Shown: in pieces, positions 1 to 5,357 of the stretch
How positions within the stretch are numbered: the first letter of the stretch is position 1
Layout of the letters: every line of letters starts with the position of its first letter
Made by a program: the position numbers and the translations under genes
NCBI GenBank assembly: GCA_028700115.1
Contig: JAQVTI010000028.1
Coordinates: 1-5,357, forward strand
Source of the DNA: Candidatus Iainarchaeum sp.
Lineage (GTDB): Archaea > Iainarchaeota > Iainarchaeia > Iainarchaeales > CSSED10-239
Reading direction: 5' to 3'
DNA: 5,357 nucleotides
Notes under the pieces: model-generated
Told to the model about the DNA's origin: nothing
The model's database searches: none
The model's input: only the letters and a program-made list of their open reading frames with translations

Positions 1-47
1 TTTCAATTGTTTTTCTGTTTTTTGTTTAAGTTAAAGGAACTGATAAG

Positions 48-150
48 AAGGACTAGAGATTAAGATTAAGTGTTTTCTGTTGTTTTATTTTCTGTAGATG
101 AAACAAAAGGACTAGAGAAAGATTAAGAATTTTCTGTGGTTTTTTATTTT
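48..150. repeat. Two tandem degenerate copies (period 59 nt) of AAGGACTAGAGA..GATTAAG..TTTTCTGTKGTTTT..ATTTT
   Basis: AAGGACTAGAGA is exact at 48-59 and 107-118. It is followed in both copies by GATTAAG and TTTTCTGT(T/G)G plus a T-run (copy 1 48-91, copy 2 107-150), about 80% identical after two small indels. A weaker third copy of the T-rich part lies at 11-27. Confidence 0.7.
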
Positions 151-311
151 GAGAAATAAACTCCCAATAATGTAAATCCAACACCTATTAATCCAATTAT
201 AATTCTATATCCAAATTTTGTGATGACCGTTGAAGGTAAAAATATACAACCAACTATCGCTATAAATCCTAAAAATACTGCAACTGCAGTGCCAGTTAAA
301 TTTTGATCCAT
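144..311 (-). CDS. Small hypothetical membrane protein, 55 aa, two predicted TM helices (absent from the ORF track)
   Basis: Manual minus-strand translation: ATG 311-309, TAA 146-144, giving MDQNLTGTAVAVFLGFIAIVGCIFLPSTVITKFGYRIIIGLIGVGFTLLGVYFSK. A GGAGG (CCTCC at 319-323 on plus) sits 7 nt upstream of the ATG. There are two ~20-aa hydrophobic segments. No family recognised. Confidence 0.6.
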   Translation of the reverse strand: MDQNLTGTAVAVFLGFIAIVGCIFLPSTVITKFGYRIIIGLIGVGFTLLGVYFSK

Positions 312-323
312 TTTCTTTCCTCC

Positions 324-416
324 AATTAATTATTGTCTTATATGTATCTTGAATCAATCAATTTAAATATGTTACCTTATGTTACATATATATCAAATAT
401 GTTACATTGTGATGTT
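324..416. promoter_or_regulatory. Divergent control region between the small minus-strand ORF and the wHTH gene, with phased direct repeats
   Basis: TATGTTAC is exact at 368-375, 378-385 and 398-405 (10- and 20-bp spacing). AAATATGTTAC occurs at 365-375 and 395-405. An alternating ATATATATC lies at 386-394, about 27 nt before ATG 417, and TGTGAT lies at 408-413. Confidence 0.45.
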
Positions 417-1184
417 ATGACTGAATTATTTAAAGAATTAATTAAACCAAATAGTCTTTCTGGAAAAATATATTTCTTATTATTAGAAAAACCAAAAAGA
501 ATAACCGAAATCTCAAAAATAATCTATACAGATAAAATACAATTGACGCCCATAAATAGAATTTTGCCTAACTTAGTTAAAGAAAAGATTGTTTCAAATT
601 GTAAATCTGACGATTCTGATTTAAGAAATAAATATTATATATCTAATATGTCGCCTATAGTTCAATTTTGCGAAGAGAAGATAAACGATCGCGAAAATAA
701 TTATATAAACAAAGAAGAATTAGATACACTAAACATAATCTTATCATCTAATTGGTTTAGATCCTTTTTAAATGAAAAAAATCGCGAATATCTGTTTCAT
801 AAAGATTGGGGCAATAATACAACAATTCCCTATTTGCCTTTTGATAATATTGGCAGTATAATAGAAGACATTGGAATTGTTTCAGCAACACTTTCAAGGA
901 AAATAAAGATTAATAAAAAAGTAAATTATAATGATATTAATAAGTTAAAAGATTATGACTTATTTGTTTCTCAAAATCAAAATAAATACACTAGTTCAGA
1001 TAAACAAAAAGTTAAAGCCATAATTAATAATGCAAAATTAAAATTAGGAAACTATAAAGACACAAATTATAGACTTGACTTGATTATTTCGGACCCTAGT
1101 TTTATACTTATGCCACCAGATTTAGCATTTAAGCTTGCTAAGGTTGGACACATCCCCTTAACGTTGTTTAATGCGATACGTTAA
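417..1184 (+). CDS. Winged helix-turn-helix (ArsR/MarR/TrmB-like) putative transcription regulator with an uncharacterised ~170-aa C-terminal domain
   Basis: The maximal ORF is 333-1184 with a TTG start. I prefer ATG 417 (MTELFKELIK...) for three reasons: it has TGTGAT 3 nt upstream, codons 333-416 consist of nucleotide-level direct repeats, and they overlap the promoter/RBS space of the divergent ORF. GKIYFLLLEKPKRITEISKII...INRILPNLVKEKIV...RNKYYISN has a helix-turn-helix-wing pattern. The C-terminal part was not recognised. Confidence 0.65.
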   Translation: MTELFKELIKPNSLSGKIYFLLLEKPKRITEISKIIYTDKIQLTPINRILPNLVKEKIVSNCKSDDSDLRNKYYISNMSPIVQFCEEKINDRENNYINKEELDTLNIILSSNWFRSFLNEKNREYLFHKDWGNNTTIPYLPFDNIGSIIEDIGIVSATLSRKIKINKKVNYNDINKLKDYDLFVSQNQNKYTSSDKQKVKAIINNAKLKLGNYKDTNYRLDLIISDPSFILMPPDLAFKLAKVGHIPLTLFNAIR

Positions 1185-1284
1185 AGTTGAAATAAATCTT
1201 AATATTTAAAAATTAAAAATAAACCATTTCTCTCTATCTTCTATTAACATAAACTTATAAATTCTAATAATACCTAATAAATAT

Positions 1285-2142
1285 ATGATACACTACTTTC
1301 AATACTTGACACAATTAGATTTAATTAAAAGTATTTTAAATAAAAATAAAGAAAATTCAAGAATTGCAATAATTTTAATGGATAATTGTATAGAATTAGT
1401 GCTTACTAATTATATATCTCAGAATTGTGGAAATGAAATATTACCGTATGATTTTAGTAAAAAGTTAGAAATCGCCAAAATACATAAAATTATAGATGCG
1501 GAAATGCAAAGTGTATTTTTGTTATACCACCATTATCGTAATATATTACAACACACAGGAGACTCTAAATCAGATTATATTTATAATAATTTAGAATTTT
1601 ATTTTAATAAAATTGTAGATACAATAACTAATATAGATAACAAAAGATTTTCTTATGAAATGAGAAATAAAGAATATAAAGCTCTATTTGAAAAATATAA
1701 TTCTAAACCATATACCGACTCTTATAATTACATAAAAGATACTTTTACAAAATTAAAATTCGTTTGTGAGAAATCAGATATACGAAATAACCTTAAAAAT
1801 ATGTTAAAAGAATTAATCGATAGTTGGAACGAACAGAGTAGTATGGCTTATGGAGTCAGCAAATTCCAAAATACGTCTGAATGCCTTGTTTATTGTTTTA
1901 AAAATCATTACAAAAAAGAAAATAAAGACTATATCTCCAAATTCGAGAAATATATTAAAACTGTAGATAAAATTAATTTAGAATTTAACAAAATTGATAC
2001 AACACAGAATAGTTTTTTTAATGACGTGCTACAATTAGAAACAAAAGTTCTATTTTTACTGGATTTAACTTATCCTGCATTTTGTTATATTAATTCTCAA
2101 ATTGATATGCAAATAGATAGGATTAGATTAGGCGAAGATTAA
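1285..2142 (+). CDS. Hypothetical all-helical protein with an N-terminal HEPN-like domain (Rx4H motif RNILQH)
   Basis: 285-aa ORF with ATG and TAA. LYHHYRNILQHTG (R85..H90, nt 1537-1554) matches the HEPN R-[N]-x3-H signature and is preceded by helical segments (IILMDNCIELVLTNYI). No SD-like element. TTATAAAT lies at 1255-1262, about 27 nt upstream. The coding call is solid; the function is tentative. Confidence 0.6.
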   Translation: MIHYFQYLTQLDLIKSILNKNKENSRIAIILMDNCIELVLTNYISQNCGNEILPYDFSKKLEIAKIHKIIDAEMQSVFLLYHHYRNILQHTGDSKSDYIYNNLEFYFNKIVDTITNIDNKRFSYEMRNKEYKALFEKYNSKPYTDSYNYIKDTFTKLKFVCEKSDIRNNLKNMLKELIDSWNEQSSMAYGVSKFQNTSECLVYCFKNHYKKENKDYISKFEKYIKTVDKINLEFNKIDTTQNSFFNDVLQLETKVLFLLDLTYPAFCYINSQIDMQIDRIRLGED

Positions 2143-2199
2143 AAACAACCCCAAATTATAGTTCGCCTTCTGCAAAAATTTCAGATTTTACATATAATC

Positions 2200-2270
2200 T
2201 TTTGTAAAAACTCAACAATTTATCAAAAATCGCCAATTTTACAAAATTTGAGGGTTTTAAAATAGTTTTG
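2200..2270 (+). repeat. Intergenic direct repeat, copy A (71 nt)
   Basis: TTTTGTAAAAACTCAACAATTTATCAAAAATCGCCAATTTTACAAAATTTGAGGGTTTTAAAATAGTTTTG aligns to 3002-3073 with 6 substitutions and 1 indel (65/72). It contains a perfect 10-bp inverted repeat, TTTTGTAAAA (2200-2209) / TTTTACAAAA (2237-2246). Confidence 0.85.
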
Positions 2271-2353
2271 GAAGAATGATTATTTGGGGATTCTAAACTA
2301 TCTACTAATAATAATAAAAATATATATCAAAAAAACAAAAATGATTTAATAAT

Positions 2354-2995
2354 ATGACCTTAATAAATATTTTAATTTTAGTATTTAGTTTAATTCTGTC
2401 TATATCTTTTGTTCTAGGAATTATTTTTTTACTAATATTTTTATTTATATTATATCCGGTGCTTTTAATAAGATATAATATATTTATTAAAAAGTATATT
2501 AGTAATTATAACCCAAAAGACACCAATATAAATTCTGTTATAATAATTAATCATCTATTTAAAGACAAAAAACACAAAAATAGTATAGTGGATAAATGTA
2601 AATATATTGTTGCTTGGGGAGTTCCAGAACTATTATCTAAATTAAAAAAATACAAAAGAACAATCGCCATATATGAGAATATTTCTAGTAAAACCTTTGA
2701 ACAAATAATGGATAATAAATATATAACAGAAGTTTACATTTTTAGTCATGGTCAAAGATTTGGTGTTGGATTATCAGATAAATTCTATAGGTATAAAAAT
2801 CTATTAAAAATAACCCCCAAAATTAAAAAGAATATAATCTGTCAGTTACATTGTGGTGGGCGGCGAAAGATGAAATCAACAGATATAAGTTTGGAATCAT
2901 TTGCAAAAAAATGTAAAATACACAATAGAGATGTGCTTCTTTTTGAAAATTGTTTTTGGATTTTATTTAAATTTGACAAATTTTATAATAAATAA
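2354..2995 (+). CDS. N-terminally membrane-anchored protein with a caspase/CHAT-like (clan CD) His-Cys dyad layout; function unproven
   Basis: 213-aa ORF. Residues ~3-38 are continuously hydrophobic. The remainder alternates strand and helix: SVIIINHLF, YIVAWG, TIAIYEN, EVYIFSHGQRFGVGLSD (His132, nt 2747-2749) and KNIICQLHCGG (Cys167, nt 2852-2854). Compare the caspase motifs IIINNxNF / SHG / QACxG. Only ~45 aa follow the Cys. Confidence 0.55.
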   Translation: MTLINILILVFSLILSISFVLGIIFLLIFLFILYPVLLIRYNIFIKKYISNYNPKDTNINSVIIINHLFKDKKHKNSIVDKCKYIVAWGVPELLSKLKKYKRTIAIYENISSKTFEQIMDNKYITEVYIFSHGQRFGVGLSDKFYRYKNLLKITPKIKKNIICQLHCGGRRKMKSTDISLESFAKKCKIHNRDVLLFENCFWILFKFDKFYNK

Positions 2996-3001
2996 GCTAG
3001 T

Positions 3002-3073
3002 TTTTGTAAAAACTCAACTTTTTCTCAAAAATCGTCAATTTCACAAAATTTGAGAGGTTTTAAAATTGTTTTG
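3002..3073 (+). repeat. Intergenic direct repeat, copy B (72 nt)
   Basis: TTTTGTAAAAACTCAACTTTTTCTCAAAAATCGTCAATTTCACAAAATTTGAGAGGTTTTAAAATTGTTTTG starts 7 nt after the ORF3 stop and ends 35 nt before the mrr ATG at 3108. Confidence 0.85.
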
Positions 3074-3107
3074 TTGCAGTTATAATATATAATAAAATGT
3101 GATTAAT

Positions 3108-4013
3108 ATGATTCCAGACTTTCAAGAATTAATGCTACCGCTACTTAAATTATTAAGTGATAAAAAAGAACACAATTTCTTAGATTTAATAAATATATTA
3201 AGTGATCAATATAAACTTACAGAAGAAGAAAAAAGTGCAAAGACAAGTGCTGGATTTACAATAATTGATAATAGAGTTGGTTGGGCAAAAACTTATTTAA
3301 AAAAAGCGAAATTATTAGAATATACTAAAAGAGGGTATTCTCAAATTACTGATAGAGGATTAGAAGTACTTTCTAAAAATCTTACGAAAATAGATGTTAA
3401 ATTTTTAGAACAATATGAAGAATTTAAAGAATTTAGATATATAAAAAATACAGATCAACCTCTTTCAACTACAAACATAGCAATCAATGATTCATCTTGC
3501 CAAAGTAAAACTCCTATTGAATTAATGGAAGATGGTTATAATTCAATTAATGCAAATCTAAAGCAAGAGCTATTAGATAAACTAAGAGAATATCCACCTG
3601 CTTTCTTTGAAAAAACAATATTAAAGTTATTAGAAAAAATGGGTTATGGTAAAGGAGAAGTTACTGGTAAATCAGGAGATGGAGGAGTTGATGGTATTAT
3701 TTACCAAGATAAACTAAAACTAGAAAAAATATATTTACAAGCAAAACGTTTTGCAGAAAACAATCCAGTAACTGCACACATGGTTAGAGATTTTGTTGGA
3801 GCATTAGAAGTAAATGGAGTAAATAAAGGAGTTTTCATAACAACTTCTAAATTCCCAAGAGATTCTTTAAGTAACATAAAAAGTCAAAAATCAATAAAAC
3901 TAATAGACGGCTATGAACTAGCAGACTTGATGATAGAGCACAATCTAGGAGTATCTATTGAAAATACATTTGAAATCAAGAAAATAGATTTAGACTTCTT
4001 TGATGAAGAATAA
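3108..4013 (+). CDS. mrr: Mrr-family type IV (modification-dependent) restriction endonuclease: N-terminal winged-helix (Mrr_N-like) plus C-terminal PD-(D/E)xK Mrr_cat domain
   Basis: The track ORF begins at GTG 3099. ATG 3108 (MIPDFQELMLPLLKLL, a typical Mrr N-terminus) has TGTGAT 4 nt upstream. The C-terminal FFEKTILKLLEKMGYG..TGKSGDGGVDGIIYQDKLKLEKIYLQAKRF...VRDFVGAL...KGVFITTSKF...IKLIDGYELADLMIEHNLGV is the canonical Mrr catalytic core (nt ~3678-3746). Confidence 0.9.
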   Translation: MIPDFQELMLPLLKLLSDKKEHNFLDLINILSDQYKLTEEEKSAKTSAGFTIIDNRVGWAKTYLKKAKLLEYTKRGYSQITDRGLEVLSKNLTKIDVKFLEQYEEFKEFRYIKNTDQPLSTTNIAINDSSCQSKTPIELMEDGYNSINANLKQELLDKLREYPPAFFEKTILKLLEKMGYGKGEVTGKSGDGGVDGIIYQDKLKLEKIYLQAKRFAENNPVTAHMVRDFVGALEVNGVNKGVFITTSKFPRDSLSNIKSQKSIKLIDGYELADLMIEHNLGVSIENTFEIKKIDLDFFDEE

Positions 4014-4015
4014 AT

Positions 4016-4525
4016 TTAGAATAAATCTTCCACTTTTAGATTTTTTCTGATTCTTTTAAATTCTGCATCTCCAGCATACATAAATATCAAAAGGAATATA
4101 CTAAGAACTACTAATACAAAAAATAAATAAGTAAGAATAGTAATCCACATATCTAATTTTAAAGTTGTATTAATAAATTCAAATGCTAATGTAAATATAG
4201 GACTTAAAGCTAATGAAATATAAAGAAAAATTAAGGTTTTCTTTTTCAACCAATTATTTTCTGCAGAATAATTACCATATAAATATGCTTTTATTTCTAA
4301 TAATCTTAGATTTAGTTTATTCTTTAGATCATCATCTATATTTCTTAAAGTTATAAAATATTCAAACTGAAATTTATACAATTCTACAATTGTGGGATAA
4401 TCTTTAACATTTGAAAGATTTAATCTAAACATATCATATTTCTGAATAGCCGGCAAAATTTCAGTAGTTAATTTTTCAGAATCATACTTTTGCATTTTTT
4501 CTAAATCATTAAAATTTACATTCAT
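4016..4525 (-). CDS. Hypothetical protein: ~95-aa helical N-terminal domain plus two C-terminal TM helices
   Basis: 169-aa ORF with ATG 4525-4523 and TGTGAT 3 nt upstream. Hydrophobic segments are TLIFLYISLALSPIFTLAFEFI and MWITILTYLFFVLVVLSIFLLIFMY. Its stop (4016-4018) lies 2 nt from the mrr stop (4011-4013). Confidence 0.7.
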   Translation of the reverse strand: MNVNFNDLEKMQKYDSEKLTTEILPAIQKYDMFRLNLSNVKDYPTIVELYKFQFEYFITLRNIDDDLKNKLNLRLLEIKAYLYGNYSAENNWLKKKTLIFLYISLALSPIFTLAFEFINTTLKLDMWITILTYLFFVLVVLSIFLLIFMYAGDAEFKRIRKNLKVEDLF

Positions 4526-4818
4526 TCAATCACAATTTCCTTTTTCCCATCTTTAATCCCATTAAAGATAAGATTATACTCATTTTCACTTAATTCAACC
4601 AAATTTTGATATTTATTATCTTCTTTAAGTAAAGTAAACTTATCTTGTAATTGTTTAGCAATTAATCCTTTTAGAGATAATAATACTGGTTTTAATTTAA
4701 CTTGATAAGGATATTTCTTTTTCCAATTATTAAATTCATCATTAACTAGTTTTTCTGCTTCAAATATTCCAAAGACTATCCCTTGTCCAAAATAAACAAC
4801 AATATCTCCTATAGATAT
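4522..4818 (-). pseudogene. Start-less 98-codon open frame, probably the 3' remnant of a gene (tentatively PUA-like/EVE-like beta-barrel protein)
   Basis: Manual translation: ISIGDIVVYFGQGIVFGIFEAEKLVNDEFNNWKKKYPYQVKLKPVLLSLKGLIAKQLQDKFTLLKEDNKYQNLVELSENEYNLIFNGIKDGKKEIVIE, stop TGA at 4524-4522. An in-frame TAA (4821-4819) lies immediately upstream. There is no in-frame ATG, and the only in-frame GTG/TTG codons are a few to ~30 codons before the stop. No N-terminal continuation exists in any frame further upstream. ATGA overlap with the next gene. Confidence 0.45.
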
Positions 4819-4846
4819 TTACTTCTTTTCCTATAAACTTTAAATA

Positions 4847-4968
4847 AAACCTTTAAAGTGGCTATTTTAAACTCTTTTCTTATACAATCATTTACTTTAA
4901 GAAAAAGATTATTTTTAAATCATCTGTGGTTAAATTTTTAATATTATAAGCCACTTTAAACCTTTAAG
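4847..4968. repeat. 12-bp perfect inverted repeat with an 85-nt spacer, inside ORF-free DNA
   Basis: TTTAAAGTGGCT (4852-4863) and AGCCACTTTAAA (4949-4960) are exact reverse complements. AACCTTTAA(A)G also occurs as a direct repeat at 4848-4858 and 4959-4968. Confidence 0.6.
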
Positions 4969-5241
4969 ATATTTTAAACTATAATCTAGAATGAATTTAA
5001 TTTTTTAGACATAAAATGACACAAAAGATATTAATAGACTTTAATTTTTATGTTATTCCTTTTATTATAATTATTAAATACCTAAACTTCTAATCTTAGA
5101 TACACTACTTTACAAAGATAGCATATTTTACCCACTTGTAAAAAATCTTTTTTTTAGTTATTGTTTAAAATTAGTTATTTTATACTTAATATAGACTTAT
5201 AAACACTTTTCAGTAAATAAAGACAGAAGCAAAAAGAAAGT

Positions 5242-5314
5242 AAGACTTGGAAGAAATATTCTGTGGTTTAAAGAAAATGATTAAGATGAAAAGAAAGATG
5301 TTTTTGTTGTTTTT
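5242..5314. repeat. Copies related to the 5'-end repeat family
   Basis: AAGACTTGGAAGAAATATTCTGTGGTTT (5242-5269) resembles AAGGACTAGAGA..AATTTTCTGTGGTTT (107-142), and the 11-mer TTCTGTGGTTT is exact at 132-142 and 5259-5269. GATTAAGAT...GTTTTTGTTGTTTTT (5279-5314) resembles GATTAAGATTAAGTGTTTTCTGTTGTTTT (64-87). Confidence 0.5.
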
Positions 5315-5357
5315 AAATTAAATTATTAATCTGCTCTTTTATTTTAATGATGGTATC

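Follow-up and report, generated by a model that had tools for sequence, protein, structure and literature searches.

A predicted membrane-anchored caspase-fold protein in a probably mosaic, defense-island-like locus of a DPANN archaeon

Introduction

In caspases, the catalytic Cys lies in a QACRG motif and follows the catalytic His at a distance of about 42–48 residues. Prokaryotes use caspase-like or CHAT proteases in immunity: examples are the TPR-CHAT protein of type III-E CRISPR systems ('Craspase') and the proteases that activate bacterial gasdermins, which are large, soluble, multidomain proteins encoded in conserved operons with a sensor or substrate. Membrane proteases are also known as partners of transcriptional regulators: BlaR1/BlaI and MecR1/MecI each combine a membrane sensor-protease with a winged-helix repressor, BlaR1 being a zinc metalloprotease whose sensor domain is extracellular.

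Here, we describe a 5,357-nt stretch of archaeal DNA (the window), which at 99.98% identity matches JAQUYT010000054.1, a contig of 5.7 kb from the MAG of a 'Candidatus Iainarchaeum' sp., a tiny symbiotic archaeon (DPANN). It encodes a previously undescribed, membrane-anchored, caspase-shaped protein, which recurs beside restriction enzymes and is bracketed by a repeat of about 80 bases. On balance, we read the locus as a patchwork of separately transcribed and separately inherited cassettes, that is, a mosaic, recombining defense island, rather than as one multi-gene system.

Results

Four genes lie in a row on the plus strand, as the first-pass annotation had described: ORF1 (417–1184), ORF2 (1285–2142), ORF3 (2354–2995) and mrr (3108–4013), with gaps of 100, 211 and 112 nt (103 nt if mrr starts at the alternative GTG at 3099). 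At 24% GC, any codon is a stop with a probability of 0.093, and runs of 213–304 open codons have a chance probability of 1e-9 to 1e-13. A TATA-like box starts 23–34 nt upstream of all four ATGs, a placement true for only 5.9% of window positions with a pattern set that was defined post hoc.

The last of these genes was correctly recognized as mrr, a type IV (modification-dependent) restriction endonuclease of 301 aa, with matches to Pfam (Mrr_N, 1.3e-26; Mrr_cat, 3.3e-31) and, over its full length, to PADLOC (mREase_IV, 1.4e-60). VDGII...LQAKR, read from the sequence, fits the D...QxK form of nuclease motif, and in our reading the protein is an ordinary stand-alone type IV restriction enzyme. 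Convergent with mrr, the ORF list places ORF5 (4016–4525, minus strand), whose 169-aa product has C-terminal membrane segments, no significant family match and no homologue in related loci. It is followed by an EVE/PUA-like pseudogene (4522–4844, minus strand) of a 125-aa protein, which has lost its start codon and has in-frame stops upstream; it shares 74% identity with the 125-aa gene that is intact in loci L013 and L014 and weakly matches NCBIfam PRK00809 (0.0054). An unstranded block at 4655–5272 is 96% identical to locus L007 over 600 nt; about 430 nt of it are free of ORFs, and its end lies at TTCTGTGGTTTAAA.

The long form of ORF3 (213 aa), starting at ATG 2354 and not at NCBI's GTG 2588, is backed by a full-length alignment to the closest relative, P0006, and its 78 additional codons would stay open by chance with a probability of only 5e-4. 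The N terminus is hydrophobic, and SHG (132) and QLHC (167) provide the putative catalytic residues His132 and Cys167. A sensitive search found 27 library proteins at E≤1e-3, namely the window's own gene and 26 relatives; every relative has a membrane segment at its N terminus, and the His...Cys pair never varies. Across the family alignment, in which identities go down to 19%, H132, K159 and C167 are invariant and G133 and Q164 nearly so. The AlphaFold2 model is confident (pLDDT 93.3, pTM 0.87), and the best 50 Foldseek matches in the PDB are all caspases (top E=5.5e-6). BFVD matches include viral caspase and metacaspase models, and in the family profile, IFGHG lines up with the THG motif of caspases. 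The membrane anchor and His/Cys dyad of a caspase-like protein, at first only a reading of the letters, are thus upheld by both family and predicted fold. None of 24 family members is covered by Pfam, and PADLOC gives no match. The ORF3 family is small and undescribed, with proteins of about 200 aa in which an N-terminal helix or hairpin is predicted to tether a minimal, clan CD-like caspase-fold domain. Basic residues come after the hydrophobic segment, which suggests that this domain lies on the cytoplasmic side.

But which genes keep company with the ORF3 family? About nine contexts were examined, members on 66–311 kb contigs being left out, and in most contexts seen, restriction-modification (R-M) or nuclease genes adjoin the ORF3 relative or sit within about three genes of it. 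P0006 is flanked by a conserved element, here called E, and then by a different restriction enzyme, MjaI. In L007–L010, the MjaI endonuclease gene is adjacent to the ORF3 relative, and its N6_N4 methyltransferase, SIR2_2 and an SLFN-type helicase belong to the same island. A weak RE_endonuc domain is adjacent in L011; the context comprises Dam and N6_N4 methyltransferases and a type III R-M system in L016, and a type III Res subunit and HARE-HTH/PDDEXK in L027. In L013 and L014, the intact EVE-like gene is convergent to the relative P0008. Together with Mrr and the EVE-like pseudogene, the R-M genes beside ORF3 relatives make the locus look like a defense island, in line with the clustering of defense genes that had been noted.

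Element E itself had been seen as a shared 71-nt stretch before ORF3 and mrr; it extends to about 84 nt, is present in other genomes and brackets an ORF3 homologue there too, pointing to shared history or regulation. Copy 1 (2196–2278, plus strand; cmsearch with model R1, 70.2 bits, E=1e-20) ends in GGTTTTAAAAT, and copy 2 (2999–3082, plus strand; 77.7 bits, E=5e-23) runs into the mrr promoter. Over 84 nt, the two share 83% identity, with a single 1-nt indel, and they begin 802–803 nt apart. With further copies in L006, L007 (four copies), L011, L012, L020, L021 and L026, E is an intergenic module that this archaeal clade conserves in multiple copies. Between copy 2 and the copy ahead of the L007 MjaI gene, identity is 89%, compared with only 66.5% between the coding DNA of the adjoining ORF3 and P0006, and the 62-nt core of copy 2 is 98% identical to L006. 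In each of three downstream contexts, which differ from one another, the P0006 cassette keeps at least 98% identity, with homology breakpoints inside E (L011) and directly after E (L012). At its 3' end, E carries a TATA-like box, TTTTAAAA, which also lies 27 nt ahead of the ATGs of HIT and HAD genes in related contigs; because this box is the same as that ahead of housekeeping genes, E is probably a shared promoter with its upstream control region. About half of the copies have no co-oriented gene downstream, and most sit just past a stop codon, positions that suit a promoter and a 3' or junction element equally well. Dispersed copies probably also mark the junctions where cassettes are exchanged.

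ORF1 has a partner of its own. Its 255-aa product combines a probable N-terminal winged-helix domain, for which the matches are weak (RPC34/RPC6 winged-helix domain in the PDB, E=0.14; PHROG CII-like, 0.0087), with a C-terminal domain without family match; Pfam, PADLOC and NCBIfam gave no match to the protein. The start at 417 is backed by alignment with two homologues, P0004 (76% identity) and P0005 (47%). Divergent from ORF1, the ORF list has ORF0 (144–311, minus strand), a small hydrophobic protein of 55 aa with about two membrane segments by eye. In L005 (56 aa) and L004 (98–101 aa), a small hydrophobic gene takes the same position and orientation beside the ORF1 homologue, with no sequence homology to ORF0 demonstrable. 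The divergent promoter (365–411, unstranded) contains three ATGTTAC repeats and a TATA-like box starting at 386. ATGTWAC has seven matches in the window against 1.45 expected, and 0 of 200 shuffles reached seven; five of the matches (both strands counted) lie at 369–407 in this promoter. The repeats are also kept ahead of both orthologues (76% and 47% identity) and are absent upstream of ORF2, ORF3 and mrr; in L005, the gene downstream of the 76%-identical orthologue is unrelated to the window's. These features speak against the proposed role of ORF1 as controller of ORF2 and ORF3. ORF1 probably autoregulates the ORF0/ORF1 pair, which would form a self-contained unit of a probable winged-helix protein and a small membrane protein under common ATGTWAC repeats.

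ORF2 encodes a 285-aa, all-alpha protein whose database matches are itself only, in one MAG and two sequencing-run assemblies; no homologue was found in 5.8 billion proteins or in related loci. It has no match in the family databases, and no HEPN profile matched even at E≤10. The AlphaFold2 single-sequence model consists entirely of helices at a pLDDT of 37. RNILQH (residues 85–90) is the sole Rx4-6H motif, and motifs of this kind arise by chance in shuffles of ORF2 (Rx4H in 14%, R[NHQDS]x3H in 4%). The patterns behind the labels 'HEPN-like' for ORF2 and 'wHTH' for ORF1 are present, and both labels hold at the level of patterns only. ORF2 is a lineage-specific, all-helical ORFan, and its assignment as HEPN is unproven. 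Since ORF2 is without any homologue, ORF3 relatives never co-occur with it, which tells against the idea of ORF2 and ORF3, with or without ORF1, as one system; because ORF2 is unique, a functional partnership of the two that is peculiar to the window's strain is compatible with the comparative data.

Discussion

From its fold and neighborhood, ORF3 would be a membrane-tethered cysteine endopeptidase, switched on by proximity or dimerization like caspases. It could serve as a stand-alone effector of the conflict or abortive-infection type, or it could cut a cognate small winged helix-turn-helix (wHTH) regulator, an option raised by a small wHTH gene directly upstream in three lineages. This gene (78–82 aa; overlapping or 1–25 nt apart) precedes P0008, P0009 and P0010, so the wHTH regulator that travels with some ORF3 relatives is another protein than ORF1. 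Taken further, the ORF3 family could consist of housekeeping or signaling membrane proteases, for example in BlaR1/BlaI-like pairs with the small wHTH repressor as the protein that is cut, and occur in variable regions only as accessory genes. Two distant members adjoin housekeeping-type genes (DHH/DHHA1-like and IDI-like) on 1-kb contigs, so the family may not be restricted to defense islands, and the lack of a PADLOC match agrees with such a role. Nevertheless, we consider it rather unlikely: ORF3 and P0006 have no small wHTH partner, R-M or nuclease genes accompany most relatives, and a cassette that recurs nearly unchanged in three contexts, as that of P0006 does, is typical of accessory or conflict genes.

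The arrangement of E recalls integron cassettes, with single genes bracketed by site copies of about 80 nt, the same cassette in different contexts and breakpoints at the site. Rather than a promoter module, E could mainly be a site for site-specific recombination in an integron-like system, with gene plus E as the cassette. Most copies begin 0–8 nt past the stop codon of a co-oriented gene, and two copies bracket ORF3 and P0006 in four contexts; in L011, L020 and L026, truncated copies border on fragments of genes (3' ends of uvrC, 3' end of the EVE-like gene), with truncation points that cluster near a conserved TCACAAAAT half-site. Integrons have been reported in Archaea (PMC9668308). However, E is conserved in sequence, not in structure as attC sites are, and has no conserved, attC-like hairpin on either strand (RNAalifold: plus strand, 0 pairs; minus strand, a single AT stem of 9 bp that shows no covariation). 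No integrase or recombinase gene was recognized in the window or among the examined neighbors in related loci. The 3' end of E, moreover, matches the TATA box of housekeeping genes, and plain homologous recombination between 80-nt repeats would give the same pattern, so that E may simply be a promoter module recombining by homology. The integron-like alternative is accordingly doubtful.

A third possibility concerns ORF3 itself, which could have a caspase fold and be catalytically inert or no protease at all, serving in scaffolding or ligand binding, as with Raptor, whose caspase-like domain is inactive. At only about 150 aa, the ORF3 domain is short, its predicted sheet ends at a fifth strand (184–188) without a sixth, and its sequence does not significantly resemble that of any peptidase family. 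In inactive homologues, however, the dyad is normally lost, and here His132, Gly133, Gln164 and Cys167 are invariant or nearly so among highly diverged sequences; the dyad sites in the model, His132 past strand 3 and Cys167 past strand 4, also match the clan CD catalytic residues. This reading is thus distinctly improbable.

Least of all do we expect one new multi-gene defense system, with ORF2 as a HEPN RNase and ORF3 as a membrane protease, perhaps under ORF1, acting with Mrr: the genes are co-oriented and adjacent, RNILQH lies in an all-helical protein, E precedes both ORF3 and mrr, and R(N)x3-4H-motif proteins recur near ORF3 relatives (188 and 146 aa in L007, 82 aa in L016), but these neighbors are unrelated to ORF2 and to one another and vary in orientation, P0006 occurs without any ORF1 or ORF2 relative, the 100–211 nt gaps and separate TATA boxes argue against an operon, and the results for ORF1 (confined repeats, differing downstream gene) and ORF2 (no homologue, no HEPN profile, a motif within reach of chance) count against it as well.

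Comparison with known systems

Mrr shows nothing notable against E. coli Mrr and the mREase_IV family: with its full Mrr_N and Mrr_cat architecture and end-to-end PADLOC match, it represents a known family in an archaeon. ORF2 resembles the HEPN RNases of abortive-infection and toxin-antitoxin systems in being all-helical with one R-N-x3-H motif, and differs in having neither profile nor structural support, nor homologues in which conservation of the motif could be tested.

ORF3 comes closest to the caspases, metacaspases and orthocaspases (MEROPS clan CD, C14; Pfam Peptidase_C14). Its predicted alpha/beta/alpha sandwich is most similar to caspase-1, -3, -7, -8 and -11; the His-Gly motif closes strand 3 and the Cys closes strand 4, His preceding Cys, and a Gln stands three residues ahead of the Cys. 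In contrast to caspases, it has no significant match to Peptidase_C14 or another Pfam family, its small domain lacks a separate p10-like part and is predicted to have five sheet strands, the His-to-Cys spacing is 35 residues, and an N-terminal membrane anchor is present. With Craspase and the gasdermin-activating proteases, ORF3 shares a clan CD-type domain in antiviral neighborhoods and, plausibly, the role of a triggered effector. Unlike them, it is minimal and membrane-tethered, matches no PADLOC model, and has as its only recurrent partner, in some lineages, the small wHTH gene. That partner links the family to BlaR1/BlaI and MecR1/MecI, in which a membrane-anchored protease gene likewise adjoins a small wHTH gene, although ORF3 lacks a sensor domain and is a Cys/His protein of the caspase fold. 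In P0008, P0009 and P0010, this BlaR1-like arrangement offers a testable logic: a protease that cleaves its repressor.

Gene models and promoters

The window has a GC content of ~24% and is 99.98% identical to JAQUYT010000054.1 (5,745 nt), a contig of the Candidatus Iainarchaeum sp. MAG GCA_028691725.1; parts of it are also found in two sequencing-run assemblies. The first-pass annotation had read a row of four co-oriented genes in this DNA, and the ORF list confirms it on the plus strand: ORF1 (417-1184), ORF2 (1285-2142), ORF3 (2354-2995) and mrr (3108-4013), separated by gaps of 100, 211 and 112 nt. As a stop codon is expected every ~11 codons at the base composition of the window, open frames of 213-304 codons are improbable by chance (1e-9 to 1e-13). 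The start of ORF1 at 417 was confirmed by alignment with two homologues. For ORF3, the NCBI model comprises only 135 aa from a GTG at 2588, leaving out the membrane anchor and the first core strand; in the long form, the closest relative aligns across all 213 residues, and the 78 added codons remain open, with a chance probability of 5e-4. The row is flanked on the minus strand by a small hydrophobic gene of 55 aa (ORF0, 144-311), a membrane protein of 169 aa (ORF5, 4016-4525) and a decayed gene fragment (4522-4844).

As had been proposed, each of the four genes is preceded by a TATA-like element, the box beginning 23-34 nt 5' of all four start codons. The same pattern set places such a box at that distance for only 5.9% of window positions; because the set was chosen post hoc, the resulting joint probability of ~1e-5 is indicative only. 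The layout is more in keeping with separate, mostly leaderless archaeal transcripts than with an operon. A tRNA scan found none, and Rfam had no match in the source contig or in four related loci.

Across scans of all seven ORFs against Pfam, PADLOC, NCBIfam and PHROGs, Mrr was the only protein recognised. Its identity is borne out by the N-terminal, DNA-recognising winged-helix domain Mrr_N (PF14338; E=1.3e-26, model positions 1-86 of 87), by the PD-(D/E)xK nuclease domain Mrr_cat (PF04471; E=3.3e-31, positions 2-115 of 115) and by an end-to-end match to the PADLOC model mREase_IV (PDLC03657; E=1.4e-60, positions 3-316 of 317), and the sequence includes VDGII...LQAKR. Judged by these profiles, gene 4 is an ordinary Mrr with the full-length architecture of winged-helix Mrr_N and nuclease Mrr_cat, which would work independently against modified foreign DNA. 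The one base that separates the window (3771, T) from its near-identical deposited counterpart (4011, A) lies in this gene, where AACAAT versus AACAAA changes Asn to Lys. When all window proteins were compared with all fetched loci by tblastn, no relatives of Mrr, ORF0 or ORF5 were found, and ORF5 has no similarity to a 160-aa membrane protein of L007, one of the related contigs.

ORF2 and the question of a module

Do the four genes, or at least ORF2 and ORF3, form one defence module, as had been suggested? Comparison argues against it. In a collection of 5.8 billion proteins, ORF2 retrieved only itself; tblastn found no relative in any fetched locus or in phages. The relatives of ORF3 were read in nine contexts, none of which holds a relative of ORF1 or ORF2, and the 76% identical orthologue of ORF1 is followed by a different, unrelated gene, starting MRSIILKKKYNL. 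PADLOC-DB v2 likewise places none of ORF1, ORF2 and ORF3 in a known defence system at E<=1, Mrr alone being matched.

The HEPN label given to ORF2 is a tentative one. It derives from the motif RNILQH at residues 85-90, and in shuffled versions of ORF2 an Rx4-6H motif turns up in 36%, Rx4H in 14% and R[NHQDS]x3H in 4%. Scans of ORF2 against Pfam, PADLOC, NCBIfam and PHROGs gave no HEPN match, and neither did its two halves against Pfam at E<=10. Its only match among PDB sequences is a PaREP1-domain protein (E=0.46), in the C-terminal part and away from the motif, and a single-sequence AlphaFold2 (AF2) model is all-helical with a pLDDT of 37, unusable for fold comparison. Similar motifs occur near other ORF3 relatives, in proteins of 188 and 146 aa in L007 and 82 aa in L016, and in a 243-aa protein beside copies of the intergenic repeat E in L026; these motif-bearing neighbours vary in orientation, have no Pfam support and are unrelated to each other or, by BLASTP, to ORF2. 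'HEPN-like' is thus a guess, and somewhat less likely than not to be right.

ORF1 as a putative autoregulator

ORF1 has homologues of 76% and 47% identity, and both have a small hydrophobic gene divergent upstream, with ATGT(T/A)AC repeats in the intergenic region. The window contains seven ATGTWAC matches, against 1.45 expected over its whole length; five of them fall within 369-407, and the promoter regions of ORF2, ORF3 and mrr have none. The repeats are kept in the divergent promoter in all three loci (window 365-411, L005 560-610, L004 6340-6385), down to the 47% orthologue, and are likely to represent the operator of ORF1. ORF1 had been considered a possible controller of ORF2 and ORF3; the position of the repeats speaks against that role, and the protein is best read as a candidate autoregulator of the ORF0/ORF1 pair. 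Its labelling as a winged-helix protein agrees with the operator-like repeats and remains weak at the level of profiles: RPC34/RPC6 winged-helix domain at E=0.14-0.48, a CII-like PHROG at 0.0087, and no Pfam match. Aligned by hhalign with the small winged-helix proteins encoded next to some ORF3 relatives, ORF1 matches in the expected region with an E of 0.6, which is not significant.

ORF3 as a minimal caspase-fold protein

Curated libraries gave no match to ORF3 (Pfam at E<=1), and a word-indexed search of the 5.8 billion proteins returned only ORF3 itself. An exhaustive phmmer search with the soluble part of the protein retrieved 27 cluster representatives at E<=1e-3, including the window's own gene as annotated by NCBI. 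Members of this family are mostly 170-250 aa long. In an alignment of 24 sequences, with pairwise identity down to 19%, all have a hydrophobic segment at the N-terminus. Three residues (H132, K159 and C167) do not vary at all, and G133, Q164, L93 and Y147 hardly do; the consensus motifs are YIFGHG and FIAQLHCN. Pfam covers none of the 24, the single marginal match being to Peptidase_C14 (E=0.058).

With the family alignment as input, AlphaFold2 predicts the structure of ORF3 with a mean pLDDT of 93.3 and a pTM of 0.87: a membrane helix (residues 2-48) followed by an alpha/beta domain, in which strand 126-130 leads into Ser-His132-Gly and strand 159-164 into His-Cys167. All 50 of the 50 best Foldseek matches in the PDB are caspases (caspase-1, -3, -7, -8 and -11; E 5.5e-6 to 5e-5), with TM-scores of 0.36-0.42 that are normalised over the whole query, including the ~48-residue membrane helix. 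Compared with viral models, ORF3 comes closest to an uncharacterised protein of an entomopoxvirus, with caspases and metacaspases of large DNA viruses lower down. When a profile of the family was searched against PDB sequences, IFGHG lined up with THG, the catalytic motif of a coral caspase-3, in an alignment that is not significant alone (E=0.81).

The predicted model thus has the caspase-hemoglobinase alpha/beta fold of clan CD, and the family conserves the clan's arrangement of a His(-Gly) after one strand and a Cys after the next core strand. Membership in a curated clan CD family (such as Peptidase_C14, CHAT, C13 or C11) is not supported, as no profile matched significantly, which places ORF3 in a new caspase-fold family rather than in C14. 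Fold and motif thus support the earlier reading of ORF3 as a caspase-like protein with a membrane anchor and a His/Cys dyad, and we regard it as a predicted membrane-anchored, minimal caspase-fold protein of an undescribed family. The hydrophobic segment is followed by R40, K46 and K47, basic residues from which the positive-inside rule would place the domain in the cytoplasm.

ORF3 is a putative active membrane-tethered cysteine endopeptidase, which would act alone or, in some lineages, with a small winged-helix partner, as an effector of the conflict or abortive-infection type or as a protease cleaving a regulator. Given its minimal size, it would probably need dimerisation, as caspases do. 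A viral origin of the ORF3 family or of the repeat E is not supported: neither was found in the viral contigs of IMG/VR. A tblastn search of plasmids with ORF3 gave no match.

Neighbourhoods of the ORF3 relatives

The nine contexts cover eight ORF3 relatives, one of them (P0006) in two settings; members on contigs of 66-311 kb were left out. P0006, the closest relative (48-51% identical), is followed in L007-L010 by an MjaI-type restriction endonuclease gene on the same strand, 127 nt downstream, in an island that also holds an N6_N4 methyltransferase, a SIR2_2-like gene, a SLFN-type helicase and a NERD fragment. In L011, P0006 has a convergent gene downstream, represented by its 3' end and carrying a weak RE_endonuc domain. 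In another Iainarchaeum MAG (L016), P0010 stands between a cluster of Dam methyltransferase, PD-(D/E)xK and N6_N4 methyltransferase genes and a type III restriction-modification (R-M) system, and P0012 (L027) has a HARE-HTH/PDDEXK protein and a type III Res subunit three to four genes away. P0009 (L015) adjoins a protein with a PD...D-x-K-like motif, seen by eye only. P0008 (L013, L014) is convergent with an intact 125-aa gene, of which 4522-4844 in the window is a decayed copy. Upstream of P0014 and P0021, on two 1-kb contigs, are housekeeping-type genes (DHH/DHHA1-like, IDI-like), and the neighbours of P0011 on a 1.4-kb contig (L028) have no recognisable domains. In this small sample, the association with restriction genes is strong in the close relatives of ORF3 and is not universal.

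Directly upstream of P0008, P0009 and P0010 is a small winged-helix gene of 78-82 aa, overlapping the ORF3-family gene or 1-25 nt away from it, which matches HVO_A0261_N and EarA-like models (3e-6 to 6e-6). ORF3 and P0006 are without this small upstream gene. Two further observations concern other genes of these loci. In L027, the last 8 nt of P0012 are shared with a 254-aa gene (736-1500), an overlap suggestive of an operon; this gene is unrelated to ORF2, and Pfam matches it with nothing significant, bacHORMA_1 being weak at 0.095. A protein of ~210-220 aa with an N-terminal membrane helix, a beta-rich domain and the motif ..DKNCIH..YPFDP.YFVWSTTH.G....GSIYF.L... is common to L007 (2990-3661, minus strand) and L004 (4559-5191), joining the P0006 island and an ORF1-homologue contig as another uncharacterised family of these variable regions.

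Element E

A 71-nt element had been noted before both ORF3 and mrr. It is real, and somewhat longer: the copies at 2196-2278 and 2999-3082, here called E, share 83% identity across 84 nt, with a single indel of 1 nt. The element is not confined to this locus. Its core in L006, from another archaeal MAG, is 98% identical to copy 2 over 62 nt; E occurs four times in L007 and also in digester and activated-sludge contigs (L020, L021, L026). A sequence model built from seven copies finds E flanking the P0006 gene in L007, L011 and L012, as it does around ORF3. Among these three contigs, the cassette with P0006 keeps an identity of at least 98%, and the DNA downstream of it differs. Homology to L007 stops within E in L011 and, in L012, directly behind it (...GTTGC); E thus lies at synteny breakpoints. 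Copy 2 and the copy before the MjaI gene are 89% identical, continuing through the proximal TATA region, whereas the adjacent coding DNA of ORF3 and P0006 is only 66.5% identical, which argues that E is under selection or was recently exchanged.

Most copies of E start directly behind a co-oriented gene, 0-8 nt from its stop codon, and about half precede a co-oriented gene. The remaining copies, some truncated, abut convergent genes or gene fragments (uvrC 3' ends, an EVE-like 3' end). The 3' end of E (GAGRGGTTTTAAAAT) holds the box TTTTAAAA, which in related contigs also stands 27 nt ahead of the ATG in a HIT and a HAD gene; before P0006, the equivalent box lies 25 nt from the ATG.

Two other identities were considered for E. 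A structured RNA is rejected by the folds: those of single copies differ among copies (z-scores +0.9 to -1.9), and RNAalifold gives 0 pairs on the plus strand and, on the minus strand, a 9-bp AT stem that lacks covariation. Neither strand has a conserved secondary structure, and E has no Rfam match. An attC site of an integron would show a conserved hairpin in the bottom-strand fold and a linked tyrosine-recombinase integrase; E has no such hairpin, and no integrase or recombinase was recognised in the window and the related loci, on short contigs, among called genes with precomputed Pfam domains or those scanned, so E is not assigned to that class. E is best read as a shared promoter with an upstream control module, whose dispersed and highly similar copies would serve as junctions for cassette exchange, by homologous or site-specific recombination. 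This reading agrees with the cautious earlier suggestion that the genes behind the two copies have a regulation or a history in common.

Around several copies, further sequence pieces were seen. Fragments of the uvrC 3' end (~100 nt, ..RDEAHRFAITYNKLLRGKEI..) adjoin truncated copies in L020 (~200-330, minus) and L026 (680-790); in L020, ~25 nt from the end of the EVE-like gene separate E from the uvrC fragment, and the whole forms a mosaic of gene pieces around E. A GC-rich motif, TTTTCGGGGGGGTAGCTGTCCAGTGCGAA, precedes E in L020 (~1000-1040, minus), L021 (~3285-3320, minus), L007 (4753-4783 and 7274-7304) and L006 (~4075-4045, minus); it is absent from the window and has no Rfam match in L007, L020 or L021.

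A mosaic island

The right end of the window is itself shared with the P0006 island. Positions 4655-5254 are 96% identical (576/600 positions) to L007 613-1211, and the identity stops exactly at TTCTGTGGTTTAAA. The full extent of the block is 4655-5272 (L007 613-1229); neighbouring protein genes are only ~66% identical between the two contigs. The block includes the same decayed EVE-like pseudogene and, in L007, lies on the opposite side of the ORF3 homologue. In the window, the pseudogene (4522-4844, minus) corresponds to the 125-aa protein with its start lost and an in-frame TAA three codons before GDIVVYF; it matches PRK00809 weakly and is EVE/PUA-like by our reading. The gene is intact where it converges on P0008 in L013 and L014, and the decayed copy of L007 is identical to that of the window. 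The other ~430 nt of the block (4845-5272) are without an ORF and contain a 12-bp stem, TTTAAAGTGGCT/AGCCACTTTAAA, at ~4852-4863 and 4950-4961; this part folds with z=-2.6 on the plus strand and has no Rfam match. The block could be an unrecognised ncRNA, a mobile segment or the product of a recent exchange.

At the left end, two 57-nt direct repeats (40-151) carry the same TTCTGTKGTT motif as the end of the block. They consist of a purine-rich ...GAGAAGATTAAG... followed by TTTTCTGTKGTTTT, with a weaker copy at 5250-5313, and the same purine-rich sequence is present in L005 (25-65), L006 (3690-3575, minus) and L020 (~410-450, minus). The repeats resemble the 3' end and T-rich tail of the HIT gene in L020 (..ELEKIKV, then stop) and directly precede E in L006; they are probably duplicated gene-end or terminator remnants at recombination junctions. 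L006 offers a separate observation: at 2800-3300, three GC-rich repeats (GAGCTGAxCGAAACCGGCTC) flank an AAA-ATPase gene, as does a duplicated C-terminal fragment of a metallohydrolase gene that looks DUF45-like by eye, and together they suggest an insertion event.

Discussion

Of the proposal that this row of genes may be an uncharacterised defence module, the caspase-like ORF3, Mrr and the shared element stand, and the module and the HEPN label are not supported by comparison. They serve as a caution, as a row of genes that makes a tempting module can fail comparative testing. What appears to be new lies instead in ORF3, a predicted caspase-fold variant of minimal size with a membrane tether, which present profile libraries miss and which is associated with defence islands in DPANN archaea, and in the cassettes bounded by E. 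Invisible to Pfam and PADLOC and recurring beside restriction systems, the family may offer a tractable entry to defence biology in DPANN archaea, which, to our knowledge, have not yet been grown alone and whose defence repertoire is poorly known. Brackets of E around a gene in several contexts could also explain how accessory and defence genes are reshuffled in very small genomes.

The boldest form of this reading would make the family minimal membrane-tethered proteases of the caspase type, working on their own in DPANN as effectors of antiviral defence, abortive infection or addiction. Each would travel as a one-gene cassette between copies of E, a promoter-like repeat of ~80 nt that would mediate exchange in defence islands and so bring the protease next to whichever restriction enzyme the strain has. 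We consider it unlikely as a whole; if true, it would mean both a new type of archaeal defence effector and a new, repeat-guided way of shuffling defence islands.

In prokaryotic immunity, caspase-like proteases are increasingly recognised as central effectors. A ~150-residue domain with a conserved His/Cys pair, tethered to the membrane, would approach a minimal form of the caspase fold. The known immune proteases of this kind in prokaryotes are large, soluble and encoded in defined operons, whereas ORF3 is predicted to be a membrane-tethered protein with a domain of only ~150 residues.

Follow-up and report, generated by a model that had tools for sequence, protein, structure and literature searches.

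What kind of protein is encoded by ORF2, a gene that stands two genes upstream of mrr in the DNA of a DPANN archaeon, and does a single Rx4-6H motif in its product point to an RNase? Cas13, Csm6, and many toxin-antitoxin pairs act through HEPN RNases, as do an increasing number of single-gene immune systems. To our knowledge, archaeal immunity beyond CRISPR and restriction-modification (R-M) is poorly charted. The window that we analyzed is an entire contig (C37, 5357 bp) from an assembly of 0.96 Mb in 47 contigs with 22% GC. The same assembly holds a full-length archaeal SSU rRNA (1365 bits). We put at roughly 65% the probability that the ORF2 product, all-helical and built of two domains, belongs to an unnamed family of the HEPN superfamily and serves as a stand-alone immune or toxin endoRNase. 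The initial annotation had read the protein as a HEPN-family effector, and this reading is supported by profile comparison and structural modeling, with RNase function as a prediction. The gene and its immediate surroundings are as follows.

1285..2142, + strand: ORF2 coding sequence (protein P0001), stop included; open from ATG to TAA, 285 aa
1528..1554, + strand: catalytic-type motif H82-x-Y84-R85-N86-x-x-x-H90 at the C-terminal end of helix 3, assigned from conservation and the DUF4145 register
1255..1262, + strand: possible archaeal TATA box TTATAAAT, ending 23 nt before the ATG, from sequence reading

The gene model is sound. A 285-aa ORF with R85-x4-H90 at nt 1537-1554, inside the segment LYHHYRNILQHTG (residues 80-92), had been reported, and both lie exactly at those coordinates. 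No ORF of 40 aa or more in another frame overlaps ORF2, and the start codon is supported because the alignments of homologues begin at residue 1. The element TTATAAAT would possibly give ORF2 a leaderless, independent transcript; such strings are common in DNA of 22% GC. The 63-nt promoter-like repeat that precedes ORF3 and mrr is absent before ORF2.

How much does the motif say by itself? Rx4-6H occurs once in P0001. When the protein was shuffled, Rx4H appeared in 14% of the shuffles, Rx4-6H in 36%, and RNx3H in 1.5%. Because of these frequencies, for Rx4-6H and RNx3H above all, the motif of P0001 by itself is mildly unusual and constitutes weak evidence. The case must therefore be made from relatives of the protein, and these were not easily found. 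Direct scans of P0001 against Pfam, PADLOC, NCBIfam, and PHROGs returned nothing relevant, and in a word-indexed search of 5.8 billion proteins it matched itself alone. In an exhaustive phmmer search of 1.84 billion representatives, two relatives emerged, P0002 (301 aa; E 1e-38 at 41% identity) and P0003 (E 3e-5). Building a profile from the three sequences brought in P0004 and P0005, and the resulting five-sequence profile brought in 37 proteins, mostly of ~335 aa and all lacking a precomputed Pfam domain. A profile scan of metagenomes added 80 further family loci. After removal of near-duplicates, the alignment (A6) contains 92 sequences, so the family comprises at least 92 non-redundant proteins, on contigs of 32-71% GC (median 60%). 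Scanned against PADLOC and NCBIfam, the 92 members gave no recurrent match, and the family goes unnamed in Pfam, NCBIfam, PADLOC, and PHROGs.

The family is rare and patchily distributed. Its profile matches 1 of 215 genomes of the host phylum, this one only, and 1 of 251 sampled Planctomycetota, the seed genome only. A scan of genome contigs with the family profile confirmed one locus, the confirmation having been made against the divergent P0001; P0001 itself gave chance-level matches only in 60 genomes of relatives, and a scan of viral contigs yielded zero family relatives. Among 21 genomes from the taxonomic family of the host, none yielded ORF2 DNA, and promoter-like repeat modules of the window are shared with this group. 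This distribution is that of a rare, horizontally moving accessory gene. In the family tree, P0001 and P0002 are set on a very long branch with a stem of 3.35.

Conservation of R85 and H90 in homologues had been set beforehand as a test that could refute the HEPN reading, and both residues are kept almost without exception. N86 and H90 are invariant (92/92 each), R85 and H82 are each present in 91 of the 92 members, and position 84 is Y or F in 91/92. Conservation across the 92 non-redundant homologues puts the motif of P0001 beyond chance. A second block is conserved toward the N-terminus, with R26 in 88/88, D33 in 90/90, N34 in 84/90, and E37 in 89/90 of the sequences, so that the signature of the family reads RxALLLLDNAxE ... 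HRYRNxAYH(R/K)D.

1360..1395, + strand: helix-2 signature R26...L31-x-D33-N34-x-x-E37, family consensus RxALLLLDNAxE, from conservation counts

Which known proteins does this family resemble? P0001 alone has zero matches to Pfam models of the HEPN clan, even at E up to 10. When the 92 members were scanned at E up to 1, DUF4145 was the sole recurrent Pfam match, weak and confined to 13 of them (best E 7e-4), and HEPN_Swt1 matched three, also weakly. For profile-profile comparison we aligned 35 bona fide DUF4145 domains drawn from genomes. With hhalign, the N-terminal domain (residues 1-125) matches this DUF4145 set at 92.6% probability (P 4.6e-7, 79 columns), and the match places N86 on the DUF4145 N, H90 on its H, and H82 on its conserved R. 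That arginine corresponds to the catalytic R146 of RAZR (PMC13017515). The same N-domain scored 0.2% against the reversed DUF4145 profile, at most 2.4% against column shuffles, and at most 38% against block shuffles. HEPN families have been defined using probabilities in the range of 75-98% (PMC3710099), and a value of 92.6% with controls at or below 38% establishes profile homology of the kind used for the superfamily. The expectation that the protein would match the HEPN clan was thus borne out by the N-domain profile and failed for the P0001 sequence alone.

The other HEPN families compared lie further away. Against HepT the N-domain reached 0.1%; this mismatch is uninformative on ancestry because a control with a known family, DUF4145 against HepT, fails as well (0.3%). 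Against Swt1 it reached 2.5% with the RN...H motif in register, and the control of DUF4145 against Swt1 gave 84.8%. Of the three HEPN families tested in this way (DUF4145, HepT, and Swt1), DUF4145 appears to be the nearest. P0001 gives no match to the Pfam DUF4145 model (PF13643; gathering cut-off 23.1 bits). Since P0001 misses this model and the motif differs, the family is best treated, on present profiles, as a separate sister family in the DUF4145-like part of the HEPN superfamily and not as a member of DUF4145.

Structure prediction points the same way. AlphaFold2 (AF2) run on the single sequence of P0001 was uninformative (pLDDT 37), and with the A6 alignment it returned a model with pLDDT 90.6 and pTM 0.88. 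In this model P0001 consists of helices throughout, with a break around residue 120.

1285..1644, + strand: predicted HEPN domain, residues ~1-120, from AF2, Foldseek, and hhalign to DUF4145
Residues 2-20, 22-47, 72-91, and 96-116: helices 1, 2, 3, and 4 of the N-domain (AF2)
Residues 48-71: insert between helices 2 and 3, with a short helix at 57-66 (AF2)
1657..2139, + strand: family-specific all-helical C-terminal domain, residues ~125-285, from AF2 helices and conservation

A HEPN domain is defined as a four-helix up-down bundle with an insert between helices 2 and 3, in which Rx4-6H ends helix 3, a polar N, D, or H stands right after the R, and a conserved acidic residue lies in helix 2, proximal to the motif (PMC3710099). 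The predicted model has both the bundle and the insert of this definition (Anantharaman et al. 2013; Pfam clan CL0291), and the ~35 extra residues of the bulk, bacterial members fall exactly in the insert between helices 2 and 3. R85-N86-x3-H90 occupies residues 85-90 of the helix that spans 72-91. The motif had been expected at the start of a helix within a helical N-terminal region. The helical region is there, as AF2 helices 1-4 covering residues 2-116, and the motif sits instead at the end of helix 3, which is where the HEPN definition has it (PMC3710099). D33 and E37, both within helix 22-47 of the model, are candidates for the conserved acidic residue of a HEPN active site.

Foldseek matches of the model to the PDB had E values of 0.3-2.5, which are not significant by themselves. 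Those with rmsd of 2.7-3.7 A and target-normalized TM of 0.64-0.76 over 116-133 columns are HEPN proteins, namely HepT (6m6u and 7bxo) and also 1wwp, 1wty, 8xeh, 8xdj, and 8yuf; the remaining matches are long, poor superpositions of helical proteins. MtlR was also seen among the PDB matches. The four-helix bundle is a common shape, and Foldseek reports no residue range for the query; we place the match on residues 1-120 because of the profile result. The four-helix bundle that had been forecast is thus present in a model of pLDDT 90.6 whose top local PDB matches are HEPN toxins, and the predicted fold of residues ~1-120 is HEPN-like. Searching PDB sequences with the family profile gave coiled-coil noise only, and Foldseek against viral structures (BFVD) gave nothing.

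The C-terminal domain is specific to the family. After the break, AF2 predicts seven helices, the last of them 38 residues long (244-281). The domain ends with a conserved I-D-x-x-I-D-x-x-R, in which D278 is kept in 80 of 88 sequences and R281 in 73 of 86. Searches of Pfam, PDB sequences, PDB folds, and BFVD left it unmatched, so that the claim of a novel C-terminal extension holds for ~160 residues that are conserved family-wide and match nothing known. We considered whether it could be a second, degenerate HEPN domain and rejected this at hhalign probabilities of 0.4% against DUF4145 and 0.2% against the N-domain of its own family. A PaREP1 match to residues 177-233 of P0001 in the search of PDB sequences (E 0.46) was treated as noise. 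P0001 and P0002 have lost R177 and E259, polar residues of this domain that are conserved in the bulk of the family.

How does the family compare with known HEPN systems? DUF4145-type HEPN domains (PF13643; "DUF4145-like" in Anantharaman et al. 2013) are the best profile match, with N...H in register, and like the family they are found in defense and R-M contexts. The motifs differ, being H-x2-R-N-x3-H in the family and R-x2-G-N-x3-H in DUF4145, so that H82 occupies the arginine position of DUF4145 and RAZR while the canonical R85 precedes N86. In helix 2, the family has D-N-x-x-E and DUF4145 has R-x-x-L-E. RAZR, which joins a zinc finger to a DUF4145-type HEPN domain, works as a single protein and is not toxic until phage proteins activate its RNase (PMC13017515). 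It combines effector and separate sensor domain in one polypeptide and offers a precedent for the mechanism that we propose for ORF2. However, its layout of an N-terminal Cys4 zinc finger and a C-terminal DUF4145 HEPN domain is not that of P0001, which has no zinc-ribbon match or Cys4 pattern; unlike in DUF4145 and RAZR, the HEPN domain of the family is N-terminal and is followed by a helical domain of 160 residues. The Ishtar anti-plasmid proteins are monogenic and combine an N-terminal HEPN domain (DUF4145 or DUF3644) with an uncharacterized C-terminal domain, and like our family they are patchily distributed and lie near other defense genes (bioRxiv 10.64898/2026.07.06.735840). For this monogenic layout they offer a second precedent. 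Their C-terminal domain consists of beta-sheets and three helices, in contrast to the all-helical domain here, and it is by this description that the two are set apart (bioRxiv 10.64898/2026.07.06.735840).

The best structural matches to the P0001 model are the HepT/DUF86 and HEPN-T toxins of MNT-HEPN modules, and these toxins share with the family an Rx4H-type motif that ends helix 3. P0001 is twice the size of HepT and has the extra C-terminal domain. It also has no adjacent MNT gene and no match to PF01934, either in Pfam or by hhalign (0.1%); this mismatch excludes membership, not shared ancestry. AbiJ, AbiU2, AbiV, the Abi2/Swt1-like proteins, and RnlA/LsoA are, as proposed for ORF2, stand-alone HEPN effectors with family-specific accessory domains, but those domains are unrelated to the C-terminal domain described here. 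The single-gene HEPN Abi proteins gave no significant profile match (2.5% for Swt1) and no recurrent PADLOC Abi match. Nor does P0001 have the ATPase match that the layout of PrrC and RloC, an N-terminal ABC-type ATPase with a HEPN nuclease, would call for.

Does the neighborhood of ORF2 reveal a function or a partner? Two genes downstream lies mrr, whose product has Mrr_N and Mrr_cat domains and matches PADLOC mREase_IV (1e-60), a type IV restriction enzyme. Between ORF2 and mrr stand ORF3 and a promoter-like repeat. On the other side, ORF1 (333-1184) lies 100 nt upstream in the same orientation and has a weak PHROG match to a CII-like regulator (E 0.012). The window ends in 127 nt that are identical to the first 127 nt of another contig of the assembly (C28), and an independent NCBI contig with the same gene extends 142 nt into the C28 sequence; from these two facts, we take C37 and C28 to be adjacent. 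Among the products of C28 are a 598-aa protein in which Pfam finds an RNase_HII-family domain, a zinc-ribbon protein with a Hypoth_Ymh domain (HEPN clan), a nucleotide cyclase, and part of an AAA_21 ATPase. ORF2 thus sits in a defense island that includes Mrr, the Ymh-HEPN protein, and the cyclase.

Elsewhere in the family, P0002 directly follows an N6_Mtase (HsdM-like) gene, its first base coming right after the stop of that gene, and P0004 lies 20 nt after a gene for a UvrD-like helicase. We scanned the domains of 148 neighbors at ~67 non-redundant family loci. The neighbors of bacterial members include SduA (Shedu; 2/148), HEC-04, PD-Lambda-3_B, PDC-M05B, and mREase_II, along with TIR_2, AbiJ_NTD3, integrases, and a resolvase, and most are ordinary genes. 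As raw counts, these make the defense association of bacterial members suggestive and anecdotal. Clustering of 323 neighboring ORFs gave no group common to more than five loci, no conserved small ORF was found within 600 nt on either side of family genes, and no homologue of ORF1 or ORF3 stands beside any other family member. An MNT-type partner had been noted as missing, and indeed no nucleotidyltransferase (NTP_transf_2) is present in the ORFs of the window or among the best 25 of 80 neighbor families. Because no conserved neighbor, small ORF, or nucleotidyltransferase antitoxin was found, we conclude that ORF2 is a stand-alone gene without a conserved partner. The suggestion that it is controlled by the product of ORF1 or ORF3 is unsupported, since no neighbor is conserved across the family.

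Several other explanations have to be weighed against this evidence. The idea that the motif arose by chance in a lineage-specific helical protein unrelated to HEPN draws some support from P0001 viewed by itself, with Rx4-6H in more than a third of its shuffles, no HEPN model matched, and a poor single-sequence model. The persistence of the motif in 92 homologues on contigs spanning 32-71% GC, and the convergence of fold and profile evidence on HEPN while the negative controls fail, make this explanation scarcely credible. A different doubt concerns catalysis: the protein may have a HEPN-like fold and no nuclease activity, acting in nucleotide or ligand binding, as a scaffold, or as a housekeeping factor in RNA processing. 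Some HEPN domains are indeed non-catalytic substrate-binding modules, but these typically lose Rx4-6H (PMC3710099), which is near-invariant here, and a housekeeping role would sit poorly with a rare, patchy distribution and an island context. We regard this explanation as quite unlikely.

The remaining alternatives accept a HEPN RNase and differ in how it would be controlled. As in PrrC, it could be a restriction-linked guard nuclease that Mrr (here) or HsdM (for P0002) holds inactive until an invader disables them, which would be a special case of our preferred explanation with a defined trigger. The zero spacer between P0002 and its N6_Mtase gene, the position of P0001 two genes upstream of mrr, and the frequent fusion of DUF4145-type HEPN domains to R-M systems, or their presence in operons with them (PMC3710099), all speak for such a link. 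Yet no R-M domain appears among the best 25 of 80 families for the 148 neighbors at ~67 loci, PADLOC found one mREase_II match only among the neighbors, ORF3 and the promoter-like repeat part ORF2 from mrr, and P0001 lacks the ABC-ATPase domain of PrrC and RloC, so we consider a guard function unlikely. A two-gene toxin-antitoxin pair, with the product of ORF1 or ORF3 as an unrecognized antitoxin, strikes us as very unlikely. Type II and VII toxins include many HEPN proteins, and ORF1 would be suitably placed, co-oriented and close upstream, with its weak CII-like match. However, other members have no homologue of ORF1 or ORF3, with P0002 following an HsdM gene and P0004 a UvrD-like helicase gene, and neither the ORF clustering, the search for small ORFs, nor the listed neighbor families, from which MNT is missing, provides a recurrent antitoxin candidate.

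We therefore return to the stand-alone endoRNase as the preferred explanation. The RNA cleavage, dimerization, latency, trigger, C-domain role, and defense phenotype that we infer for it would fit together as follows. Residues ~1-120 would form a HEPN four-helix bundle in which R85-N86-x3-H90 and the family-specific H82 end helix 3, with D33, N34, and E37 of helix 2 as likely acidic or polar partners in the active site. By analogy with characterized HEPN enzymes, the protein would be a metal-independent endoribonuclease that is switched on by the pairing of two HEPN domains, which forms a composite site. Its role would be that of an immune or toxin effector encoded by a single, stand-alone gene and silent until an invader-derived signal appears, and the C-terminal domain may be the sensor or oligomerization module that gates or assembles the effector. 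More tentatively, at what we would call less than even odds, the family may represent a new single-protein immune sensor-effector of bacteria and a DPANN archaeon, in which the C-terminal domain would gate the HEPN RNase by recognizing an invader component and the AT-rich archaeal clade of P0001 and P0002 would have been recruited next to restriction systems.

What would this family add? It extends a well-known theme and brings no new principle: the HEPN principle is known, and what is new is the family, its motif signature, and its unmatched C-terminal domain. It adds a HEPN family absent from Pfam (2025), NCBIfam (2026), PADLOC (2023), and PHROGs. The practical value is modest, consisting of a profile for annotation and of bacterial members that are tractable candidates for defense screens. 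If the sensor-effector proposal is true, the C-terminal domain would be a new trigger-recognition module. For the host, the finding means that a DPANN archaeon with a genome of ~1 Mb keeps a crowded island that includes HEPN-type proteins.

The window continues into contig C28 of the same assembly: its last 127 nt (5231-5357) form an identical overlap with C28 (locus L199, G000:C28:1-6935, where G000 is the window's own assembly), and the join is borne out by an independent NCBI contig. Four further defence-type genes lie on C28, and the window itself carries an intact mrr gene.

Defence-type genes of the window and of C28 (L199, G000:C28:1-6935)
Window 3099-4013, + strand: mrr, intact Mrr-family type IV restriction endonuclease (Mrr_N and Mrr_cat; PADLOC mREase_IV, 1e-60)
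C28: 598-aa protein with a C-terminal RNase_HII-family domain
C28: 252-aa protein, DUF2321 zinc-ribbon plus Hypoth_Ymh (HEPN clan)
C28: 312-aa Guanylate_cyc protein, then a 137-aa ORF
C28: AAA_21 ATPase, partial

The 252-aa protein is similar in layout to RAZR, a zinc finger-HEPN anti-phage RNase, and the Guanylate_cyc protein with its 137-aa neighbor is possibly Pycsar-like. Joined, the window and C28 make up a defence island of ~12 kb that encodes three or more HEPN-type proteins.

Repeats and a conserved stretch accompany these genes.

Repeats and conserved stretch of the window
2200-2262 and 3002-3064: 63-nt direct repeat, two copies, 87% identity
57-143 and 5284-5313: 30-nt direct repeat family (AGATTAAGATTAAG...TTTTCTGTTGTTTT)
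4575-4813: stretch upstream of a 169-aa two-TM gene

One copy of the 63-nt repeat precedes ORF3 and the other precedes mrr, while none precedes ORF2, the predicted HEPN RNase gene. Extra copies occur on contigs C28, C41, and C15 of G000, and a 98% identical copy is found in a related genome (G009:C14). The 30-nt family has two copies near the left end of the contig and one near the right, with the gene row between them; these copies could mark the edges of the island or represent a further regulatory module that is shared. The stretch at 4575-4813 is 78% identical to a second copy in the same genome (C1:9253-9491), and two genomes of the same genus contain copies at 68-75% identity; it is a conserved element rather than spacer DNA.

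In related DPANN genomes from the same phylum (L087, L088, and L090), small DUF4145-like proteins carry an unusual version of the HEPN motif, HKIRKNGNxxxH.

An HsdM-like N6 DNA methylase gene abuts P0002, the closest homologue of the ORF2 protein, on its upstream side with zero spacer (L133:2-1990). This suggests that, in a different AT-rich organism of the same sample series, P0002 is co-transcribed with a type I R-M system. Upstream of P0004, another family member, lies a gene for a 577-aa UvrD-like SF1 helicase, separated from it by a 20-nt gap (L131:3325-5941), and the pair may constitute a helicase-HEPN two-gene unit.

Follow-up and report, generated by a model that had tools for sequence, protein, structure and literature searches.

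A repeated intergenic module upstream of defence genes in a DPANN archaeon, most likely a portable regulatory unit

The two direct repeats that bracket the gene for a 213-aa membrane-anchored protein (ORF3) in the window, the whole 5,357-nucleotide stretch of DNA analysed here, are members of a family of non-coding intergenic modules of ~90 nt, which we term R. Judged from its sequence, R most likely serves as a regulatory unit that is portable, and on balance we favour a reading in which it is a regulatory module whose copies double as stretches of homology for the recombination of gene modules. R appears to mark points at which defence genes have been reshuffled between the genomes of a few tiny (DPANN) archaea. 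Little is known of how defence genes are expressed and exchanged in such small genomes. If this reading is correct, the conserved boxes of R would provide a handle on a transcription factor that controls the restriction and defence genes of a lineage not yet in culture, and a position behind R could mark a gene as a defence candidate, for which there is a precedent in archaeal viruses, where anti-defence genes were found via a shared regulatory sequence. It would also provide a concrete route for the rebuilding of defence islands without integrases or transposases. Were R only a scar, the locus would be an ordinary case of repeat-flanked restriction genes.

The repeat pair and the R family

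Copy A (2200-2270) and copy B (3002-3073) lie on the same strand with a start-to-start offset of 802 nt and align over 72 columns with 90.3% identity (65/72, with six mismatches and one gap), confirming the ~71-nt direct repeat of the preliminary description. This is the best match of the window with itself, scoring 96 bits against a mean of 30.2 (SD 3.0, maximum 42.8) in 100 dinucleotide-preserving shuffles of the window. The similarity reaches somewhat beyond these ends, with matches to the model R1 at 2199-2283 for copy A, which has a full 5′ half (67.3 bits), and at 3001-3089 for copy B in the region upstream of mrr (75 bits), both on the plus strand. The placement of the pair also agrees closely with the first description: copy A begins 57 nt past the stop of ORF2 (2142) and ends 83 nt short of the ATG of ORF3 (2354..2995, plus strand), while copy B begins 6 nt past the final nucleotide of the ORF3 stop codon (2995), its end lying 34-35 nt short of the mrr ATG (3108). 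Likewise, the 10-bp inverted repeat TTTTGTAAAA (2200-2209) / TTTTACAAAA (2237-2246) is perfect in copy A and carries one mismatch in copy B (TTTCACAAAA), and ACTCAA...TTGAG together with GGTTTTAAAAT is found in both.

Counting copies in the host genome and its relatives, as had been proposed, revealed a multi-copy element. Seven strong copies and a weak one are present in the source genome, each of them on a short contig with many defence genes, with no copy found on its large contigs; R also occurs in two more genomes of the order (G013 and G106) and in several metagenome contigs. Its distribution is sporadic: among 151 genomes of the order three carry R, and six genomes of the same genus all lack it. 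The short contigs are assigned to the source genome (89% complete) by binning alone, and have a G+C content of 24-26% compared with ~22% for the large contigs; the contexts of R in G013 and L191 are chromosomal. Overlaps of 127 nt join three of the short contigs (C37, C28 and C15) into an island of 22,665 bp, the continuity of the C37/C28 junction being confirmed by an independent assembly (L180). The island holds four strong copies and the weak one in a single orientation, together with genes for Mrr, an RNase H fusion, DUF2321-Ymh, a cyclase, HNH, AAA_21, a 1,140-aa methylase, SLFN/AlbA_2 and a PLD-helicase. A pattern scan of the genome contig collection returned one true match and 24 chance matches in A+T-rich bacteria, and pattern scans of viral contigs gave chance matches only.

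All copies share a sharp 5′ boundary, always at a T-run, while their 3′ ends are ragged. R is found before genes for Mrr, RE_MjaI, ORF3, HIT, DUF2321-Ymh and several unannotated proteins; among those directly 3′ of it are the genes for Mrr, for RE_MjaI (E 3e-64) and for two putative restriction enzymes located beside methylases. The linkage to mrr (3108..4013, plus strand), which encodes a type IV restriction endonuclease composed of an Mrr_N and an Mrr_cat domain (Pfam E 1e-26 and 3e-31), extends well beyond the window: R is kept upstream of Mrr homologues with 94%, 89% and 65% protein identity (L191, L193 and L195), where ORF3 is absent, and its boxes are intact even before the most divergent of these. 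As judged from these homologues, copy B represents the sequence natively found upstream of mrr. The only ORF3 homologue found lies on the metagenome contig L128 (57% amino acid identity, tblastx) and stands again between two R copies, in a context different from that of the window. None of 196 genomes of the order yielded an ORF3 homologue, and a further search returned the same gene in a near-identical assembly only. Between the window and L128 the right-hand R is 88% identical while the ORF3 coding sequence is 66-70% identical; R is far better conserved than the genes that follow it.

Organization of the module and its promoter-like part

R opens with an oligo-T run (3001-3005 in copy B), the usual archaeal termination signal, which would serve the gene upstream. 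Next comes a conserved upstream element of ~45 nt, made up of (C/G)TCAA boxes every 10-11 bp (in copy B CTCAA at 3013-3017 and 3024-3028, and GTCAA at 3034-3038) and a TCACAAAAT box (3041-3049), which is likely a protein-binding region; we infer that a protein binds here. The module closes with a putative core promoter composed of a purine-rich, BRE-like GAGAGG (3052-3057) and a TATA-like box of the form TTT(T)AAAA or TTTTTATT (TTTTAAAA in copy B, 3058-3065). A conserved TTGTTTTGTTGCA lies between this box and the predicted start; in copy B the conserved stretch is TTGTTTTGTTGCAG (3066-3079). Further on, a GTGAT Shine-Dalgarno-like site (3099-3103) precedes the mrr ATG (3108-3110) on the plus strand, the two spanning 3099..3110.

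The sequence GAGAGG-TTTTAAAA in the 3′ part of R matches the TATA box upstream of the tRNA genes of the source genome, which are preceded by TTTTTAAA or TTTTAAAA, while the variants observed among R copies are TTTTAAAA, TTTAAAAT and TTTTTATT. In this respect the TATA-like box of R is like those of the known promoters of the organism. Taken alone TTTTAAAA is weak evidence because it is frequent in DNA of 78% A+T. Genome-wide, box-to-ATG distances are most frequent at 20-25 nt, with the maximum at 22 nt, and form a shoulder at 37-43 nt. The spacer is 22-23 nt in four R copies with unrelated genes behind them and 38-58 nt in five further copies, four of which present a GTGA(T)-type Shine-Dalgarno site; promoter-like spacing is therefore seen in nine copies, the exceptions being copy A (91 nt) and island copy 3 (83 nt). 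No gene, or convergent genes, lie 3′ of copy 4, of L128a and of the truncated copies. In copy B the spacer to the mrr ATG is 42 nt, with GTGAT as the Shine-Dalgarno site, which places the predicted start ~18-20 nt before the ATG, in agreement with the ~15-20 nt proposed earlier. G is enriched genome-wide at -12 to -7 relative to start codons, and the GTGAT-ATG arrangement of mrr recurs in L191 and L193. The preferred contacts of TFB upstream of the TATA box are reported to be G at -6 and A at -3 (PMC11065993). GAGAGG in copy B presents both, as do island copy 3, L128a, L128c and L193, while copy A (GAGGG) and the TGAGG subtype conform in part. R modules therefore probably carry an archaeal promoter, from which transcription would start at R.

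The suggestion that both repeats act as promoter modules is supported for one of them. For copy B, the tRNA-like TATA box, the spacing and the retention of R upstream of mrr all support its reading as the native promoter region of mrr. Copy A, whose TATA-like box (TTTTAAAA, 2255-2262, plus strand) lies 91 nt from the ORF3 ATG, is unlikely to be the proximal promoter of ORF3 and looks like a relic. Its 3′ part is of a TAGTTTTGG subtype in common with the copy on contig C41, with the alignment running to 2337; copy A would be paralogous, its promoter part having once belonged to another gene of the C41 type. An AT-rich, TATA-like stretch read from the sequence, AAAAATATATATC (2316..2328, plus strand), lies 25-27 nt before the ORF3 ATG and fits the genome-wide 20-25 nt peak, making it a candidate proximal promoter of this gene.

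Signs of recombination at R

The 5′ and 3′ halves of R point to different relatives, i.e. the modules are mosaic. In copy B, the 5′ half shares 100% identity with the G013 copy, from a different genus, whereas the 3′ half shares 94% with island copy 3. Across different genera the 5′ half of R is 98-100% identical. Such high identity between genera could stem from recent transfer instead of selection. Junctions between genes and R are conserved on one side only: the ORF3-R junction is kept in L128 with a different gene behind R, and the R-mrr junction is kept in L191 and L193, where a single R precedes mrr without ORF3 and the upstream flank differs from ORF2. Truncated R copies also exist, and no co-oriented gene lies downstream of these. 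Many unrelated defence genes share R at their 5′ end, and its copies would therefore act as stretches of homology. Recombination at these copies, which we take to be homologous and not site-specific, would join, swap and delete gene modules and so give rise to the bracketed ORF3 and the mosaic island. A more far-reaching version, which we consider rather unlikely, would make R the joint of an integrase-independent, homology-based gene-capture system in DPANN archaea, with the boxes tying docked genes to one host regulator. Defence genes would then circulate between lineages, each with the same terminator-promoter unit at its 5′ end, and recombination inside R would dock a newcomer, ready for expression, into the island, creating an integron-like cassette array by homology in which promoters are supplied in place of attC sites.

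It is doubtful that R is instead a passive recombination scar or a long target duplication, non-regulatory and recently duplicated when ORF3 entered together with one repeat as a single unit. Direct repeats around one gene, and R-mrr without ORF3 in L191 and L193, speak for such an event, and the purine-rich element D2 (…GGACTAGAGAAAGATTAAG…TTCTGTGGTTTTTT; two tandem units at 57..145 of the window, plus strand) directly abuts the 5′ end of R in G013 and G106 while 2 kb of cargo separates the two in the window. D2 and R are likewise separated by cargo in L071. Insertion of bacterial restriction-modification (RM) genes with long target duplications or flanking direct repeats of >30 bp, without mobility genes, is documented (PMC2853133), and R resembles these cases in its direct repeats of >30 bp around restriction-related genes, with no transposase or integrase, and in its single copy in related genomes. 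However, the repeats in those bacterial cases are unique target sequences duplicated on insertion, whereas R is multi-copy, with at least eight copies in this genome and more elsewhere, includes a promoter-like part and travels with the downstream gene. Its retention before Mrr down to 65% protein identity with the specific boxes intact, its better conservation than the adjacent coding DNA and the placement of its box at the preferred promoter spacings of the genome in nine copies also argue against a scar. The cassette reading of the preliminary description is supported in a general sense by the R-ORF3-R arrangement elsewhere, R-mrr without ORF3 and the mosaic halves, while the single insertion or duplication of an 802-bp unit of ORF3 plus repeat is disfavoured by the existence of a multi-copy family in place of a unique target.

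The sporadic distribution (three of 151 genomes of the order, none of six of the genus) and the near-identity of the 5′ half between genera would also be compatible with a small non-autonomous, MITE-like mobile element, or the end of a larger one, that moves between genomes and carries a promoter incidentally. We regard this as improbable: terminal inverted repeats are absent, the ends of R not being inverted copies of one another, the flanks show no target-site duplication beyond the T-run, no transposase lies nearby, large contigs are devoid of any copy, the ragged 3′ ends contrast with a fixed 5′ end, and BLAST searches of phage and plasmid collections yielded chance-level partial matches or none.

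Regulators, structured elements and comparison with known systems

A portable regulatory module with phased boxes raises the matter of its regulator, and the wHTH protein encoded in the same gene row (ORF1, 417-1184) had been put forward as a common regulator of ORF3 and mrr. The (C/G)TCAA boxes in the 5′ half of R, 10-11 bp apart, do resemble phased binding sites, but an operator array for this local protein is very unlikely, as an ORF1 homologue is absent in 196 genomes of the order, the R-bearing G013 and G106 included, and a different repeat, AAATATGTTAC, lies upstream of ORF1 itself. With ORF1 missing from the other R-bearing genomes, no co-occurring regulator of R was found. An ORF6N protein adjoins R variants in G013 and L082 and is absent from the source genome.

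Equally slight is the probability that R is transcribed as a functional RNA, either a structured non-coding RNA or a leader with a mini-ORF, in which GAGG is followed 8-9 nt later by TTG TTT TGT TGC and could encode a Met-Phe-Cys-Cys start. GAGG-N8-TTGTTTTGTTGC is kept in ~10 copies, and in L128b the mini-ORF stop overlaps the start of the ORF3 homologue as ATGA; beyond four codons, however, the mini-ORF varies in length and sequence, and the motif lies upstream of the predicted start if the box is read as a TATA box. A structured RNA or hairpin was rejected: Rfam gave no match at E<=1 in the window and none at gathering score in seven related loci, RNAalifold gave no structure, with neither a consensus fold nor covariation, and pairing was not above that in shuffles. 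A coding remnant is not supported. The minus-strand frame (…NFVKLTIFEKKLSFYKK) is open in most copies with a small third-position excess (0.19 vs 0.12-0.14), a weak bias, and an open frame of this kind would arise in about half of cases from a single ancestral stretch of 22 codons when all six frames are read.

Least probable, and rejected here, is the idea that R is an integron attC site, a possibility raised in the preliminary description from the fit of ACTCAAC to RYYYAAC, or another dedicated recombinase site and the island a cassette array; the common orientation of the island copies and the sharp 5′ boundary at a T-run would suit it, but no R copy contains GTTRRRY, the hairpin is not conserved (no consensus structure in RNAalifold, 0 pairs in 14 copies; pairing of the named inverted repeats amounts to 74.6% of cells vs 73.9% for shuffled sequences, with pair 9-44 disrupted in 13 of the 14 copies), genes lie between R copies in both directions, and there is no IntI, the sole tyrosine recombinase gene (Phage_integrase family, on contig C40) being XerA-like with an archaeal best match and no serine recombinase being found in the 89%-complete genome. 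R resembles integron attC arrays in presenting co-oriented repeats of ~60-120 nt between gene modules in a variable region, but lacks the R′/R′′ core pair and stands at the 5′ end of genes with a predicted promoter, whereas attC sites stand at the 3′ end of promoterless cassettes. As for the template and variable repeats of a DGR, the repeats here are non-coding, and no reverse transcriptase was seen among the annotated genes of these contigs.

The portable regulatory module that we favour is close in kind to the regulatory sequences, a BRE/TATA core with its flanks, shared by unrelated early and anti-defence genes of SIRV2-type archaeal viruses (PMC11065993). In both, tens of upstream nucleotides around the core are highly similar while the coding sequences behind them are unrelated, within one genetic element and with genes from the sphere of defence and counter-defence. 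R differs in that it is longer (~90 nt), common to several genera and contains internal recombination breakpoints, and in that it occupies defence islands, on contigs that binning assigns to cellular genomes, in place of the termini of virus genomes. SIRV2 has Aca8, whereas no regulator was found associated with R.

A third D2-like unit, more diverged than the tandem pair, lies at 5230..5330 (plus strand), at the C37/C28 contig junction, and in L082 D2 corresponds to the 3′ end of a HIT-family gene plus a T-rich tail. The bacterial REP/BIME, ERIC and Correia elements, some of which carry promoters, are likewise short intergenic repeats in multiple copies, able to provide a promoter or terminator and to serve as recombination substrates. 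They occur throughout the genome, and most are palindromes or have inverted repeats at their ends; R, in contrast, is archaeal, non-palindromic and confined to one island.

R copies and the defence island

The pair of direct repeats described for the window, at 2200–2270 and 3002–3073, was reproduced as claimed: the two stretches align with 90.3% identity over 72 columns (six mismatches, one gap), lie on the same strand and start 802 nt apart, and the distances given earlier to the ORF2 stop, the ORF3 start and stop and the mrr ATG are correct within 1 nt. Aligned with itself, the window gives a best score of 96 bits, against a mean of 30.2 (SD 3.0, maximum 42.8) in 100 dinucleotide-preserving shuffles. 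Counting copies showed the pair to be members of a multi-copy intergenic family, here termed R, with further copies in the same genome and in relatives; the window holds copy A (2199–2283) and copy B (3001–3089), both on the plus strand. A profile search of the genome located R on contigs C28 (3350–3433), C15 (1301–1380), C41 (1270–1352) and C16 (164–217), with a weak copy at C28:2523–2606 and none on the large contigs. R is also present in G013, a genome of the same family but a different genus, with a 62-nt match to copy B at 98% identity, in G106 (same order, different family), on the metagenome contigs L128 (three copies), L092 and L082 (two each), L071 and L047, and at the Mrr-linked loci L191, L193/194 and L195/196. 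It was not found in the six same-genus genomes searched, one a single contig, and strong R occurs in only 3 of the 151 genomes of the order searched, counts which are drawn from incomplete assemblies and from kin that are not independent samples. The consensus from a 19-copy alignment (A3) is TTTTTTGTAAAa.CTCAActTTTTcTCaAAAAtt.tCAAttTCACAAAaTTt.agaG.TTTaaAtTtgTtTTgttgca.

The window is the entire contig C37 of a 965-kb assembly of 47 contigs with 22% G+C, in which short contigs are placed by binning only and whose SSU rRNA fits the archaeal model (1365 bits) better than the bacterial one (1078 bits). Contigs C37, C28 and C15 join in that order through end overlaps of exactly 127 nt to give a scaffold of 22,665 bp, and the C37/C28 junction is spanned by L180, assembled independently from a near-identical strain (99.98% identity). 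The scaffold carries four strong R copies and the weak copy, all in one orientation, and represents a defence island. Encoded on it are Mrr, a 598-aa protein whose C-terminus bears an RNase HII-family domain (C28 662–2458, minus strand; Pfam 6e-29), a DUF2321 zinc-ribbon and Hypoth_Ymh protein (C28 3501–4259, plus strand) and, adjoining it, a 312-aa adenylate/guanylate-cyclase-domain protein (C28 4326–5264, minus strand), which may together form a nucleotide-signalling defence pair, as well as HNH and SNase-like genes, an AAA_21 ATPase, an SLFN/AlbA_2 protein and two proteins read from motifs rather than Pfam, a putative methylase-like protein of 1,140 aa and a putative PLD-helicase-like protein of 1,066 aa. 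The C28|C15 break sits within the AAA_21 gene, which suggests strain variation there. The C15 region exists in a second, diverged version, contig C16 (64–78% nucleotide identity), which reads AAA_21, R, small gene, methylase, with its one R in the same relative position, and L047 is 99% identical to C16. End overlaps also join C1-C44-C18 (127 nt) and C34/C46 (59 nt), and the stretch at window 4575–4813, which overlaps a start-less frame upstream of the 169-aa gene, is matched by a paralogue at C1 9253–9491 with 78% identity.

Association with mrr and breakpoints within R

Copy B belongs with mrr (3108–4013). The closest Mrr homologues, at 94% (L191, a 117-kb contig), 89% (L193/194) and 65% identity (L195/196), all have R directly upstream of the gene and none has ORF3 (2354–2995 in the window). 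Even at 65% Mrr identity the R boxes TTTTTGTAAA, TCACAAAAT, GAGG, TTTAAAAT and TGTTTTGTTGCA are unbroken. In a comparison of the window with L128, identity is 88% for the right-hand R copy and 66–70% for the ORF3 coding sequence; this points to constraint on R or to homogenisation of its copies.

R marks recombination breakpoints, its two halves differing in their nearest relatives. In copy B, the 5′ half matches the G013 copy at 100% and L082b at 98% identity, and the 3′ half matches the third copy of the island at 94%; the halves of L128b are likewise discordant. The ORF3–R junction is common to the window and L128, where the next gene is mrr and RE_MjaI respectively, and the R–mrr junction is common to the window, L191 and L193, with differing sequence 5′ of R. 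Five copies (the fourth of the island, C16, G013:C14, L082b and L071) are truncated, keeping the 5′ half and then diverging, though not all at one column, and at none of these five is there a co-oriented downstream gene. The suggestion that the repeats are recombination scars or cassette boundaries finds support in a general way in the mosaic halves and in the R–mrr arrangement without ORF3 in L191 and L193. None of the R copies was found to have a mobility gene nearby. Homologous recombination between R copies would be the simplest mechanism.

Promoter-like and upstream parts of R

In its 3′ part R resembles the organism's own promoter. A recurrent motif, TTTTTAAA or TTTTAAAA, precedes the tRNA genes of the genome, and across 635 long ORFs the distance from box to ATG peaks at 20–25 nt (22 nt occurs 22 times, where the background is about 5), which fits leaderless transcripts, with a shoulder at 37–43 nt which fits the clear, G-rich Shine-Dalgarno signal found genome-wide at −12 to −7 before start codons. 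Start-codon contexts are bimodal, with either a TATA-like box at 20–25 nt or a Shine-Dalgarno sequence at −12 to −7. The R box, TTT(T)AAAA or TTTTTATT, is preceded by purine-rich GAGAGG, which in copy B places G at −6 and A at −3 relative to the box, given in PMC11065993 as the preferred TFB contacts. Between the R box and the next start in the same orientation the spacer is 22–23 nt at the weak C28 copy (231-aa gene), the C41 copy (282-aa membrane protein), L128b (ORF3 homologue) and L082a (HIT-family gene), 42 nt, with GTGAT, between copy B and mrr, 38–58 nt at L092a, G013:C18, L128c and G106, 83 nt at the third island copy and 91 nt at copy A. The gene behind L128c is an RE_MjaI endonuclease (E 3e-64) adjoining an N6/N4 methylase, and those behind the G106 and G013:C18 copies adjoin Dam-like and C5 methylases. 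From the position of its box, transcription from copy B is predicted to start at about 3087–3091, some 18–20 nt before the mrr ATG, in line with the start proposed in the preliminary description. Copy A is probably a relic promoter, since ORF3 lies 91 nt away and has an A+T-rich stretch of its own 25–27 nt before its ATG, and since the 3′ part of copy A with the next ~70 nt resembles the C41 copy and gene start (75% identity). At window 3066–3092, and at the same place in about ten other R copies, GAGG is followed after 8–9 nt by TTG TTT TGT TGC, which could be read as a ribosome-binding site and a mini-ORF beginning Met-Phe-Cys-Cys; in L128b the candidate stop and the ATG of the next gene form an overlapping ATGA.

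Conservation within the upstream half is highest in (C/G)TCAA boxes at 3013, 3024 and 3034 (spacing 11 and 10 bp). A TCACAAAAT box stands at 3041 and TTGAG, inverted, at 3050, and the arrangement has the look of a phased protein-binding array. The wHTH protein of ORF1 (417–1184) had been put forward as a possible regulator; it has no homologue in 196 genomes of the order, the R-bearing G013 and G106 included, and the region upstream of ORF1 itself bears a different repeat. An ORF6N protein adjoins R variants in G013 and L082 and is absent from this genome. The idea of an integron attC site fails, as GTTRRRY is absent from all R copies, the only tyrosine recombinase of the genome (on C40) best matches archaeal XerA and the genome has no serine recombinase. 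A structured RNA is rejected too: R has no Rfam match, RNAalifold on 14 copies predicts no pairs, and the two inverted repeats pointed out earlier show pairing in 74.6% of cells, and shuffles in 73.9%. The 10-bp stem has one pair broken in 13 of the 14 copies, and the perfect hairpin is therefore a peculiarity of copy A.

The closest functional parallel is the common BRE/TATA-centred regulatory sequence that precedes early and anti-defence genes, unrelated to one another, in archaeal viruses (PMC11065993), and the closest structural one is the case of restriction-modification genes that have long direct repeats on either side and no accompanying mobility genes (PMC2853133). Unlike both, R is a multi-copy family located in cellular defence islands, common to several genera and with breakpoints within the repeat.

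Other elements adjoining R

A second, purine-rich element, D2, lies at window 57–145 and, more diverged, at 5230–5330. In G013 and G106 it directly adjoins the T-run at the 5′ end of R; in the window the two are separated by 2 kb of genes, and in L071 by a different 0.9 kb, a variation in cargo that is further evidence for R as a recombination breakpoint. D2 with TTCTGTGGTT is a recurring partner of R, seen in the window, L082, L162 and L140. In L082 (reverse strand, repeat-oriented coordinates 1120–1180) it corresponds to the last codons of a HIT-family gene (…EELEKIKV*) and a T-rich tail, and in G013 and G106 only a 3′ remnant of that gene is left, abutting R; the genome's own HIT gene, on C23, shares just 39% identity with the L082 protein. 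In several relatives R or its variants are preceded by a G-rich motif, TTTTCGGGGGGGTAGCTGTCCAGTGGAA, at L193:1–45, L082, L172, L140 (three times) and L128 (twice), and the motif is absent from this genome; its GTCCAGTGGAA core bears a possible resemblance to archaeal origin-recognition boxes. Just downstream of a truncated R copy, G013 carries a decayed, G+C-richer duplicate of a 238-aa gene (L140 reverse strand, 11143–11549 versus 13009–13375; 79% identity).

Follow-up and report, generated by a model that had tools for sequence, protein, structure and literature searches.

A predicted minimal caspase-fold family, membrane-anchored and mainly archaeal, recurring beside restriction genes

Caspase-like proteases are recognized effectors of bacterial immunity; examples are the proteases that activate gasdermins, the CHAT proteases associated with CRISPR, and those triggered by TIR. 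To our knowledge, archaeal caspase-like examples are scarce, and every enzyme studied has the full domain, p20 plus p10. The window analyzed here, a stretch of 5,357 nt from the very small symbiotic archaeon Candidatus Iainarchaeum sp., carries a short gene just ahead of mrr, a type IV restriction endonuclease gene. Its product combines a hydrophobic N-terminus with a His and a Cys that each follow a predicted β-strand. Does this gene encode a membrane-tethered protein of the caspase fold, and what might so small a domain do next to a restriction gene?

The gene, its membrane anchor, and its family

The complete caspase-like gene occupies positions 2354–2995 of the forward strand, from an ATG through the stop codon, and encodes 213 aa. 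An in-frame stop at 2342, four codons 5′ of the ATG, makes 2354 the first possible start. The window has a G+C content of 23.7%, and an open reading frame (ORF) of at least 213 aa appeared in 0 of 500 dinucleotide-preserving shuffles, in which the longest ORF averaged 67 aa with a maximum of 136. The homologue P0002 (50% identity, E = 9e-46) aligns over residues 3–213, and since this span includes the hydrophobic N-terminus, the full ORF is taken to be the gene. The reading frame described in the first-pass annotation is therefore real, and the motifs quoted there sit at the residues assigned to them (e.g., SVIIINHLF at 61–69).

The GenBank product PHR26_03485 (P0001) is shorter, at 135 aa, and starts at an internal GTG (2588–2590, forward strand) that corresponds to Val79; this version is missing both the anchor and the first β-strand. 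That the true product is a soluble 135-aa protein, with the upstream hydrophobic part left untranslated, is what the annotation of the contig says, but we consider it very improbable. Homologues align starting at residue 3, and most of the 60 full-length relatives have N-terminal hydrophobic segments, with one to three transmembrane segments in the family (a simple scan detected none in 6 of the 60). Moreover, the shorter protein would be deprived of strand β1, needed for the predicted fold, and the 78 extra codons stay open in 24% G+C DNA. The GTG is thus judged a mis-call and the public annotation 78 residues too short, with the real start at ATG 2354; the entry for PHR26_03485 should be corrected.

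Residues 3–39 (2360–2470, forward strand) make up the predicted N-terminal membrane anchor, as seen in the hydropathy scan and in the AlphaFold2 model, where a helix spans residues 3–48 with pLDDT >90. The membrane tether of ~36 residues noticed earlier is borne out, and the anchor may be a single long helix or a pair of transmembrane helices. It is followed by the basic residues R40, K46, and K47 and preceded by no basic residue. In family members with a single transmembrane helix, the mean number of Lys and Arg residues is 0.1 before the helix versus 3.7 after it, while members with two such helices have basic N-termini. Because basic residues follow the anchor and none precede it, the catalytic domain is predicted to lie on the cytoplasmic side.

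An exhaustive HMMER search returned ~25 relatives, or 27 clusters among 1.84 billion representatives, a count that includes one low-complexity false match and the window's own product; a profile search added ~30–36 further members. The repetitive 864-aa protein P0003 (E = 5.7e-24) was left out as a low-complexity false match. The choice of query mattered: a word-indexed search with the single protein matched only the window's own truncated product, and with a full-length alignment the low-complexity membrane segment dominated the search (4 matches), whereas a domain-only alignment worked. Related loci were located with an alignment of 8 closer sequences. The family proteins are 170–305 aa long, all annotated as "hypothetical", and patchily distributed over Iainarchaeota, Nanoarchaeota, and three methanogen lineages. 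As far as these sequences tell, the family is unannotated and mainly archaeal. Searches of IMG/VR, INPHARED, and PLSDB gave no sign of a virus or plasmid origin, and reading the two ends of the 5,745-bp contig revealed no evident terminal overlap of the kind expected for a circular element.

Predicted fold and conserved residues

AlphaFold2 run on the single sequence gave an unusable model (pLDDT 52), and only the model based on a 24-sequence alignment was used (pLDDT 93.3, pTM 0.88). It predicts a minimal caspase-fold domain of ~150 residues (residues 58–213; 2525–2992, forward strand). The first half of the domain is built by β1 (61–65), helices at 78–99, β2 (104–108), a helix (112–120), and β3 (126–130); the second half by a hairpin (137–146), a helix (147–152), β4 (159–164), β5 (184–188), and a final helix (196–212). 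In a Foldseek search against the PDB, the best 50 matches listed were all caspases (E from 5e-6 to 8.5e-5, probability 1.00), with coral caspase-3 (6wi4) at the top and TM-scores of 0.33–0.43 to those caspases, the membrane helix being included in the model. Viral caspase-domain proteins were among the matches in BFVD. The caspase-like fold proposed from the letters of the sequence thus reappears in a confident model. The same proposal had called the domain p20-only, which holds inasmuch as most of p10 is missing: where a caspase completes its six-stranded sheet with β5, β6, and two helices, the model has one strand and one long helix. These two elements do follow the Cys, contrary to a strict p20-only architecture, and we read strand 184–188 and helix 196–212 as the likely equivalents of caspase β5 and α4.

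The putative catalytic residues fall in two motifs. The segment EVYIFSHGQRFGVGLSD carries His132 (codon 2747–2749), the predicted catalytic His, which stands two residues past strand 126–130 (β3) and is followed by Gly133 (the pair at 2747–2752, forward strand). The segment KNIICQLHCGG carries Cys167 (codon 2852–2854), the predicted nucleophile, three residues past strand 159–164; β4 and the Cys together span Lys159–Cys167 (K-N-I-I-C-Q-L-H-C; 2828–2854, forward strand). His132 and Cys167 are 35 residues apart, with 46 residues after the Cys. Across the family, the spacing is 32–38 residues (50 in one subfamily) and the segment after the Cys measures 40–76. Both the His-to-Cys distance and the ~70 residues from the first strand to the His lie within the caspase range, in line with the spacings noted in the first-pass annotation.

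Conservation was one check proposed for this pair of residues, and the pair passed it without exception: His132 and Cys167 are invariant in all 60 full-length family members. Gly133, Lys159, and Gln164 are each conserved in 59 of 60, and His166, adjoining Cys167, in 57 of 60. Invariance of the dyad at a mean identity of ~25–30% argues for catalysis. The resemblance to caspases is less exact at the Cys motif, which in the family reads Q-[L/F]-H-C-[N/G], where Gln and Cys stand one residue farther apart than in QACxG; accordingly, hhalign to caspases requires a one-residue gap at this point. Of the likeness drawn in the first-pass annotation, the position of the Cys after a hydrophobic strand stands, and the QACxG form does not.

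Sequence profiles point the same way as the model. The top PDB sequence match of the family profile in hmmsearch is coral caspase-3 (6wi4_A, E = 0.0072), and hhalign against five animal caspases (P = 1.5e-4) aligns β1, the His (SHG), the Lys (KPK), the Gln, and the Cys (QAC), an alignment from which the His and Cys side chains would be expected to lie side by side. These links to caspases came from profile comparison and not from the standard models. Pfam Peptidase_C14 (PF00656) left the window protein unmatched and, among 24 members, reached a best E of 0.058 in one member; CHAT (PF12770) gave no match above threshold, with a best E of 0.034 in 1 of the 24. For no relative did Pfam, NCBIfam, or PADLOC yield a family match. 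The window protein itself was unmatched in PADLOC-DB v2 at E up to 1, where only the neighboring Mrr matches, and it had no match in PHROG. Nor did profile searches assign it to a different family. Weak matches to Pfam PIN_2 (E = 0.21) and to a HAD hydrolase in the PDB (E = 0.024–0.1) cover only the generic, Rossmann-like β1–β3 part and are unsupported by the fold search. A sortase, likewise membrane-anchored with a His followed by a Cys, was ruled out by the predicted fold, which is α/β and not a β-barrel.

Taken as modeled, the domain has both the fold and the conserved His-Gly/Cys order of the caspase-hemoglobinase fold (clan CD). Because the C14 and CHAT models fail and most of p10 is absent, we file these proteins as a new minimal caspase-fold family and not under C14.

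Genomic setting and proposed function

The neighboring mrr gene (3099–4013, forward strand) is identified by Pfam Mrr_N (E = 1.3e-26) and Mrr_cat (E = 3.3e-31) and by PADLOC mREase_IV (E = 1.4e-60). It provides a defense context and is not a demonstrated partner of the caspase-like gene. In 7 of 15 independent loci, the window with its Mrr among them, restriction genes adjoin or surround the family gene. Type I hsdM/S/R genes are found in four of them (L023, L029, L030, and L031), with the family gene between or beside them; in L030, it begins 16 nt past hsdM. L025 has an Eco57I neighbor, and one restriction locus combines MjaI and a methylase with SIR2 and a Schlafen-type helicase. Other settings include a phage-type integrase with PIN (L020), HATPase, SNF2-NOV_C, and HD genes (L024), and a casposon-like Cas1 with PolB (L026), and one family lineage sits amid housekeeping genes. 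An all-against-all BLASTP of neighbors from 18 loci found no conserved partner gene beyond restriction subunits, which are the only neighbors common to otherwise unrelated loci; a DSPc phosphatase/UPF0175 pair is common to L023 and L029 only, two related loci. On this comparison of neighborhoods, the gene stands alone and is an accessory gene, found repeatedly in mobile islands and restriction-modification loci. The type I loci above also house CBASS SMODS with Cap15, TIR, and Fic genes, which suggests that defense genes in general use such loci as landing sites.

The gene is also flanked by two copies of a conserved intergenic element of ~75 nt, recognized by repeat search and alignments. Copy 1 (2200–2275, forward strand) lies 58 nt past the stop of the ORF at 1285–2142 and ~80 nt before ATG 2354. 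Copy 2 (3002–3077, forward strand) begins 6 nt past the caspase-like stop, ends ~20–30 nt before the mrr start, and holds the TATA-like TTTTAAAAT. By BLASTN, the element also occurs 5–6 nt past the stop of the closest homologue in L002–L007, where it is ~90% identical, while the proteins share only 50% identity. An integron attC site, with the R″/R′ hairpin RYYYAAC ... GTTRRRY, was considered and rejected: no GTTRRRY was seen at the 3′ end when the sequence was read by eye. In folding tests, neither strand beat shuffled sequence (z from −0.6 to +0.1), the consensus fold had only 8 pairs at −3.8 kcal/mol with zero covariation, and a search for a structured RNA found no Rfam match.

Our best inference, which we hold to be somewhat better than an even prospect, is that the product is a small integral-membrane cysteine protease of clan CD that serves as a conflict or defense effector. 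The N-terminal hydrophobic anchor would keep the ~150-residue catalytic domain at the cytoplasmic surface of the membrane. There, a caspase-like catalytic dyad would be formed by His132, which follows β3 and precedes Gly, and Cys167, which follows β4 within Q-L-H-C. The domain would retain the caspase core through β5 and one helix, the rest of p10 being gone, including the dimerizing strand; pairing or clustering, if needed, would have to occur via the membrane helices or another partner. When triggered, such an effector might cut host or viral proteins at the membrane, as in abortive infection.

The association with restriction genes could also be read more literally, with the protein as a regulatory protease of the neighboring restriction system that cuts restriction subunits, so as to alleviate restriction or to let the system establish itself safely after transfer, and that is directed at neither virus nor host. 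Proteolytic restriction alleviation is established in E. coli, where ClpXP acts on HsdR, and this precedent, the range of restriction genes concerned (type I in four loci, type II, IIG, and IV), and the 16-nt distance from hsdM in L030 all speak for it. Nevertheless, we think this improbable. A common substrate is unlikely, since there is no relationship among the restriction enzymes that adjoin the gene, and the gene is also found apart from restriction genes, in the integrase, casposon-like, and housekeeping settings. A membrane anchor is not explained by such a role, and the CBASS, TIR, and Fic genes in the same type I loci fit a general landing site better. Similarly, a processing or quality-control protease outside any conflict, for instance, one that trims the cytoplasmic tails of membrane proteins, would profit from a tether that puts it beside its substrates, and it would suit both the lineage amid housekeeping genes and the silence of PADLOC and PHROG. 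Against this reading, which we likewise consider unlikely, stand a patchy distribution (27 clusters among 1.84 billion representatives) and variable, island-like neighborhoods typical of accessory genes and not of core proteostasis genes.

Two further alternatives concern the chemistry of the domain. Clan CD includes transamidases and ligases, such as GPI8 and legumain acting as a ligase. The scaffold might therefore support transpeptidation, ligation, modifier removal, or acyl transfer in place of simple proteolysis. The near-invariant His166 beside the Cys, peculiar to the family, together with Lys159 and the large absence of p10-derived substrate loops, would accord with such a departure. 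Lys159 and Gln164 are conserved in ordinary caspases too, however, and there is no positive pointer to any particular reaction; we rate this reading slightly below the two roles just discussed. Finally, the very small domain with most of p10 absent might be a catalytically dead scaffold, or the string FSHGQ, superficially like a nucleophile elbow, might mark a degenerate α/β-hydrolase, as the first-pass annotation had entertained as its weaker option. A dead scaffold sits badly with a dyad kept in 60 of 60 divergent members, and the hydrolase is rejected because only 5 of 60 members have the would-be nucleophile Ser at residue 131, whereas 54 have Gly, so that no conserved Ser nucleophile exists; the listed Foldseek matches, moreover, are caspases and not hydrolases. 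We give this pair of possibilities hardly any weight.

Relation to known caspase homologues and defense systems

Compared with caspases of family C14A (caspase-3, caspase-7, and caspase-8), the predicted order of elements is the same, from β1 through Lys-β4-Gln-x-Cys, β5, and a helix, and four caspase-invariant residues (His, the KPK Lys, Gln, and Cys) are kept. The differences lie in size and completeness: the matched caspase chains have ~230–250 residues versus ~150 here, their last helix and dimerizing strand β6 have no counterpart, and no two-subunit linker is recognizable in the family. Furthermore, QACxG is replaced by Q-x-H-C-N, and the family is archaeal and N-terminally membrane-anchored.

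Prokaryotic immune systems also contain CHAT and caspase-like proteases. These are large, soluble enzymes, each coupled to the gene of a sensor or of a substrate (CRISPR effector, gasdermin, or TIR). Craspase/Csx29, gasdermin-activating proteases, and TIR/Thoeris-type caspase-like effectors are likewise of clan CD type and encoded in defense islands, and their GHG-type His motif resembles that of the family. In contrast to these partner-coupled enzymes, the family described here has no conserved partner, no CHAT match above threshold, and no PADLOC match.

With respect to genomic habit, the family genes in L023, L029, L030, and L031 behave like PrrC, TgvAB, and HEC, which are embedded in type I restriction-modification or Hma loci. 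Genes embedded in such loci proved to be defense systems, and those known are nucleases, ATPases, and anticodon nucleases (PMC11411939; bioRxiv 10.1101/2024.01.29.577857). A membrane-anchored caspase-fold protein is not mentioned in either source.

The closest architectural parallel comes from metacaspases and orthocaspases, among which 46 single-domain bacterial metacaspase homologues with an N-terminal transmembrane helix have been catalogued (PMC3501461). These proteins likewise place a caspase-homologue domain C-terminal to a hydrophobic helix and keep the His/Cys dyad. Their domain, however, is full-size and was found by a Peptidase_C14-type model, whereas the family described here is about half that size and invisible to the model; their helix may be a signal peptide, whereas the anchor here is predicted to leave the domain cytoplasmic. 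The proteins in that catalogue are mostly bacterial, with only 5 archaeal genomes, all Euryarchaeota (PMC3501461). The earlier remark on a membrane-anchored form this small calls for one refinement: membrane-anchored metacaspase homologues themselves are already known in bacteria, and the novelty lies in the minimal size, the separate family, and the setting in archaeal restriction loci.

Because Pfam, NCBIfam, and PADLOC do not detect these proteins, surveys of caspases and of defense systems currently overlook them. If active, the family would define a minimal catalytic core of the caspase fold and add a membrane-tethered, partner-free architecture, making it a candidate for protease-based defense in archaea, including the genome-reduced DPANN. 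A bolder reading, which we offer as tentative and rather doubtful, is that no smaller natural family of caspase-fold enzymes has yet been seen, with ~150 residues, five strands, and a p10 half cut down to one strand and one helix. In archaea, DPANN symbionts and methanogens included, it would act as a self-contained, membrane-anchored, single-gene effector of abortive infection or against mobile elements, carried along within restriction-modification loci. Were that so, cell-death-type caspase immunity would exist in archaea in a stripped-down form, which would also offer a minimal model of a caspase active site working free of p10 loops and dimer interface.

Reading frame, start codon and family

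The host, Candidatus Iainarchaeum sp., is a metagenome-assembled DPANN archaeon of the phylum Iainarchaeota, and the window has a G+C content of 23.7%. The caspase-like gene (2354-2995, +) encodes 213 aa from an ATG start, the longest reading possible, since an in-frame stop lies four codons 5' of this ATG. When the window was shuffled 500 times with its dinucleotide composition preserved, the longest open reading frame averaged 67 aa, and 213 aa was reached in none. The first-pass annotation had described a hydrophobic N-terminus followed by caspase-like motifs, and the frame bears this out in every position: SVIIINHLF spans residues 61-69, His132 is encoded at 2747-2749, and Cys167 at 2852-2854, 35 residues past the His and 46 before the C-terminus. 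The GenBank coding sequence (PHR26_03485; 2588-2995, 135 aa) begins at an internal GTG (2588, Val79), and, were it the correct product, the protein would have neither its membrane anchor nor the first β-strand of the predicted fold. Judging by its homologues, this start is almost certainly a mis-call of a 213-aa protein beginning at ATG 2354, because residues 3-213 are all covered by the alignment to P0002 (204 aa, 50% identity), the closest homologue, and a hydrophobic N-terminus is present in most of the 60 full-length relatives.

The 213-aa protein has no match in Pfam, NCBIfam, PADLOC, or PHROGs, and is a member of a real, unannotated family. Scanned exhaustively with HMMER, 1.84 billion cluster representatives yielded 27 proteins at E <= 1e-3, including the window's own truncated product and an 864-aa repetitive protein (P0003) rejected as a low-complexity false match; a domain-only profile search added ~30 further members. 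Bar a few fragments, members are 170-305 aa long, are called ‘hypothetical’ if named at all, and carry no precomputed Pfam domain. The named hosts are Methanosarcinales, Methanoregula, Methanolinea, and three Nanoarchaeota genomes; one further member lies on a 3.8-kb contig assigned to a Bacteroidetes bin. Searches of IMG/VR viral contigs, GenBank phages, and PLSDB plasmids yielded no family member.

Predicted fold, conserved residues and topology

An AlphaFold2 model built with a 24-sequence alignment has a mean pLDDT of 93.3 and a pTM of 0.88. It begins with a helix forming the membrane anchor (residues 3-48), followed by strand b1 (61-65), two helices (78-86 and 90-99), b2 (104-108), a helix (112-120), b3 (126-130) leading to His132, a short hairpin (137-139 and 144-146), a helix (147-152), b4 (159-164) leading to Cys167, b5 (184-188), and a last helix (196-212). 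Searching the PDB with Foldseek gave 177 matches at E <= 1e-3, and the best 50 of the 177 are all caspases, headed by coral caspase-3 (6wi4_A, E 5e-6), with caspase-7, -8, -3, -11, and insect caspase-1 next among the matches listed. TM-scores were only 0.33-0.43, for a query that includes the 48-residue membrane helix and a domain much shorter than a caspase, so we read them as a clear fold assignment and not a tight superposition. A search of a viral structure library likewise had caspase-domain proteins among its matches. Sequence comparison, independently of the fold search, agrees on the caspase link: the best match of the family profile among 177,635 PDB sequences was coral caspase-3 (6wi4_A, E 0.0072), and hhalign, run against five aligned animal caspases, gave P 1.5e-4 and a probability of 51%. 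This alignment pairs b1 with the caspase “IIINN” strand, His132-Gly133 with “SHG”, Lys159 with the second Lys of “KPK”, Gln164 with the Gln of “QAC”, and, at the cost of a one-residue gap, Cys167 with the catalytic caspase Cys. The caspase reading of the first-pass annotation is thus supported, with the refinements given below, and we regard a caspase-like fold with a His/Cys dyad as highly probable.

Conservation was counted over the 60 aligned full-length members, whose mean identity is roughly 25-30%. His132 and Cys167, whose conservation the first-pass annotation had proposed to check, are kept in 60/60; Gly133, Gln164, and Lys159 in 59/60 (the remaining member having Arg in place of Lys159), Tyr147 in 58/60, and His166 in 57/60. 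Family signatures read [YF]-I-F-G-H-G-x-[RK]-x-G and K-K-x-F-I-A-Q-L-H-C-N. Position 131 is Gly in 54 of the 60 members and Ser in five, so the “FSHG” of the window protein is a variant of the “FGHG” found family-wide. The alternative of a degenerate alpha/beta-hydrolase elbow (FSHGQ), which requires that Ser as the nucleophile, falls for the same reason. The family thus consists of conserved small membrane proteins with an invariant His and Cys and a confidently predicted caspase-like fold.

Members carry one to three N-terminal hydrophobic segments. In those with a single short N-terminal helix, Lys and Arg together average 0.1 ahead of the helix and 3.7 over the 15 residues that follow, while two-helix members have basic N-termini; under the positive-inside rule, the charge pattern of both layouts would place the catalytic domain in the cytoplasm. 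The window protein has no charged residue before its hydrophobic stretch and R40, K46, and K47 after it. At 37 residues, this stretch is too long for a signal peptide and is possibly a helical hairpin.

Genomic neighbourhoods and intergenic elements

Restriction genes adjoin or surround the family member in 7 of 15 independent contexts. In the window, a type IV mrr gene (3099-4013, +) starts 103 nt 3' of the caspase-like gene; the P0002 group (L002) has an MjaI endonuclease and an N6/N4 methylase, and SIR2 and Schlafen-type helicase genes lie close by. The Methanoregula member (L023) lies within a type I hsdM-hsdS...hsdR locus that also has a CBASS pair (SMODS+Cap15), a DSPc phosphatase, and UPF0175, an arrangement repeated in L029 with Fic and TIR genes; the DSPc/UPF0175 pair is common to these two related type I loci. 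Elsewhere, the member begins 16 nt past hsdM (L030), is one gene from hsdR (L031), or adjoins an Eco57I-type enzyme (L025). Other contexts include a casposon-like set with Cas1 and a family B polymerase (L026), an archaeal phage-type integrase followed by a PIN protein (L020), HATPase, Cdc6, SNF2-NOV_C, and HD genes (L024), nucleotidyltransferase pairs (L014), and an HTH_17/DUF6573 island (L008-L013). The family genes are stand-alone accessory genes favouring restriction loci and mobile islands.

Several arrangements within these loci deserve separate mention. L023 (5604-8513) and L029 (7481-8816), the latter a metagenome locus related to Methanoregula L023, encode a caspase-like subfamily with a 50-residue His-to-Cys spacing, whose gene begins 1-2 nt past the DSPc gene and is followed by the UPF0175 antitoxin-like gene, the group sitting between hsdS and hsdR of the type I system; the CBASS pair of L023 is archaeal. 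In L026 (8501-15077), from a Nanoarchaeota genome, an HNH gene also accompanies the Cas1 and polymerase genes, and in a second Nanoarchaeota locus (L021, 8852-9406) a fragment resembling the L026 polymerase adjoins the family member. In the window, two co-directional genes of 283 and 285 aa (333-1184 and 1285-2142, both +) lie upstream of the caspase-like gene, forming with it and mrr a four-gene same-strand run; searches of Pfam, NCBIfam, PADLOC, and PHROGs gave neither of them a significant match, and they show no similarity to neighbours of homologues.

The caspase-like gene is flanked by two copies (2200-2275 and 3002-3077) of a conserved ~75-nt intergenic element with consensus TTTTTTGTAAAAACTCAACTTTTTCTCAAAAATCGTCAATTTCACAAAATTTGAGAGGTTTAAAATTGTTTTGTTGCAG, ~88-90% identical with one indel. 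Further copies occur in related metagenome contigs: L002 (5496-5571 and 2913-2972), L007 (720-795), L035 (248-323), L036 (2923-2983, -), and L037 (3509-3569, -). In L002-L007, the element lies 5-6 nt past the stop of the closest homologue gene; it is also found 3' of the SIR2 gene in L002, 5' of MjaI-like genes in L035, and alone in L036 and L037. Between the window and L002 it is ~90% identical, whereas the adjacent proteins are only 50% identical. A TATA-like TTTAAAAT within it lies 45-57 nt 5' of the start codons of mrr and MjaI. The element cannot be simply a promoter, however, because in L007, and behind the SIR2 gene of L002, the gene that follows it is convergent. It has no significant fold, covariation, or Rfam match, and failed a test as an integron attC site. 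Candidate roles are those of a promoter-operator module common to defence genes, a site of recombination at cassette ends, a terminator, or a small RNA.

Elsewhere in the window, the first ATG, GTG, or TTG of a 98-codon open frame (4525-4818, -) comes only close to the end of the frame, whose TGA overlaps, as ATGA, the start codon of a 169-aa membrane-protein gene (4016-4525, -). The open frame is absent from the GenBank annotation and matches nothing in Pfam or PHROGs; either it is what remains of a decayed gene, or its gene uses an unusual start codon. The adjoining 4820-5357 (>500 nt) holds no ORF of at least 40 aa in either orientation, nor any tRNA or Rfam match, an unusual length of non-coding DNA for an archaeon with a small genome. 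A ~30-nt motif, AGATTAAGATTAAGTGTTTTCTGTTGTTTT, occurs in non-coding DNA close to both window ends (57-86, 114-143, and 5284-5313; 73-83% identical), two copies forming a 57-nt tandem directly downstream of a small membrane-protein gene (144-311, -).

Possible function and relation to known caspase-like proteins

The domain would face the cytoplasm and is probably an active Cys protease. The caspase dimer strand is absent, so any activation by proximity would depend on the membrane helices or on some other partner. Such a protease could serve as a conflict or defence effector cleaving host or viral proteins close to the membrane, a role that we propose tentatively, as somewhat short of an even chance; for the whole package of fold and dyad, protease activity, and defence role as stated, the balance tips slightly in favour.

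Rival readings bear on both activity and role. The domain may be an inactive scaffold, or may perform other Cys/His chemistry on the same caspase scaffold; residue conservation in the family points to catalysis. A protease regulating the restriction system is a further candidate. An all-against-all BLASTP of neighbour genes found no conserved partner gene; restriction subunits are the only neighbour families common to otherwise unrelated loci. The protein could also be a housekeeping membrane protease; a single lineage (L027/L028) is placed among housekeeping genes. Time and again, genes embedded in Hma or type I restriction loci have proved to be defence systems (PMC11411939; bioRxiv 10.1101/2024.01.29.577857); in neither study is there a caspase-like or membrane protein such as this one. 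The family, missed by current models and structurally minimal, gives archaeal protease-based conflict systems a candidate that can be tested.

In the literature searched, which takes in few subscription journals, so that a miss is possible, we found no description of the family, of so short a caspase-fold domain, or of caspase-like genes lying inside archaeal restriction loci. Of the membrane-tethered mini form put forward in the first-pass annotation, the shortness of the domain thus stands as apparently new. Membrane anchoring as such does not, since a 2012 catalogue already lists bacterial metacaspase homologues with N-terminal transmembrane helices; the proteins listed, for the most part bacterial, are of the Peptidase_C14 type, and the helices could be signal peptides (PMC3501461). 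Neither Pfam Peptidase_C14 (best E 0.058) nor the CHAT model (best E 0.034) matched the family, each best value coming from 1 of 24 members. Two defining features of clan CD are present, the predicted fold and the conserved His-Gly and then Cys at the ends of b3 and b4, and we therefore file the family as a new, minimal one of the caspase fold, not C14. The proposed description as ‘p20-only’ is nearly right and slightly too strict: where a caspase has a full p10 after the Cys, the window protein has one strand (184-188) and one helix (196-212), which, from element order, would correspond to caspase b5 and the next helix, and where caspases (C14) have QACxG, the family has Q-x-H-C-[N/G].
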